Assembly (NCBI GenBank): GCA_963738405.1
Contig: CAVTWJ010000021.1
Coordinates: forward strand, 41,298-105,297
Source: a candidate division FCPU426 bacterium
GTDB lineage: Bacteria > Oederibacteriota > Muellerivitia > Muellerivitales > Muellerivitaceae
Direction: 5' to 3'
Length of the DNA stretch: 64,000 bases
Below the pieces are notes generated by a model. The model was not told the DNA's origin. It saw nothing but the letters and a program-made list of their open reading frames with translations, and made no database searches. Positions 1 to 64,000 of this stretch are shown here, one piece after another. How positions within the stretch are numbered: position 1 is the stretch's first letter; every line of letters starts with the position of its first letter. The position numbers were made by a program, and so were the translations under genes.

Positions 1-1
1 G

Positions 2-169
2 TCGGCGGGACTGCAGGCCGGTTTTTGGACCTGGCTTGGATTTATTGTGACCACCCAGTTGAACGGCGTTCTTTGGGAAAAAAAGCCCTTCAAGATTTAC
101 CTCATCAATATCAGCTACTACCTGGTTTCATTTTTGGTGATGGGTTCGATCCTGGCGGTTTGGCAGTAA
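2..169 (+). CDS. Membrane protein, DUF1761-like (5' partial)
   Basis: Hand translation of frame 2 gives ...GFWTWLGFIVTTQLNGVLWEKKPFKIYLINISYYLVSFLVMGSILAVWQ*, the typical C-terminus of DUF1761 proteins. Runs off the window start. Confidence 0.7.
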   Translation, partial: SAGLQAGFWTWLGFIVTTQLNGVLWEKKPFKIYLINISYYLVSFLVMGSILAVWQ

Positions 170-191
170 AAGGCGGCTGACCGCCGGGGGG

Positions 192-635
192 TCAATGGTT
201 TTTCTTGGCCAGGGCGATGAGATATTTCTCGATCTTGTGAAGATCTTCCTGATTGATGGCAATCGTCTGCACCCCCGCGCGGTGGATGGTGCGGCCCATT
301 TCGATAAAGGATTCGGAACGGACGATCTTCGCCAGAAACTTGAGGACCGATTGATAGCGGGGCAGGTGCAAACCGATCTCAACCACCGCCCCGATGGGGA
401 AATCTTGTTCCCCCAAAAGCGCCAGCCCTCCCATGGAAATATCCTTGGTAACCGCGTGGTATAGCGAGGACTTGTGGGATAGGGCGGGAAGGTGGTCCAC
501 AGTGGTGGTTTTGTAGTCCACGTGTTCCAAAATGCTTTTGGAATCTTTAGGGTCCACCAATCGGTAATCGACCTTGACCGTCGCCACGATACGCTCATGC
601 TGGCGTTTCTCGACCCATCCCCTTTTGGTAGGCAT
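192..635 (-). CDS. PilZ-domain protein (putative c-di-GMP receptor)
   Basis: EKRQHER (RxxxR) and DISMGG (D/NxSxxG) motifs. Confidence 0.85.
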   Translation of the reverse strand: MPTKRGWVEKRQHERIVATVKVDYRLVDPKDSKSILEHVDYKTTTVDHLPALSHKSSLYHAVTKDISMGGLALLGEQDFPIGAVVEIGLHLPRYQSVLKFLAKIVRSESFIEMGRTIHRAGVQTIAINQEDLHKIEKYLIALAKKNH

Positions 636-693
636 AAGATTCCTTTGTCGGATCTGATTGTCCGGGAATTATAGCCTGACCCGATACCCGAAT

Positions 694-1638
694 TTATAGG
701 TTTACGATCTCATTTCGGGGATTGCCCTCCTGCCAGCCCAGGATGAGGCAGGAAGCCAAAACCAAAAGGGTTCCCAAGATGAAATGGGGCGTCAGGGGTT
801 CCCCCAAAAGCCCCCAGCCCAGAAGCGCCGCCAAAATGGGGGTGAGGAGGGATAAGAGGGTGCCCATGGAAAAACTGGTATAGCCGTAGCCCTGGGTAAA
901 CAAAAGCTGGGCCGCCATGGCGCAAAGCCCCATCACTATAAGTATCCCAAGCCCTGGCCCCGCCAAGGATTGAAACCTTCCCAGGGTCTCGAAAGCCCCT
1001 CCCAAAAAGGGAAAACCCAGCAAGCCCAATCCTGCGAAGAAGAACCCGAAGAGGGTAAAACTAAAAAAAACGGTCAAGGCATTGTCGGTTTTCCGGGCCA
1101 CCTTGATGGCGGCCACCCCGCCTCCCGCCGCCATGCCGGACAATACCCCGGTCAGGTCCCCCCATTCAAAATGGTCGAAGCTCACCCCCAAAACCAGCCA
1201 GACCCCGATGCCGGCCAAAAGAAGCGTCAGGGCGAAACCCTTGGGCGGCTGGTGCTTTAAAAACAGCACCCCGAAGACATTGGCCCAAATGGAATAGGTG
1301 TAGTTAAGAAGCGTGCCCTTGGCCGCTGTGGTGAGCTGTAGGGTGATGAAATAAAGAAGGACGGTGAGGCCCCCCAGGATGCCCCGCCATAGAAGGGCCT
1401 CCCGGTTCACCAGTTTGAGTTTCTGGGGCCCGTAAAAATGAAGCAGGGCGATTCCCGCCAAGGCGATGGTGAAGCGGCAGAAGCTGGTTTGCACCGCCCC
1501 GAAGTGGTACTGGTTTCCCCATTTCACCAGGATCGGGAGGAAGCCGAAGAAAACCCCCGAGAGGGTCATCAAGAGGATGCCGTTATGTTTTATTCTTCCC
1601 TTGTGAATTGTTGGTTGAGGTTTTCGGTTCATTCCCAT
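694..1638 (-). CDS. EamA/DMT family transporter
   Basis: About 10 hydrophobic helices in two EamA repeats. Start moved to ATG 1638 because the upstream extension is a repeat element; start uncertain. Confidence 0.85.
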   Translation of the reverse strand: MGMNRKPQPTIHKGRIKHNGILLMTLSGVFFGFLPILVKWGNQYHFGAVQTSFCRFTIALAGIALLHFYGPQKLKLVNREALLWRGILGGLTVLLYFITLQLTTAAKGTLLNYTYSIWANVFGVLFLKHQPPKGFALTLLLAGIGVWLVLGVSFDHFEWGDLTGVLSGMAAGGGVAAIKVARKTDNALTVFFSFTLFGFFFAGLGLLGFPFLGGAFETLGRFQSLAGPGLGILIVMGLCAMAAQLLFTQGYGYTSFSMGTLLSLLTPILAALLGWGLLGEPLTPHFILGTLLVLASCLILGWQEGNPRNEIVNL

Positions 1639-1641
1639 GGG

Positions 1642-1666
1642 CCGTTCTTGGTGTCTTGGTGGTGAA
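1642..1666 (-). repeat. Single arm of dispersed CACCAAGRC-based repeat element
   Basis: Reverse complement TTCACCACCAAGACACCAAGAACGG matches 15164-15188 with one mismatch and resembles the left arm at 10697-10726. Confidence 0.75.
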
Positions 1667-1688
1667 AATAGATGTGGCCGTTTGAGCC

Positions 1689-2318
1689 TCATAGGTGCTT
1701 TAACACGGGGCGCAGGTCACGGCCCGTTAATTCCCAGTCGCCCTTGCCCTTGAGGAATCGGTCGGGGTTCACCGCGATTTTCTTGCCCGCCACCTTGAAG
1801 ACCGCCCTGTCCGACCGGCTGTCCCCTAAGACCGCCGTATGCTTCAAGGAAACCTTGTGGCGTTTGGCGAGGTCTTTCAAGAAGATCGGTTTTTCATGTT
1901 CCTCAAAAATCACCATGCCCCGGCCCGTCACCCTGCCTCCCTTGATTTCAAGGGTCGTCCCCTTAACCTCATCAAACCCAAAGCGGTCTTGAAAATACCG
2001 GGCGGATAATTCATAGCCCAGCGTGGCTAGGGCCACCCCGTGACCTTGTCTCTTGAGGGCCTTCACCGTCTCGCCGATCCCCTTCATCTTGGGGATCTGG
2101 GCCAAGGCCTTATGGATATCGGTCAGTTTCCAGCCCTTCATGCGGCGGGTCACCTTCTTGGCCAGGGTGAGGTGGTCGGTTTTTTCCACCAGCCAGTCTT
2201 CTTCCAGTTTCCGGAAATAATCTTCCGCCCCCATTTTTCTAAAGATGAACCGGGTCGTGGAAACGCCGTAGGTGAGGGTGCCGTCGAGGTCAAAGAGGAT
2301 TACGCGCTTGGGGTTCAA
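1689..2318 (-). CDS. HAD-IB phosphatase (phosphoserine phosphatase-like)
   Basis: Motif I FDLDGTL, motif III K, motif IV GDSRSD. Probable TTG start at 2318; the longer ORF overlaps icd and its terminator. Confidence 0.8.
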   Translation of the reverse strand: MNPKRVILFDLDGTLTYGVSTTRFIFRKMGAEDYFRKLEEDWLVEKTDHLTLAKKVTRRMKGWKLTDIHKALAQIPKMKGIGETVKALKRQGHGVALATLGYELSARYFQDRFGFDEVKGTTLEIKGGRVTGRGMVIFEEHEKPIFLKDLAKRHKVSLKHTAVLGDSRSDRAVFKVAGKKIAVNPDRFLKGKGDWELTGRDLRPVLKHL

Positions 2319-2320
2319 TG

Positions 2321-2354
2321 AAAAAGGGCCTTTCAGAGGATATGAAGGGCCCTT
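2321..2354 (-). terminator. Probable intrinsic terminator of icd
   Basis: AAGGGCCCTTCA...TGAAAGGCCCTT stem followed by a T-run on the minus strand. Confidence 0.6.
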
Positions 2355-2392
2355 ATTAAACGAAAAATAATGTTTTTTTAAAAGCCTTACGC

Positions 2393-3652
2393 TCACCCCA
2401 TATTGGCGATGACGGCCGTGGCGAATTCGGAGCATTTCACTTCTTTCGCCCCTTCCATCTGCCGAGCGAAATCGTAAGTGACCACCTTTTGACTGATCGT
2501 CTTGTCCAGCGCCTTCACGATCAGGTTCGCCGCTTCCAGCCAGCCCATGTACTCGAACATCATGACGCCGGAAAGAACCACTGAACCCGGGTTTACCTTG
2601 TCCAGATTGGCGTACTTGGGGGCCGTGCCGTGCGTGGCCTCGAATATGGCGTGGCCGGTAACGTAATTGATGTTGCCGCCGGGGGCGATGCCGATGCCGC
2701 CCACCTGGGCCGCCAGGGCGTCGGATAAATAGTCGCCGTTCAGGTTCAGGGTGGCGATCACGTCGAACTCATCGGGGCGGGTCAAGACCTGCTGGAGGGT
2801 GATATCAGCGATGGAGTCCTTGATCACCAGCCCCGCGCCGGGCTTTCCCTCAGGGATCTTGCACCAGGGGCCGCCGTCCAGTTCCACCGCGCCGAACTCG
2901 CTCTTGGCCAGTCCATAACCCCAGTCGCGGAAGGCGCCTTCGGTGTACTTCATGATGTTGCCCTTGTGGACAAAATTCACGCTCTTGCGCTTCAAGCGGA
3001 TGGCGTATTGGATGGCCGCCCGAACCAGGCGCTCAGTGCCTTCTTTGGAAACAGGCTTGATGCCAATGCCGGAGGTTTGGGGGAAACGGATTTTTTTGAC
3101 CCCCATTTCCTTTTGCAGGAACTCGATCACCTTTTTCGCCTCGGGGGATTCGGCGGGCCACTCGATGCCGGCGTAAATATCCTCGGTGTTCTCGCGGAAG
3201 ATCACCATGTCCACCTTCTCCGGGCGCTTCACAGGCGAGGGAACCCCCTGGTAATAGCGCACCGGCCGGAGACAGACATAGAGATCCAGCTTTTGGCGCA
3301 GGGCCACATTAAGGGAGCTGATGCCGCCCCCCACGGGCGTCGTCAGGGGGCCCTTGATGCCCACCAAGTATTCCTTGAAAGCCTCGATCGTGTCCTCGGG
3401 CAACCAGTTTTGGAACTTGTCAAAGGCGGTCTGGCCCGCGAAGACCTCGAACCAGGATATTTTTTTCTTGCCCTGGTAGGCCTTGGCCACCGCCGCGTCA
3501 AAGATGCGTACCGAAGCGCGCCAGATGTCCGGCCCCGTCCCGTCGCCTTCGATAAAAGGAAGCACCGGATTATCCGGCACCTTCAAGACCCCGTTTTGAA
3601 TGGAAACTTTTTCGCCCTGCGGTGCTTTGACGTCTTTATAGGAATAAGACAA
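2393..3652 (-). CDS. icd: NADP-dependent isocitrate dehydrogenase (E. coli-type dimeric)
   Basis: [51 protein letters not shown] and [11 protein letters not shown] motifs; TTG start. Confidence 0.97.
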
Positions 3653-3768
3653 GGAAATCCTCCCCTGAAATTAGGTGATGGGTCCGCGATTGGACGCGGA
3701 AAAGAAAATCGTTCGCAGTTTATGCCTTGAAAAAAGGGGCGTCAAGAAAGACGCCATGAGAAAGGTTC

Positions 3769-5067
3769 TCAGGCTTGGGCGTCGGGGAGATGCCGGAAGT
3801 CTTCGGCACGAAGATTATACTTTCGCATCTTGCGCTGAAGGGTCTTGAGGCTCAGGCCCGACAAACAAGCCGCGTCCTGGAGTTTTCCCTTGGTTTTGGC
3901 AAGGGCGTCCACCAGATAGCCCCGCTCGGTGGTGTCCAGAAGCTGATCGAGCTTTTCACCGGAGGGCGAGACGATTCCTACGTCGAGCTTGGCGATTTGA
4001 GGGCCCGTGGCCATCAAACAGGCCCTTTCAATATGAATTTCCAGCTCCCTTAAGTTTCCCGGCCAGGGGTAGGTCATCAATTGGGAAAGGGCCTCCGGGC
4101 TCAGCTTTTCGGCCGGGGAGCCCGTCACCACCCGGAAGGTTTCGATGAAATGCTGGGCCAGAAAAGGAAGGTCCTGGGGGCGCTCCCTGAGGGAAGGCAA
4201 TCGCAGGGTGCGGGAAGCGAACCGGTTGAAAAGATCCAGCCGGATGATTTCCTGGTGGACCAGCTGGTCGATATCTTGCCTTGTGGCCGCCACGACCCGT
4301 GGTTCGTTCTTCCCCGCCGTCTTAGCCAAAACGGACGCCAGTTTTTTCTGGCTGGCTTCACCCAGGCCGCAGATCTCATCCAGATAGAGGGTTCCCCCGG
4401 CGGCCTTTTCCCAGGCTCCGCCGGGTCCGAAAAGCCCGGCCGCGCAATCACCCTCCTGATTGTCCACGCAATGGAAGACATGAAAAGGGGCTTCGGCCCG
4501 GCGGGACCTTTGGTGAAGTGCGCGGGCGAATGATTTTTTTCCCGTGCCTTTTTCCCCCTGCAGCAGCACCGGCCAGCCGTCGTCGGCCCAATGGGACATC
4601 TGCTCAAACACCAGCTGGAACCGCTTATCCCGGCTGCTGATGGTTCCGGCGTTTTGGGGAAGGGGCGCGCCCTTGGTTAGCTCCGTGATATCCTTCACCA
4701 CTTCCACGACATAATCGACCGATTTGTGGGACGCGTTCCAAAGGGGATAGATGGAAACCTGGAAATCCCGATTGGCCCCCTGTTCCCCCAGGGTGGCGTA
4801 TCCTAGGTGGGGTTGTCCGGTCTCGAAAACCATTTTGGCTTTGCAGAAAAAACATTTTTCAGCGAAACCGTAGAAAGCCTGGTGGCAGGGAAGGCCGCGC
4901 AATTCGTCGAGCTTTTTCCCCAGGTTCTGGCTGGAGGTCTGGTTGACGAAGACCAGTCGGAACTGCCGGTCGATAATTTTCACCGACTGGGGCAATCCGT
5001 CCAAGACTTCCCTGAGAAAGGGAGCCTTGGTATAGAGGGCGGGAGGCCGGTAACGGCGGGGGCTCAA
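3769..5067 (-). CDS. PAS + degenerate bEBP-type AAA+ + Fis-HTH transcriptional regulator (no GAFTGA)
   Basis: N-terminal PAS, Walker A GEKGTGK, GGTLYLDEI, LPSLRER, YPWPGNLREL and a C-terminal HTH. Confidence 0.85.
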   Translation of the reverse strand: MSPRRYRPPALYTKAPFLREVLDGLPQSVKIIDRQFRLVFVNQTSSQNLGKKLDELRGLPCHQAFYGFAEKCFFCKAKMVFETGQPHLGYATLGEQGANRDFQVSIYPLWNASHKSVDYVVEVVKDITELTKGAPLPQNAGTISSRDKRFQLVFEQMSHWADDGWPVLLQGEKGTGKKSFARALHQRSRRAEAPFHVFHCVDNQEGDCAAGLFGPGGAWEKAAGGTLYLDEICGLGEASQKKLASVLAKTAGKNEPRVVAATRQDIDQLVHQEIIRLDLFNRFASRTLRLPSLRERPQDLPFLAQHFIETFRVVTGSPAEKLSPEALSQLMTYPWPGNLRELEIHIERACLMATGPQIAKLDVGIVSPSGEKLDQLLDTTERGYLVDALAKTKGKLQDAACLSGLSLKTLQRKMRKYNLRAEDFRHLPDAQA

Positions 5068-5108
5068 GCCGCGGCCCTATGCGTGGAAATCACGTCGGAA
5101 AAATTTCC

Positions 5109-5777
5109 TTAGTTTTTGGAGAGGCTAGGGGGAAGGGGCGCGGTTTCTGTTTTCTCAGGGACGCCCGAGGAAATGTAGTGCTTGAACCGCTTCTTCATTT
5201 CCAGCAGATCCTTGCGGATGGCCGAAAGCTTGTCCGCCAATTCCTGCTCCTCGCCGAAAACCTCGATCGCCTTTTCCAGAAGCTTCAGCGACTCCTGCTG
5301 AAGGGAAACTTCTTTTTGAATGAGCGATTGGAAGGATCCCGTTTCCACCTGCTCGGCAAGATGCCCCGTGACGGTCAGGGTCACCGGGATTCCCGTCAAA
5401 TCGTAAAGGGTCTTCACGATGGCCTGGTAGTGCTTCTGCGCCGAGGCCAAGAGCTGCCAAAGGGCGCTGACCGAATTCTCGTCATCCTGGCCCACCGTGG
5501 CGGTGGCGGTGGAAAGAACCATCAAACGGCGATAAAAGAGGTCCAAAACCTGGAAGAGGATGGCGGCCTTGCGGAGGGTGATCTTGCTGATGTGGGTCTT
5601 GTTATTGAGGAGCACCTTCACTTCATTGACCTTCAACTCGCACTGCTCCAGCAATTCCCGGTTGGCGCGGGCGTCCCTGGGGCTGATGCGAAGGGCCCGG
5701 CTGGCTAAGTGCTGAACATTACGGCCTAAAGACTCTACCGTCTCAATAAGCTGAAAAAGCGAAAAATAAAAGTTCAT
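5109..5777 (-). CDS. Hypothetical alpha-helical/coiled-coil protein
   Basis: 222-aa ORF with GGGGAG RBS, co-oriented just upstream of the regulator. No recognised motif. Confidence 0.65.
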   Translation of the reverse strand: MNFYFSLFQLIETVESLGRNVQHLASRALRISPRDARANRELLEQCELKVNEVKVLLNNKTHISKITLRKAAILFQVLDLFYRRLMVLSTATATVGQDDENSVSALWQLLASAQKHYQAIVKTLYDLTGIPVTLTVTGHLAEQVETGSFQSLIQKEVSLQQESLKLLEKAIEVFGEEQELADKLSAIRKDLLEMKKRFKHYISSGVPEKTETAPLPPSLSKN

Positions 5778-6114
5778 GATCGGCTCCCCTATTCTTTCGA
5801 CCTTACTTGGGTGGGCTTGGAAAGGCTTATTTAGTAGGTCAAAAGATTCTTTAGATGAAGTATAGCGACTGTACCTATAAGGTTACACAAATAATCGTCG
5901 GGACAATGTAAATTGTTAAAATATAAGGGTAATCGAAGCATTTAAGGTTTAGCGAAAAATAAACAGATTCTCAAAAAAGGTCATAATTGTCTCTTATGTG
6001 TCAAAATTTACACTTAATTAACAAGCTTTATACCCAAGTTGCCTAGCTTCCTTTGGGCTGTTTTAGCGAAACTTTGGACCACCAGTTCAATCCACCATCA
6101 CGGAGAGGTGTTGC

Positions 6115-6567
6115 ATGCTCAAAGAAGGCGCCAAGGCCCCTGAATTTTCTTTGGAAACAGACAAGGGAGAAAAGGTTTCGCTGAAGGATTTCAAGGGCAA
6201 ATCGGTGGTGCTTTATTTTTACCCTAAGGACATGACGCCCGGCTGTACCCAGGAAGCCTGTGATTTCCGAGACAACTGGGAAAGGGTGAAGAAAAAGGGA
6301 GCCGTGGTTTTAGGCGTCAGCGCGGACCCCGTGAAAAAACACCAGACCTTCAAGGAAAAGTACAAACTCCCTTTCACACTGCTTTCAGATGAGAAAAAGG
6401 AAATGTTGAAAGAATACGGAGTGTGGAAGAAAAAGAAATTCATGGGCCGGGAATTTATGGGTATCGTGCGTTCCACGTTTCTCATCGGCAAGGACGGCAA
6501 GATTGAGAAGATCTGGTCCCCTGTCAGCGTGAAGGGCCATGTGGACGAGGTCATAGAAGCCCTATAG
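6115..6567 (+). CDS. bcp: Thioredoxin-dependent peroxiredoxin Bcp/PrxQ
   Basis: [16 protein letters not shown] signature; GGAGAGG RBS. Confidence 0.95.
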
Positions 6568-6903
6568 GGTTGGCCCTGGGTCGACACGCCTTCTCTCATC
6601 CGTAATGGGAATATAGTCCAGCTTCACGTCTCCTACGATCTGGCATTGGCAGGCCAGCCGCCATGAGGGCCTTGCCTTGATCGTGGCCAGGGTCTGCCTT
6701 TCCCTCTCGGTGGGGGGCGAAAGGTTTTCCATTCCCTCAATCACTTCCGTCAGGCAGGTGGTGCAAACCGCGCGCTCGCACCGGTAACGGATCGGCAGGT
6801 CGTAGCGGAAGGTGGCGTCTACCAGGGTGTCTTCCACGTCCACCTCGCCCGATTCTCCTGTCCTGGGAAAAGTAATCTTGGCTTTTTTAATTTCTTCCGG
6901 CAT
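6562..6903 (-). CDS. [2Fe-2S] ferredoxin
   Basis: C-x4-C-x2-C (CERAVCTTC) and RLACQ. Confidence 0.9.
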
Positions 6904-7001
6904 GTCTTCCTCTTTAATTTACGCTGACGGACCGTCCAGCCCTCGTTGAAAGCTTATCAAGGCTCGCATAGAATGCGGATAAGTTTTTTCAAGGGGGCGC
7001 T

Positions 7002-7517
7002 ATGGCCTTTCTCCGTTTCCTGCATCTTTTTACCTTTGTCTTCTGGTATGGAACCCTTCTATATTTCACCTTCATCCAAGCCCCGGTCCTCTTCAAGACC
7101 CTTCCCCGGGACCTTTTCGGATTGGTTCAAAGCAAGCTCTTTCCGCCCTTTTACATCATCAGTTACGTCTGCGGCACCTTCCTTATCGTCTCGTACCATT
7201 TTCTCAATCCCCTGAAGCCCAACGACCCGCAGGACTGCGTAAAGATCACAGCCCTCTATCTGATGCTTTTGCTTTCCCTGGCCCAAGGAATGTGGATCGG
7301 CCCCAAGGCCGCCCAGCTTCGCTTAGACCGCATCGCCGCGGAAGAGGCCAAGGACGCGCCGAAAGCCGAGAGTTTGAGCCATGAATTCGGCAAGGCCCAC
7401 GGGATTTCCAGCCTGATCAACCTGCTGGTGATCTTGTCCGGCCTGGTTTATCTCATCTACTTCAATCTCAAGCCCGCCGCTCCCGCACCTTCCCTAATCC
7501 AAAAAATATTTGGATGA
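7002..7517 (+). CDS. DUF4149/TMEM205-like membrane protein
   Basis: APVLFKTLPRDLFGLVQSKLFP and FGKAHGISSLINL are characteristic; four TM segments. Confidence 0.85.
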   Translation: MAFLRFLHLFTFVFWYGTLLYFTFIQAPVLFKTLPRDLFGLVQSKLFPPFYIISYVCGTFLIVSYHFLNPLKPNDPQDCVKITALYLMLLLSLAQGMWIGPKAAQLRLDRIAAEEAKDAPKAESLSHEFGKAHGISSLINLLVILSGLVYLIYFNLKPAAPAPSLIQKIFG

Positions 7518-8314
7518 TTTCAAAAGCTTTTCTTTTTCCCTTTTTCTTTTTTGGATTAATTCTTCTTGTTCTTCCCTCTTGTGCGCATGTTCCAACACCC
7601 AATTCCAATGGACTTGGGGCCATGTCCCAAACCCCCGCGCCTCCAAACGATAAAAACGCCCAAACTTCCAAACTTTTTCCTCTTCTTCACTATCCCTACC
7701 AAGAGGAAGCGCCAAATCCGATTGAAATAAGCGAGACCTCCCTCCTTGCCTCGGAAAAGGATTGGAGTCGCGACCTGCAAACCCAGCCTGACCGCCTGGA
7801 CTTGATCCTTTCCCTCGCCAAGGCGGATCAGGCCCTGGGTTGGTTTGAAACCCAGTACGCTCTTTTAGCCCAGACCCTCCAAAAGATTGACCAGAAAGAG
7901 GCGAATTTTCAGTGGAGTCCTGGCCAGGAACTGCCCGATTCCCCCGCCCATCTTCTTTCCACCGCCCTTTTGGAATCGGAGGCTTTCTACTTCAATCAAG
8001 GCCCGGATCAAACCGAAAAGGCTTCCCGCTTGGCGCGGCTGGCCATGACCTACAACGAGCAGGACCCCTACGCCTATAACGCCTTGGCCGTCTGCCATCA
8101 AATCCAGGGCAATTCCCAGCACACCTTGAAATACCTTTTGATCGCCTTGAGCCGGGACCCTCAAAACTGCATGGTTCTGGGAAATATCGGCAGGCTTCTC
8201 TCGAGCTTGGGAAAGAAAAAGGAGGCGAGGATCTATTTCAAGCGGGTGATTTCATTGAACAGAGAGCCGGATGAGACAAAGGAAGTGAAGGCCTACTTGA
8301 GAATTAAGCCTTAG
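7514..8314 (+). CDS. TPR-containing lipoprotein
   Basis: Hydrophobic signal with lipobox LPSC; C-terminal TPR-like helices; ATGA overlap with the upstream gene. Confidence 0.7.
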   Translation: MISKAFLFPFFFFGLILLVLPSCAHVPTPNSNGLGAMSQTPAPPNDKNAQTSKLFPLLHYPYQEEAPNPIEISETSLLASEKDWSRDLQTQPDRLDLILSLAKADQALGWFETQYALLAQTLQKIDQKEANFQWSPGQELPDSPAHLLSTALLESEAFYFNQGPDQTEKASRLARLAMTYNEQDPYAYNALAVCHQIQGNSQHTLKYLLIALSRDPQNCMVLGNIGRLLSSLGKKKEARIYFKRVISLNREPDETKEVKAYLRIKP

Positions 8315-8927
8315 GTCCCTGCGCACGGGCCCGTTCCTCATTGATATAGCGGGTGGCCTCGGAAAAGCCGTAGACCGGGGCATCGGTCAGGGCCTTTAAA
8401 TCGTTGGTCTTGCCGATCTTTTCGTAATATTCCATCATCCCGGCCAGAACCAGCATGAGAAAGAAGAGGGAAGGTTCCCCAAGGGTCTTAATGAGGTATT
8501 GCAGAAAGAAAATGACCGTCACCGGGTAGGTGTGGCCCTCGTCGCCCAGGGGCAGAACCAATTCGGCCAGCCGGCCGTCCTGTTCCTGGATCAGTTTAAG
8601 CGTAACCGCCCTCTCAACTTTTTCAGGCGCCGTCTCCAGAAGCGTTTGATCCTTCCCCAAGATCACCGGCCGAAACAGGCCCTTGGGGTTGACCGTATCG
8701 GCCATGGCCTGCTGGAGATAGCCGAACAACAGAGAAACCTGCTTGTTCTCACCCAGCAAAAAGAGAAGCCGGGCCGTCGCTAGGCTGAAAAGCTGAATCT
8801 CGTCCCGCTCCCGGGAGATCCCGTCCACTTCTTCGGACTGATATTCCACAAAAGCCTTAAAGGGCGCCTCGAAAACCACCTTGGCGGTGCCGATGTTTTT
8901 TTTGATTTCTTCCACTGGGGCGGTCAC
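8304..8927 (-). CDS. Hypothetical protein
   Basis: 207-aa ORF directly downstream of moeB with host-like codon usage. Confidence 0.65.
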   Translation of the reverse strand: MTAPVEEIKKNIGTAKVVFEAPFKAFVEYQSEEVDGISRERDEIQLFSLATARLLFLLGENKQVSLLFGYLQQAMADTVNPKGLFRPVILGKDQTLLETAPEKVERAVTLKLIQEQDGRLAELVLPLGDEGHTYPVTVIFFLQYLIKTLGEPSLFFLMLVLAGMMEYYEKIGKTNDLKALTDAPVYGFSEATRYINEERARAQGPKA

Positions 8928-8948
8928 TCAATCCGGTCCTTGAATGAT

Positions 8949-10109
8949 TTAGTACTTAGGAACCGACGAATCCACCTGATCGCTCCAGCCCAGGATGCCG
9001 CCCGCCACGTTGACCAGGTTGGAAAAGCCCTGCTGCTTTAAAAAGTTGATGGCTTTCATGCTCCGCACCCCGCTCTTGCAATGCACCACGATTTCCTTGT
9101 CCTTCACCTTGTCCAGTTCATGGAATCGGTTAGGCAGTTGGGATAGAGGCAACAAGGTGGAACCCTTGATGTTGGCGATCTCGTACTCGTTGGGCTCGCG
9201 CACGTCCAACAACAGAAAATCTTGTTTCTCGTCCATCTTGACCTTCAGTTCCAGCGGTGTGATTTCATCCTTATTCATCACCTTGACCTCCTGGGTCTGG
9301 GTGTCTTCCACCCTCATGCCGCAAAATTGCTCGTAATCGATCAGCTCGTGAATGGTCGGGTTCGTTCCGCAGATAGGGCAGGCCGGGTCCTTGTGAAGTT
9401 TTAAGGTGCGAAACTGCATGTCGAGCGAGTTGTAGATCACGAACTTGCCGATGGCGGGCTTGCCGATGCCCGTGATGAGCTTGATGGCCTCGGTGGCCTG
9501 GATGGCCCCGATGGTGCCCACCATGGCGCCCATGACCCCGCCCTCGGCGCAGGAAGGCACCTCGCCCGGGGGAGGCGGTTCGGGGTAAAGGCAGCGGTAG
9601 CAGGGCCCCTCGGGGGTCTTGAAGACCGTCATCTGCCCGTCGAAGCGGAAGATGGAGCCGTAAATGTTGGCCTTACCCTGAAGCACCGCCGCGTCGTTGG
9701 TCAGGTAGCGGGTCGGGAAATTGTCCGTCCCGTCAATGATCAGATCGTAATCTTTCAAGATGCCCATGATGTTGTCGCTCTTCAGGGCCACGGCGTAGGT
9801 ATTCACCTTCACGTCCGGGTTCAGGGCCTTAAGCCGCTTGGCGGCCACTTCCACCTTGGGTTTTCCCACATCTTCGGTGGTAAAAAGCACCTGGCGTTGC
9901 AGGTTGCTGGCGTCCACCGTGTCGAAATCCACAATACCGATGGTGCCCACACCCGCCGCGGCAAGATAAAGGGAAATGGGGCATCCTAACCCGCCCGCGC
10001 CTACCACCAGCACCTTGGCTTCCAAAAGTTTCTTTTGACCCGTTACCCCCACCTCGGGCAGGAGGATATGGCGCGTATAGCGTTTGATTTGGTCTTGGCT
10101 GAGATTCAT
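8949..10109 (-). CDS. moeB: MoeB/MoeZ-type adenylyltransferase with C-terminal rhodanese domain
   Basis: RYTRHI, GAGGLG, SNLQRQ, CYRC and CPIC zinc motifs, rhodanese loop HCKSGVRS. Confidence 0.93.
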   Translation of the reverse strand: MNLSQDQIKRYTRHILLPEVGVTGQKKLLEAKVLVVGAGGLGCPISLYLAAAGVGTIGIVDFDTVDASNLQRQVLFTTEDVGKPKVEVAAKRLKALNPDVKVNTYAVALKSDNIMGILKDYDLIIDGTDNFPTRYLTNDAAVLQGKANIYGSIFRFDGQMTVFKTPEGPCYRCLYPEPPPPGEVPSCAEGGVMGAMVGTIGAIQATEAIKLITGIGKPAIGKFVIYNSLDMQFRTLKLHKDPACPICGTNPTIHELIDYEQFCGMRVEDTQTQEVKVMNKDEITPLELKVKMDEKQDFLLLDVREPNEYEIANIKGSTLLPLSQLPNRFHELDKVKDKEIVVHCKSGVRSMKAINFLKQQGFSNLVNVAGGILGWSDQVDSSVPKY

Positions 10110-10210
10110 GGGTTTCTCCCCGGTGATTTAGGTGAGGCTTAGGCGGCAACAGGAAAAGCATGATAGGGGCGCAAGAAGGGGCAAATCAACCAATGATCGA
10201 ATCCCCGCCT

Positions 10211-10696
10211 TTACGACCCCGACTTTTCCAAATAGCTTTTCAGCATTTCCAAGGTTTGGGTGGTCCTGCGCTTATGGGAAGCAAGCCCGAACCCCAGGCC
10301 AAAATAGATCTTTTCCCCCAGTCCCTTTGGCTCCACTTTCATCCAATAAAAGGAGACTCGGCATCCCTTTTCAAGGGGGGTGATTTCAATCGCGGCCCTT
10401 CCCATTAAATTACCTATGTAATCCATGAATATTCGTCGGGGAGGTTCCAACCCGGCGATCCGGTAGTTGAACTTCGCCGGAGGAAATGTTCCTTCAACCT
10501 CGAAATGGATTTCCTGGCCGACGAAGGCCTTCGACTCCCCCTCCCATTTCATTTTTAAACCCAACCGCCAGCAGGACCGTACTTCCCAATCGATCAGGGC
10601 CCGGTAAATTTTTTCAGGTGAACTTTCAATGTCGATTTCTTCCCGGCTTTGGTAATAAGTCAAACTTCGCTCCTGCCCCTGAAGGTTTCTAAACAA
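10211..10696 (-). CDS. SRPBCC/START-like protein
   Basis: IDIESSPEKIYRALIDW N-terminal pattern and C-terminal helix TLEMLKSYLE. Confidence 0.7.
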   Translation of the reverse strand: MFRNLQGQERSLTYYQSREEIDIESSPEKIYRALIDWEVRSCWRLGLKMKWEGESKAFVGQEIHFEVEGTFPPAKFNYRIAGLEPPRRIFMDYIGNLMGRAAIEITPLEKGCRVSFYWMKVEPKGLGEKIYFGLGFGLASHKRRTTQTLEMLKSYLEKSGS

Positions 10697-10800
10697 TTTT
10701 CACCACCAAGACACGAAGACACCAAGAAAAGCTCTTATTTCCAAGGTCCAAATCCCTATTCTTGCCTAACTTGGTGCCTTGGTGCCTTGGTGGTAGAAAA
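10697..10800. repeat. Complete ~104-bp inverted-repeat element (REP/MITE-like) built of 9-mer CACCAAGRC units
   Basis: Left arm ACCACCAAGACACGAAGACACCAAG versus reverse complement of right arm ACCACCAAGGCACCAAGGCACCAAG, three mismatches. Confidence 0.8.
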
Positions 10801-10829
10801 AGTTTTACTTGTTGTTCCAAGTCAAACTA

Positions 10830-10858
10830 TTGAATTTGGCAAGTCACATTGTTATTTT
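10830..10858 (+). promoter_or_regulatory. Putative sigma70 promoter of mtnB (leaderless-type)
   Basis: TTGAAT-N17-TATTTT with an extended -10 TG, ending 8 nt before the ATG; no SD. Confidence 0.45.
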
Positions 10859-10866
10859 AACTGAAA

Positions 10867-11520
10867 ATGAATATCACCTTAAAAGAAGTCCAAGAAAAAG
10901 CAACTTCCTCCCCCCAGGAAATCCGGGAACTAATCTGCGAGCTTTGCCGCAATTTCTACCAATTAGGCTGGGCTTCCGGCACCGGCGGCGGCATTTCGGT
11001 GCGCGAGGGCGACAAGATTTACATGGCCCCTAGCTCTGTCCAAAAAGAACGTTTAATACCTCAGGATATTTTTGTTCTCGACCTGGAAGGCCAGGTGGTA
11101 CAGGAACCTGGCGGTGACCTGAAGCTTTCCCAATGCGCCCCCCTTTTCATGCACGCCTACAAACAGCGCAACGCCGGGGCGGTACTTCACAGCCATTCCC
11201 TCAACGCCGTCATGGCCACCGAGCTTTTCGACAAACAGTTCAGCGTCCACAACCTGGAAATGCAAAAGGGAGTGGAAGGCTACGGGGCCTTTGACACCGT
11301 GGAAGTGCCGATTATTGACAATACCGCTTACGAATGCGACCTGGCCGATTCCTTGGGCGAGGCTATCCGCAACAACCCCAGGTCCCACGCCATTCTGGTT
11401 CGCAACCACGGGGTCTATGTCTGGGGGAAGGACTGGAAACAGGCCAAGACCCATGCCGAATGCTACGACTACCTCTTCGCCGCCTCTGCCCGCAGAAAAC
11501 AACTGGGGATCGCCCTATAA
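10867..11520 (+). CDS. mtnB: Methylthioribulose-1-phosphate dehydratase
   Basis: Class II aldolase fold: GWASGTGGGIS, VQKER, SQCAPLF, HSHS, HGVYVWG. Confidence 0.93.
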   Translation: MNITLKEVQEKATSSPQEIRELICELCRNFYQLGWASGTGGGISVREGDKIYMAPSSVQKERLIPQDIFVLDLEGQVVQEPGGDLKLSQCAPLFMHAYKQRNAGAVLHSHSLNAVMATELFDKQFSVHNLEMQKGVEGYGAFDTVEVPIIDNTAYECDLADSLGEAIRNNPRSHAILVRNHGVYVWGKDWKQAKTHAECYDYLFAASARRKQLGIAL

Positions 11521-11602
11521 TCCTTTAACATCGGAGGTTTGGAGGGCCGCCAAATCTTTACCAACCATTTAAAATATCAATCAGTTAGTAAGGGGAGGAA
11601 TC

Positions 11603-12070
11603 ATGAAAGCCATTTGGATCGATACGAATAAAGAAATTACCGCCGAGGAGCTCAACGCCCAGGGCGTGACTTACGAGCAGTTCGAAACCGACGAAACCAA
11701 ATACAAGGGGCCTCTGGAGGCCCTCATGAAAGAACGCGGCTATGTCACCATGGACCAGGTGAAGATGTGGCCCGAGATGCCCAACTTCGACGCCCTCTGC
11801 CAAAAGTTCGTGGGCGAGCACCTGCACACCGACGACGAAGTCCGCTTCCTTTTGGGCGGCTCGGGAGTCTTTGAAATCCGAAGCCTCGACGACCGCTGGA
11901 TGAAGGTCACGGTCGAACCCAGCGACTTCATATTGGTTCCCGCCAACCGTTTCCACCGCTTTTATCTGACCGAAGAAAAGAACATCCATTGCGTCCGGCT
12001 CTTCAAGGACCAATCGGGCTGGACCCCCCTCTACCGCAAGGACTTGGAAGCGGCGGGCGCCACCACATAA
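11603..12070 (+). CDS. mtnD: Acireductone dioxygenase
   Basis: EHLHTDDEVRF and HRF cupin metal ligands, RLF; adjacent to mtnB; GGAGG RBS. Confidence 0.93.
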   Translation: MKAIWIDTNKEITAEELNAQGVTYEQFETDETKYKGPLEALMKERGYVTMDQVKMWPEMPNFDALCQKFVGEHLHTDDEVRFLLGGSGVFEIRSLDDRWMKVTVEPSDFILVPANRFHRFYLTEEKNIHCVRLFKDQSGWTPLYRKDLEAAGATT

Positions 12071-12089
12071 GGTTGTCTTCGGTTCAACG

Positions 12090-12120
12090 AAGGGGCGGGA
12101 TCATTCCCGCCCCTTTTTTT
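12090..12120 (+). terminator. Intrinsic terminator after mtnD
   Basis: AAGGGGCGGGA-tcat-TCCCGCCCCTT followed by a T-run. Confidence 0.9.
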
Positions 12121-12193
12121 GTGTCCCTAATCCCTACTCCAATTGAAGTGGCTATAATGACCGGGCTTTCACCAACTTCTCTTTCGGGGTGCT

Positions 12194-12733
12194 ATGCCGG
12201 AGTTTATTTTAACGCCTGAAAAAAAAACGCTTCCTCAAGCCCCTTCCCTTCTGGATCAAATCCATAAATTGGGATTTCCGGTCGAAATCAATGTGAAGGG
12301 AAAGCCGGAAAACTGGGAATCCCTTCGTTTTTATGAACCCGGTCCCCCAGAAATTGAATGCCATGTGATTTACGATGCCGAGGAAGGCCGGTACGTCCTT
12401 CAGGTATCTTCCGACTCCCCGACCGAGGCCTATGACCTTCAACTTTCTCTCGTGGAAATTCTTCTTAAAAACCTTGGCGGCCAGGTGGATAACCGCTTCA
12501 CCCGCGAGAGATTTTCCGCCGCCGAATTCATCAAAAAAATGGCTCATCACCGGGGCTCCCTAAGCGCTCACTGGGATATCCTCTGGCTGGTCTTTTCCTG
12601 GGCGGTCGTCTTTTTCGGAATTTTTCTTTGTTTCTCAGTCCACCCCGGCATGCAGGGGGCCGTGGTTTCCATCGTGGTATTGGCACTGATAAGCGCCGCA
12701 GGTTTAACCTACACCCGATTTAAAAGCAAATGA
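12194..12733 (+). CDS. Hypothetical protein with two C-terminal TM helices
   Basis: 179-aa ORF; ATGA overlap with queG. Confidence 0.65.
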   Translation: MPEFILTPEKKTLPQAPSLLDQIHKLGFPVEINVKGKPENWESLRFYEPGPPEIECHVIYDAEEGRYVLQVSSDSPTEAYDLQLSLVEILLKNLGGQVDNRFTRERFSAAEFIKKMAHHRGSLSAHWDILWLVFSWAVVFFGIFLCFSVHPGMQGAVVSIVVLALISAAGLTYTRFKSK

Positions 12734-13644
12734 CCCCGGCGGAAACCACCCGCCTTTTGAAACAGAAAGCCACCGAACTTGGGTTCGAGCTTTCCGGCGC
12801 GGCCCCCGCCCTTCCCTCCCCTAATTTTGCCTATTACCTGGATTGGCTCGCCAAGGGCTACGCGGGTGAAATGGGCTATCTGGAACGCCGAAAGGCCGAA
12901 CGCGGCGATCCCCAATTGGTTCTCCCAGGCGCCAAATCGTTTTTTTGTGTGGGCCTTAGCTACAACCCCCAACCTGAACATTACCCCCTGTTAGAGAAAC
13001 ATCCCATTTCCTGTTACGCCTGGGGACAGGATTACCACAAGGTTTTGGGTGAAAAGTTAAAAGCTCTGAGGGATTACCTTTGCGAAACCCTCTGCCCCGG
13101 CGCCCAGGCCAAGTGGTATGTGGATACCGGACCAGTTTTGGAGCGTAGCTTCGCCGCCCAGGCGGGCTTGGGTTGGATCGGCAAGAACACCCTGCTCTTA
13201 AACCGCAAGTTCGGGTCTCTTTTGTTTTTGGGAGAAATCCTAACGGATGTTGAACTGACCTATGACGAACCCGTCGATAACCTTTGCAAAACCTGCACTT
13301 CCTGCCTGGATGCCTGCCCGGTTGGTGCTTTGGAAGAGGCTGGTGTCTTAAACGCAAACAAATGCATCAGCTACCTCACCCTCGAACATCGTTCGGATTT
13401 TAAAGGTCATGTGGACCTGCACGGCTATCTGGCCGGTTGTGACCTCTGCCAAACCGTTTGCCCCTACAACGCCAATGCCCCGGCGGGACGAGAGGAAGCC
13501 TTTGCTCCCCGGCCTGAAATTCTGGAGTTAACGAAGGAGAAAGCCTCTCAAATGGTCGAAGAGGATTTTAAGAAATTCATTGAGAAGAGTGCGTTGGAAA
13601 GAATTAAATATCCAATGTGGAAAAGAAATACGAATTCAGGATAG
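12730..13644 (+). CDS. queG: Epoxyqueuosine reductase
   Basis: YAWGQDYH, VDTGPVLER, AGLGWIGKN, CKTCTSCLDACP, CISYLT, GCDLCQTVCP. Confidence 0.95.
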   Translation: MTPAETTRLLKQKATELGFELSGAAPALPSPNFAYYLDWLAKGYAGEMGYLERRKAERGDPQLVLPGAKSFFCVGLSYNPQPEHYPLLEKHPISCYAWGQDYHKVLGEKLKALRDYLCETLCPGAQAKWYVDTGPVLERSFAAQAGLGWIGKNTLLLNRKFGSLLFLGEILTDVELTYDEPVDNLCKTCTSCLDACPVGALEEAGVLNANKCISYLTLEHRSDFKGHVDLHGYLAGCDLCQTVCPYNANAPAGREEAFAPRPEILELTKEKASQMVEEDFKKFIEKSALERIKYPMWKRNTNSG

Positions 13645-13653
13645 AACGCCAAA

Positions 13654-13687
13654 GATTGTCCTATCTGGATCCCCATAGTGGACAATC
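13654..13687 (-). other. Dyad site A: TTGTCC-N5-GGGGATCC-N5-GGACAA (minus-strand reading)
   Basis: GATTGTCC/GGACAATC inverted arms separated by 18 bp; related to site B in inverted orientation. Confidence 0.55.
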
Positions 13688-13727
13688 CCAAATTAAATTT
13701 AAGCAGTTTATGAGGTTGGTTTCCTTT

Positions 13728-14255
13728 TCAGCCCGCAACCTCTTTCAAGAGTGCCAAAATCTTGCCTTCGCCATCTCGGTTCGAAACCCTGTCGAATACA
13801 AACATAAAAACTGTAAAGAGAGTCAGTATCAACTCGAAAATTGAATATGGAACCCACTCAATCGTTTGGTGACTCAACCCTGGCAATTGAAGAAAGCTTT
13901 TTGCCAATACAAACAGAAAAAGTCCTAACGCAATAAAAGCTAGTAACCAAATGGGGAAAGCGGGTCCAGGCAAACATCCATAAATGCGGCTTCCTTTACC
14001 CCGGTTTTCGATCTTACCCCGAATGGTTATTTTCCCTGCCCCACGAGAGAAAAGTGAAGAAAGTGGGGTAAAAGATATTTTGAAACTTCCGTTTTCCACA
14101 TTCCCAACGAGTTTCTCGTAATAGGGCAGTAAATGGAACGTCGGCTCTTTGATGATTCGACTCGACAATTCATGCTCGATTTTTTCTGGAGAATCGGAAC
14201 TGTTTATTTCAAAGGGCCGCCATAAAAATATTTTGATTCGTGTCAAAAAAGGCAT
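13728..14255 (-). CDS. Hypothetical AT-rich membrane protein (two C-terminal TM helices)
   Basis: 175-aa ORF, GAGGT RBS, visibly lower GC than neighbouring core genes. Confidence 0.65.
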   Translation of the reverse strand: MPFLTRIKIFLWRPFEINSSDSPEKIEHELSSRIIKEPTFHLLPYYEKLVGNVENGSFKISFTPLSSLFSRGAGKITIRGKIENRGKGSRIYGCLPGPAFPIWLLAFIALGLFLFVLAKSFLQLPGLSHQTIEWVPYSIFELILTLFTVFMFVFDRVSNRDGEGKILALLKEVAG

Positions 14256-14284
14256 ATCAACACCTCAATGAGCATTTAATTTTC

Positions 14285-14315
14285 TTGTCCAAACCGGGGA
14301 CCCGTCGGGGACAAT
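14285..14315 (+). other. Dyad site B: TTGTCC-N5-GGGGACCC-N5-GGACAA
   Basis: Same arms and 18-bp spacing as site A; central 8-mer differs at one position. Confidence 0.55.
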
Positions 14316-14323
14316 TAATTCTA

Positions 14324-15109
14324 TTACTCTGGCATATCAATCTTAGGAATACTGCTTTCCGGCACATGATGCATGCCGTGGGCACCAGCTTTGCGAATGG
14401 TTTCAAAAAAAAGCCCGAAATCTTCTTTCAGTTTTGAAATATCCAACCCCAAATAGGTTTCAGGAAGCTGATTCCATTTATCCAAAGCCTTCTCATACAT
14501 CCCCATGGCGCCGGGCCAGTTGCCGTTCTTGTAGTGGTGAACGCCCACGGCGACTTGAATAATTGCTTGATAGTGCAACTTATCCAAACCCTCCACCTTC
14601 ATCCAAATATCCTCAATCATTTCATGGCATTCGAAATAGAACCCACCGTTGAATAGGCGTATTCCCTCCAGGTATTCATGAAGGTATTTAGAATTCTCAT
14701 CGGCTTCCCAATCCTTTTTCATGACTTCCTCAATCAGGGTCTGGTCCGCCTCGGGGAAGTTGTATTTGGAAAGATCATCGGGCTTCACCCAGGCAAAATC
14801 GGCCACCTCGATCTTCTGGGGAACCCCGCTTTTGATTCCGCAAAGGAAGATGTTCAGGCGCACCGCGCGGTTGGGATACTGGTAATTGACGATCTTGTAG
14901 AACTTGCGGATGAAAACTTCAATGCCCAGTTCTTCCTTCAGTTCCCGCACCACGCATTGTTCCAGCGATTCGTTGGGTTCTTTCTTGCCGCCGGGCAGTT
15001 CCCAGAAGCCCCCGAAAGAATCCTCGGGGCGTCTTTGGGTGATGAGATAAAGCCCATTCTCATAGATTAGGGCCGCGCCGACTTCGAGGGGGGATTGAGG
15101 GAAATTCAT
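14324..15109 (-). CDS. mutT: MutT-type Nudix hydrolase fused to a DUF309 domain
   Basis: WELPGGK...RELKEELGI Nudix box and FPEAD. The C-terminal half GIRLFNGGFYFECHEMIEDIW...QAIIQVAVGVHH is the DUF309 pattern. Confidence 0.85.
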   Translation of the reverse strand: MNFPQSPLEVGAALIYENGLYLITQRRPEDSFGGFWELPGGKKEPNESLEQCVVRELKEELGIEVFIRKFYKIVNYQYPNRAVRLNIFLCGIKSGVPQKIEVADFAWVKPDDLSKYNFPEADQTLIEEVMKKDWEADENSKYLHEYLEGIRLFNGGFYFECHEMIEDIWMKVEGLDKLHYQAIIQVAVGVHHYKNGNWPGAMGMYEKALDKWNQLPETYLGLDISKLKEDFGLFFETIRKAGAHGMHHVPESSIPKIDMPE

Positions 15110-15163
15110 AGGGGAAATGTACCTGAAAATCGCTAATGAACCAACAAAGGAAACATCTAAATA

Positions 15164-15252
15164 TTCACCACCAAGGCACCAAGAACGGGATTAGATTATT
15201 TTAAAACCCCTATAAGGTTTATTTTGGTTTTACTTGGCGCCTTGGGGGTAAA
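15164..15252. repeat. Second complete (degenerate) copy of the CACCAAGRC inverted-repeat element
   Basis: Left arm TTCACCACCAAGGCACCAAG; right arm CTTGGCGCCTTGGGGGTAAA lies inside the last codons of the GIY-YIG gene. Confidence 0.7.
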
Positions 15253-15605
15253 GATTGCTTTTTCTTTCTGGCTCGCCTTTTCCTCTTCTTCGGTTTTTGG
15301 GTTTTCTGAAAGGGCATTTTGCCTTTTGTATCCGGCGGAGGAAGAGTTTCCCCGCCGATCAGGCGGATCTTTCGGGCCTTGGGGACCTTTTTAACCTGGT
15401 ATTCACGCCGAAGGGCCGTGGAATAGTCACCCTGGGGTTCCTGGAAGATCAGCCGAACCGGCCCATGGGCGGCGGTATATTTGCTTCCCTTGCCCGAATT
15501 ATGGGTCTCGATGCGCTTTTCAACGTCCTTGGCGATGCCGGTGTAATAGGTGCCATCGGCGCATTCGGCGATGTAAAGGCTCCACTCTTCCTTGGGGTTC
15601 TTCAC
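15219..15605 (-). CDS. GIY-YIG nuclease family protein (UPF0213-like) with basic tail
   Basis: SLYIAECADGTYYTG, R...HNSGKGSKYT, ALRREYQVK. Confidence 0.9.
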   Translation of the reverse strand: MKNPKEEWSLYIAECADGTYYTGIAKDVEKRIETHNSGKGSKYTAAHGPVRLIFQEPQGDYSTALRREYQVKKVPKARKIRLIGGETLPPPDTKGKMPFQKTQKPKKRKRRARKKKQSLPPRRQVKPK

Positions 15606-15612
15606 CGGCCCC

Positions 15613-16446
15613 TCAGTTCACAAACACGATCTCGCCGACCGGGGGAATGAGCTTCATCTTTTCGCCCTCACCCAGGAAAAGCTTCACGGCCTTCTTACCC
15701 TCTTCCCCCATATCCACTGTGCGATCATTGACCCACATGCCGACGAACTTGTCTGCCACTTCCCGCGAAAGGCCCCGGCCGAAACCGAGGGCGTAATCCA
15801 GCGCTTCGTCACGGTGCGCCAGGGAATATTCGATCGATTGCTTGAGGTGCCTGGAAACCTTAGCCTTCACATCGGGGGCCAAGTCCTTGCGGATGGCATT
15901 TAAGCCCATGGGAAGCACCATGCCGGTCTTTTGAAACCACCATTCGCCCAGTTCTAATATTTTGTGCAGGCCCTTTTCGTGGTAGGTCAGCTGGCCCTCG
16001 TGGATCAGCAATCCCGCCTCCACCGTTCCCTTCACCACCTCATCCATGATGTGATCAAAATCCACGACCACTTCCACGAAATCGGGCAGGCAAAGCCTCA
16101 GGGCCAAGTAAGCGCTGGTCAATTTTCCAGGCACCGCGATTTTCCGGCCCTTGAGCTGGTCGATGGTCATGGCTTCGGTGGCCACCACCATGGGGCCGTA
16201 GTTGCGGCCGATGGAACCACCGTGGGTCAAGACATCGTACTTGTCCTTCACATAGGCGTAAGCGTGGGCCGAAATGGCCGTGACTTCCATGCGCCCTTCC
16301 CGGGCCCAGTCGTTGAGGGTCTGGATGTCTTTCAAAACATGTTCATATTCGATGCCCTCGGTGTCCAGCTTGCCCTTGGCGAGGCCATAAAACATGAAGG
16401 CGTCGTCGGCGTCGGGGCTGTGGGCGAGGCGGATGCGGGTGGTCAT
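15613..16446 (-). CDS. mqnD: 1,4-dihydroxy-6-naphthoate synthase (futalosine menaquinone pathway)
   Basis: HSPDADDAFMF, IAVPGKLTSA, GLLIHEGQLTY. Start set at MTTRIR behind an AAAGGGA RBS. Confidence 0.9.
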   Translation of the reverse strand: MTTRIRLAHSPDADDAFMFYGLAKGKLDTEGIEYEHVLKDIQTLNDWAREGRMEVTAISAHAYAYVKDKYDVLTHGGSIGRNYGPMVVATEAMTIDQLKGRKIAVPGKLTSAYLALRLCLPDFVEVVVDFDHIMDEVVKGTVEAGLLIHEGQLTYHEKGLHKILELGEWWFQKTGMVLPMGLNAIRKDLAPDVKAKVSRHLKQSIEYSLAHRDEALDYALGFGRGLSREVADKFVGMWVNDRTVDMGEEGKKAVKLFLGEGEKMKLIPPVGEIVFVN

Positions 16447-16541
16447 GAAAATCCCTTTCAAATGATTCGGAATGGCTTGTTTATTTTTCATCTTCCCGGC
16501 AGGGAGCGGTTTTTTCAACCGGAATCATGGGAGGGGGACAT

Positions 16542-16575
16542 AAAAAAAGGCTCCGGGTCCCTGGTCCCGGAGCCT
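16542..16575 (-). terminator. Intrinsic terminator after the Thr-rich lipoprotein gene
   Basis: AGGCTCCGGG...CCCGGAGCCT stem with a T-run on the minus strand. Confidence 0.85.
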
Positions 16576-16594
16576 ATACGAAGACGAGAAAAGG

Positions 16595-18268
16595 TCAATT
16601 AACCGTAATGGTGCCCGCCATGGCCGTGCAATTGGTGGAGCCGCAAGCGTTCGTGCTGCAGGTCCTCGCGTGATTACCGCAATGGAAATAATAGATTCCT
16701 GTGGCAGGAAAGACATAGGTTATAGGGCCGCTCGTGGTTCCGCCCGTCACGAGGCAGGTCACGGAACCGTTGTCAAACCACAAGGGATGGGTGCCGTTGG
16801 CGGGCAAAATAATCGTATCGCCCACATGGGCCGTTAGGGTCAAGGACCCTCCGGTCGCCGTGGTTCCCCCGCTTGCCGTATAAATAAAGCCGCTGGCGGA
16901 AATGCCGGTAGAAACCGACGCGGTGGAAACCGTGATAGTCACGGGTGCGGCGGTCGAGGTAATGGTTGGGGTAAAAGTTTTGGTCAAAGTCATGGTCGCG
17001 GTAAAGGTGGAGGTGGGCGTACCCGTAGTGGTTGGCGTGTTGGTAATAGTGGGACTATTGGTGGCCGTGACGGTCAAAGTGGCGGTGGGGGTGTTGGAGG
17101 GGGTCGAGGTTGGGGTTTTCGTCGAACTATTGGTAGTGGTTGCCGTGGCAGTGGCGGTGGAGGTTGCCGTCGGGCTGTTGGTAGGTGTGGATGTCTGGGT
17201 TTGCGTCGGCGTATTGGAAGGGGTGGAGGTGGCTGTAGCCGTGGAGGTCGTCGTTGGACTGTTAGTAGGCGTCGAAGAAGAAGTTGCCGTTCCCGTTACC
17301 GTGGCTGTAAAGGTGGCTGTTCGAGTGGAAGTCTCCGTCGGACTGTTCGAGGGTGTGGCGGTTCCGGTTTGAGTGGAGGTATTAGAAGGGGTGGAGGTAG
17401 GGGTGTTTGTAGCGGTCACGGTGGGGCTGTTCGTGGATGTAGCCGTGGACGTAACCGTTGAAGTCACAGTGAGAGTAAAGGTTCCGGTAAAGGTGGCTGT
17501 CACAGTCGGGCTATTCGTGGGCGTGGGGGTAAAGCTGGTGGTAGGGCTGTTCGTCGGGGTGGAGGTTGAGGTGGGGGTTGGGCTATTCGTGGAGGTTGAA
17601 GTTTGGGTGGTCGTGGAGGTGACCGTTGGGCTGTTGGTGGGAGTCGGAGAAAAGCTTGGCGTGGGCGTATAGGATGGAGTGGAGGTAATCGTCGGCGTGG
17701 CGGTATCGGTGGGGGTTCCGGTATAGGTCAGGCTGGGGGTGGGGGTAGGTGAAAGGGTATCCGTCGGGGAGGGGGTCGCGGTCGGGGTATCCGAGGGGGT
17801 AAAGCTGTTGGTGGATGTTGGGGTAGGGGTGGGACTATTAGTAATAGTCGGTGTATCGGTCGGGAGGGGGGTATTTGTGGAGGTGAGTGTGGGTGTTGAA
17901 GTTAAAGTGTTGGTAATCGTGGGGGAGAAAGTGGAAGTTCCCGTTGGGGTAGAAGTTGAGGTGGGAGTGGGACTATTGGATGCCGTGGGACTGGAAGTAG
18001 GTGTCGAACTGAAAACCGCAGTATGGGTCGCGGTTCCCGTGGGGGTAGGGCTAGAAGTAGGAGTGTTTGTGGAAGCCAAAGTGGAGGTGGATGTCGGGGT
18101 CGAAGTGGAGGTTCCAGTGACAGGCGTGGCGGTGGGATTGGAATTGTTCGGGGGGCTCGTGGGAGATGATTCTGAGGGACGGGAACAGGAAATAGCGGTT
18201 AGACCACCCACCCATAGAACCAAAAATGTAAAGGCAACCCTGAAACGCACTTCATCCTCCCCCAACAA
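16595..18268 (-). CDS. Mucin-like Thr/Ser/Pro-rich lipoprotein with C-terminal cupredoxin-like domain
   Basis: Signal peptide ending LTAISC, ~400 aa of T/S/P repeats, then GDTIIL...HPLWF...[14 protein letters not shown]...MAGTITV. Start codon uncertain. Confidence 0.8.
16950..18170 (-). repeat. Degenerate low-complexity coding repeat (TPTNSPT-like units)
   Basis: Recurrent TNSPT/TPT/TAT peptides with divergent synonymous codons; boundaries approximate. Confidence 0.85.
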
Positions 18269-18339
18269 CCCATAGGTCTAACATTTGGCTCTATTGACTA
18301 GAGGGGGGGCAAGGGAAGGGTTACCTAACCTAAAACAAA

Positions 18340-19068
18340 TTAATTGGCGGAAAGGGGGTCCAAAATGGCCGAAAGTACCCTTGGTTTATCGGTCAAATCC
18401 CTAAAAACAAAGTCGGGGGATTCGGCTTGAAGCTGTTCCAGGGTGTAATTACTGCTCGCGACCGCAAGGGTACGGACCCCCAGGGGCCTCCCGCAAAGCA
18501 CATCGTTGGGGGTATCACCAATGATCACGATCTCTTTCCCCTTAAAATCCTGTCCCGTTAGACGTTTGGCTTCGGCCACGGCCCGGGGCGGCAGATCGGC
18601 CCGGTTTCGGGTTCCATCGCCAAAGGCCCCGAAAGAAAAATAGTGGTTCAGCTTATGGGTTTCCAGCTTCCACCGGGCGCCTTCCTCGAAATTGCCGGTC
18701 AGTAAACCCAACAACAGTTCTTTCCGGGGTTCCAATTCGGCCAGCAGTTCCTTCACACCGGGCTTCAACTGTACATGCTGGGGGCCCTTCACCCTTTCCT
18801 TCAGGCTTCTCAAGTATCTTTTCTGTATGACGGGCAGGGCCTTGGCAAAATCCTCTTCCGAAACATTATTGCCATCCAGAAGTTCCCAAATGATTTGCGG
18901 GTCGGTTTTTCCCCCCGCCCGATACCGGGAGGCGTCCACCTTCACAGGGATATTCATTTCCCTAAAGGAAACCTCGATGGAACTGGTGAAGGGCTCTTCC
19001 CAACCCTTGCGGTAGGTGCTGAGAAGCGTTCCGTCGATATCGAAAAGGACCAGCCTGGTAGGAGTCAT
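18340..19068 (-). CDS. HAD-superfamily hydrolase (phosphoglycolate phosphatase-like)
   Basis: FDIDGTLL, GKTD, LLTGN, IGDTPND; ATG immediately after the thyX stop. Confidence 0.88.
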   Translation of the reverse strand: MTPTRLVLFDIDGTLLSTYRKGWEEPFTSSIEVSFREMNIPVKVDASRYRAGGKTDPQIIWELLDGNNVSEEDFAKALPVIQKRYLRSLKERVKGPQHVQLKPGVKELLAELEPRKELLLGLLTGNFEEGARWKLETHKLNHYFSFGAFGDGTRNRADLPPRAVAEAKRLTGQDFKGKEIVIIGDTPNDVLCGRPLGVRTLAVASSNYTLEQLQAESPDFVFRDLTDKPRVLSAILDPLSAN

Positions 19069-19070
19069 AA

Positions 19071-20669
19071 TTAAATTACCCTTTGGTATTCGTTTAGGTC
19101 TTTTTTCCAAACCACCACCCCGCAAAAGCGCTCCCCTTCGGGACAAACGGGGATAGTTCCGGCCCGGCTTCGAAGCCCGCAGGGAGGCAATAACCACTTG
19201 CCGATGCGGGGATGGGTTTCCCGCACCTGCTTGGCCTCATCCAACGAGGCCTTCCATATCTCTTCTTGGGCGTTGTAGCAAAGCCTCATGGCGTGCTTGT
19301 GGTGAAGATTGAGGAGGTCTGAAGATTCGGTAAACCGCACCGCCACGGCGTTAGGAAGAAGATAGGCTGCGAACTCATCCGAGACACCCATCTTTTTTAA
19401 CCTGACGATTCCATCCCAGGTGCGATCCATAATTTCAGCGTATTCCTTTTTCAATGCCGGGTCCTGCTCCAGCAAGACTGGCACCAGGTAATCGGGCTCG
19501 TCCAGCGTGAGAGCGTAAAGGGCAGGGCGGGAAGCCGGGGTCATGCGGTGGCGTTGGTCCTGGGAATCCCCGGTATGGGAAAGTTTTTTTCGGAAGGTGT
19601 AGTGGGGATGGAAGAGCGCCCGGGAAAGCTTGCTGTGGGTAGTGACATTCAGGGTCTCGCCCAGGTACTTGTTTTTTCCAGGGTCCAACGCCAATTCAAT
19701 GGCCTCGTCATCGGAAAGGGCGGAAGCGGGCAGGCCAAAAACCTCTCGGACTGAGGAGGCTAACATCCTCTCGCCTTCTTTTGAATAATCCACTAGCTTG
19801 GAGGTATAACCCTCCAGCGAGGCGTCGAATTCTTCCCGGAATCGCTTATGGGTCTGGGCCGAGGTTTTAAAAACTTCTTCCATCCTAAATTCGGCGGTCT
19901 GCTCGGGCTCCAGCGGCCTTTCCAATACGGCCTTGTATTCGGGGGCGATGGCCAAAACCTCCTCCACCATCTTCCCGACCACCAGCCGCTGTTCCAGGGG
20001 CGTGTCCAAAGTCTGGCAAAGGCGCCAATAACGCAAAAGGGTGAGCCCCGAGACCGTGTGGTAAAGATAGGCGAAGGCCGCCACCGGCAGTACGTAACGT
20101 GCCACTTCCTGCGATTTTTTCTGCACCGCCCCCGAGGCCTTCTTGCCGTGGGGGTCGATCTTCTTGAAGCGGACAAAATATTCCCGCTCGACCAGGAGCT
20201 TCAGCTTTTCCGTTAGAGCTTGGTAGCTTTGGGCCTGAAAGGCCGCCGTCTCCCGGTAAATCTTCTCGGCGTCCCCCGCCAGAGGCGGAACGGCCATCTG
20301 GGTCGGGTCTACGGTGACATAACGCTGGGACACCTGCTCCGAATTGTAAAAGGGATGGCTGTGCAGGAAGCTCCAGATGAACTGGCGCGAGACGTTTTCC
20401 AGGGCGAATTGAAAGTGGGCGTGCTGGAGGGTGGTGTGGTGACCCGCCTTGTAAATGGATTTGGCCAGGTCGTCGCGCTTTTTGAGGCGCTCTTCCCGGG
20501 CGGACCCCTCCAGCCCCGCGCCCATGACCTGCTCGGTAGTGATGATGCCCTTGCTGGAATAGCAGGTCCGAGCCGTCGCCACCGCGTTATCGAAGGGTTT
20601 GTGGAAAGCGTTGACGAGGGTGACTTTGGGGGAAGCGGAAAGAAAGGAGGATTCGGTCATTTCGGTCAT
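19071..20669 (-). CDS. thyX: Flavin-dependent thymidylate synthase, tandem two-domain form
   Basis: GHHTTLQH, SEQVSQRY and ARYVLP in domain 1; QRHR, YLLPNA, RLCYNAQEEI and C-terminal CPEG in domain 2. Confidence 0.85.
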   Translation of the reverse strand: MTEMTESSFLSASPKVTLVNAFHKPFDNAVATARTCYSSKGIITTEQVMGAGLEGSAREERLKKRDDLAKSIYKAGHHTTLQHAHFQFALENVSRQFIWSFLHSHPFYNSEQVSQRYVTVDPTQMAVPPLAGDAEKIYRETAAFQAQSYQALTEKLKLLVEREYFVRFKKIDPHGKKASGAVQKKSQEVARYVLPVAAFAYLYHTVSGLTLLRYWRLCQTLDTPLEQRLVVGKMVEEVLAIAPEYKAVLERPLEPEQTAEFRMEEVFKTSAQTHKRFREEFDASLEGYTSKLVDYSKEGERMLASSVREVFGLPASALSDDEAIELALDPGKNKYLGETLNVTTHSKLSRALFHPHYTFRKKLSHTGDSQDQRHRMTPASRPALYALTLDEPDYLVPVLLEQDPALKKEYAEIMDRTWDGIVRLKKMGVSDEFAAYLLPNAVAVRFTESSDLLNLHHKHAMRLCYNAQEEIWKASLDEAKQVRETHPRIGKWLLPPCGLRSRAGTIPVCPEGERFCGVVVWKKDLNEYQRVI

Positions 20670-20839
20670 GGCCTTTTCAAAGGGGGGCTGTCAAAGCGGT
20701 TCATTTTAACGGAGGCTTCTTCCCAAAGTCACGGGGCAAAACCCAGGCGGGCTCGGTATCTCGTCCCGTTCGGGGTTGGCCCGTTGAAAAAGGTATAATA
20801 ACTCCGCCTCATCGACATCCGACTAAAGGACCCCAAGGT

Positions 20840-22732
20840 TTGGACCTTTCTTACACGAAACAAGACCGAACCCCGATCCCTCAAGCTCTCCCTTTTCCAC
20901 TCGGGATGGGTGTTTTGCTTTTTCTGGTTTGCTTTGAGCTCTACCTCACCCATCTGACTCCCCTATTCATGGATGACGACTCGCCTGAAACCATCACCGC
21001 GGCCTTTAGCCTAGGGCTTCAGCACCCTCCCGGTTACGCCCTTTTATCCCTGACCCAGCGCCTCTTATGCCTCCTCCCCGTGGGAAATCCAGGCTTCCGA
21101 ATCAATCTGGGTTCGGCCTGTTTGGGAGCGGCCAACACGGTTTTGATCCTCTTTTTAAGCCGGAAGATATTCCAACGGCTCATCCCCGGCGGGTTTGGAC
21201 CCTTCTCCGTTTTTCCAGCCGGAATCTGCTCCCTTTGCGCGGCCCTGATCCCTGCCTTCTCACCGACCTTTTGGGAAAAATCCTTGGGAGCCAAGGGGTT
21301 CCTCTATCAGGGGGCCAGCTCCCTGGCGCTTTTGATGCTCGCCTGCCTTTTGAAGGACAGCGCTCAAGGGGGGGACAAGGATTCAAGTTCCCGCTCCAGC
21401 TCCTGGTTCCTTTTAGCCGTTCTTCTTTTTGGTCTTGGTTTTGGGTGGCATTGGGAAACCCAGGTCTTATTTATTCCTATTCTTTTCATGTTTAAAAAAC
21501 CATTCCCAAAAGACTCCCTCTTAAAACCTTGCGCGATGGGTCTCTCCTTTCTTTTAACCGGCGCCTCCGTTTTGCTTTATTTGCCGGTAAGGGCCCGCCT
21601 CCATCCGGTTTTAGACCTGGGAGAACCGGTGAATGCGCGGCTCTTTATGGACGATTTTTTCCGTTATTACACCAGCCAGCATGATTTAGGCTTGGCTTCC
21701 ACCTTTTGGGGCGTCCTGAGGGGCCAACTTCCCTGGCTTCGATTAAGTCAATTGTTCCAAACCATCCTCGACATTCAAGGGCGCGCCATCACAAGGCATC
21801 TATGGGGGGAAATCGGGCCCGGAGTCCTCCTTTTAGCCTTGCTCGGCTTGATTGTTTGGATGAAATCCAAGGAGCGCAGAATGCTTTGGGCCCTTTCCAC
21901 TCCCCTTGTTTTACTGGCATTGGCCCTCTGTTCCGCTTCCTGGATTCCCTCCGGCCCCCTGGCCGACTGGTACGTGGATAACTTCCTATTACCCTTCAAT
22001 TGGGGCGCGGGGCTTTTCGCGGGAGTGGGCCTCTATGCCTTAGGGATTCGAGCGGGCGGTTTGCTTGCCTCCAAGAGCCGATGGAAATGGTTGGGAAGTT
22101 TTTTCGCCTTGGCCGTCCTGCCTCTACCCCCTCTTCTCCAACAAGAGACAGGGGCGGACCTTTCCCATCAGGTCCTTCGTTATGATTACGGGGTCAACCT
22201 CATGAAGTCCCTGCCAAAAAATACCGTGTTTTTAGCCGAAGCGGACGAAGACTATTTCACCCTCTATTACCTTCAAATCGTTGAAAAAAAGCGCCCCGAC
22301 ATCTCTATGGTCCCCGCCTTTACCCTGTTCGAGACCTGGGGCGTGGAGCAGGCGGAAGGGTTTTATCCCGAGCTCGGGCTCACCGACAGGCCCCAGGCTT
22401 ACCCCGACCCTTATCATCGGATCGAATCCGCCCTTTCCGAAATTGTGGGGAACAACCTCGGCCGGCGCCCCATCGGTTATTCCTATTTTGAGGGAGCCTT
22501 CCACCGCTATTACCTTTCCAGCCATCCTTCCCTTCTAGCGGAAAAATCCGGGATCGCGCTGCTCTTGGCTCCCCCCAACCGGAAAACTATTCCCGCCCTT
22601 TCCCTGGGTCAAATCCGAGCCAGGCATTGGAGCACCAATCCTTCGAACACTCATCCCACGCTTCAAGGAATCTGGACCGTGTACAACTTGGCGGCGCAAA
22701 GCACCCCATCCGGGCAGTCCGATGGCCATTAG
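20840..22732 (+). CDS. DUF2723/TMEM260-like GT-C membrane glycosyltransferase
   Basis: DDSPE...LGLQHPPGY motif, multiple TMs, YLPVRA, C-terminal YLQIVEKKRPD. Confidence 0.85.
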   Translation: MDLSYTKQDRTPIPQALPFPLGMGVLLFLVCFELYLTHLTPLFMDDDSPETITAAFSLGLQHPPGYALLSLTQRLLCLLPVGNPGFRINLGSACLGAANTVLILFLSRKIFQRLIPGGFGPFSVFPAGICSLCAALIPAFSPTFWEKSLGAKGFLYQGASSLALLMLACLLKDSAQGGDKDSSSRSSSWFLLAVLLFGLGFGWHWETQVLFIPILFMFKKPFPKDSLLKPCAMGLSFLLTGASVLLYLPVRARLHPVLDLGEPVNARLFMDDFFRYYTSQHDLGLASTFWGVLRGQLPWLRLSQLFQTILDIQGRAITRHLWGEIGPGVLLLALLGLIVWMKSKERRMLWALSTPLVLLALALCSASWIPSGPLADWYVDNFLLPFNWGAGLFAGVGLYALGIRAGGLLASKSRWKWLGSFFALAVLPLPPLLQQETGADLSHQVLRYDYGVNLMKSLPKNTVFLAEADEDYFTLYYLQIVEKKRPDISMVPAFTLFETWGVEQAEGFYPELGLTDRPQAYPDPYHRIESALSEIVGNNLGRRPIGYSYFEGAFHRYYLSSHPSLLAEKSGIALLLAPPNRKTIPALSLGQIRARHWSTNPSNTHPTLQGIWTVYNLAAQSTPSGQSDGH

Positions 22733-24947
22733 CCCTCCCCTCCAGATCAACCCCTGGAAGGCCCCCCCATCACGGGGTTTCGGGGGATATGGAACCTATG
22801 CGGCCCTGCTAGGCGTAATCATCCTAGCGATTTTTGGGGATCTGTTCTGGGGACGAAACCATTTGATTTTTTCCAATTTCGGTTCGGACCTGGTTCCTTT
22901 TTATCTTCCCGACCGGGAATTTGGCTTTTCCCAGCTCCGCCAGGGCCACATTCCCTTTTGGAACCCCTATGTCTATTCGGGGAGCCCCTATTTCATCGAT
23001 TTCCAAAACGCCCTTTTTTATCCCCCCAATTGGATTTTTCTTTTCTTGGACACACGCATCGCGATCAACACCAGTATCGTCATGCATGTTTTTATGGCCG
23101 GATTGTTCGCGTTTCTTTGGTTCGCCCACCGGCGTTTGCATCCGGCCGCCTGTCTGCTGGGCGGCGTTGTTTTCATGCTGTGCGGGCCCTACTATCTCCA
23201 AATTTCCGAGGGGCACCTTTCCAATTTCTGTACCATGACCTGGATTCCGTTGATCCTTTTGGCCGTCGAGGGCTGGAGGGAAAACCGCACGACCCGATGG
23301 CTGGCCCTGGGGGTCCTTTCCGTCACCCTGCAGATACTGGCGGGCCATCCCCAATATGTTTTTTACACTTTTCTGGCCGTGGGGGCCTATGGTTTGGTCC
23401 TGCTTCCCGGAACAAAAGGAAAATGGAAATTTCTGGCGGGGCTGGCTTTCTTCTACCTTTTCAGCGCCTGCCTGGTGGCGGTTCAACTGCTTCCGACCCT
23501 TTTCTCGCTTCCTGAAACGCTCCGGGGCCACGGATTCCAAATGGAAGAGGTCTATTCCTTTTCCCTTCCGCCAGAAAATATCCTGACCCTTTTTCTGCCC
23601 CAAATTTGGGGCGGTGCCATGGATTATTTCGGAAGGGGGGATTACGGCGAAACCTCCCTTTTCATGGGGGTCACGGCCTTCTGGCTGTCCCTGACAGGCC
23701 TGTTTCTTTCTCCCAAGGAAAGCCGGATTCCATTCCTTCTGGCCTTTTTGGCCTTTTTGTTGGCGTTGGGGCCCCAAACCTTCTTATTTCGGGGGCTCTT
23801 CGATCTCTTTCCCTTTTCCCAGGGATTCCGTGCCGCCTATCGGTTCGGGCTCTTCACTCCCTTCTTTTTGGGGATCACGGCGGTGCTGCAGCTTCACCGC
23901 CTTTTTCAAGGCGAGAAAGTGCCAAGGTTTTTGCCGCTTCTGGCCGGGGCGATGGGCGGTATCAGCCTTCTTTCCGTTCCCTTTTTCCCGGCCTTGTATA
24001 TGTCGAGTCTCATCCGATTCGGCCTCTTAAGCCTTCTTTTTGCCGCCAGCCTTTGGGCGGCTGAAAAAACCAGACGCGGACGAAATTCACTTCTTTTTCT
24101 TTTGGTGCTGATCGGTTTATGTGAGCTCATCCTTTTCGCCAGGGATAACCGCCCCGTATTCGATTATCGCCAGTTTGAGGCCCGGCAATCCGCCTTGAAT
24201 ACCCTTTCCCTCTCGATTCCCGCGGATGCCCGAATCTACGCCCCCTTTGGGGACACCGTCGGTCCTTTCGACCAGGGGATTTGGGGCTTTAACAACATGG
24301 TGCTTTACCGATACGCCCGGTTCATTGGAGCCAGCCAGGGACTGCCCGCCTATGTCCCAATTGCCCACCCGATTCACCGGGATGGTCCCCCGCTGGGACT
24401 ATTGAGATATGGTTATCGGGTGGAGGATTCCTTTAAGGGAATCCAGGCCATTCCTACCCATTTAAAGTTGATGAAAAGGGCCCAGTTCATCGATGGGTTT
24501 GAGATAAAAAAAGGAGAAAATGAAATCATCAGCGGGCTTTTGGACAGCCGTTTCGATCCCGCGCGAAAGGTTCTTCTCGAGGAACCTCCGGTTCCCATGC
24601 CCATTCCTTCGGCCCATTTGGGAAGGGTTGAATTGAAAGACCTTTCAACGGACGAAGTGGAAATATGGGCGGACCTGGACCATCCCTCGATCCTCTTGTT
24701 GAGCGACAGTTACTCCAAGGGATGGTCGATCCAGCCCCTGGACCCTGGCGCTCCACAGCCATACCGGATTCTCCCCGCAGACCTGACGCTCAAGGCCGTT
24801 CCCCTCACGGCGGGCCGCCACCATTTTCTGATGAGGTATATCCCTCCCTATTTCGAACTCGGGAAATGGATTTCTTTGGTTTCCCTCGCGGCTCTAGGAC
24901 TCTTCTTCGCGCGGATCTTTCAATTTCCACGGGAAACCCTCGATTAA
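22722..24947 (+). CDS. YfhO-family GT-C membrane protein
   Basis: GHIPFWNPYVYSGSP, FYPPN, AGHPQ, C-terminal LSDSYSKGW...AVPLTAGRH. Confidence 0.85.
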   Translation: MAISPPLQINPWKAPPSRGFGGYGTYAALLGVIILAIFGDLFWGRNHLIFSNFGSDLVPFYLPDREFGFSQLRQGHIPFWNPYVYSGSPYFIDFQNALFYPPNWIFLFLDTRIAINTSIVMHVFMAGLFAFLWFAHRRLHPAACLLGGVVFMLCGPYYLQISEGHLSNFCTMTWIPLILLAVEGWRENRTTRWLALGVLSVTLQILAGHPQYVFYTFLAVGAYGLVLLPGTKGKWKFLAGLAFFYLFSACLVAVQLLPTLFSLPETLRGHGFQMEEVYSFSLPPENILTLFLPQIWGGAMDYFGRGDYGETSLFMGVTAFWLSLTGLFLSPKESRIPFLLAFLAFLLALGPQTFLFRGLFDLFPFSQGFRAAYRFGLFTPFFLGITAVLQLHRLFQGEKVPRFLPLLAGAMGGISLLSVPFFPALYMSSLIRFGLLSLLFAASLWAAEKTRRGRNSLLFLLVLIGLCELILFARDNRPVFDYRQFEARQSALNTLSLSIPADARIYAPFGDTVGPFDQGIWGFNNMVLYRYARFIGASQGLPAYVPIAHPIHRDGPPLGLLRYGYRVEDSFKGIQAIPTHLKLMKRAQFIDGFEIKKGENEIISGLLDSRFDPARKVLLEEPPVPMPIPSAHLGRVELKDLSTDEVEIWADLDHPSILLLSDSYSKGWSIQPLDPGAPQPYRILPADLTLKAVPLTAGRHHFLMRYIPPYFELGKWISLVSLAALGLFFARIFQFPRETLD

Positions 24948-25034
24948 AAGCGCCGTGGTTTAAAGGCCCTCTTGCTTCGGTTGTTCCAAGGCTTTTAAGA
25001 TGATTTTAAATCCATTCAAAAGGCATCAATAATT

Positions 25035-26468
25035 ATGTCTTCCAAACCAGAGACTTTAGGCGCACTTCGGGCGGCCTCCTATCCTGATCGATCCATCAAG
25101 GAAGAGCTGGAGCACAACCTGCTCAAGCATCTGAAGACGGGACAACCCCTCTTTCCGGAGATTCACGGCTACGAGGAAACGGTGGTGCCCCAGCTCATCA
25201 ACGCCATCCTGTCCCATCACGACATGGTGTTTTTGGGGGAAAAAGGACAAGCCAAAAGCCGCCTCATGCGGTCCCTGACTCAGTTTTTGGATGAGGAAAT
25301 CCCTGTCGTGAAGGGCTGTGAGATTCACGACCATCCCTATCACCCCATCTGCGCGGCCTGCCGGAAGAAACAAAAGGAAAAGGGCGACAACCTGGAGATC
25401 GAATGGGTTGGCAGGGATTCGCGCTACGGCGAGCGCCTTTCCCCCGGCACCAAGATCGCCGACTTGATCGGCGACCTGGACCCGGCCAAGGTAGCCGCGG
25501 GCAACCCCTTGGCCAGCGAGGAAGCCATCCATTTCGGCCTGATCCCCCGCATGAACCGGGGCATCTTCGCCGTGAACGAACTGCCCGACTTGGAATACCT
25601 GGTTCAGGTGGCGCTCTTCAATATTTTGGAGGAAAGGGACATCCAGGTTCGGGGCTACCCCATCCGTTTCGACCTGGACCTGCTTTTACTTTTCACTGCC
25701 AATCCGGAAGAATACACCCGCGCGGGCAAGATCATCACCCAGCTCAAGGACCGCATCGGAGCCGAAATCCGGACCCACTACCCCCTCACCCGGGAACTGG
25801 GCATCAAGATCATGGAACAGGAAGCCCACCTGCCCCAGGATGATGAGGTCAAGCTGACCATCCCCGATTTCATGACCCAGATTATCGAGCAAATCACCTT
25901 GGAAGCCCGAAAGAGCCCCTACGTGAACCAGAAATCGGGCGTGTCAGCCCGTCTCTCGATCGCCAATTACGAAACCATGGTGGCCAATTCCAGGCGCCGG
26001 GCCTATGTGCTGGGTGAAAAGGAAGCGGTCCCCCGTATGTCGGACTTGGCTTACCTTTACACCTCCACCTCGGGAAAAATTGAGCTGGACCCCTTCCGCG
26101 AGGAAACCGTCACCGAATTCCAGGTTTTCTCCAAGCTCATGGACAAAGCGGTGGCACAGGTGTTCAAGGAACATATGGATGCGGCCCATCTGGAGGCGGG
26201 CGTGCCCGATTTAAGCGGCGAGAAGCATATTCGCGTGTCCGACCTCACCCCCGCCAACCAGTACAAAGACGTCATTTCACAGCTGCCCCAGATCTGGGAG
26301 CCGGTCCATCACCTGGCCGATAAGAAATCGGAAGTGTACCAAGCTTCCTGCGTGGAATTTGTGCTGGAAGGTCTTCACCTTACCGGGAAATTATCGCGAG
26401 CCAAGGTGGGGGAATTTTTCGACTACCAGCCCACCGCAACCCCTAAGAAAAAAGCCGACAGATCTTAG
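25035..26468 (+). CDS. AAA+ ATPase (Mg-chelatase ChlI/MoxR-related)
   Basis: Variant Walker A GEKGQAKS, FAVNELPDL, ANPEEYT, LKDRIG, GVSARLSI. Confidence 0.88.
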   Translation: MSSKPETLGALRAASYPDRSIKEELEHNLLKHLKTGQPLFPEIHGYEETVVPQLINAILSHHDMVFLGEKGQAKSRLMRSLTQFLDEEIPVVKGCEIHDHPYHPICAACRKKQKEKGDNLEIEWVGRDSRYGERLSPGTKIADLIGDLDPAKVAAGNPLASEEAIHFGLIPRMNRGIFAVNELPDLEYLVQVALFNILEERDIQVRGYPIRFDLDLLLLFTANPEEYTRAGKIITQLKDRIGAEIRTHYPLTRELGIKIMEQEAHLPQDDEVKLTIPDFMTQIIEQITLEARKSPYVNQKSGVSARLSIANYETMVANSRRRAYVLGEKEAVPRMSDLAYLYTSTSGKIELDPFREETVTEFQVFSKLMDKAVAQVFKEHMDAAHLEAGVPDLSGEKHIRVSDLTPANQYKDVISQLPQIWEPVHHLADKKSEVYQASCVEFVLEGLHLTGKLSRAKVGEFFDYQPTATPKKKADRS

Positions 26469-26483
26469 GAACTTTGAGGACTC

Positions 26484-28232
26484 ATGATTACCCACGACTA
26501 TTTTGAATGGCGAGAGCCCGACGAGCCTCCTTTCACCATGCAGGACCTGGTGGACGCGGTGAAGGACCTCATGATGCAGTACCACGTCACCTTTGACGAG
26601 GCCCTGCGCCACCTGCAGGAACGCGGCATTCCCTACAACCAATTTCTCAAAATGAGCGGTCTGGAACAGCTCATCCAAGGTTTTAAGAACGAGCTTCAAA
26701 AACAAAAATCGGCCCTATTGGATCAATACCGTTTGGACGAGCTTTTGACCAGGCTGGAGGAGGAAATCCGGAGAGCCAAGACCTCCCTCGACCAGATATC
26801 CTCGAAGTGGAAAGACAAAAGCCTCCGGGACCAACTACAGGATTCCATGGGCCGCCGCGACCCCTCTTCCCTTTTCGGGATGGACTGGAAGATTTCCCGG
26901 TCCGGTGAAAAGGACGCAGGAGAAACCCGCCGCCAGCTGGAAGACCTGGTTCGCAAAATCCAACAGCTGCAAGCCCTAAGGGAACTCTACGAAAAATACG
27001 AATTCACCGGACCGAAAACCCCCACCTCCCAGGAAGCCGAAAGAATAAGGGAGAAGCTCCAACAGCTCCAGGATCTGGAGGACAAGCTCCAGGACGCTCT
27101 GGAATACGGGGACCTCTTCAACTTGGAAGCCGAAAGCCTGGAACAGATATTAGGCAAGGAAGCCGCCGAAGCCTTCGCGGCCAAAAGGGACGAACTGAAA
27201 CAGCAATTTACCGAGGCTCTCAAGTCCACCGGCGATGTGGACTACAACGAGGAAGAGGATATCTACAAAATCACGCCCGGCGCCGCCCGCAAGATCGGCG
27301 AAAAGGCCCTGAAAGAGGTTTATTCCCGGCTTTTCACCGACGGCGTGGGCCGCCACCACGCCACCTACACCGGCGACGGCAATGTGGAAATGACCACCAC
27401 CAAGCCCTTCGAGTTTGGGGATTCCCTGACCTCACTCGACCTTCCCTCCAGCCTCCTGAACTCCGCCATTCGGCAGTTGGGTTCGCCTTTAGCTCCGGAA
27501 GCAGGAAAAATCCACATCGACAGCCGGGATTTTATGGTACACGAAACCAAGGGGGCGGCCTCCACCGCCATTGTCATGCTGATTGACCAAAGCGGCTCCA
27601 TGTCCCGTTTCGGGCGCTTTTTCAACGCCAAAAAACTGGCCCTGGCCCTGGATGCCTTGATCCGAACCGAATACCCGGAGGACAAGCTGTCTTTTATTTG
27701 TTTTTCCACCTTCGCCAAACCAGTCGGGGTGGGCGCCATCCCCGAACTTTCCCCCAAGCCCGTGACCATGATGGGCGGGGCGGTCAATTTGAGAATTGAT
27801 TTTTCTAGGGAAGGCGCCGAACGCCAAAAGGCCATGATTCCGGAGCATTTCACCAATTTGCAAAAGGGTCTGGAACTGGCGCGGGTAAAGCTGGCGAACT
27901 CCGACACCCGAAACAAGAGCATCCTCCTGATCACCGATGGCGCCCCCACGGCTTTTTACGAAGGGTCCTGTCTTTATCTGACCTACCCACCCAACGAACG
28001 AACCTACGAGGCCACGATGCGGGAAGTACGCCGGGTGACTGACGACAAGATCACCATCAACACCTTCATGATGGGCAACGAGATGGATGGGGGCTTTTTC
28101 GGGGAGGGTGATTTTTTGGAGCAGATGCATAAGGTCAACCAAGGGCGCCTCATCTATCCGGCGCCCGATAAATTGACCCAATATGTTTTGAAGGATTACC
28201 TGGATCACAAGAACAAGATCATCCAGATCTGA
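26484..28232 (+). CDS. Coiled-coil + VWA domain protein, partner of the AAA+ ATPase
   Basis: MIDAS DQSGSMS, TNLQKGL, LITDG; adjacent and co-oriented. Confidence 0.88.
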   Translation: MITHDYFEWREPDEPPFTMQDLVDAVKDLMMQYHVTFDEALRHLQERGIPYNQFLKMSGLEQLIQGFKNELQKQKSALLDQYRLDELLTRLEEEIRRAKTSLDQISSKWKDKSLRDQLQDSMGRRDPSSLFGMDWKISRSGEKDAGETRRQLEDLVRKIQQLQALRELYEKYEFTGPKTPTSQEAERIREKLQQLQDLEDKLQDALEYGDLFNLEAESLEQILGKEAAEAFAAKRDELKQQFTEALKSTGDVDYNEEEDIYKITPGAARKIGEKALKEVYSRLFTDGVGRHHATYTGDGNVEMTTTKPFEFGDSLTSLDLPSSLLNSAIRQLGSPLAPEAGKIHIDSRDFMVHETKGAASTAIVMLIDQSGSMSRFGRFFNAKKLALALDALIRTEYPEDKLSFICFSTFAKPVGVGAIPELSPKPVTMMGGAVNLRIDFSREGAERQKAMIPEHFTNLQKGLELARVKLANSDTRNKSILLITDGAPTAFYEGSCLYLTYPPNERTYEATMREVRRVTDDKITINTFMMGNEMDGGFFGEGDFLEQMHKVNQGRLIYPAPDKLTQYVLKDYLDHKNKIIQI

Positions 28233-28236
28233 AGAG

Positions 28237-28938
28237 TTACCCGGCGTAATCCATGGCGTGGTACAGCCTGCCGCTTCCTTCTTTTTCTTCCAAAAGCACC
28301 GGCACAAGGGCTCCCGGCAGGACTTTATCGGGATCGTTGGGCGCGTTGGGTCCGCCCAGGTCCGTGCGAAGCCAACCCGGATCCATTAAATTCATCAAGA
28401 CACCTGTGCCTTCGAGGGTCTTGACCAGGTCGCGCACATAACGGTCCAATGCGGCCTTGGAACAGCTGTAGGGCATTAGTTCGGGCTGGTCGGCGATCCC
28501 CGAAGTCACGTTCACCACCCGGCCCCATTTTCTTTCAACCATTTTGGAGATAAATGCGTTACAGATCAGGGCCGGCACTGTCGAATTCACGAGGAAACTT
28601 TGGGTATATTCCTCCGCGGTGGCGCCGTACTTGTTTTCGCGCCACTTCGTCATGACGGCGGCGTTGTTATAAAGAATGTCGATGTGATCCCCCGAAATCC
28701 GTTTGGCCTCGGCGATTAAATGTTCCACCTGTTTGAGGTCGGATAGTTCGGCGGCCACCGCGTGAGCTTCCATGCCCTTGGCTTTCAGGTCTTCCAATAA
28801 CTTCTTGGTCCCTTCCAGGTTTCGGCTTTGCAAAATCAATTTACACCCTTGATCCGCCAGGGCTTTCGTAACCCGGACCCCCACGCCACGGCTCGCGCCG
28901 GTCAATAAGACCCATTTGTTTTTTATATTCACCGTCAT
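28237..28938 (-). CDS. Short-chain dehydrogenase/reductase
   Basis: TGASRGVG, NNAA, YSCSK, PGWLRTD. Confidence 0.93.
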   Translation of the reverse strand: MTVNIKNKWVLLTGASRGVGVRVTKALADQGCKLILQSRNLEGTKKLLEDLKAKGMEAHAVAAELSDLKQVEHLIAEAKRISGDHIDILYNNAAVMTKWRENKYGATAEEYTQSFLVNSTVPALICNAFISKMVERKWGRVVNVTSGIADQPELMPYSCSKAALDRYVRDLVKTLEGTGVLMNLMDPGWLRTDLGGPNAPNDPDKVLPGALVPVLLEEKEGSGRLYHAMDYAG

Positions 28939-29624
28939 TTTTGATTTCTCCTTTTAGTTTTTTTACCGACGACTCCTCGGACTTGAACCCCTTTGGGTGG
29001 CTGTACAACCCCATGGTTCACCCAAAGGCTGAAAGAATAGGTTTTTTCCTCGCCCTTTTTCCATTTCCAAGTCCTATCCGATGGTTCCTTGCCCGTGACA
29101 AAAGCCTGAAGAAAAGGCGTCCATTGGCGGTTATCCTGAAGCACCATGAGCAGGCCGGGCGCCCTTAACTTGATTCGGAGTTCTTGGCGGCTGGGACCCA
29201 GGGATAAAACTTTTGATTTCCCTTCTGAAATCTTGGGATCAGCCCTCCTTTCAGCCCTGATGATCCCCTTTTGTTGACCCAACCGAAATTCGCCGCCGGT
29301 CCAATCCCCGTAAGGCAGGCTCAAAACAATCCGGACATGGATCACCTCTACGGGAGATAAGGGGCAAAGTTTAAACTTAAAGTTACAAGTTTCCCCCGAA
29401 AGGGTGATTTGGGTTTTGAGACCCACGGACCCTTTTTTTCCGGCGGGAATCAGCCCGTCCACCGAAGCGCTTTGTAACGCCTCATCCACCACGTTTTTTC
29501 TCCAACCCTCGGAAAAGACTTCCGGGGTGATCTTGCCGACGCTTTTATTTCCATCGGTGAGGGTGACCGAGCCCTTATGGGTGGTTATCCGTAAGGGAGA
29601 AAGCCTTTCGTTTTTCGAAACCAT
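28935..29624 (-). CDS. Hypothetical beta-rich protein
   Basis: 229-aa ORF, AAGGAG RBS, ATGA-coupled to the SDR; overlaps the GH9 3' end by about 50 nt. Confidence 0.6.
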   Translation of the reverse strand: MVSKNERLSPLRITTHKGSVTLTDGNKSVGKITPEVFSEGWRKNVVDEALQSASVDGLIPAGKKGSVGLKTQITLSGETCNFKFKLCPLSPVEVIHVRIVLSLPYGDWTGGEFRLGQQKGIIRAERRADPKISEGKSKVLSLGPSRQELRIKLRAPGLLMVLQDNRQWTPFLQAFVTGKEPSDRTWKWKKGEEKTYSFSLWVNHGVVQPPKGVQVRGVVGKKTKRRNQK

Positions 29625-31428
29625 CGAATGACTCCTTTATCAAACTTAAGTCCGATTTATCTTTTGGGCCTGGATCCGGGAGCGTGTTGGCCAAAATGAA
29701 CACCAGGGGCGCGTTCCAGTTGATGGCTACTTCGTTCGAGGCATAGGCCCCTTGGGTATCGGTGTAACACCTGGCGGGCGGAAGTCCTGTCGGGGTGATA
29801 TGGTCCTGTCCCCCGACATTGGGGCCTCCCGACAGCATCCCGGGCCAGGCAAGAAGGATACCATCCGCCGCGCTGGGACGGTGATGGGGGTGCATCACAA
29901 AGGAGGTTCCCAAGCCGGTCACGTAGGATATCTTGTTCGCGTTGCGGCCCAGCAGGTAATGGATATCGTCCAGTACAGCCTGGACATAGTCCGCATCCGG
30001 AGTCATGGCGTTGGCCATGAGGAGCAGGATTCCGTAATTGGCCACCCCGCCGTTGGAACCCCAGATATAGTCTTTCGCCCTCAAGCTGACCCGGTAGCCG
30101 TCAGCTTTTTGCCGGGCCACCACTTTGTCCGCCGCGGCAAGGGTATCGGCTTTGATGATGGCAAGCGCCTTCGCGTCGGCCGTGGATCTTTTTGAAAAAT
30201 AATAAGTCCACATGGCCAAATCGTGGGGGTCCGCCCAGTCCTGGGGGTAGGCATCCCCCGATACCGTGGGGTTCCATTCCTTATAACTTGCATTGAAAAA
30301 ATCGCTGTAAACTTCGTCACCTGTTGTGCGGTATAGCTCGGCGGCCGCCCAGAGCCGTTGGTTATCCTTTTTAAAATTCTCCCGGAAGCCATGGTCGGAA
30401 TATTCACCCGTGGAAATTCCCGCCGGATTGCGGTCGAACCCGGCAAGGGGGTTCGTTTGAGCCCAGCCCCAGGCACGGACAGCGGCCTCCAGGCAAGCCC
30501 GGGAAAAGGCGGCATCATAGGGTTGGTATAGGCGGGTGGCGATGGCCATGACCGCCGCGAAATCCGCCGTGGCCGCGGTGGTCTTATAGGGGGAGGACCC
30601 GCTTCCAATGATCAGGCGGGGCCCCGCCGAATCCACCTCCGGCATCTCGAATCGGTCGAATTTGGCGGTGGTGAGCTTGGGCCAAACTCCGCCGTCGCTG
30701 TCCTGCATGGCGAGCATCCATTCCAGGTTCCAGCGGCATTCGTTGAGAATGTCGGGCGTCGAATTTCCCGACTCCGGAAGATGAAGGTTTAGCTTCCCGA
30801 TCCGGTTTGAATACCACTCATAGGTCCAGAGAAGCTCGGCGGTAGAAATGCCCGAATTGACCACGTATTTCCCGTAATCTCCCGCGTCATGCCAACCTTT
30901 GGCTGCGTTTTTAAAACCCGTCTTCCCGGAAGAGGGGTCAAAGGTGCCGTCAGCCAAGTGGCAGGGGCCGTGGCTCCAGGTGGTGGCGCCCTTCGTCAAG
31001 GTCACCCCCATCCCGCACCTCTGACCATAAAAAAACTTTATGACATCGTAGAAAGCGCCGGCGTATACGTTGGGTCCTATCGCGAAGGGGTAGCTTTGCC
31101 CGAGCCCCACCGCGCTCACGAGGTAGGTTCCCGGCGCCGTGACCGCCGAAAAATCAGCTGTTCGAATCGTTATCCCCGAATTGGCATCGGCGGAGGAAGG
31201 CCCTAAGGATCCGGAAAAAACGGTGACGCCTCCCGGGAAGGTCAGGACCGTGAAGGGTCCCGCCGCCGAGGCGTTCGTCACCATGGCGAGCTTGGTTTCG
31301 GTGGTCAGATATCCGGTTTGATCCACCTGGATATCAGCCGTAGTTGCCGCGCCAAGGGGAGCGATCGCGGCCACAAGGAAATAAATAACACGAAGGTGGG
31401 CGGGGAAGGTTTGAAATACTTTTATCAA
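29575..31428 (-). CDS. Secreted glycoside hydrolase family 9 (endoglucanase) with N-terminal Ig-like domain
   Basis: GWHDAGDYGKY, YLLGRN, HPHHR, NEVAINWNA; signal-peptide-like N-terminus; TTG start uncertain. Confidence 0.93.
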   Translation of the reverse strand: MIKVFQTFPAHLRVIYFLVAAIAPLGAATTADIQVDQTGYLTTETKLAMVTNASAAGPFTVLTFPGGVTVFSGSLGPSSADANSGITIRTADFSAVTAPGTYLVSAVGLGQSYPFAIGPNVYAGAFYDVIKFFYGQRCGMGVTLTKGATTWSHGPCHLADGTFDPSSGKTGFKNAAKGWHDAGDYGKYVVNSGISTAELLWTYEWYSNRIGKLNLHLPESGNSTPDILNECRWNLEWMLAMQDSDGGVWPKLTTAKFDRFEMPEVDSAGPRLIIGSGSSPYKTTAATADFAAVMAIATRLYQPYDAAFSRACLEAAVRAWGWAQTNPLAGFDRNPAGISTGEYSDHGFRENFKKDNQRLWAAAELYRTTGDEVYSDFFNASYKEWNPTVSGDAYPQDWADPHDLAMWTYYFSKRSTADAKALAIIKADTLAAADKVVARQKADGYRVSLRAKDYIWGSNGGVANYGILLLMANAMTPDADYVQAVLDDIHYLLGRNANKISYVTGLGTSFVMHPHHRPSAADGILLAWPGMLSGGPNVGGQDHITPTGLPPARCYTDTQGAYASNEVAINWNAPLVFILANTLPDPGPKDKSDLSLIKESFDGFEKRKAFSLTDNHP

Positions 31429-31523
31429 AACAATCTTCCAAAAACTTCCGGAACACTGGAGAAGGACCCGGGCGTGAGAAACATGAGAACCGCCACAAAT
31501 ACGAGCCGATATTTCATTTTCAT
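31425..31523 (-). CDS. 32-aa upstream ORF (MKMKYRLVFVAVLMFLTPGSFSSVPEVFGRLF)
   Basis: GAGGAG RBS directly upstream; its TGA overlaps the GH9 TTG start (TTGA). Confidence 0.4.
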   Translation of the reverse strand: MKMKYRLVFVAVLMFLTPGSFSSVPEVFGRLF

Positions 31524-31715
31524 TCTCCTCAATGGGATTCGGCCAGGCTCACCGATGATACCCGATTTATTTTCGAACAAGGCGGTAAGGGTTCCCGTGA
31601 AAGCGGTGCCATTAAAATTTTTTCGGAAAGGGTGTTGTTTTTGGAACGTTGGAAGAATCGGAGGCCTGAATAGTTAAAATAAAACGCGGATCAAAATCAC
31701 ATGGAAGTTCCCAGA

Positions 31716-33899
31716 TTAACGCCAGGGGTACTTGGATTCCGATTCCTTGGCCTTGAGGGCCGCTTCTTCCGCATCCTTTTTGTCCCCACCCAACCAATAG
31801 AGCGAAGCCAGTTCCCCGTAGAGGTGGGAAGCCGGATATCCGTATTTCACGGCATTTTCCAAGGCGGCCAGGTGTTCGGGAAAATGGCCGCCAAAATAAT
31901 AGTAAGTGGCTGCCACCTTTTCCCAGTACATGGAAGCGATCAAGGGATCATCCTTCACCCAATCCCCTCCCCTTTGAACATCTTGGGTGTATCGGTCCAT
32001 AAGACCCTGGTCATGAATGTGATCCAAATCCCAATTAAGCAGGGTAAAGCCGGGGTCCGCCTTCGCCCAATGACCGAGCTGAGCCCAGTTGGAATCGTTG
32101 ATCTTGAGGATTCCCAAGAGGCGGGGATTTTCCGGATAAACTTCCGCGTCCAACACCCTCCAATCCGCATCCGGGAACCGCGCCTTCAAGAAGGGAAGGT
32201 AGTGGGCGTCCGTCACCAAGGCCAGCCAAGAGGGGAGGGCGGAGGAGGGATCCCCTTTCAAGATATTGAGATAATAGGTCATGACTTCCAGGCTGCGGTC
32301 CGCCGGGACATCCCACTCGCCTAAAATAATGCCGGGCCCATATTGATTTTTCCACGTCTTCAAAATTTGATAGGTCTGGAACCGGGCGGGAGATTTGCCG
32401 AATGTCTGAAGAAGCGCCGGATTTTGGGCCGCCGCTAAACAGGGTCCCCAAAGACGGTCCGCGTCAAAAAACGCCGTGAATAACAAAATCCCGACCAGAA
32501 TCCATCCCTTGCGGGATCCTATCCGCTCAAGGAAGCTTTGTATTCCCACAGCCGTCACCAAAAGCAAGGGAACCAATACCTGTACGATTCTCATTCCCTC
32601 CATGTTGACGGTTAAAAAACCAGGAAAAAGGAACAAGAGGAAAGACAAGGCCAAAGCCCGGGTGAAGGGCATGGAGGTTCGTCCGAAAAAACGAATCAAA
32701 CCCAGCGCAAAGAAAGCGGCTAAAAGAGGGTTTAAAAAACCGCCTTCGACCGGGGTTAATAAATGATTTCCATCCGTCGTTCCCCAAAACAGCACGCTGA
32801 CATAGCTGAATACGACGGATGATTGCGCCAAGAAATTAAAGGGCCGGCTCCAGGCCGCCACGTCTAATATATGCCGGCCGAAACCCATCCGATAACTTTC
32901 CATAGCCCAAGGACCCATGATCAAGCCTAATCCGAATATAAAAAGATATAAATGAAGGGCTTTCCCTTTTCGGAGGGTTAATGTTTCCCAAACCACAACG
33001 ATTCCTGTCCATAGAACGACCATCGGCCAGGCGGTGAAGGTAAAACAGTTAAGGCCCGTGACAGTCCCCAACAATAACGACCAAGCCGCTTTTTCCGGAT
33101 TTACCGCTTTGAGGTATTTCCCTAAAACATAAAAACCAGCGAGGTTGAACAGGGGGACGACAATCCCCTCCTCGCAAACCCTTCCCAAAAGCAAAGGCCA
33201 ATAACTCAAACCCCAAAGTCCCGCCACAAGAAAAGAAAGGGATTTTGAAAAATATTGGCGCGCGGTTCCATAGGCCAATAAGACGGTTAGGATGGAAATA
33301 ATCGCCGGAGGAACCCAAAGGTTGAAACTAACCGAATGCGAGAGGGTAAAAAACAAGCCGTAGATCCAAAACAGGGTGGGCGGACCTTGGCCCGCCGTGT
33401 TGAAAAATCTCCAATCGTCTCGATCGGCGATGGCTAACCCCGCCTCAGCGTGCAGGGCTTCATCCCCTGTCGGCCATAGTTCCAGGGTCGTAACCCGCCA
33501 AAACCTTAAAACCACAGCGGCCCCGCCCAGCAAAACCCACACCCAACCCGGAATCGTTCCCAAGAACTCCCTCAAATAAAAAGGCTTTTCGCTGGTTTTA
33601 GAGGCTGTATCCCGGCGGAAGAATAAAACCATCGGCAACAGAACCCCAAGGAGGCCTATCAGGAATTTGGAGGCCAAGGGAAGGCTTAAATAGGATAAGA
33701 GTGTATTTGAAAGGATTAGCACTATTAAAACACCCCAATCCGATATCCGGGTGTCCTGGGTGAGGTGTTGGATTTGAGAACGAATTGATTTCAAATGGGT
33801 TTCCTGATGGGCGCCGCGTCCCTTGAACCCTATCAGTTTAATTGATTCCTTGGACGTTACAATTATGAACCGCCCGTCGCCCTGTTTGCTTTGTTTCAT
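31716..33899 (-). CDS. GT-C membrane glycosyltransferase (ArnT/PMT, GT39/GT83-like)
   Basis: LRFW...GDEA luminal DE motif, GPPTLFW, many TMs, soluble helical C-terminus; start uncertain. Confidence 0.8.
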   Translation of the reverse strand: MKQSKQGDGRFIIVTSKESIKLIGFKGRGAHQETHLKSIRSQIQHLTQDTRISDWGVLIVLILSNTLLSYLSLPLASKFLIGLLGVLLPMVLFFRRDTASKTSEKPFYLREFLGTIPGWVWVLLGGAAVVLRFWRVTTLELWPTGDEALHAEAGLAIADRDDWRFFNTAGQGPPTLFWIYGLFFTLSHSVSFNLWVPPAIISILTVLLAYGTARQYFSKSLSFLVAGLWGLSYWPLLLGRVCEEGIVVPLFNLAGFYVLGKYLKAVNPEKAAWSLLLGTVTGLNCFTFTAWPMVVLWTGIVVVWETLTLRKGKALHLYLFIFGLGLIMGPWAMESYRMGFGRHILDVAAWSRPFNFLAQSSVVFSYVSVLFWGTTDGNHLLTPVEGGFLNPLLAAFFALGLIRFFGRTSMPFTRALALSFLLFLFPGFLTVNMEGMRIVQVLVPLLLVTAVGIQSFLERIGSRKGWILVGILLFTAFFDADRLWGPCLAAAQNPALLQTFGKSPARFQTYQILKTWKNQYGPGIILGEWDVPADRSLEVMTYYLNILKGDPSSALPSWLALVTDAHYLPFLKARFPDADWRVLDAEVYPENPRLLGILKINDSNWAQLGHWAKADPGFTLLNWDLDHIHDQGLMDRYTQDVQRGGDWVKDDPLIASMYWEKVAATYYYFGGHFPEHLAALENAVKYGYPASHLYGELASLYWLGGDKKDAEEAALKAKESESKYPWR

Positions 33900-33955
33900 G
33901 TTTAAATGGGTTCCCGAGCCTTTGAATCTCTGGACCGAAAAGAGATATCCCCGCG

Positions 33956-35248
33956 ATGCCTAAAAGATCAAACCCTTCCCATTCCAAAACCCCATCCTTG
34001 CCGGCCCCTCTTCCCTCCATCGACCAGGTTCCTGTCCATGGCTGGCGCAAAACCTTCGCGGCTTTCAAAAACCCCAATTACCGCCTTTTTTTCATGGGTC
34101 AAACCCTATCCCTCATCGGCACTTGGGCCCGCAGCGCAGCCTGGGGGTGGCTGGCCTATCAATGGACCCATTCAAAGCTTCTTCTGGGACTCACCTTCAT
34201 GTTCAACGCCTTGCCCCTGTTTCTGTTTTCCACTTACGCGGGTTCGCTGGCGGATCGGATACCCAAACTGGCCATTTTCAAGGTGACCAGTTGGACCGCC
34301 ATGACAGCCTCCCTGGTTTTCTCCATTCTCTTGTTCCAAGGGGAAAGGGATATCCACACCTTGATGGGATTTGTATCCCTCTGGGGTCTTTGCATGGCCT
34401 TTGAGATGCCGGCTCGGCAAAGCTTGATGGTGGAATTGGTGGGAAAGGAGCATCTGGTCAACGCCATCGCCTTGAACAGCGCCATGGTGAATGCTACGCG
34501 AGTCATCGGCCCTGCGATCGGCGGGATTTTACTGAGCAACTACGGTCCCCAATGGTGCTTCCTTTTGGATGCTTTGAGTTTTACGGCCGTTCTCGCAGGC
34601 CTTTACCTTATGCGCATTGATAAAACCACCCATGTCAAGGAAGCCAAGACGGACTGGAAATATTATTCGGAAGGGTTCCGATACGTGAAAAACCACCCGA
34701 CCCTGGCCCGCACCATGGGACTGATGCTTTTATTAAGTATCGGCGGATGGGCCTATCTTTCGCAGTTTCCCGCTTTCGTACAGGACCGCCTGGGACTCCA
34801 AGCCGACGGCTATGGCTGGCTTTTGGCCATGAACGGCCTGGGGGCCTGCACCGCGGCGCTCTTGGTGGCAAGCCAAGGCCGACAACTGATCAAGGAACGA
34901 ACCCTCTTTTTCGGAATTGCCGTTTATAGCCTCTTTATCTTTTTATTCGGATTTCAGCACAATCCAGTGGGGGCGGCCTTCTTGGTTTTTTTCGCAGGGT
35001 TCGGCATTGTGCTTTTCTTTTCCACCGGCAACAGCGTGATCCAGACCTATTCCCCCGATCCCTTGAGGGGCCGCATCATGGGCATCTGGGCCCTTGTTTT
35101 TGGCGGAGGAATGCCCATCGGCAGTTTTTGGATGGGTTATCTGGCCTCCAGAACCGATTCGGGAGTGGCCCTGCAGGCGGGAGGGGTTTTTTGCGCCGTG
35201 GGGGCGTTTCTTATTTATTTCTTCGGCCTGAAAAAACGGCGATCCTAA
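33956..35248 (+). CDS. MFS transporter (MFS_3/DUF894-like)
   Basis: FKNPNYRLFFMGQ, GSLADRIPK, AFEMPARQS, LRGRIMG; 12 TMs. Confidence 0.92.
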   Translation: MPKRSNPSHSKTPSLPAPLPSIDQVPVHGWRKTFAAFKNPNYRLFFMGQTLSLIGTWARSAAWGWLAYQWTHSKLLLGLTFMFNALPLFLFSTYAGSLADRIPKLAIFKVTSWTAMTASLVFSILLFQGERDIHTLMGFVSLWGLCMAFEMPARQSLMVELVGKEHLVNAIALNSAMVNATRVIGPAIGGILLSNYGPQWCFLLDALSFTAVLAGLYLMRIDKTTHVKEAKTDWKYYSEGFRYVKNHPTLARTMGLMLLLSIGGWAYLSQFPAFVQDRLGLQADGYGWLLAMNGLGACTAALLVASQGRQLIKERTLFFGIAVYSLFIFLFGFQHNPVGAAFLVFFAGFGIVLFFSTGNSVIQTYSPDPLRGRIMGIWALVFGGGMPIGSFWMGYLASRTDSGVALQAGGVFCAVGAFLIYFFGLKKRRS

Positions 35249-35337
35249 AAAAGGTTTTTTCTCCTTCCGTTGACGCCTCCAAAGCCCATGGTTTAAGTTA
35301 GGTTCCGCATTTCATCGCTCAAAGGGAGAGTAATAAT

Positions 35338-37188
35338 TTGAACGTTTTGCCTTTGATGCTGGCCGCACTTTTGGTGATGGCCATCGCCTACCGCTATTAC
35401 AGCGCCTTCCTGGCCGCCAAGGTCGTCGCCTTGGACGACCGCAGGGTGACCCCGGCCCACACCTTGAACGATGGAACCAATTACAAACCCATCCCCAAGT
35501 ACGTTCTCTTCGGGCAGCATTTCGCCAATATCGCGGGCTCCGGACCCTTGATCGGTCCGGTTTTAGCTGCCCAATTCGGTTTTCTTCCCGGGTTTCTTTG
35601 GCTGCTTATCGGGGTTTGTCTGGCCGGGGCCGTGCACGATTTCATGATTTTATCCGCCTCCATCCGTCGCAACGGCAAGTCGCTGGCTGAAATCGCCCGG
35701 CACGAGATTACGCCCCTGGCAGGCGCGGTGGCCTCCTTGGCCATTCTGATTATTGTGGTGGTGGCTTTGGCGGGATTGGGCTTGGCGGTCGTCAACGCGC
35801 TAAAGGGCAGCCCCTGGGGCGTGTTTTCCATCGGCGCCACCATCCTGACCGCCGTCATCGTGGGTTTCTGGATGTTCAAGTTTCATGTGGGCAAAATCGC
35901 CGGGATCAGCGTTTTCGGCGTGGGGGTGGTGGTTTCGGCGGTAATTTTCGGAAACACCATCGCCCATTCGGGATTGGCGCCCCTTTTCACCTGGACACCC
36001 AACGGGGTGATCCTCGCCTTGGGCCTTTATGGTTTTATGGCCTCGGTCCTGCCGGTCTGGATGCTCATGACCCCGATGGGATACCTGAGCTCTTACATGA
36101 AAATTGGGACCATTACAGCCCTAGTGGTGGGCATCATTCTGGTTCACCCTGATCTGAAAATGCCCGCCCTGACCCCTTTCGTGAATGGCGGCGGCCCCAT
36201 CATTCCCGGCAAACTTTTTCCCTTTGTTTTTGTCACGATCGCCTGCGGGGCCATCTCGGGTTTTCACGCCCTCGTATCCTCGGGCACAACCCCCAAGATG
36301 CTCGACAAGGAATCGGACGCACGAACGATTGGCTACGGGGCTATGCTGGTGGAAGGCTTAGTGGGTGTGGTGGCGCTTTTGGCCACCTGTTCCCTCTTTC
36401 CAGCCGATTACTTCGCCATCAATCTTTCCCCCGATAAATTCGCCGCGCTTGGGATGAATCCCGTTCACCTGCAGGAACTTTGTCAGGCCGTGGGCGAGAA
36501 TGTGGCGGGACGGCCCGGCGGGGCGGTTTCGTTAGCGGTGGGCTTCGCCCAGGTCTTTTCCGGGCTTCCAGGTTTGGAAAGCCTCATGAATTATTTCTAC
36601 CATTTCATGATCATGTTTGAGGCCTTGTTTATCCTGACCACCATTGACGCGGGCACCCGGATCGGCCGGTTTCTTTTACAGGAATTTGGCGGACGCCTTT
36701 GGAAACCCTTGGAAAATCCCAACTGGCTACCGGGAACGGTTCTTTGTACCGCCCTGGTAGTGGGTTTTTGGGTTTATTTGATCTTGGCGGGAAGCGTCTC
36801 TACCATCTGGCCCATGTTCGGGACCGCCAACCAGCTCTTGGCCAGCGTGGCCCTGGCGGTGGCCACCAGCGCCATCATCAACTCGGGAAGGGCCAGGTAC
36901 GCTTGGGTGACCTTGGTCCCCATGTTGTTTGTGGCCTCCACAACCCTGACCGCGGCCTGGATGAATATTTTCAACAACTTCCTGCCCTTGGCGGCCGCCC
37001 ACCCTGAAAAGGCCTTCTCAGCCTATCTCAACGTGACCCTTACGGTCGTGATCATGACCTGCGCGCTAATTGTGCTTTGGGAATCATTCCGGCGCTGGTA
37101 CCAAATTCTCGTGTTAAAGAAAAACCCGAAAGCGTTAAAGGCGTCGAGTTCGAAAGGGATTGAGATGCCGGATTATGGCTGCTGTTAG
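35338..37188 (+). CDS. cstA: Carbon starvation protein A (peptide/pyruvate transporter family)
   Basis: TPAHTLNDG, IAGSGPLIGP, IACGAISGFH, IWPMFGTANQLLA. Confidence 0.95.
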   Translation: MNVLPLMLAALLVMAIAYRYYSAFLAAKVVALDDRRVTPAHTLNDGTNYKPIPKYVLFGQHFANIAGSGPLIGPVLAAQFGFLPGFLWLLIGVCLAGAVHDFMILSASIRRNGKSLAEIARHEITPLAGAVASLAILIIVVVALAGLGLAVVNALKGSPWGVFSIGATILTAVIVGFWMFKFHVGKIAGISVFGVGVVVSAVIFGNTIAHSGLAPLFTWTPNGVILALGLYGFMASVLPVWMLMTPMGYLSSYMKIGTITALVVGIILVHPDLKMPALTPFVNGGGPIIPGKLFPFVFVTIACGAISGFHALVSSGTTPKMLDKESDARTIGYGAMLVEGLVGVVALLATCSLFPADYFAINLSPDKFAALGMNPVHLQELCQAVGENVAGRPGGAVSLAVGFAQVFSGLPGLESLMNYFYHFMIMFEALFILTTIDAGTRIGRFLLQEFGGRLWKPLENPNWLPGTVLCTALVVGFWVYLILAGSVSTIWPMFGTANQLLASVALAVATSAIINSGRARYAWVTLVPMLFVASTTLTAAWMNIFNNFLPLAAAHPEKAFSAYLNVTLTVVIMTCALIVLWESFRRWYQILVLKKNPKALKASSSKGIEMPDYGCC

Positions 37189-37224
37189 AAATATTTCGAC
37201 CGCTTCCCGCCCTTCAAAGTCGAT

Positions 37225-37761
37225 TTAAATAAGTCCCAACACAAAAAAGACCACCCCCACCATGCCGCAGCCGATACTGACGAACCAGAACATCTTCTTT
37301 CGGGCCAAGGCGGCGATGGCCCCAGTGGCGATCGCCACCTGGAAAAAGGTCACCGAATGGGCCAGGATTTCGTGATGTTTTAAATGGGCTTCCGATTCCT
37401 CCTGAAGCTGGATGGCGTCATCCTTTATTTTTTCCTGCTCCTGTTTGTACTGTTCCTCTTTTTGAAGTTCCTCTTCAGAAGGTTTGTGTTTCAAGGCGAT
37501 CAACATTTCGTTTTTCGCAGTAAGAATCGCGGACTTGATGCCCTTGGCTTGGTAGTAGGCCCATTGATCCGAGGCCTTGAGCTGGTCCAACATGGCTTCG
37601 TTGGCGTGGGAACCGGCTAAGAGGGCCGATACCGCCGCGAAGACTGCGAGGATGGCGGAACTTAAAGCCACGCCCATAATCCAATTTTCTTTTGATTTTT
37701 CCGCGCTTTCTTCCATATCCTCGTGCAAATGTTCGGTGGGGACTTCTATTTCTTCGGGCAT
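37225..37761 (-). CDS. DUF4337 family membrane protein
   Basis: ASDQWAYYQAKGIK motif; TM, coiled-coil, two-TM layout. Confidence 0.85.
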   Translation of the reverse strand: MPEEIEVPTEHLHEDMEESAEKSKENWIMGVALSSAILAVFAAVSALLAGSHANEAMLDQLKASDQWAYYQAKGIKSAILTAKNEMLIALKHKPSEEELQKEEQYKQEQEKIKDDAIQLQEESEAHLKHHEILAHSVTFFQVAIATGAIAALARKKMFWFVSIGCGMVGVVFFVLGLI

Positions 37762-37846
37762 TTGTTTTCCTTAGTTTTTTTGATGGACCATAAATTAAAT
37801 TCGACTCTTGAGACTGTTAAGTCTTGCGGTAAATTCCGAAATAAAT

Positions 37847-37879
37847 AAAAAAGGGGAGGCGGTTTTGCCGCTCCCCTTT
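37847..37879 (-). terminator. Intrinsic terminator after the desaturase
   Basis: AAGGGGAGCGG...CCGCCTCCCCTT stem plus T-run on the minus strand. Confidence 0.85.
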
Positions 37880-37906
37880 AGTAAAGACCGCTTGAAGAAA
37901 TGAAAA

Positions 37907-38857
37907 CTAGGCCGCGACTTCCTTTTTAATCCCCAACCTTCCTTCCGCAATAAGTTCCTTGGGGTGCTTTTGAATATCCCAAACCAACCCGAACATTGAA
38001 AAAGTCTTCAGGACGTAATGGGTAATATCGACTTCCCACCAATAGATTCCCTGGCTTTCAGCGAAGGGGAAACGGTGATGGTTGTTATGCCAGCCTTCCC
38101 CCAAGGTGACCATGGAAAGGACAAAACTGTTCTTACTGTCATCCCCCGTCTCAAAACGCTTCTTGCCGATGAGATGGGAAAGGGAGTTGATGCAGAAAGT
38201 TCCATGGTAAAGCAAAGTCGTGGAGGTGAAAAATCCCCAGGTCAACATTTGCAGGCCGTTCGTATGCAGGCTGGGCGCGGCGTGCTGCAAAAAGGCGCCA
38301 AAAAAGTAGATGCCTCCCGCTAACACGAAAGGCGCCAAACCGTGATACTTGTTAAGCCACACCAGCTCAGGAAACTTGACGAGATCCTTCACGGCCTCCT
38401 CGTTGGTTTTGGCGTACTTGCGGCTTAAAAGCCAGCCCATGTGGGACCACCAGAGGCCCCTCCTGCGGGGCGAATGAACATCCTGGTCCGTATCCGAATA
38501 TTTATGGTGGTGCCGGTGATGGGCCGCCCACCAAAGGGGGCCCTGCTGAGCGCTGGTAGCTCCCCAAAACCCCAGAATAAATTGAAAGATTCGGCTGGTC
38601 TTATAGGACCGGTGTGAAAAATACCGGTGATAGGCGCCCGTGATGGCGAACATGCGGGCGTAATACATGAAAACGCACATTAGGATCGCAGGCCAACTGA
38701 ACCCAGTGAAAATGGCCAAAACGCCAACCACATGAACCAGGAAAAAAGGAATGCTGTCGACCCAATCGATTTTTTCTTCGAAGGTGTATACGTGACGAAT
38801 ACGGCGCCACCCCGTATCGGGCGAATTACCCGTTTTAGTTGTCTCCCCTGCTTGCAT
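37907..38857 (-). CDS. Delta-9 acyl-lipid/acyl-CoA desaturase
   Basis: His boxes HRYFSH, HRHHH and HNNHH; start set at the ATG behind GAGGTG. Confidence 0.93.
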   Translation of the reverse strand: MQAGETTKTGNSPDTGWRRIRHVYTFEEKIDWVDSIPFFLVHVVGVLAIFTGFSWPAILMCVFMYYARMFAITGAYHRYFSHRSYKTSRIFQFILGFWGATSAQQGPLWWAAHHRHHHKYSDTDQDVHSPRRRGLWWSHMGWLLSRKYAKTNEEAVKDLVKFPELVWLNKYHGLAPFVLAGGIYFFGAFLQHAAPSLHTNGLQMLTWGFFTSTTLLYHGTFCINSLSHLIGKKRFETGDDSKNSFVLSMVTLGEGWHNNHHRFPFAESQGIYWWEVDITHYVLKTFSMFGLVWDIQKHPKELIAEGRLGIKKEVAA

Positions 38858-38890
38858 AAGCCTTAACACCTCATGAATTAAATTTTGATT

Positions 38891-39060
38891 TCCCTGCCAA
38901 ATCTGCAGGCTCCAGTCGTATCTGAAAACAATTTTCTTGACCTAATACTTCATCAAATAAAAATGTCCGTTTTTGACCGCTGGAAAGACCGCGATGGCAG
39001 AACTAAAACACTTGGAGGAGTAACGTTTGATTAAACCAAACTCTTCCTAAAGATATTATA
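38891..39060 (-). promoter_or_regulatory. Desaturase promoter (-10 TATAAT) and long structured 5' leader
   Basis: TATAAT at 39060-39055, a short hairpin, then a ~110-nt imperfect inverted repeat at 38891-39003. Confidence 0.5.
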
Positions 39061-39264
39061 CTCCGGGTTCTGCCCCGGAATAACCAGTAAAACCAAAGCT
39101 CCAAACTTTTATTCTCTCAACCCGTAAAATTGGCAAAAGGCATTCGAAGCACATTGAACACACAAAATATCACTTTTTGCCCTTCCCCACCCCACCCATT
39201 GGGGTGGTTATTGATCTTTCAGCTAGAAAAAAGGGATAAAAAAACCTATTGAGAGGGTTTTAAA

Positions 39265-40161
39265 TCATCGCCGGATAATAAGAATAACCGCCCCCACGAT
39301 CAAACCCGAGGCCAATATAACGGAGAGGGTTACGGGCTCCCCTGCCCAGGCCCATCCAAGAAACACCGCGATCACTGGATTGACGAAGGCATAGGCGGAA
39401 GCTAACGCCGGGGTGGCCCGATGAAGGACCCAGATATAAGACGTGAACCCCACCAAAGAACCGACGAGGCCCAGATAAGCCCAGGCCCACCATGAACCGG
39501 AAGAGATTTGAGCTAAATGAAACCCCGTCATCTCCCCAATCAAAATCGCTCCCAAAAGCTGAAAAACACCTCCAGCGATCATTTCCATTGAGGTGGCAAG
39601 AAAAACCGAATCCGGTAAGTTAGCTTGTCTGGCGTAGATGGAACCCATGGCCCAGCTAACCGGGGTTAAGATCAGAACGAGCATTCTCCAACCGACGGGT
39701 TTTTCCCCATAACCTGCAAACCCGGGTATCGTCAACAAAGCGACCCCGGTAAGGCCCAAAACGATACCCCACCAGATTGAAGTATTGGGTTTACTTTTTT
39801 TCCCCAAAACCATTCCACCAAAACCATCCAAAGGGGAACGGTCGCCACCAAAAGAGCCGCCACACCCGAGGGCACCTCACGCTCCGCCCAACTGACCCCG
39901 CCATTGGAGAAGAAGACCAGTAAAAAAACCCACAATGGCCGCGCTCTTCCATTGATTCCATGTGGGCCGAGATTCACCTTTCATTCGGTTAATCGCGTAG
40001 AGAAGAATTCCCGAGAAAAGAAATCGGCTTCCCGCCATGAGAAGGGGAGGGAAAGTCGAAACCGAAATGCGGATGGCCAGGTAGGTCGAACCCCAGACCA
40101 AGTAAACGCACCCAAGGGCCAGCCACACATCGGGAGTCAGGGAATGGTTTCGTCTAGGCAT
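39265..40161 (-). pseudogene. EamA/YedA-type DMT transporter with two compensating frameshifts
   Basis: VYLVWGSTYLAIR in the first frame; NGGVSWAE...SGVAALLVATVPLW in a shifted frame; YAFVNPVIAV back in the first frame. Switches occur at 7-nt homopolymers 39922-39928 and 39795-39801. Confidence 0.8.
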
Positions 40162-40215
40162 GAAGAGGTCCGTGAATTATGATGAAATCATATTGGTTAA
40201 GACTAGGGGCTCATT

Positions 40216-41199
40216 ATGACGGAAATGCAGCAAATCACCCCTCGGGCGAAAAAAAATATATTCCTAATACGTTTTATTTTGGCTTTGATTTTACTTTGTT
40301 TCGCGTTCTTTTATCTTCAACCACATCCCGAAAAAAAAGAATTAGTTCTTATTTATTCAGCCGTATTAATCGCTTCCTTTTTTCCCTTCTTTTCCATGAC
40401 CGAAGAACAATTTGAGAAGATCCGGTTTCAATATGTCGTGTTTTCCATGGACTTCGTGTTTCTTTTAAGTGGGCTTTTTCTCTTTGATCACTTTGAAACC
40501 AACCTGCTCATCATGCTGTTTTTCACTTTTTTCATTTCCGCCTTGAGCCAGTCGCCCGGCCGTAGCTTTGTCGTATCGATTCCTGTCATCGCCCTTTACG
40601 TTTACCTCAACTATATGAAAAGCGACGTATTTAACGTCATGGATCCGGTGCTCTTTCTTTCCTGCGCTTTACTTTTGGTTGTGGCCATCCATGCCGGTTA
40701 TCTCGCCTACCGAACGGTTCAACAAGAGAAAGAAATAATCGAATTGGCTAAGAAGGCAAATCTCTTAGCCGAAAAGGTACGAGAAGGGGATCAGGCCGCC
40801 TTGGAATACGCCTCCACCCTCAAAAATGTTCTGGACGCCTTGCCCGTCGGGGCCATCGCCGTTTCAACCCAACAAACGATTCTTTTCGTTAACAGCCGTG
40901 TTGGAAAAATATTGGATTTGAATCCCCGGTCCCTCATTAACCTTTACCTGCCCGAAAAGACCACTCCCTTAGGCGAAATTGGCGTCCTGATGGCCAAAGC
41001 CATCAAGGATCGGCATGAATTGAAAAGAGAATATCTGGATATCGAGTGGAAAGGCGTCCCCAAGAGGTTCCGATTGGACAGCGCCACCGGTGCCGCCGGA
41101 CCTAACGGAAAGGTTTGGGGAACCTTGTTTGTGCTCCAGGAAACCCATCGAACACCGGAAGAAAATCCCTCCGTACCTGATCCTTTGCTGAAAGACTGA
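40216..41199 (+). CDS. Membrane sensor-like protein (about 5 TMs, coiled coil, PAS; no output domain)
   Basis: Hydrophobic N-half; LKNVLDALPVGAIAV...ILFVN...GTLFVLQE PAS pattern; no His-kinase or GGDEF domain. Confidence 0.75.
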   Translation: MTEMQQITPRAKKNIFLIRFILALILLCFAFFYLQPHPEKKELVLIYSAVLIASFFPFFSMTEEQFEKIRFQYVVFSMDFVFLLSGLFLFDHFETNLLIMLFFTFFISALSQSPGRSFVVSIPVIALYVYLNYMKSDVFNVMDPVLFLSCALLLVVAIHAGYLAYRTVQQEKEIIELAKKANLLAEKVREGDQAALEYASTLKNVLDALPVGAIAVSTQQTILFVNSRVGKILDLNPRSLINLYLPEKTTPLGEIGVLMAKAIKDRHELKREYLDIEWKGVPKRFRLDSATGAAGPNGKVWGTLFVLQETHRTPEENPSVPDPLLKD

Positions 41200-41433
41200 A
41201 TCTTTGATTTTCCTCTCGCCTTGTGGTCCCCCCATTCCATCCCCTTAATTTCCTTACATTCCGGGACTTAGAAAGGTCTTTCGAGCGCCTCTCGCTTGTG
41301 GTGCGGCGATTCCCTGCGACCGAAAGCGGCAAAAAAATAAAAAAACTGTTTCAGGAGTATTCTCGCTTTAGTCCTTCATCCTTTTCCATTCCCGACTCAC
41401 AGACTCACGCCAAAATAAAAAAATAATATATTT

Positions 41434-41474
41434 TGTTACGTAACACTCGCATTTTTTTTGTTTCGTGTTAAAAT
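41434..41474 (+). promoter_or_regulatory. Palindromic operator plus extended -10 promoter of the micro-gene
   Basis: Perfect palindrome TGTTACGTAACA at 41434-41445; TG-T-TAAAAT at 41466-41474. Confidence 0.6.
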
Positions 41475-41503
41475 GTCGTAAATTCGCTAAGAAGGAGGGA
41501 CCC

Positions 41504-41554
41504 GTGGCGAAGAAAGTTGCTAAGAAGAAACCCGCGAAGAAAAAGAAGAAGTAA
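41504..41554 (+). CDS. 16-aa lysine-rich micropeptide MAKKVAKKKPAKKKKK
   Basis: AAGGAGG 5 nt before the GTG, TAA stop, promoter upstream and terminator downstream; below the ORF-track cutoff. Confidence 0.7.
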   Translation: MAKKVAKKKPAKKKKK

Positions 41555-41578
41555 ATTCTTCATGACTGTTTTGTTTGC

Positions 41579-41610
41579 AAGCCCGTCCCCATTCGGGGAC
41601 GGGCTTTTTT
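41579..41610 (+). terminator. Strong intrinsic terminator after the micro-gene
   Basis: AAGCCCGTCCCC-attc-GGGGACGGGCTT plus T-run. Confidence 0.92.
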
Positions 41611-41968
41611 CATTTTAAGCTCTAGTAAGAGCCCCAAAGTTTTTAGGCGACTCCTGAAATTCCCATTTTTAATCCCTCTAAAAAACATTTAGTGAAACCA
41701 AATCATAAAAAGTATCAATGCGTCGAATGGAAGATCAAATTGGAAAAATTTATTGAAATTTAATTTATGGGCGTTTATCAACGTCTTTAGTTATTCTTGA
41801 ATGCCTGGTTTATTGGGTTTTTAAACCGATTTTGGAACCGTGGACGATATCAAACATTTCCTTGGTAAATTCGCACCCTTCCCATTGAAAAATATTGATA
41901 GTCCTTGATTTATACGCTTTGAAAAAAAACATTACGTTCTTAAGCAACCGAATACAAAAATAAGAATA

Positions 41969-42697
41969 TCAACCAAACACTTTGTTCCAAAGAATCCGCA
42001 AGGGATCATAATACTTATCCACAACCCTCTCCTTAAGCGGAATAATGGCGTTGTCCGTAATGTGGATATCCTCGGGACAAACCTCAGTACAGCATTTGGT
42101 GATATTACATAGACCCAGACCATGTTGGTCCTTGAGAAGGCCGGTTCGGTCTAACTTATCGATAGGATGCATTTCGAGAGAGGCGATACGCGCGAAAAAG
42201 CGGGGACCCGCGAATTGACCCTGCATATTGTGTTCACGCAAAACATGACAAGTGTTTTGGCAGAGGAAGCATTCGATGCATTTTCGGAATTCCTGCACTC
42301 GATCCACGTCCCTTTGCTCCCATTGCCACACAGCCCCATCCTTCGGGGTAAAGGGCGGAATCTTTTTATTAACTTCATAGTTATAGGAAACGTCAGTTGC
42401 CAGATCTTTCATGAGCGGGAAGGCTTTCATCGGGGTGACGGTAATGGTTTGACCTTCCTCAAACTCGTTCAGGCGGGTCATGCACATCAGCCGAGGTTTT
42501 CCGTTCACTTCAGCCGAGCAGGAGCCGCATTTACCCGCCTTGCAATTCCAACGGCAGGCCAGGTCGGGGGTTTGAGTCGCTTGGAGGCGGTGGATGGCGT
42601 CCAACACCACCATCCCCTCCTCCACCTCCACATCGTAATCTTTAAGCTCCCCGCCTTCGGAGTTACCCCGGTAAACCTTCATGTGAACCATCGACAT
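41969..42697 (-). CDS. sdhB: Succinate dehydrogenase/fumarate reductase iron-sulfur subunit (Sdh1-like)
   Basis: CRWNCKAGKCGSC, CIECFLCQNTC, CNITKCCTEVCP. Confidence 0.93.
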   Translation of the reverse strand: MSMVHMKVYRGNSEGGELKDYDVEVEEGMVVLDAIHRLQATQTPDLACRWNCKAGKCGSCSAEVNGKPRLMCMTRLNEFEEGQTITVTPMKAFPLMKDLATDVSYNYEVNKKIPPFTPKDGAVWQWEQRDVDRVQEFRKCIECFLCQNTCHVLREHNMQGQFAGPRFFARIASLEMHPIDKLDRTGLLKDQHGLGLCNITKCCTEVCPEDIHITDNAIIPLKERVVDKYYDPLRILWNKVFG

Positions 42698-42723
42698 TCC
42701 GTCCTCCTCATTACATCTTTAGC

Positions 42724-44607
42724 TTAAGAAGCCGCGGGCGCTTCCCCGCGGATTTGTTTTAAGATTTCCGGTTTTAATAAATGCTCGTTCACCAATTCAT
42801 TTTCCAACTCGGAGGGAATTTGCGGCAGGGCTTCCTGGGCCACTTCCATGGTTCCGTTTTTATGCCGAACCACAATCCGCTTTTTAGCAAACTCTTTTGA
42901 GTAATCCGGGCAGTCGGTGCGCGTATGTCCTCCCCGGGATTCCTTCCGTTCTTTGGCCGCCCGGGTTATCGCCTCGCCAACAATGAGCATATTTCGAAGA
43001 TCAAGGGCCACGTGCCAGCCAGGGTTGAAAAGTCTATTTCCCTCCGCCGACACCTTTTGCAAACGATCCTGAAGGATCGCCAAGTCTTTTAAACCCTGGT
43101 CCAATAGTTTCTCTTCACGGTACATACCCGCTCCCTTTTCCATCGCCGTCTGCAGGTCGGCCAGAATGGCATAGGAAACTTCTCCCGGAGGGTTTGCAAA
43201 GGGCTGGTCCATTTGACGGTTGAGTTCGGAAAGGCTGTCCTCATTTATCTTAGGCGTTCCATTTTTCTTGGCGAATGCCGCGGCGTGTTCGCCGGCCAGT
43301 TTGCCGAATACCACCAAATCGGAAAGGGAGTTGCCCCCAAGGCGGTTGGAGCCGTGCATCCCGGCCGAGCATTCACCCGCTGCGAAAAGGCCCGGCACCG
43401 TGGACATTTGGGTTTCGGGGTCGACCTTGACCCCTCCCATCATGTAATGGCAGGTTGGGGCAATTTCCATGGGAACCTGAGTGATATCCACATCCGCCAA
43501 TTGTTTGAACTGGTGGTACATGGAGGGAAGTTTTTTCTTGATGTCCTCCGGACTGCGACGGGAGGCGATGTCGAGATAGACGCCGCCATGTTCGCTGCCG
43601 CGCCCCTCATGAATCTCGTTCCAAAGGGCCCGGGCTGTCACATCTCGGCTCATGAGTTCGGGAGGCTTTCGTTCCTTCACCGTTTCCTCTTTTTGTCCCT
43701 CCACCACGACCTTTTTAAACCAAGTGTTGGCTTCTTCTTCCGTATCGGCGTATTTTCCCTGGTACTTGGGCGGGATGTACTTGAACATAAACCTTTCGCC
43801 CTTGTTGTTTTTCAAAACCCCTCCCTCGCCGCGGACGCCTTCGGTGATCAAGAGTCCCCTTACGGAAGGAGGCCAAACCATTCCAGTGGGGTGAAACTGG
43901 ACATATTCCATGTCGGCTAATTCGGCTCCCGCCAGGTAAGCCAGGGCGAATCCGTCGCCGGTGCATTCCCAGGAGTTGGAATTTACCCGGTAAAGTTTGC
44001 CGATACCGCCAGTTGAAAGAATAATCGACTTGGCCTTAAAGAGAACGGGGCGGCCCGTTTCGCGGAAATAGCCGTAGGCTCCGGCGATACGGTCCCCGTC
44101 TTTGAGGAGGGCATAAATGGTGCATTCCATATGCACCTCAATGCCCGAATGCACTCCCTTGTCCTGAAGGGTACGAATGAGTTCCAACCCGGTCCGGTCG
44201 CCGACATGGGCGAGGCGCTTGTAGGTATGGCCCCCGAAATGGCGGACGTTGATGTTGCCCTTGCCGTCGGTAGTACGGTCAAACACCGCCCCCCATTTTT
44301 CCAGCTCCCTTACCCGGTCGGGTGCCTGTTGGGCGTGGATCTGGGCCATACGCCAGTGGTTGGCGAAGTTGCCGCCGAGAAGGGTGTCGCAAAAATGCTG
44401 GCGCCAGGAATCCCGGGAATCCACCGTGGCCAAAGCTGCGGCGATGCCGCCCTCGGCCATGACCGTGTGGGCCTTACCCAAAAGGGATTTGCAGACAAGC
44501 CCGGTTTTGCAACCCGCGGCAGAGGCCTCAATGGCGGCCCTTAATCCCGCTCCACCCGCTCCGATCACCAGCACGTCGTATTCGTATGATTGATAGCTGT
44601 CGCTCAT
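42724..44607 (-). CDS. sdhA: Succinate dehydrogenase/fumarate reductase flavoprotein subunit
   Basis: GAGGAG, AHTVMAEGG (covalent FAD His), QFHPTG, HYMMGG, HGSNRLGGNSL. Confidence 0.95.
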   Translation of the reverse strand: MSDSYQSYEYDVLVIGAGGAGLRAAIEASAAGCKTGLVCKSLLGKAHTVMAEGGIAAALATVDSRDSWRQHFCDTLLGGNFANHWRMAQIHAQQAPDRVRELEKWGAVFDRTTDGKGNINVRHFGGHTYKRLAHVGDRTGLELIRTLQDKGVHSGIEVHMECTIYALLKDGDRIAGAYGYFRETGRPVLFKAKSIILSTGGIGKLYRVNSNSWECTGDGFALAYLAGAELADMEYVQFHPTGMVWPPSVRGLLITEGVRGEGGVLKNNKGERFMFKYIPPKYQGKYADTEEEANTWFKKVVVEGQKEETVKERKPPELMSRDVTARALWNEIHEGRGSEHGGVYLDIASRRSPEDIKKKLPSMYHQFKQLADVDITQVPMEIAPTCHYMMGGVKVDPETQMSTVPGLFAAGECSAGMHGSNRLGGNSLSDLVVFGKLAGEHAAAFAKKNGTPKINEDSLSELNRQMDQPFANPPGEVSYAILADLQTAMEKGAGMYREEKLLDQGLKDLAILQDRLQKVSAEGNRLFNPGWHVALDLRNMLIVGEAITRAAKERKESRGGHTRTDCPDYSKEFAKKRIVVRHKNGTMEVAQEALPQIPSELENELVNEHLLKPEILKQIRGEAPAAS

Positions 44608-44643
44608 GATTTCAAAACACTCCTATCCTCTAGATTCACTTCA

Positions 44644-45411
44644 TTAAAAGATTTTGAGATCGGTCCAAATACCCATCGCGACAAGGCGGACATAAAGGTC
44701 CGCGAACCCAACCGTAAAAAGTGAAAGCCAGCCCCAAAGGGGGTGATCCTCATTGAGTTTGCTGACCCTGCACCAAGCCTTGTATCGAAAATCATTGGTG
44801 GGGCAATTGGAGAAACAATCCAGTTTTCCTCCCACCAGATGCCGCCAGGCGTGACAACTGAAAACATAGAGTGTTAATAAAATTGTATCCGCCAACAACA
44901 CAACCGTACCCATCCCCACGTAATAGGTTTTCGGACCTTCGATCGTGAAAGCCTTGATGAGATCAATCCAATGGTTAATAACGAGAAGCACGGCCAAATA
45001 TAGAAAATAGCGATGAATGTTTTGCAGGATAAAGGGAAAACCCTGCTCGCCTTTGTATTCCCGGGGTTCTTCCCCCACCGCACAGGCGGGCGGGTCTTGA
45101 AACAAAGCGCGGTAATAGGCCTTGCGGAAGTAATAACAGGTGCCCCGGAATCCCGCAGGGGCCCAAAGAATCAGGATGGCCGGGGACCATTTAAACCAGG
45201 AGGGGCTGAGAAAGGGCGAAAAAGCCGGCGAAACATAGGAACCCCATTGGTAATAAACCTCGCCGTTCGGACCGTAAGGAGTAAAAGCGGCCCAGGTCAT
45301 GTAAACGATAAAGGCAAGAAGACCCAACCCAATGACCAGCGACTCCCGCCACCATTCGTCCTGCCGTAGGGTTACACCCGCGCCCTTTTGGGTTCTAACG
45401 TCAATCGACAT
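44644..45411 (-). CDS. Sdh1-type membrane anchor subunit (mycobacterial Rv0249c-like)
   Basis: RGTCYYFRKAYYR, FPFILQNIHRY, CHAWRH; several TMs; directly upstream of sdhA. Confidence 0.85.
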   Translation of the reverse strand: MSIDVRTQKGAGVTLRQDEWWRESLVIGLGLLAFIVYMTWAAFTPYGPNGEVYYQWGSYVSPAFSPFLSPSWFKWSPAILILWAPAGFRGTCYYFRKAYYRALFQDPPACAVGEEPREYKGEQGFPFILQNIHRYFLYLAVLLVINHWIDLIKAFTIEGPKTYYVGMGTVVLLADTILLTLYVFSCHAWRHLVGGKLDCFSNCPTNDFRYKAWCRVSKLNEDHPLWGWLSLFTVGFADLYVRLVAMGIWTDLKIF

Positions 45412-45491
45412 ACTTATCTCCTAAAAAAATAATTTTTTACCCCTCAAACCTTTTATTCACAATAACCGTTCGAGGATTTGAACGCATTTTT

Positions 45492-46481
45492 CTACAATTT
45501 CAGGTTGGAACTATGGCCTGGGGTGGCTTTTTCATTCGGGTTGATATAGGTCTTGGCGAAATTAACAGCCGTTGCACCTTCCGAATAACCGGTTGCGATC
45601 AAATCCAGCTTGCCGGGATGGGTCACGATATCACCCGCCGCGTAAATGCCGGGAATATTCGTTTCCATCCTTTGATTCACCGGAATCTTGTTTTTCTCAA
45701 GCACCAATCCCCAATCCTTCAGGAAGGAGAGGGAAGCCTGGAAGCCGAAATTGAGAACCACGAAATCCATAGGAAGAGTTTCGTCCTGGTTGGTGTGGTT
45801 TTCGTAAATGACCGCTTCCTCCACCTTACCGTTTCCCTTGACAGTGCGGAGCTCGTACCACAGTTTAACTTCGACGGAGGAGGCCTTCAGTTTTCGGACA
45901 GATTCCTCATGGGCCCTAAATTCATCCCGGCGGTGGACCAGGGTCACTTTGGAACAGATGGGTTCCAGCATCAAAGCCCAATCCAGGGCGGAGTCCCCGC
46001 CTCCTACTACCAGGGCTCTTTTCCCCTTAAAGGGTTCCAAGGAAAGAATTCCATATTGCACACCCTTGTCCTCATAGGGAACCAGTTCGGCGTTGGGATG
46101 TTTTTTGGGCGTAAAAGATCCCATGCCCAGGGTTAAAACGACCGCCTTACTATGGTGAAGAACTCCCTTTTCTGTCGTCAGTTCAAACACGTTGTCAGGG
46201 CGCTTAACGAGATGGCTCACCCTTTCCCCTAAAACGATTGTGGGTTTAAACCGCATTAGCTGTTCTTCCATGTCTTTTACCAGCTGTTTGCCGGATACGC
46301 GGGGAAACCCCGCCACATCGTATATATCTTTTTCCGGGTACATGGCCGCCACTTGTCCGCCCAGTTGTTCCAGGGAATCAATAATTTTGGTTTTCATACC
46401 GCGAAGGCCTGCGTAAAACCCGCCGAACATACCGGCAGGTCCGGCCCCCACAATGATGATGTCGAATATTTCCTCGGCCAT
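45492..46481 (-). CDS. Ferredoxin-NADP(+) reductase, TrxR-type (YumC-like)
   Basis: GAGPAG, LGGQ...YPEKDIYDVAGF, GGGDSALDWA, HRRDEFRAH; no CxxC. Confidence 0.9.
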   Translation of the reverse strand: MAEEIFDIIIVGAGPAGMFGGFYAGLRGMKTKIIDSLEQLGGQVAAMYPEKDIYDVAGFPRVSGKQLVKDMEEQLMRFKPTIVLGERVSHLVKRPDNVFELTTEKGVLHHSKAVVLTLGMGSFTPKKHPNAELVPYEDKGVQYGILSLEPFKGKRALVVGGGDSALDWALMLEPICSKVTLVHRRDEFRAHEESVRKLKASSVEVKLWYELRTVKGNGKVEEAVIYENHTNQDETLPMDFVVLNFGFQASLSFLKDWGLVLEKNKIPVNQRMETNIPGIYAAGDIVTHPGKLDLIATGYSEGATAVNFAKTYINPNEKATPGHSSNLKL

Positions 46482-46599
46482 GGGTTTCCCCCTCGCTTGG
46501 TTTTTGGAACGAATGTGATTTGAGCGTTTTTTATAGACTGCTTTATTTAAATACTAAACTTTATTGCCGATTTTAAGATCACGATCAGGTGAATAATTT

Positions 46600-47043
46600 C
46601 TAACGGTGCGGCGTATAAGACAGATTAGGCGCGGGACGTTCAACCGCGATGCTTTCCTTAATGCAAACGGTTTCGCAAAGTTTGCAACTGACGCATTTTT
46701 TCTCGTCTACGACCGCTATTTTGAAAAATTCAGGGTGATCGTGCCGTGGCTGCATGGAAATACAGTCAAAGGGACAGATGTCGACACAAAATTCGCAGGC
46801 CGTGCAGGTTTCAGGATCCACTTTCGCCTTGGGGATGGCGAGAGGTTTTATTTTTTTAACGATATCACCCAGGGGGTCAATGATGGCTTCGACAGGGCAA
46901 TGGATGCCGCAAACACCGCAGTCGATGCAGAGGGCTGGATCAATGTGGTGAAGGTTTTTCTTATCGCCCGCGATGGCTTCAGTGGGGCATTTAACCGCGC
47001 AGAGAGTGCAGCCGATGCAATTGTCTAGAATGACGTGCGGCAT
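46600..47043 (-). CDS. Polyferredoxin with four [4Fe-4S] motifs
   Basis: Four CxxCxxCxxxC(P) motifs. Confidence 0.92.
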   Translation of the reverse strand: MPHVILDNCIGCTLCAVKCPTEAIAGDKKNLHHIDPALCIDCGVCGIHCPVEAIIDPLGDIVKKIKPLAIPKAKVDPETCTACEFCVDICPFDCISMQPRHDHPEFFKIAVVDEKKCVSCKLCETVCIKESIAVERPAPNLSYTPHR

Positions 47044-47114
47044 AAGCGCTCCCCTAATTTCAAGGCAAGAAACCTGACAGCTTTAAGTAGGAATATTTAA
47101 TCAAAAGGCCCAGA

Positions 47115-47150
47115 AAAATAAAAGGCCCTTCTGAAAGAGAAGGGCCTTTT
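47115..47150 (-). terminator. Terminator hairpin after korB
   Basis: AAAAGGCCCTTCT...AGAAGGGCCTTTT with A/T tracts on both sides. Confidence 0.8.
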
Positions 47151-47171
47151 GTCGTCCTTGTTGTTTTAAAT

Positions 47172-48068
47172 TTAAACGTACTCTTCAATCAATTTTTTGC
47201 GTTGTTCCGATGTTAAACCCAACTTCTTTGTCTTGGCCAAGCCCGCGCCCTGCAGGGCCGGGTCCGCCGCGTCGAGGGAAGGCTGGGGATTCGGGTTTTT
47301 GTAGAAAACCCCTATGGGGATCTGCGCTCCCCACTCTTTGGAACGTTCCATTCCGGAAGCCCAGTCGGTGGGGTTGTGGCCCTTATCTTCCAGCTTATAG
47401 ACACGTTCCTTGAACCATCCGAAGGTATTTTGCTTGTTAAAGGTGACGCAGGGGCTGAAGACGTCGATCAGGGCAAAACCCGGATACTGGATGGCCTGGG
47501 TATAGAGGCTCTTTAAGTGATTGATATCGCCGGAGAACCCGCGCGCCACAAAACCGCATCCGGCCGCCAGCGCCAGTGCGATGGGGTTCAACTGTCCCTC
47601 GGGATTTCCGTTGGGGGTGGACTTGGTCTTCATCCCGGACTCGGAAGTGGGCGAAGTCTGGCCGGTGGTCAGGCCGTAGATCTCGTTGTCCATGACGATA
47701 TAGGTCATATTGACGTTGCGGCGCATAGAATGGATGAAATGGCCTTGGCCGATTCCGTAGCCGTCCCCGTCGCCGCCGCAGGCGATAACGGTCATCTCAT
47801 GGTTGCCCATCTTGGCGCCAGTGGCTACCGGCAGGGAACGACCGTGCAGGGAATGCATGCCATAAGACCGGAAAAAGCCGGGCAGGTTGGACGAACATCC
47901 GATTCCCGAAACCACCATCAATTGCTCGTTGGGGATTCCCAGTTCGCCACAGGCGCGCTGGAGAACGGTCAAGACCCCGTAGTCCCCGCAACCTGGACAC
48001 CAATCCGGCGGGATTTCCGGTTTATAAAGTTTCGCGTCCCTCGGTGCTGCTACGACTGCTGTCGCCAT
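47172..48068 (-). CDS. korB: 2-oxoacid:ferredoxin oxidoreductase beta subunit (probably 2-oxoglutarate)
   Basis: WCPGCG, SGIGCS, HGR, GGDGD TPP motif, YGLTTGQTSPT. Substrate inferred from context. Confidence 0.88.
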   Translation of the reverse strand: MATAVVAAPRDAKLYKPEIPPDWCPGCGDYGVLTVLQRACGELGIPNEQLMVVSGIGCSSNLPGFFRSYGMHSLHGRSLPVATGAKMGNHEMTVIACGGDGDGYGIGQGHFIHSMRRNVNMTYIVMDNEIYGLTTGQTSPTSESGMKTKSTPNGNPEGQLNPIALALAAGCGFVARGFSGDINHLKSLYTQAIQYPGFALIDVFSPCVTFNKQNTFGWFKERVYKLEDKGHNPTDWASGMERSKEWGAQIPIGVFYKNPNPQPSLDAADPALQGAGLAKTKKLGLTSEQRKKLIEEYV

Positions 48069-48119
48069 AATTTCCTCCTGGAAAATTGCCTCCCCTTTCG
48101 GGGAAAGGTTGAATAAAAT

Positions 48120-49943
48120 TTAGTGCGTCGACGAAGTGGCCATGACCCCAGGACCCGGAGGGTGTGGCGTGCGCCAGCCAGGTTCTAACGACTCGGATTC
48201 AACGAGCTTTTTGCCCTTCAAGACATCCTTGATTCCCGCAACGATATGCTTGGGCTCGAAAGGCTCGCCGTCGTACTTTCGGACATTGGCAGTGGCCGTG
48301 ATGCCTGTTTCAGCCCGCAAATGGCGGGCAAATTGGCCCGACTTGTTCATTTCCACGACGATGATATTTTTCTTATGCTTCAAGATCTCGGTGATTTCCT
48401 TTTCCTGGAAAGGCACCAGGTACTTGACCGATAGATGGTTAACCTTGATTCCCTCTTTATTCAACCGCTCGACGGCCTCACTTGCCGCTCCATGGGTTGA
48501 ACCGTAAGTTACGATCGTGGTATCAGCGTCCGCGGGACCTTCCAGTTTGGGTTTGGGCAAAGCGGCCAAAACCGACTGCATTTTACGCTCGCGCTTATCC
48601 ACAACCTTCTTGCGAGTAACGGGGTCGGTATAGACGTCAGAGATGGTGACTCCGTCCTCGTCATGCTCGTCGGTGGCGGAAACGTACAGGTGGTTCGGGA
48701 GTCCTGGGATGGCCCGGGGCGACACACCCGAGGGGGTGTCCTTATAACGAAGGTAGGTTTTGGGCTTTCCGTCATCCTCGAAGATCATCTCACCGCGGTC
48801 GATCTTGAACTCGCGATCGAGAAATGAGGTTTCCAGGGTCATATGGCCCTCGCTCATCAGCAGGTCGGACAGGATGAGAACCGGCATCTGGAATTTTTCG
48901 GCGTAGTTGAAGGCTTCTTCCATGGTGGTGTAACAATCGGCGATAGAAGTAGGCGCGATGATCACGCGCTGGAAGTCACCCTGGGAGGCCCCGATTGCCT
49001 GGTTCAGGTCGCCCTGTTCTTGCTTGGTCGGAAGACCCGTGGAGGGCCCGCCGCGCATGACATTGATCATCACGACCGGGATTTCCATGATAGAGGCCAT
49101 GCCGATAGCTTCGGTCATGAGGGCGAATCCACCGCCCGAGGTGGCGCACATGGCGCGCACGCCCATTTGGCCCGCTCCGATGGTCATGTTAGCAACGCCG
49201 ATTTCATCTTCCACTTGGCGGACGCAGATACCCAGGTCCTTGCCGTGTCCCGCCATCCAATGAAGGACTCCGGTGGCCGGGCTCATCGGATAGGCGCAAT
49301 AAACTTTGCAGCCGGCGTTGGCCGCGCCGAGGGCCAGCATATTGTTGCCGTGAACCATGGCCAACTTGGCCGGAGTTTTACCGAGGGGGTTGGCGATTTT
49401 CTTGTAGGTCTTCACCGCAAAATCGTAGCCGGCCTTGGCGGCATCAATGTTGGCCTTGACGACCTGAGGTTTCTTTTTAAAGGTATGTTCGAAGACGGAA
49501 GAGAGGGATTCAAACTCCAGCCCCAAAAGTCCGGTGAGAGCTCCGAGAGACACAGTGTTCTGCATGATCGGAAGGGCGTCCTTCCCCGCCAGCTCGAAAA
49601 CCGGGAGAGGGCAGAGTTGAACTCCCTCAGGGGCCTTTCCAGGCTTTACCTTGTCGCCGTTGTAGACGCAGATGCCGCCGGACTTGAGTTCCTGCAGGTG
49701 GCGGTCCATTGAATCTTGGTTCAGGGCGATCATCGCGCCCACTTGGTCACCGACGTTGGTGACGTTCTTGGTTGAAATCCGAAGACGTATCCAGGAATGG
49801 CCGCCTCGGATCAGGGATTGGTAGCTCGTATAAACGTAAACGAAAAGTCCTTGCCGGGCGGAAGTCAAAGCCAAGTTGTCCCCGGTGGAAGCGCCCCCGT
49901 CTCCGGCCGCACCACCGATTCCTATAACGATTTCATTTTCCAT
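48120..49943 (-). CDS. korA: 2-oxoacid:ferredoxin oxidoreductase alpha subunit (gamma-alpha fusion)
   Basis: GGAAGDG, IRGGHS, YPMSP, EDEI, TSGGG, RGGPSTGLPT. Confidence 0.88.
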   Translation of the reverse strand: MENEIVIGIGGAAGDGGASTGDNLALTSARQGLFVYVYTSYQSLIRGGHSWIRLRISTKNVTNVGDQVGAMIALNQDSMDRHLQELKSGGICVYNGDKVKPGKAPEGVQLCPLPVFELAGKDALPIMQNTVSLGALTGLLGLEFESLSSVFEHTFKKKPQVVKANIDAAKAGYDFAVKTYKKIANPLGKTPAKLAMVHGNNMLALGAANAGCKVYCAYPMSPATGVLHWMAGHGKDLGICVRQVEDEIGVANMTIGAGQMGVRAMCATSGGGFALMTEAIGMASIMEIPVVMINVMRGGPSTGLPTKQEQGDLNQAIGASQGDFQRVIIAPTSIADCYTTMEEAFNYAEKFQMPVLILSDLLMSEGHMTLETSFLDREFKIDRGEMIFEDDGKPKTYLRYKDTPSGVSPRAIPGLPNHLYVSATDEHDEDGVTISDVYTDPVTRKKVVDKRERKMQSVLAALPKPKLEGPADADTTIVTYGSTHGAASEAVERLNKEGIKVNHLSVKYLVPFQEKEITEILKHKKNIIVVEMNKSGQFARHLRAETGITATANVRKYDGEPFEPKHIVAGIKDVLKGKKLVESESLEPGWRTPHPPGPGVMATSSTH

Positions 49944-50067
49944 TAACAGATTCCTCCCCTGAAAATTGATCTTTCGATGATTATATTAGAAGGATTTTCT
50001 TCAAACCTTCACCCCAGGTCCGCGGCAAAAGGGCACGGCGGACACCTGGAAACAAACTAGGGGGAGC

Positions 50068-50097
50068 ATATTACCCTTTTATCTTAAATATTCGCAA
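50068..50097 (-). promoter_or_regulatory. Putative sigma70 promoter of korAB
   Basis: TTGCGA-N18-TAATAT, followed by a leader hairpin at about 50014-50049. Confidence 0.45.
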
Positions 50098-50194
50098 TAC
50101 CCAGCAAAACAAAGGGCACTTTCAACGCCGGTCAGGGAATACAAGATTTGGTAGCCGATTGATTAAAGAACCCCACGCAATCCTGTCGGAAAAA

Positions 50195-51211
50195 TTACTT
50201 CTCCACGGAAGAAACTTTTCCCATCAAGACAAAGGATTGGGTCGGAATCAATTTTAAATCAGCGGAATAAGATTCAAGGGAAAGCAGGCCGATCCCCTTG
50301 GCATAATATCGGTAAAAAGAACCAACTTTCTTACTGTCCTTCATGTCTTTTTCTTCCACAATCACGCAATCGGAATAGGATTTTTTAAGGACCTTCGCCG
50401 GGCCAAGGGTGGCTTTAAAAATTCGCAATAACTCCCCATCGGTTTGTTTCCAAATCGTCGGTTGGGTCGAAACGGGCATCTTCAAGATGAAATCGCCTGA
50501 CTTTTGTTGATCAACAGCCGAGCCGCGTTCAATTCCATCCTCCGTCATAACCAATTGGTTAAGAATGGGAGACCCGGACTCGGTATTTTCAAACGTAACA
50601 CGCGTCGATCCATCCACGTTCTCTTTAAAATCCACGCACTTGACCCTAAAGTGGCGGGGCGCGGTTTCATTCTTTTCGGCCTTTAAGTAGACGAACTCCA
50701 TCGTTTGGCCTGGGTTCACGGGAAAATAATCATAAAGTCCTCCCCTTGGAACTGCCACCCCCGGCGCAACCTGATGAGTTGGAATAAGGGTCGCGTGCGG
50801 AGTCTCCAATGGGGTTGAATAAGGTGATGGAGAGGGCGAGGGTAAGGCGTTAACGAATGGGCTCGGCGTTGAGGTCGGTTCTAAAGGAAGAGGCGTATCC
50901 GTAAACGTTGGCGGCAACACAAGGGGGGCATTAGGTGTCGCGGTAGGCGCTATGGGAATGGGAATATCTGTCGGGGTCGGAGGGTTTCCTTGATCCGTGG
51001 ATTTTTCCCCGAGGGATCTCCTCAATTCCTCATCGGAGGGTATTGGAACGGGGGTTCCTGTGTCCGGAGGAGGCATAACCTCAGAAACTTCGGTGGGAAT
51101 GATGGGGACCGGAGGCTCCGGGTCGGCCCAAGCAAAACCCGCCACGTTTAAACCCACAAGGATAAAAATAATATGATTAGCCCATTTCATTTTTTCGCCT
51201 GGCCTTCCCAT
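50195..51211 (-). CDS. Secreted protein with Pro/Thr-rich N-terminal linker and beta-rich C-terminal domain
   Basis: Signal peptide ending AWA, PT-rich stretch, DYFP...YYAKGIGL; true start possibly at MKWAN. Confidence 0.7.
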   Translation of the reverse strand: MGRPGEKMKWANHIIFILVGLNVAGFAWADPEPPVPIIPTEVSEVMPPPDTGTPVPIPSDEELRRSLGEKSTDQGNPPTPTDIPIPIAPTATPNAPLVLPPTFTDTPLPLEPTSTPSPFVNALPSPSPSPYSTPLETPHATLIPTHQVAPGVAVPRGGLYDYFPVNPGQTMEFVYLKAEKNETAPRHFRVKCVDFKENVDGSTRVTFENTESGSPILNQLVMTEDGIERGSAVDQQKSGDFILKMPVSTQPTIWKQTDGELLRIFKATLGPAKVLKKSYSDCVIVEEKDMKDSKKVGSFYRYYAKGIGLLSLESYSADLKLIPTQSFVLMGKVSSVEK

Positions 51212-51279
51212 CGTTTTCTAAAAAACCTGATTTCACCTAAAGAGATCAATCCAATTTTAGGGGAAGACAAATAGACGGG

Positions 51280-51741
51280 TTAATCAAATCCATAAAATGA
51301 ATAGGGCACATTTTTAGAATCTTGCACGGTGCTGTTAACGTAAACAATTCCATTGGTGCTATCGTATAACCAGCCAACGCCGCCGCCCGTTGGAACCTGG
51401 GCTTGGGACGTCATGGTCACCTTATTCCCAACTGGAGAAGGTGAGCCAGATACAAAAAAACCCGTGGTGTGTACCGCTGATATGGAATCCATATATTTGC
51501 TGAAGGAATAGACCTGAGAAGTGTTCAAAGTGCTTGGCCAAACACCTTGTTGATCCCCGTAGTACATGCAAGCCGATGCTTTGAGGCTTCCTAGCGTACC
51601 TTTCGTGGCCCCTTCGCGTGATTTTTCCAACATCTGCGCGAATTTAGGAATGGCGATCGCGGCTAAAATTCCAATGATCGCCACCACGATCATTAATTCG
51701 ATCAAAGTAAATCCACCGGCTTTCCGGTTGGAAATCCTCAT
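51280..51741 (-). CDS. Type IV pilin / type II secretion pseudopilin-like protein
   Basis: Prepilin motif KAGG|FTLIELMIVVAIIGILAAIAIP. Confidence 0.9.
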   Translation of the reverse strand: MRISNRKAGGFTLIELMIVVAIIGILAAIAIPKFAQMLEKSREGATKGTLGSLKASACMYYGDQQGVWPSTLNTSQVYSFSKYMDSISAVHTTGFFVSGSPSPVGNKVTMTSQAQVPTGGGVGWLYDSTNGIVYVNSTVQDSKNVPYSFYGFD

Positions 51742-51857
51742 ACCCTTACCCCCTAAAAGCCTTCTAACTTCCGCAAGACAATGAAGCTGACCCGACCCCT
51801 ATTTTAGCTTAATTGTGGCCGAATTTGGGCTATCAGAGGATGAATTTCAGGTTGTTA

Positions 51858-52160
51858 TTAACCTTTCAATCGGTTTTCAACGCTTTTGACCTTATCTTCT
51901 ATGGTCTGGGATTTATCGGTTCTTGTGCCAAATTTTAGCGTGGTGGTAATTCGAGGGGCTCCCATTTTATGAACTTCTTCGTGGCAGCGTTTGATGGCGC
52001 CAAATACCTCGTCCCATTCTCCCTCGATGTTGGTTCCATAGGCATGCAGATGGGTTTTCAATCCGGTTTCTTTCAATACTTTCTCGCATAAGGCCACATA
52101 TTCAGAGACTGAAACCCCTACTCCTAAAGGAACCACGCATAAATCCGCGATCACGCGCAT
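51858..52160 (-). CDS. MTH1187/YkoF-like thiamine-binding protein (UPF0045)
   Basis: VVPLG...SVSEYVA, HAYGTNIEGEWDEV, RTDK; GAGGAGG RBS. Confidence 0.92.
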   Translation of the reverse strand: MRVIADLCVVPLGVGVSVSEYVALCEKVLKETGLKTHLHAYGTNIEGEWDEVFGAIKRCHEEVHKMGAPRITTTLKFGTRTDKSQTIEDKVKSVENRLKG

Positions 52161-52264
52161 GTCAAACCTCCTCTTTTAACCGATAATCTCCTGGAAAGGA
52201 TGGTTTACCAACCTTTGAATCAGGAATCAACCCTTCGGCGATCGCCGGGAAGTGATATCTCGTT

Positions 52265-53395
52265 ATGAATAAAACCCTAAAGAGGGTTCTCGGAATTACT
52301 CTTCTCGTCAAACTTTCTCTGTTGGGGATTATTTTCCTTGGATACCACCTGTTTTCGTTTCAAACCGGGAACTATCTGGCCAATTTTCACAATCCAAGCC
52401 AGGTTACGCCCAACCTCCTAACGGCCTATCAAACCTGGGACGCACAACACTACCTTAACTTAGCTATAAATGGTTATCGGCCTAATGCTCCCAGCGATGC
52501 TTTTTATCCGCTTTTCCCCTACCTAATTCATTTCCTCACTTACATCACAGGGCTAAAACCATGGATAGGAGGACTCCTTTTGTCCAACCTGTTGGCCCTT
52601 CTCGCCTCGGCATTTTTGTTTCTGTTGGTCAAGGATCTCAAAGATGAAAAAACCGCATTCCGTGCCTGCATTTGGTTACTGGCATTCCCCACCGCTTTTT
52701 ACTGCGGCCTCATTTACACCGAATCTCTTTTTCTATGCCTTGTGACAGCTTTCTATTATTTTTCCCAAAGGGATTTACGGCTTCCGACCCTTTCCTGCGC
52801 TTTTTTGCTTTCCCTGTCCCGTCCTACAGGGGTTCTGGTGGCTCTAACTCTTTTGGCAGGCCACAAAACAAAACAGGGATATTCCGAGAAACCCTATCTC
52901 AATAGGTTATTAACCATTCTCGCTTATCTTCTCGGGTTTGCCTCTTACTTATGTCTCATGTATTTTTGGACCGGGGATTTCTTTTCCGGATTTTCAGCCC
53001 AGCGCTTTTTTATTTCCCACAACCAGTTTTTGAACTTTTTAAACCCTTGGAATTGGTTTATCGAAAACTTTATCAAAAACAGGTACACCTGGAATGGGCC
53101 TCAAACCAGCTTCTTTAACCGGGCGGTCTTCTTGGGAGTTTTATCGACCCTGCCCTTTATTTATCGGCACATCGGAAGGAATTTTTTTATTTACACCCTG
53201 GTGTTGGGTTTAGTGCCGGCCCTATTAAGCGATTTAATGAGCTACATCCGTTATGCGTACGTTCTTTTTCCCCTATTTATTTTGGCAGCGATCAATTTCC
53301 ACGAGCGCCCCTACGCAAAATTTATTTTCCTTAGCTGTTGGTTGCTGCAATTCGTTTTATTGACCCTTCATTCATTGAATTATTGGGTAGGATAA
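52265..53395 (+). CDS. PIG-V-like (GT76-type) GT-C mannosyltransferase
   Basis: WDAQHYLNLAINGY, AFYPLFP, YTESLF, RPTG; AT-rich relative to neighbours. Confidence 0.85.
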   Translation: MNKTLKRVLGITLLVKLSLLGIIFLGYHLFSFQTGNYLANFHNPSQVTPNLLTAYQTWDAQHYLNLAINGYRPNAPSDAFYPLFPYLIHFLTYITGLKPWIGGLLLSNLLALLASAFLFLLVKDLKDEKTAFRACIWLLAFPTAFYCGLIYTESLFLCLVTAFYYFSQRDLRLPTLSCAFLLSLSRPTGVLVALTLLAGHKTKQGYSEKPYLNRLLTILAYLLGFASYLCLMYFWTGDFFSGFSAQRFFISHNQFLNFLNPWNWFIENFIKNRYTWNGPQTSFFNRAVFLGVLSTLPFIYRHIGRNFFIYTLVLGLVPALLSDLMSYIRYAYVLFPLFILAAINFHERPYAKFIFLSCWLLQFVLLTLHSLNYWVG

Positions 53396-53431
53396 AAGGT
53401 CCGGAGAAAAATCGGGTTTTGAGTGGTGATT

Positions 53432-54868
53432 TTAAAAAGGAAATTTAAGAAAGCCCAAGAGGAGGGTTCCGAGGGCGCAGAGAAAAACCGCCGCAGCAAC
53501 TCCTGAGCTCAGGAACGCTCGATCCTCTGCCCCTTCCGGTTTTTGGTAAATGGCCGCTCCCACTCTTAAGTAATAAAAAGCCGAGAGAAAACTGTTTAAG
53601 ACCGCCACGATCACCAGACCCACCTGGCCCTCATCGACCGCCAGTTTAAAAAGATAGTATTTCCCGAAAAACCCCGCCGTGGGGGTCATGCCCGCGAGGG
53701 AAAAGAGGAAAAGGGCCAATGCCCCGCCCACCCAGGGATAGTGGAGTCCAAAACCCCGGTAATCGCTGATTTCCAACCTTTCCCCTCCGGCGGACCAGGC
53801 GCCCTTGGGAACCGCCCAAGCGATAATCCCAAAGGCCCCTGCCGTCATGAAGGTATAGGCCAAAAGATAAAAAGCCACTGCCCTTTCAACTTGATCGGAA
53901 GGCGCTGAAGCCGCCACCGACAAACCCACCAAAAGGTAACCCGCATGGGCCACGCTGGAAAATCCCAACAGGCGTTTGAGGTTGGTCTGGTGCAGCGCTC
54001 CCAGGTTCCCCACCGTCATAGTCAAAACCGCTAAAACCCCAAGAACGGACGCCCACGGCCCCTGCAGGCCCATCGCCTCCACAAAAATGCGGGCGAGAAT
54101 TCCCACCGAGGCCGTTTTCACACCTGTTGAAAGCAAGGCTGAAACCGGGGCCGGCGCGCCATCATAAACGTCGGGGGCCCAGGCGTGAAAAGGTACCGCC
54201 GCGATCTTGAACCCAAACCCAACAAGAACTAGTCCCGCTCCCAAAGCCATGAGAAGGGGGGATTTCCCCAATTCCAACGCGTGTCGAAGATCCACAAACC
54301 GCAAGGAGCCTGAAGCCCCGTAAAAGAGTGCGACTCCGTACAACAGAAAACCAGAGGCAAAAACCCCGCTTAAAAAATATTTAAGAGCCGCCTCCACCGA
54401 ACGGGGCCGATTGCGCAGATAGCCCGCCAGCGCATAGGAGGAAAGGGACATCAATTCCAGACCCACAAAGAGGGTTAAAAAGTCCGCCGAAACCGCCAAC
54501 ACGATCATTCCGGAAACGGCCAAAAGAAGAAGGGCATAATATTCACCCGTCACGGCCCTTTCCCTCTCAAGATAGGAAACCGAAAAAAGGCAGCAAAGCA
54601 GCCCTGAGACCAGACAGGCTCCGGTAAGGGTCGAGGAATAGATATCCACCACCGCGCAGCCGTTGAACAAAAGACCGGGAAGAGGTCTTTGCGATATCAA
54701 ATGGAAAACCGAGGCAATGGCGGCCACCAAGAAAGCCCCAGCCAAAACGGGTGACGAACGACGGCCAGCTTCTTTCCCTAAGGCTTCCAACAGAAGCAAC
54801 AACATGGCGCCAAGGGAAATAATCCAAAGGGGAGCCAAACCCGCCAAGTCCAAGTAGGAAATACTCAT
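53432..54868 (-). CDS. nuoN: NADH-quinone oxidoreductase subunit N
   Basis: EAALKYF, FKIAAVPFHAWAPDVYDGAP; operon position. Confidence 0.95.
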   Translation of the reverse strand: MSISYLDLAGLAPLWIISLGAMLLLLLEALGKEAGRRSSPVLAGAFLVAAIASVFHLISQRPLPGLLFNGCAVVDIYSSTLTGACLVSGLLCCLFSVSYLERERAVTGEYYALLLLAVSGMIVLAVSADFLTLFVGLELMSLSSYALAGYLRNRPRSVEAALKYFLSGVFASGFLLYGVALFYGASGSLRFVDLRHALELGKSPLLMALGAGLVLVGFGFKIAAVPFHAWAPDVYDGAPAPVSALLSTGVKTASVGILARIFVEAMGLQGPWASVLGVLAVLTMTVGNLGALHQTNLKRLLGFSSVAHAGYLLVGLSVAASAPSDQVERAVAFYLLAYTFMTAGAFGIIAWAVPKGAWSAGGERLEISDYRGFGLHYPWVGGALALFLFSLAGMTPTAGFFGKYYLFKLAVDEGQVGLVIVAVLNSFLSAFYYLRVGAAIYQKPEGAEDRAFLSSGVAAAVFLCALGTLLLGFLKFPF

Positions 54869-56394
54869 TTCCCGTTCCCTTGCGAGTTTTGTTTGACTTC
54901 CTGTTCAAAACGCTGGCGGGCGGCGAAATCCGTCATTTCCGGAGGGGGCTTAAGCCTTTCCACCACGTTCATTTGCAGCGATTTCTCGATGGGCCGAAGA
55001 ATGTTGTTGGGGAACAGGCCCAGTCCCAAAACCAGTAGGGCCAGAGGAATTAAGGACAGGGTTTCTTCGAAGCTCAAATCAGGCGCTGGCGCAAGCTTGG
55101 GGTTCTTGGGCTGCCCAAAAAACAACCGGCCGAAAAGGTTGAAAAAGTACCACGCGGAAAGGATAAACCCGGCGAGGGCTGCGGCGGCAAAAAGAGCGTT
55201 GGCCTTGAAAAGCGAAACCAGCACCAAAATTTCCCCCACAAAACCCGCCAGACCCGGCAGCCCAACCGCCGCCGCCATCATCCAAAGAAAGAAAACCGCC
55301 AAGAGGGGTGAGCTTTGGGCCATCCCCCCGAATTCAGCCATCTCCCTGGTACCCCGCCGATCTTCCACGTATCCCAACAAAAGGAAAAGCCCGGCCATGT
55401 AAATCCCATGGGCCACTAGGAGAAAAATCCCGGCCTGTAATCCCGCCGGGGTAAAGGTTAGAAGCCCCAGAAAGGCCATTCCCATATGGGATAGGGACGA
55501 ATAGGCGGCTAAACGCTTGAAATCGGTTTGGATGGTGGCCATCAGGGCTCCATGCAGCAAACCAGCCAAGGCTAATACCATTAGCCAGGGCGCGAAAGCC
55601 TTCGTGGCGGCTGGAAAAAAGGTGGGGCAGAATCGGAGGAACCCATAGGCGCCCAGTTTAACCATCAAAGCCGAAAGCATCACGGTCGTACCGGCGGGCG
55701 CCTCCGCATAGGCATCGGGAAGCCATCCATGCAGGGGAAATAGGGGAACCTTGATGAGAAAGGCCAGGGCGAACCCCAGAAAGCACCAGAATTGGATATC
55801 CTCGGAAAAGTGATGGTCCATGAGAACACCAAAATCAAAACTATGGGCCTCATGGGTGATATAGAGAAGGGCTACCAGCATTAGAAGGGATCCGAAGAGA
55901 GTGAATAGCACAAACTTCACGGTGGCTTTCACCCTGCCAGGACCGCCCCAAACCCCGATCAGGAAGAAAACGGGAATCAACATAAGTTCCCAGAAAAGAT
56001 AAAAGAGGAAAATGTCCCGCGCGGCCAAGGTTCCCAGCATGGCGGATTCCAAAAGAAGAAGACAGGCGAAATAACCCCTCACGTTTTTTTGGATGCTCGA
56101 GAAACTCCCCAAGACCACCAGGGGGGTCACCAGAACGGTTAAAAGCACGAACCAAAGGGATAATCCATCCAACCCCAGGCTGTAATGAATCCCCAAGGAA
56201 GGAAGAAGGGAAAAGTCTTCTTTGAATTGAAAACCTCCGTTAGAAATGTCAAACCCGGTCAGAAGAGGGTAGGAGAGTGCCGAAACGGCCAGCGAGGCCA
56301 AAAGGGCCAGCACTTTGGATCCCTTTGGCACCGGCGATAGGGCGGAGAAAAAAGCGGCCAGGGCCGGTATGAAAATCATGAGCGTTAGAGTCAA
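54865..56394 (-). CDS. nuoM: NADH-quinone oxidoreductase subunit M
   Basis: FYLFWE, IKVPLFPLHGWLP, GLPGLAGFVGE. Confidence 0.95.
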   Translation of the reverse strand: MTLTLMIFIPALAAFFSALSPVPKGSKVLALLASLAVSALSYPLLTGFDISNGGFQFKEDFSLLPSLGIHYSLGLDGLSLWFVLLTVLVTPLVVLGSFSSIQKNVRGYFACLLLLESAMLGTLAARDIFLFYLFWELMLIPVFFLIGVWGGPGRVKATVKFVLFTLFGSLLMLVALLYITHEAHSFDFGVLMDHHFSEDIQFWCFLGFALAFLIKVPLFPLHGWLPDAYAEAPAGTTVMLSALMVKLGAYGFLRFCPTFFPAATKAFAPWLMVLALAGLLHGALMATIQTDFKRLAAYSSLSHMGMAFLGLLTFTPAGLQAGIFLLVAHGIYMAGLFLLLGYVEDRRGTREMAEFGGMAQSSPLLAVFFLWMMAAAVGLPGLAGFVGEILVLVSLFKANALFAAAALAGFILSAWYFFNLFGRLFFGQPKNPKLAPAPDLSFEETLSLIPLALLVLGLGLFPNNILRPIEKSLQMNVVERLKPPPEMTDFAARQRFEQEVKQNSQGNGK

Positions 56395-56434
56395 AAAATC
56401 CTCTTTTAAATTAAATTCAAAACAATCGGCCTAT

Positions 56435-58417
56435 CTAACGAAGGACCAGATAAACCAGCAGGGCCGCGCCCAGAGCCACATAGGCCAGGTAAACCCGTAC
56501 TAACCCCACTTGGGTTTTTTGGATATTCCTGCCAATCCAGGCACCCAACCGGGCCACGGCATCCAGCAGGCGGTTCACCAGCAGGTTTTCCACCAGATAG
56601 TTGGAAACTGCTCCGGCGAACCATTTCACCCACCTCACCACGGTCGTTTCGTAAATCTCATCCACGTAGTATTTTTGTTCGAGCGCCTTGGGCCCGCCGG
56701 GTATGAGCTTCAAAAGTTTCGGGCTCAAAACGTGTTTCCAGCCGTAAACATACCAGGCCGATCCCACCCCCAAAAAAGCCACCAGGAGGGAAAGAAACAT
56801 CAGGATGGGTTCCATGCGCGGACTCAAGGCGTTAGGCTCCAGGGAGGACAACCGGAAAAGAGGCTCCAGAAACTTGCCCAGGCTGTTTCCGCCGCCGATG
56901 GCCTCGGGTGTTCCGATCCATCCGACTGGCAGGGAAAGCACCGCCAAAAGAAGAAGGGGCCAAGTCATGACGCGGGGTGATTCATGCAAATGACGCAAGG
57001 CTTCCGGTCCTCCTTTATACTCGCCAAAAAAGACCATCGCGACCAAACGCGTCATGTAAAAGCCAGTGAGAAAGGCTGTAAAAAGCCCTATGAAGTAAAG
57101 AATCTCCGGAAGGGGCGAAAAGAGGGGATTCAGGGTGGCCAGGGTGCGCCAAAGAATTTCATCCTTGCTAAAGAAGCTCCCGCAAAAAGGAATGACACCC
57201 GTCAAAGCGAGCCACGAAAGCAAAAAGGCCAGACTGGTCAAGGGCAGGTGCTTTAAGAGCCCGCCCATCTTGCGCATGTCCTGTTCCCCGCCCATGGCGT
57301 GGATCACTGAGCCCGCCCCCAGAAAAAGGGCGGCCTTGAAGAATCCGTGGGTTATCAGATGAAATATCCCGGCCCCATATGCGCCCACTCCCACTCCCAT
57401 AAACATGTATCCCAATTGTGAAATAGTGGAATAAGCCAATACCTTTTTAATGTCGTTTTGGGCCAAGGCGATGGAGGCCGCCAAAAGGGCCGTCAAGGCC
57501 CCCAGAACCGCCACCACTAAAGAGGCCCAGGGAGCCAAGACATAAAGAAAATGAAGCCGGGCGATCAGATAAACACCCGCCGTCACCATGGTGGCCGCGT
57601 GAATCAGGGCGGAAACGGGAGTGGGGCCCGCCATGGCGTCCGGCAACCAAACATATAGGGGGATCTGGGCTGATTTCCCAGCGGCTCCAAAGAAAAAGCA
57701 CAGGCAGGCCAGGGTGGCCGCGGCCTCGCTAAAAACCAGCTTGTGTTCCTGCAATGCCTCGAAATTGAGCGTACCCGCCAAGGAAAAAACCACCAACAAT
57801 CCAGCTAAGAAACCCGCGTCGCCGATGCGGTTGACGATGATGGCTTTTTTCCCCGCCGCAGCCTTGGCTTCGTCGGTAAACCAGAAACTGATCAAAAGGT
57901 AGGAGCAAAAGCCCACGCCCTCCCAGCCCATGAAAAGAAGAAGGAGATTATCCGCCATCACCAGTACCAGCATGGAAAAGAGAAAGAGATTCATATAGGT
58001 GAAGAACCGGCCGAATCCCCGGTCTCCCTTCATGTAGCCGGCCGAGTAAAGATGGATCAGACTGGAAACAAAGGTGACAAAGACCACCATGACCATCGAA
58101 AGGGCGTCCAGTTGAAGCGAAAAACGGGCCTGAAAAACCGGAGTATCCATCCAAGTGCCCAGGTCCTGGGCAAACACGCTGCTTTCGGGAAGGGACCGGA
58201 ATTGGGTAAAGGCGGTCCAGGCCGCGAGAAAAGACCCAAAGGCACCCGCGCAGCCAATGAGGCTATAGAGCCATTCCGGAATAAGACCGGGCTTGTTGCG
58301 GGTCAAGAGGGTGAGCAGGCCGTTCAAAACAAAACCAAAGAGGGGCAGGGCCGGAATCAACCAGAGCCACCCATAGGGCACCATCGAAATGGCCTGCAGA
58401 TGTTCCATGTTCAGCAA
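56435..58417 (-). CDS. nuoL: NADH-quinone oxidoreductase subunit L
   Basis: GWEGVG, KSAQIPLYVWLPDAMAGPTPVSALIHAATMV. Confidence 0.96.
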   Translation of the reverse strand: MLNMEHLQAISMVPYGWLWLIPALPLFGFVLNGLLTLLTRNKPGLIPEWLYSLIGCAGAFGSFLAAWTAFTQFRSLPESSVFAQDLGTWMDTPVFQARFSLQLDALSMVMVVFVTFVSSLIHLYSAGYMKGDRGFGRFFTYMNLFLFSMLVLVMADNLLLLFMGWEGVGFCSYLLISFWFTDEAKAAAGKKAIIVNRIGDAGFLAGLLVVFSLAGTLNFEALQEHKLVFSEAAATLACLCFFFGAAGKSAQIPLYVWLPDAMAGPTPVSALIHAATMVTAGVYLIARLHFLYVLAPWASLVVAVLGALTALLAASIALAQNDIKKVLAYSTISQLGYMFMGVGVGAYGAGIFHLITHGFFKAALFLGAGSVIHAMGGEQDMRKMGGLLKHLPLTSLAFLLSWLALTGVIPFCGSFFSKDEILWRTLATLNPLFSPLPEILYFIGLFTAFLTGFYMTRLVAMVFFGEYKGGPEALRHLHESPRVMTWPLLLLAVLSLPVGWIGTPEAIGGGNSLGKFLEPLFRLSSLEPNALSPRMEPILMFLSLLVAFLGVGSAWYVYGWKHVLSPKLLKLIPGGPKALEQKYYVDEIYETTVVRWVKWFAGAVSNYLVENLLVNRLLDAVARLGAWIGRNIQKTQVGLVRVYLAYVALGAALLVYLVLR

Positions 58418-58421
58418 GGCG

Positions 58422-58739
58422 TCATCCTTTAAGCGTTTTCAAGAGATCGATGTCCACCGATTCCTTCAACCGGTAGAAGGCCAAAACCAAAGCTAGCCCC
58501 ACGCAGGCTTCCGCTGCGGCCACCGCTACCACGAACAAAACCGCGACCTGACCCGACATCTCGCCGTTCACACGGGAAAAAGTAACAAAAGACAAATTGA
58601 CCGCGTTGAGCATTAGTTCCAGCGACATTAAAACCACAAAAAGGTTGCGACGAGAAAGGGCTCCCGCGACCCCCAAGGTGAAGAGAGCGGCGGAAAGGAC
58701 CAAATAATGGGCTGGCGTGATCGGATAAAATAATTCCAT
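58422..58739 (-). CDS. nuoK: NADH-quinone oxidoreductase subunit K
   Basis: MSLELMLNAVNL, VAAAEA. Confidence 0.95.
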   Translation of the reverse strand: MELFYPITPAHYLVLSAALFTLGVAGALSRRNLFVVLMSLELMLNAVNLSFVTFSRVNGEMSGQVAVLFVVAVAAAEACVGLALVLAFYRLKESVDIDLLKTLKG

Positions 58740-58800
58740 AAATAACCTCGGCCCATTCGGGCCCTTTTAATCAAGACCATCTTCGAAAAGAAGGCCGAAC

Positions 58801-59304
58801 TCAGAGCTTCTTTTTCACTAAAACCAAAGCTCCCACAACAGCGGCTAAAAGTAAAAGCGAAAGGGCCTCGAAAGGAAAAAGGTAGTCGGCGAAAAGTTTG
58901 GTTCCAACCCCCGCCACTCCCCCGAAATCCTCGCCCGATACGGGGGAAACCCCCAATCCTCCCGTAAAAAGCACACCCGCGATCGGCGCCCCAAAAAGCG
59001 CCGCGACGGCAAGAAGTGCCAGAGCGACCATGCCCCCCTTGGCCTTTAAGGGTTCCAGGGCCTGGGCGGGCAGGTTTAAAAGCATAATCACAAAAAGCAT
59101 CAACACCATGATGCCTCCGGCATAAACGAGAATCTGAAGAACCGCCGCCAGCTTGGCGGATTGCATGGCATAGAGACCTGACAAGGCGGCAAAGGCGCCC
59201 ACCAAGGCTAAAGCGGAGGCGATCGGGTTGGTGCGGGTAATAACGATCAGTCCCAATCCCAATAAAACGGCGCCCAGAAAATAAAATAAAACCGCCTCAA
59301 CCAT
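58801..59304 (-). CDS. nuoJ: NADH-quinone oxidoreductase subunit J
   Basis: QILVYAGGIMVL, YLFPFE. Confidence 0.95.
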   Translation of the reverse strand: MVEAVLFYFLGAVLLGLGLIVITRTNPIASALALVGAFAALSGLYAMQSAKLAAVLQILVYAGGIMVLMLFVIMLLNLPAQALEPLKAKGGMVALALLAVAALFGAPIAGVLFTGGLGVSPVSGEDFGGVAGVGTKLFADYLFPFEALSLLLLAAVVGALVLVKKKL

Positions 59305-59330
59305 TCAAATCCTCTTTAAGAAATATTTAA

Positions 59331-59876
59331 TTACGGCCTAGCGTGATCGCCGTGGGTCCACTTCACGGGCCGGGGGGGATTATAACCCGGCGCGTATTCT
59401 TCGTTATGGTGGTCCAACAGAAATTCCTTATGAAACACCAGGCTCTCACGGGTGTAGTCGGTCAATGCGATCTCCGGCACATCCATGCGGATGGCGTCCA
59501 GGGGGCAGGCTTCCACGCAAAATCCGCAAAAAACGCACCGCAGCAGGTCGATATCAAATTTTTCAGGATACTTTTCGATCTCCTTGTCGGGCACTGGGGC
59601 CGCGAGGATGTGGATACATTCCGCCGGACAGGCGGTGGCGCAGAGCATGCAGGCGGTGCAGCGGGGCGCCTCGTCCTCGCGTTTCATGAGCCTATGCCTT
59701 CCCCTCATGGCCGGAGGCAGGTGTTTTCTTTCCTCGGGGTAATAAATCACCGGCAGTTTTCCGGGATGAAAAAGATTGCGGACCACATGACGAAGAGTCA
59801 CCATCAGGCCTTGGAGTACCTGAATCACATAGATTTTCTGGAGGCCCTTCACCCCGGGCCGGGGAACGATCCTCAT
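59331..59876 (-). CDS. nuoI: NADH-quinone oxidoreductase subunit I
   Basis: YPEE, CTACMLCATACP, RCVFCGFCVEACP. Confidence 0.95.
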   Translation of the reverse strand: MRIVPRPGVKGLQKIYVIQVLQGLMVTLRHVVRNLFHPGKLPVIYYPEERKHLPPAMRGRHRLMKREDEAPRCTACMLCATACPAECIHILAAPVPDKEIEKYPEKFDIDLLRCVFCGFCVEACPLDAIRMDVPEIALTDYTRESLVFHKEFLLDHHNEEYAPGYNPPRPVKWTHGDHARP

Positions 59877-59890
59877 TTATAAAACCCCTT

Positions 59891-61198
59891 CTACTTTTGA
59901 ATCAGGATTAAAACGCCCGTCACCAGCAGGTTCGCCATAGCCAGGGGCAGCATCAGCTTCCATCCCATCCGCATCAGTTGGTCGTAACGGAATCGGGGAA
60001 GGGTCCACCGGACCCACACAAAGAGCCAGCAAAAAAACAAAACTTTGAGGATCAGGCAGGTCACCTGCAAAATGGGCACGATGATGGCGGCCACAGAAGA
60101 AGGCAACGGTCCTCCTAAAAGACTCCAGAGAATGGCAGCTAGTCCCAAACAAGCCTTTCCGATTCCAGCCAAGGACAGCAGATAGGGTTCCCATTTCTTA
60201 ACGCCTTGATACCTGTGCTTTTGCGCCTCAGCCTGCAGGTACAGAAAACCCCCGAAAATTCCCCCGCCCACTAAAAGGAGCGTGCCCCAGATTCCGAGGG
60301 CGAGTTGCGGGTTGGCTTGAAGACCCTGGGTAGAAACGAAGGGAACCTGATAGCCCCCGAGGAAAAGGGTGGAAAGAATAAAGGCCACCACCGCCATGTT
60401 GACGTATTCGGCCATGAAAAAGAGGGCAAACTTTACGCTGGAATATTCCACATGGTATCCCGCCACCAGTTCGCTTTCTCCCTCGGCCAGGTCAAAAGGG
60501 TTTCGATTCGTTTCGGCGAAACCCGAAACCAGAAACAAAAGAAAAGAAACAGGCTGGAGAAAAATTCCCCAACCGGGCAGGGGCATCGCATAACCGAAGA
60601 GGGTCAAGGCCTTTCCCTGAGTTTCCACGATCCCGTCCATGCGCACGCCCTGATAGACCATTAAAAGGCTCACCAGGGCCAGACCCATCGAAAGCTCGTA
60701 GGAAATCATCTGAGCCGAGGATCTTAAGCCCCCCAGCAGCGCAAACTTATTATTCGAAGACCATCCGGCAAGGATGACGCCAAAGACCCCCATACTCGTG
60801 ATGGCGAATATATAAAGGACGCCCACGTCGAAATTGGCGGCCTGGAAATGAACCGTTCGACCCAGCAAATCCATGGGTGCCGCGAAGGGAATCACCAGGA
60901 GGGGCAATAGGGCTATCGTCATGGACCAAAAGGGAGCCAATAGAAAATAAAAACCATAAGACTTGGCGGGAGTGAGGTTTTCTTTCAACACCAGCTTTAG
61001 GGTGTCGGCGAAATTTTGAATGAACCCCAGCAGGCGGAAACCCAAAAGATTGGTACGGTCGGGGCCCACCCGGTCCTGGATGATGGCGCTTCCCTTTCGT
61101 TCCAGCCAAATGAAGAAGGGAATAAAGGATAGGGGAATCAGCCAAGCGACGACCGTCATGGCGGCGGTGTTGGCCAGGGCGAATAGTTCCGGGCTCAT
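59891..61198 (-). CDS. nuoH: NADH-quinone oxidoreductase subunit H (long form)
   Basis: ERK...QDRVGP, AETNRNPFDLAEGESELVAGYHVEYS, PRFRYDQLM. Confidence 0.95.
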   Translation of the reverse strand: MSPELFALANTAAMTVVAWLIPLSFIPFFIWLERKGSAIIQDRVGPDRTNLLGFRLLGFIQNFADTLKLVLKENLTPAKSYGFYFLLAPFWSMTIALLPLLVIPFAAPMDLLGRTVHFQAANFDVGVLYIFAITSMGVFGVILAGWSSNNKFALLGGLRSSAQMISYELSMGLALVSLLMVYQGVRMDGIVETQGKALTLFGYAMPLPGWGIFLQPVSFLLFLVSGFAETNRNPFDLAEGESELVAGYHVEYSSVKFALFFMAEYVNMAVVAFILSTLFLGGYQVPFVSTQGLQANPQLALGIWGTLLLVGGGIFGGFLYLQAEAQKHRYQGVKKWEPYLLSLAGIGKACLGLAAILWSLLGGPLPSSVAAIIVPILQVTCLILKVLFFCWLFVWVRWTLPRFRYDQLMRMGWKLMLPLAMANLLVTGVLILIQK

Positions 61199-62823
61199 GC
61201 CTTCGCCTCAAAAACGTTCGGCTGGGCCGCCACACCTTGAAAGGGTTCGGAAGCGATAGGCTTTAAGGAAAGCTGTTCGCCCCCAGAAGAAATTCCGTCA
61301 AAGGTTAACCCTGAAAGCATTTCGATTTCCTTCGCCATGGCATTAAAGACGGAGGGGGTATCTTCAAAATGGAATCCTTCTAAATTCATGGCCTTCGCCA
61401 GCCTGGAAATCCAAAGGGAAGCTTCCACAATATCGGGGTTCGCGGGTTCCACCGCCAGCTTGAAGCGCTGGAGCCGTCCGAGAGCGTTCACAAAGGTGCC
61501 CGCCTTTTCGGTAAAGGGCCTGACCGGAAAGGCCATGGCGGCCTGTTTCGACGTCTCGGTCTGGTGAACGGATAGAACTATCAGGGCCTTCACCTTGCCG
61601 AAAACCTTCAGGGCTCTGGCGGGATCCTGACCGAAAGGGTTTTGATTCATGAGAATCACGGCTTTAAATACGCCTTTTTCGATTCTTTCCAAAAGGGCTT
61701 CCGTCTTGGCGGGGATGCCAAGAAGGTTCAACCCCTGTTCGTTAGGGTATTTTTCAGCCAGCTTTAAAATTTTGTCCGCCTCTCCCTTTTCAGCCCAAAG
61801 GGGCGCAGCCAGGTTGGCGGGATTGAATTTTTTCTCGAATAGTTTCTTGAGCAGATAATTGTCTTCCAGCGCCGCATAGGGGGAAGCAATCCCCGCTACC
61901 TCATCCTTGTCCATCCCGCCGAGGATTTCGGCCAACTGGGCGATTCCTTCTTTAAGCGTAGTGGTTTTATGTCCCAGCCGGATTTCTTCTAGCCGATTCT
62001 CCTGATAATGGGCGAAAGAAAAACGGCCCTCATCGCAAATCCAGGTTTTGTTGACCTCAGCGTTTTCCCGGGGCATGAAGCGGTAGATATGGCCATGGTT
62101 TTGCTCAACGGTGATATTGCACCCGCGCGCGCAGCCGGGACAAACGGATTCGGTTTTCTTGAGAAACCAAACCCTTTGTTTGAAACGGAATTCTTTTAGG
62201 GTCAGGGCGCCCACGGGGCAGATATCGGTTACGTTGCCCGAGTAGGGGTTGTCAAGGCGGTGTCCGGGAAAGATCGTGAGTTTAGCCTCATGGCCCCGGT
62301 TGACGATGCAAAGCTCGGAGGTTTTGGGCACCTCATCCACGAAGCGGATACAGCGGGTGCAAAGGATGCAGCGTTCCTGGTCCAAAACGATGTGTTGTCC
62401 GATATCCTCAGCCTTGCCGCCTTTGAAATAGCGTGGCACGGACCGACGGAAATCGTACTGACCGTCTTCCATATATTGATCTTGGAGTTTGCACTCTCCG
62501 GCCTTGTCGCAAATGGGGCAATCCAGCGGGTGGTCTAATAGCAGCATTTCCAGGGCGGTCTTCTGCGCCTTTTTCGCGGCGTCGGATTGGGTATGGATTA
62601 CCATCCCCTCGGCCACCTTGGTGTTGCAGCCGATGGTGAGCTGGCGTCCCCGGGGGGTTTCCAGTTCCACCATGCAGGTACGGCAGTTGCCAGCAACCGG
62701 CAGGTAGCGGTGGTAGCAAAAATGTTCCACATGAATACCGTTGGTTAAGGCGGCGTCCAGCACGTTGGTGCCTTCGGGCACCTCCATGGGTTTTCCGTTG
62801 ACGGTGATCTTGACCAAGTTCAA
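61195..62823 (-). CDS. nuoG: NADH-quinone oxidoreductase subunit G (short form)
   Basis: [44 protein letters not shown]. Confidence 0.93.
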
Positions 62824-63722
62824 CCCCTTAGATCAGCCGTGACGGGAGTCAGGGCGGGTTTGCAGTATTTTTCAAACTCAGCGCGGAATTTTTGGATAAA
62901 ACTTCTTACCGGCATGGCGCAGGCGGCGGAAAGCACGCAGATGGTCTTTCCCTCCATGTTGTCGGCCACTTCCAGCATCAAGTTCAGTTCCTTGGTGGTG
63001 GCTTCTCCGGAGAGGATTTTTTTCAACAGCCGGTCTTCCCAGGCCGTACCCTCTCGGCAGGGCGTGCATTGCCCGCAGGACTCGTGAGCGTAAAACTGGG
63101 TCAGATTCTTCAAAACCTTCACCATGTCGGTATGCTCGTTCATGGCCGTCACACAGCCCGTGCCGAACATGGTGCCGTGTGTTTTCATGCTTTCATAAGT
63201 GAGGGTCAAGTCCTCGCATTCCTTGGCCGTCAAAACCGGGCAAGAGGATCCGCCGGGGATCAAGGCCTTCAAGGTCCCGCCCTTCATGCCCTTCCCGTAG
63301 GTTTGGAGGAATTCCATCATCGGCAGCCCGTAGGGCAGTTCCCAATAACCTGTTTGATTCACATGGCCCGAGAGGCCGAAGAGATGGGTGCCGGCCGATT
63401 CTTTGGTGCCGATGGCGGCATAGGCGGCCGCCCCGTTTTCGATAATCCAGGGCACTGAAGCCAGGGTCTTTACGTTATTGACGATCGTGGGGCAATTGAA
63501 TAAGCCTTGAACCGCGGGAAAGGGGGGTTTGATACGGGGCATACCTTTTTTGCCTTCAAGAGACTCGATCAACCCTGTTTCTTCACCGCAAATATAGGCG
63601 CCCGCTCCCCGGTGAACATAAACCTCCAGGTCAAAACCCGAACCTTGGATGTTCTTTCCCAGATAGCCCGCTTCCTTAGCTTCGTGAATGGCTCTTTCAA
63701 GAATCTGAATCTGTTCGTAAAA
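62820..63722 (-). CDS. nuoF: NADH-quinone oxidoreductase subunit F, 5'-truncated at a sequence junction
   Basis: The frame extends upstream of the listed ORF ([15 protein letters not shown]...[13 protein letters not shown]) to a TAG at 63723-63725; [13 protein letters not shown] present; N-terminus missing. Confidence 0.9.
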
Positions 63723-63724
63723 CT

Positions 63725-64000
63725 AACATGGACGGCGCGTGGCTCCAGTCCGGCGCGGTCGTCCCCGCCTTCGCCAACCAGCAGGACGTCAACCTGGGGC
63801 GCTTCACCAATTCCAGCTTCTACTTCCATGGCTCGATGGACGAAGCCCGCATCGCTTCCAGTGTGCATTCCTCCAATTGGCTCTGGGCCGAGTGGATGAT
63901 GGTTGTCTCAAACACTGCGCTTTCTACCTATTCAAGCATCATGCGGCAAACGCCAGTCCTCTCGATTGCCGGCAACGCCTTGTCTGGCCTGGTTCTTGCC
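63725..64000 (+). CDS. Internal fragment of an unrelated LamG/concanavalin-like domain protein
   Basis: Open frame to the window end: NMDGAWLQSG...LGRFTNSSFYFHGSMDEARIASSVHSSNWLWAEW..., containing the FxGxxDExRI LamG pattern. Confidence 0.7.

Follow-up and report, generated by a model that had tools for sequence, protein, structure and literature searches.

The window, that is, the whole stretch of 64,000 nucleotides that was analysed, contains a 769-bp intergenic gap (41200-41968), with a GC content of 0.32-0.49 across 200-nt windows, that holds a micropeptide unit. On its left side, this gap is bordered by an ORF of 327 aa that ends at 41199 and has no Pfam match; on its right side lies a convergent gene for a succinate dehydrogenase/fumarate reductase iron-sulfur subunit, which ends at 41969, 415 nt downstream of the micropeptide ORF. 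The original prediction had described a palindrome, an extended -10 element, a Shine-Dalgarno (SD) sequence, a GTG-started ORF, and a terminator, and all of these elements are present in the sequence. As it had also proposed, the unit stands alone in the gap and brings a promoter-like site, SD, ORF, and terminator of its own. Its features are as follows:

41434..41445, no strand: perfect 12-bp palindrome TGTTACGTAACA, upstream of and abutting a weak -35-like hexamer
41446..41451, + strand: weak -35-like hexamer CTCGCA, matching TTGACA at 3 of 6 positions, 17 nt upstream of the -10 element, invariant in three species
41466..41474, + strand: extended -10 element TGTTAAAAT (TGn plus TAAAAT; TGtTAAAAT), invariant in G000, G001, and G003
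41481..41503, + strand: putative 5' UTR, which holds the SD; AAATTCGCTAAGAAGGAGGG is invariant in the three species
41492-41498, + strand: SD sequence AAGGAGG, with a 5-nt spacer before the start codon
41504..41554, + strand: micro-ORF with a GTG start at 41504, 16 codons (MAKKVAKKKPAKKKKK), and a TAA stop at 41552-41554, recognised from sequence and orthologs
41555..41578, + strand: 3' UTR (ATTCTTC...TGTTTTGTTTGC), conserved in the genus only and not in other families
41579..41612, + strand: intrinsic terminator with a 12-bp stem, a 4-nt loop, and a T tract, recognised from sequence and from paired changes in relatives

Transcription would start near 41481, as placed from the position of the -10 element. 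The Lys codons of the micro-ORF comprise seven AAG and three AAA triplets. In the terminator, the stem (41579-41606) consists of 12 pairs, nine of them G-C, and is followed by TTTTTTCATTTT. According to the predicted fold of the transcript, the TTCTTC of the 3' UTR is able to pair with GAAGAA at the end of the ORF.

The palindrome at the head of the unit had been described as perfect and the gene as regulated. Perfect symmetry holds in the window genome, but the sister genomes G001 and G003 carry imperfect versions (TGTCATGTAACA and TGTCATGTAATA). A scan for further sites, which had been suggested as a check, found the palindrome to be unique: it occurs once in the genome (0.16 copies expected), and near-copies are rarer than expected, with 2 versus 5.8 at one mismatch and 25 versus 98 at two mismatches. 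The site is also absent from the paralogous locus on contig C9 (see below). An operator shared by a regulon was therefore rejected, and the palindrome, which is neither conserved as such nor part of a regulon, lends no support to the claim of regulation. Given its imperfect form in the sisters and its single genomic copy, the element is treated here as a conserved part of the promoter region rather than as evidence of regulation, although it might conceivably serve as an operator.

Conservation in the genus and the phylum

An alignment of G000, G001, and G003 reveals near-identity that begins shortly before the palindrome and lasts through the whole terminator, with both flanks unalignable. 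Within the ORF, the differences amount to four synonymous changes, two conservative replacements (Val to Ala and Pro to Thr), and one in-frame deletion of 3 nt. The terminator stems of G003 and G001 have changed on both arms with pairing kept. The original prediction had proposed a search of related genomes for the combination of SD, ORF, and terminator and for synonymous-only variation; the unit does recur, with the changes just listed. It had also held that conservation of nucleotides without conservation of the frame would point to a small RNA (sRNA); the relatives instead keep both the reading frame and a Lys-rich product despite nucleotide divergence. No match to the ORF was detected in G002, a third species of the genus whose genome is 86% complete. 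Taken together, these comparisons identify the window unit as a gene rather than a chance ORF.

Across the whole 3.18-Mb assembly, 20 short ORFs contain at least 45% Lys, and two of them combine at least 12 residues with a consensus SD and a terminator, namely the window ORF and a paralog on contig C9. The paralog has an ATG start, encodes MAKKVVKKKTAKK, and possesses an identical AAGGAGG SD and a terminator of its own; its two neighbours, which encode an MFS transporter and a PilZ protein, are unrelated genes. Longer frames of the same genome include 29 Lys-rich windows.

A DNA search of 61 relatives retrieved short ORF matches in several genera, each belonging to the same type of unit, with peptides such as MAKKAKKAAKKKKK, MAAKKKVAKKKKK, and MATKKKKKAAKKKKK, as well as a form of 28 aa. 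To survey the phylum, the pattern RTGGCNN{0,6}AARAARN{12,42}AARAARAARTRR was used, which requires only Met-Ala at the start, a Lys-Lys soon after it, and Lys-Lys-Lys-stop at the end. It yielded 111 matches in 68 of 99 genomes, as compared with 47 matches for a reversed control pattern. When the strings were judged by eye, 63 of the 111 matches, distributed over 55 genomes, proved to be in-frame, stop-free, Lys-rich micro-ORFs. Matches that were off-frame or contained internal stops, six ambiguous Lys-poor peptides, and the tails of pyruvate phosphate dikinase were left out of this number. The tails concern L039, L041, and L045, which are Lys-rich C-termini of that enzyme and not micropeptide genes, together with a fourth on C12 of G070, assigned solely by the identity of its string with L039. 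With three further genomes (G027, G058, and G060) that carry forms outside the pattern, carriers amount to 58 of the 99 genomes and belong to 15 of the 23 families in the phylum.

The loci share a common layout that consists of a ribosome-binding site, a Met-Ala start, 11-42 mostly Lys/Ala codons, a stop, and usually a terminator, and the number of copies per genome varies from one to at least three, with two or three in several genomes. In counts that include loci from related genomes and are thus non-independent, a GGAG, GAGG, AGGA, or GGGG site lies within 20 nt of the start at all 34 loci checked, a T run preceded by a strong hairpin (-14 kcal/mol or lower) is present at 26 of 34, and a promoter-like score of at least 9 is reached at 16 of 34 (versus 5.6% for windows drawn at random from these loci). 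TGnTAnnnT sites occur 38-48 nt upstream of the start at the loci of family f1 and at the paralog, and TTGACA-N16-TATACT is present at several loci of the phylum. The class can be described as Met-Ala-(Lys/Ala/Val/Thr/Pro)n-Lys3-5 with a length of 11-42 residues, in which Met-Ala and the C-terminal Lys were fixed by both search patterns used in this work and are not independent findings. Peptides of family f5 contain acidic residues (MAKKKKGKDKEKDKKKK), so that not all members are pure polycations.

Coding signature and reach beyond the phylum

A second, global pattern, GGAGN{4,10}RTGGCNN{18,48}AARAARAARAARTAR, was scanned over about 186,000 species genomes. Among the 119 matches listed, 72 have the right frame and a Lys-rich middle, 36 are off-frame, eight are Lys-poor, and three contain an internal stop. 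According to the titles of their records, the 72 in-frame loci among the matches listed span at least 15 phyla of bacteria and include one archaeon. The titles of these 72 loci include Acidobacteriota, Gemmatimonadota, Planctomycetota, Verrucomicrobiota, Eisenbacteria, Methylomirabilota/Rokuibacteriota, Nitrospira, and Binatia, and furthermore Chloroflexota, Dormiibacterota, Bdellovibrionota, Anaeromyxobacter, Alpha-, Beta-, and Gammaproteobacteria, Omnitrophota, Sumerlaeota, and Brevinema. The off-frame matches among those listed come mainly from AT-rich Firmicutes and Bacteroidota. In viral contigs, 21 of the 119 listed matches to the global pattern are Lys-rich, and these are of a K/N/D/G type instead of containing Ala.

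Prevalence outside the own phylum looks low. Applied to 50 non-seed genomes of each of three other phyla, with the strings judged by eye, the phylum pattern found three clear cases in Acidobacteriota, two to three in Planctomycetota, and two to three in Gemmatimonadota, compared with 54 of 98 non-seed genomes in the own phylum, one further match in an unpublished genome being left out; since the pattern was built on the form of the latter, the figures for other phyla are lower bounds. Because the sequences are of low complexity, common descent across phyla is not demonstrable, and the class may be convergent.

The residues left free by the global pattern offer a view of the product that does not depend on the fixed ends. 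Over the 72 loci among the matches listed, their frequencies are K 0.569, A 0.279, T 0.056, P 0.029, and G 0.021, followed by the rarer S 0.015, R 0.010, V 0.008, D 0.004, E 0.003, and N 0.001. Most of the one-step mutational neighbours of Lys (Glu, Arg, and Asn) are thus nearly absent, and Ala, two steps away, is the second commonest residue. The phylum set has a composition of K 0.63, A 0.21, and V 0.06, in a table that includes 13 wrong-frame residues of the paralog, one AAA of which also enters the codon totals.

Codon usage adds to this picture. The share of AAG among Lys codons is 0.61 in the phylum micro-ORFs versus 0.42 in long ORFs next to them, that of AAA-AAA among Lys-Lys pairs is 0.105 versus 0.456, and the longest A run in the phylum set is 8. 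The window genome as a whole contains 21,210 AAA and 19,967 AAG codons, and its ribosomal-protein cluster 311 AAA and 227 AAG, with AAA-AAA in 20 of 51 Lys-Lys pairs. Given that this cluster favours AAA, the AAG bias of the micro-ORFs differs from that usually seen in highly expressed genes. Homopolymeric A causes ribosomes to slide, and the bias fits an avoidance of slippery A runs in a translated message. Such avoidance had been proposed on the basis of the window ORF, which indeed lacks AAA-AAA; the pair is depleted throughout the family, but not strictly excluded, as the G001 ortholog has one.

Composition and codon choice, taken together, show that selection acts on the encoded lysines and on the codons that specify them. 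The SD, start, frame, and stop are kept while nucleotides diverge, and constraint is evident at the codon level, a pattern that marks translated small-protein genes. We therefore regard it as highly probable, from these sequence comparisons, that a functional peptide is translated.

Known protein families provide no name for it. Profile searches with the 28-aa and 20-aa members found no family in NCBIfam and none in Pfam at an E-value limit of 0.01, HC2 (PF07382) included, although HMMER filters low-complexity sequence and may thereby mask a match. A homology search of a set of 5.8 billion protein clusters with the 42-aa member returned 13 candidates and no scored match. In the ESM Atlas, the same member adjoins unnamed clusters of "hypothetical proteins" of 28-37 aa, which implies that some longer relatives have been called by gene finders and left unnamed. 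The nearest named cluster carries HC2 (PF07382) on 21% of its members at a score of 0.90, a weak lead in feature space. A literature search found no description of free oligolysine micro-genes; the accessible portions of PMC5521070 and PMC10117765 hold nothing relevant under lysine or basic terms, and their supplements might list such ORFs.

Proposed role and competing explanations

On balance, and with modest confidence, the window unit is interpreted as a separately transcribed and translated oligolysine micropeptide gene of a widespread unannotated class, whose product would bind polyanions in the manner of H1 tails. In this model, the extended -10 promoter and the consensus SD would drive synthesis, with transcription, translation, and abundance all being predictions. 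The initiator Met is probably removed, since Ala follows it, and the predicted product is a peptide of about 15 residues with a charge of about +10 and no fold of its own. Through this charge, it would bind polyanions, the presumed targets being DNA, rRNA or other RNA, and polyphosphate, and would neutralise or condense them. From the composition of the peptide, a protamine-like, ribosomal, or polyphosphate-related role may be suspected.

The closest resemblance is to H1-like proteins such as chlamydial Hc2, Pseudomonas AlgP, and the C-terminal tail of mycobacterial HupB. Ala, Val, or Pro appears at every third to fifth position of the peptide, as in H1-type tails, and the two groups are alike in Lys/Ala/Pro composition and in AKK/PAKK-type repeats. 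Both show variable repeat numbers, and charge-driven DNA binding is expected of both. AlgP is described in the accessible portion of PMC9239181 as an H1-like protein at polyphosphate granules. However, the H1-like proteins have 77 to several hundred residues or occur as tails on folded domains, whereas the micropeptides are free, 11-42 residues long, and equipped with their own promoter and terminator; moreover, there is no significant sequence match between them. Nonspecific binding to polyanions is considered slightly more likely than not as the mode of action.

Neighbours differ between families, with a cyclophilin in one case, an M16 peptidase plus RNase J, an FHA-GAF protein plus FtsK, or a flavodiiron-like protein in others; a fixed gene partner was rejected because of this variation. 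The window genome also encodes three HU-like genes and one spermidine-synthase-like gene, which leaves no evident vacancy for the peptide; with regard to a possible substitution for polyamines, a search for AdoMet_dc found none in this genome, which is 90.7% complete.

The main rival assigns the peptide to the ribosome, as a specific component or associated protein that occupies a single defined rRNA pocket in the way of bTHX, bS22, bL37, or eL41; we consider this unlikely. These proteins share with the micropeptides a very high positive charge, stand-alone genes, and a small size (about 24-33 residues). bTHX, bL37, and eL41 fit defined pockets and are rich in Arg, Lys, and His, but they are not of low complexity. 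There is a clear precedent for overlooked proteins of this kind: according to the accessible portion of PMC10618245, tiny basic ribosomal proteins are often missed by annotation, bS22 and bL38 of Borrelia are unannotated ribosomal proteins, and bS22, which is 61% Lys plus Arg and visible as cryo-EM density, binds a defined RNA pocket and is almost invariant among Borrelia species. The consensus SD, promoter, and terminator are as expected of an abundant product, and some loci adjoin the RNA-metabolism genes RNase J and YicC. Nevertheless, no examined locus lies inside a ribosomal-protein operon, and no PDB chain matches: the 42-aa member found only a chance match to a sigma factor (E 0.94) and the 28-aa member none. 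The family is also of low complexity, and where constancy among relatives would be expected of proteins like bTHX, bS22, and bL37, its members vary in length and sequence, even at syntenic loci. At the same position in close relatives, between genes for an M16 peptidase and RNase J, L043 encodes 22 aa and L044 encodes 42 aa, the latter peptide being MATKKK(VAKKK)n. Variation in repeat number is typical of H1-like tails and not of fixed-pocket proteins, and together with the variable length and copy number, it makes charge-driven, nonspecific binding a better fit than a fixed ribosomal pocket.

It is also conceivable, though improbable, that the unit specifies a noncoding or dual-function sRNA, whose functional parts would be the purine-rich AAR tract, the terminator, and the U-rich 3' UTR and whose ORF would be either incidental or RNA-stabilising. 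Both UTRs equal the ORF in their degree of conservation within the genus, so an RNA-level role is possible for the window transcript, whose predicted fold (-44.8 kcal/mol, z -3.46; one locus folded) is better than that of 200 out of 200 shuffled sequences. The distal face of Hfq binds an A-R-N repeat, with which (AAR)n would be compatible. However, a search of the phylum's 99 genomes, 60 of them with a completeness of 90% or more, detected no Hfq (PF17209). An A-R-N motif in RNA would also tolerate the codons AAY (Asn), AGR (Arg), and AGY (Ser), yet in the 72 in-frame loci among the matches listed the residues they encode are rare beside Lys, as given above, which favours a translated product. 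Between families, the sequences of UTRs and terminators are unrelated, whereas the start, frame, stop, and Lys/Ala content persist; the sole indel within the genus measures 3 nt. Furthermore, a search of positions 40000-43000 against Rfam found no family at the gathering threshold, the best being PyrR with 30.5 bits versus 54.

An even less probable explanation is a leader peptide that senses lysine or translation, in which the speed of the ribosome on Lys codons would set termination and downstream transcription, with the peptide itself being irrelevant. The attenuators trpL, hisL, and thrL likewise combine a short ORF rich in one amino acid with a close intrinsic terminator, and the run of a single codon type ahead of a terminator follows this classical layout; the downstream gene is co-directional at 18 of 32 loci that have a downstream ORF. 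At the remaining 14 of 32, and at the window locus, it is convergent, and the downstream genes are unrelated to each other. Attenuators have a regulated downstream gene, whereas the layout of the micropeptides persists while neighbours change. For the one locus folded, no antiterminator is predicted; both the MFE and centroid folds keep the full 12-bp terminator, with the 3' end of the ORF paired to the 3' UTR. Convergent downstream genes and an intact terminator fold do not fit an attenuator, and from the avoidance of A runs, accurate synthesis of the product would seem to be important. Least probable of all is that the cationic peptide would be toxic or antimicrobial, serving as a type I toxin or being exported for defence. 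Oligolysine peptides, if overproduced, can act on membranes or be toxic, but the family, dominated by Lys, Ala, and Val, has no hydrophobic segment or signal peptide, and no neighbour recurs that could act as an exporter, immunity protein, or maturation enzyme.

The polyanion-binding micropeptide thus remains the preferred reading, and the peptides are of a small basic or H1-like kind, in an unannotated form that, as judged from the genomic surveys, is of wide reach. More tentatively, and with less confidence than in the reading of the window locus itself, it could be proposed that free oligolysine peptides of 11-42 residues, produced from dedicated uncalled micro-genes in many phyla and in nearly all lineages of the own phylum, act as abundant encoded polycations, a protein counterpart of polyamines and protamines that would neutralise, compact, or phase-separate nucleic acids or polyphosphate. 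Such an encoded polycation, if real, would bear on the charge balance and compaction of nucleoids, ribosomes, and polyphosphate granules, especially in poorly known soil phyla.

If made, the peptides would constitute a widespread conserved bacterial product that is absent from protein databases: in line with the expectation that gene callers miss the unit, an exact look-up of nine family peptides (20-42 aa) found none among 15 billion protein sequences. Prodigal uses a minimum gene length of 90 nt, which would exclude all but the longest micropeptides, and digestion with trypsin or Lys-C would destroy them before proteomic detection. The family also provides a natural test of how long Lys runs are translated without slippage of the ribosome or polymerase. 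To judge by the title of its record, one of the carriers is a cultured strain, Vineibacter terrae CC-CFT640, which brings the question within reach of bench experiments.

Second copy and flanks of the micro-gene

In addition to the 16-residue Lys-rich micro-gene of the window, the same genome (G000) carries a paralog on another contig, C9. This copy starts with ATG, encodes MAKKVVKKKTAKK, and is preceded by an SD identical to that of the window copy and by a -10-like site, TGTTAAGGT, with a terminator of its own; its flanking genes encode an MFS transporter and a PilZ protein. Extra matches are also present in the sister species G001 and G003.

The paralog and the flanking features of the window locus are as follows.

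G000 contig C9, 344857-344898 (L022:5361-5399:-), minus strand, outside the window: micro-gene paralog
Window 40216-41199, plus strand: 327-aa ORF upstream of the micro-gene
Window 41614-41968: low-GC stretch (~355 bp, 32-35% GC) separating the terminator of the micro-gene from the 3' end of the convergent gene for the iron-sulfur subunit

The upstream ORF has no match in Pfam, and its distance to the micro-gene, 304-305 nt, is kept in each of the three congeneric species with the micro-gene. The low-GC stretch is not conserved, even inside the genus, and neither an ORF nor an RNA family was found within it.

Upstream signals, orientation and Hfq

A near-consensus promoter, TTGACA-N16-TATACT, occurs in several families (L015, L020, L036, L043, L044, L048 and L050), and these seven loci share the following arrangement.

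20-60 nt ahead of the start of the micro-ORF: promoter, directly after it a short 5' hairpin, then ACACAT/ACACA

Among these loci, pairing in the hairpin stem downstream of the promoter is kept while its sequence varies, and this short hairpin ahead of the micro-ORF may serve as a 5' stabiliser of the mRNA. With regard to neighboring genes, the upstream gene is co-directional with the micro-ORF at 28 of 32 loci and the downstream gene at 18, with the caveat that these loci are related and the upstream bias may be overstated. Such a bias could indicate that the micro-gene unit avoids divergent promoter regions, or that it receives some read-through from the gene upstream. As for a reading of the micro-gene as an Hfq-dependent small RNA, Hfq (PF17209) was detected in none of the 99 genomes of the phylum examined, 60 of which are at least 90% complete.

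Variant and similar Lys-rich sequences

In family f5 (L023, L024 and L025), the micro-peptide takes a variant form with acidic residues, MAKKKKGKDKEKDKKKK. This variant follows an FHA-GAF protein gene in all three genomes, and ftsK lies directly downstream in two of the three.

Lys/Ala/Val-rich tails of 20-60 residues (e.g., ...KKGAKKVAKKAVKKVAKKKK) were also observed at the C terminus of pyruvate phosphate dikinase in three genomes of the phylum. These tails share the composition of the micro-peptides but are fused to an enzyme.

L039:1-1548:- (G070), minus strand: pyruvate phosphate dikinase with Lys-rich tail
L041:1-1557:- (G072), minus strand: the same
L045:1-1542:- (G076), minus strand: the same

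Furthermore, some viral contigs (L201, L222, L231, L264 and L293) contain SD-led micro-ORFs rich in Lys and Asn, which differ in composition from the cellular Lys/Ala class. One example, MAKKKKKKGKKKNKKNKKKKK, is found on two contigs, with a near-identical form on a third.
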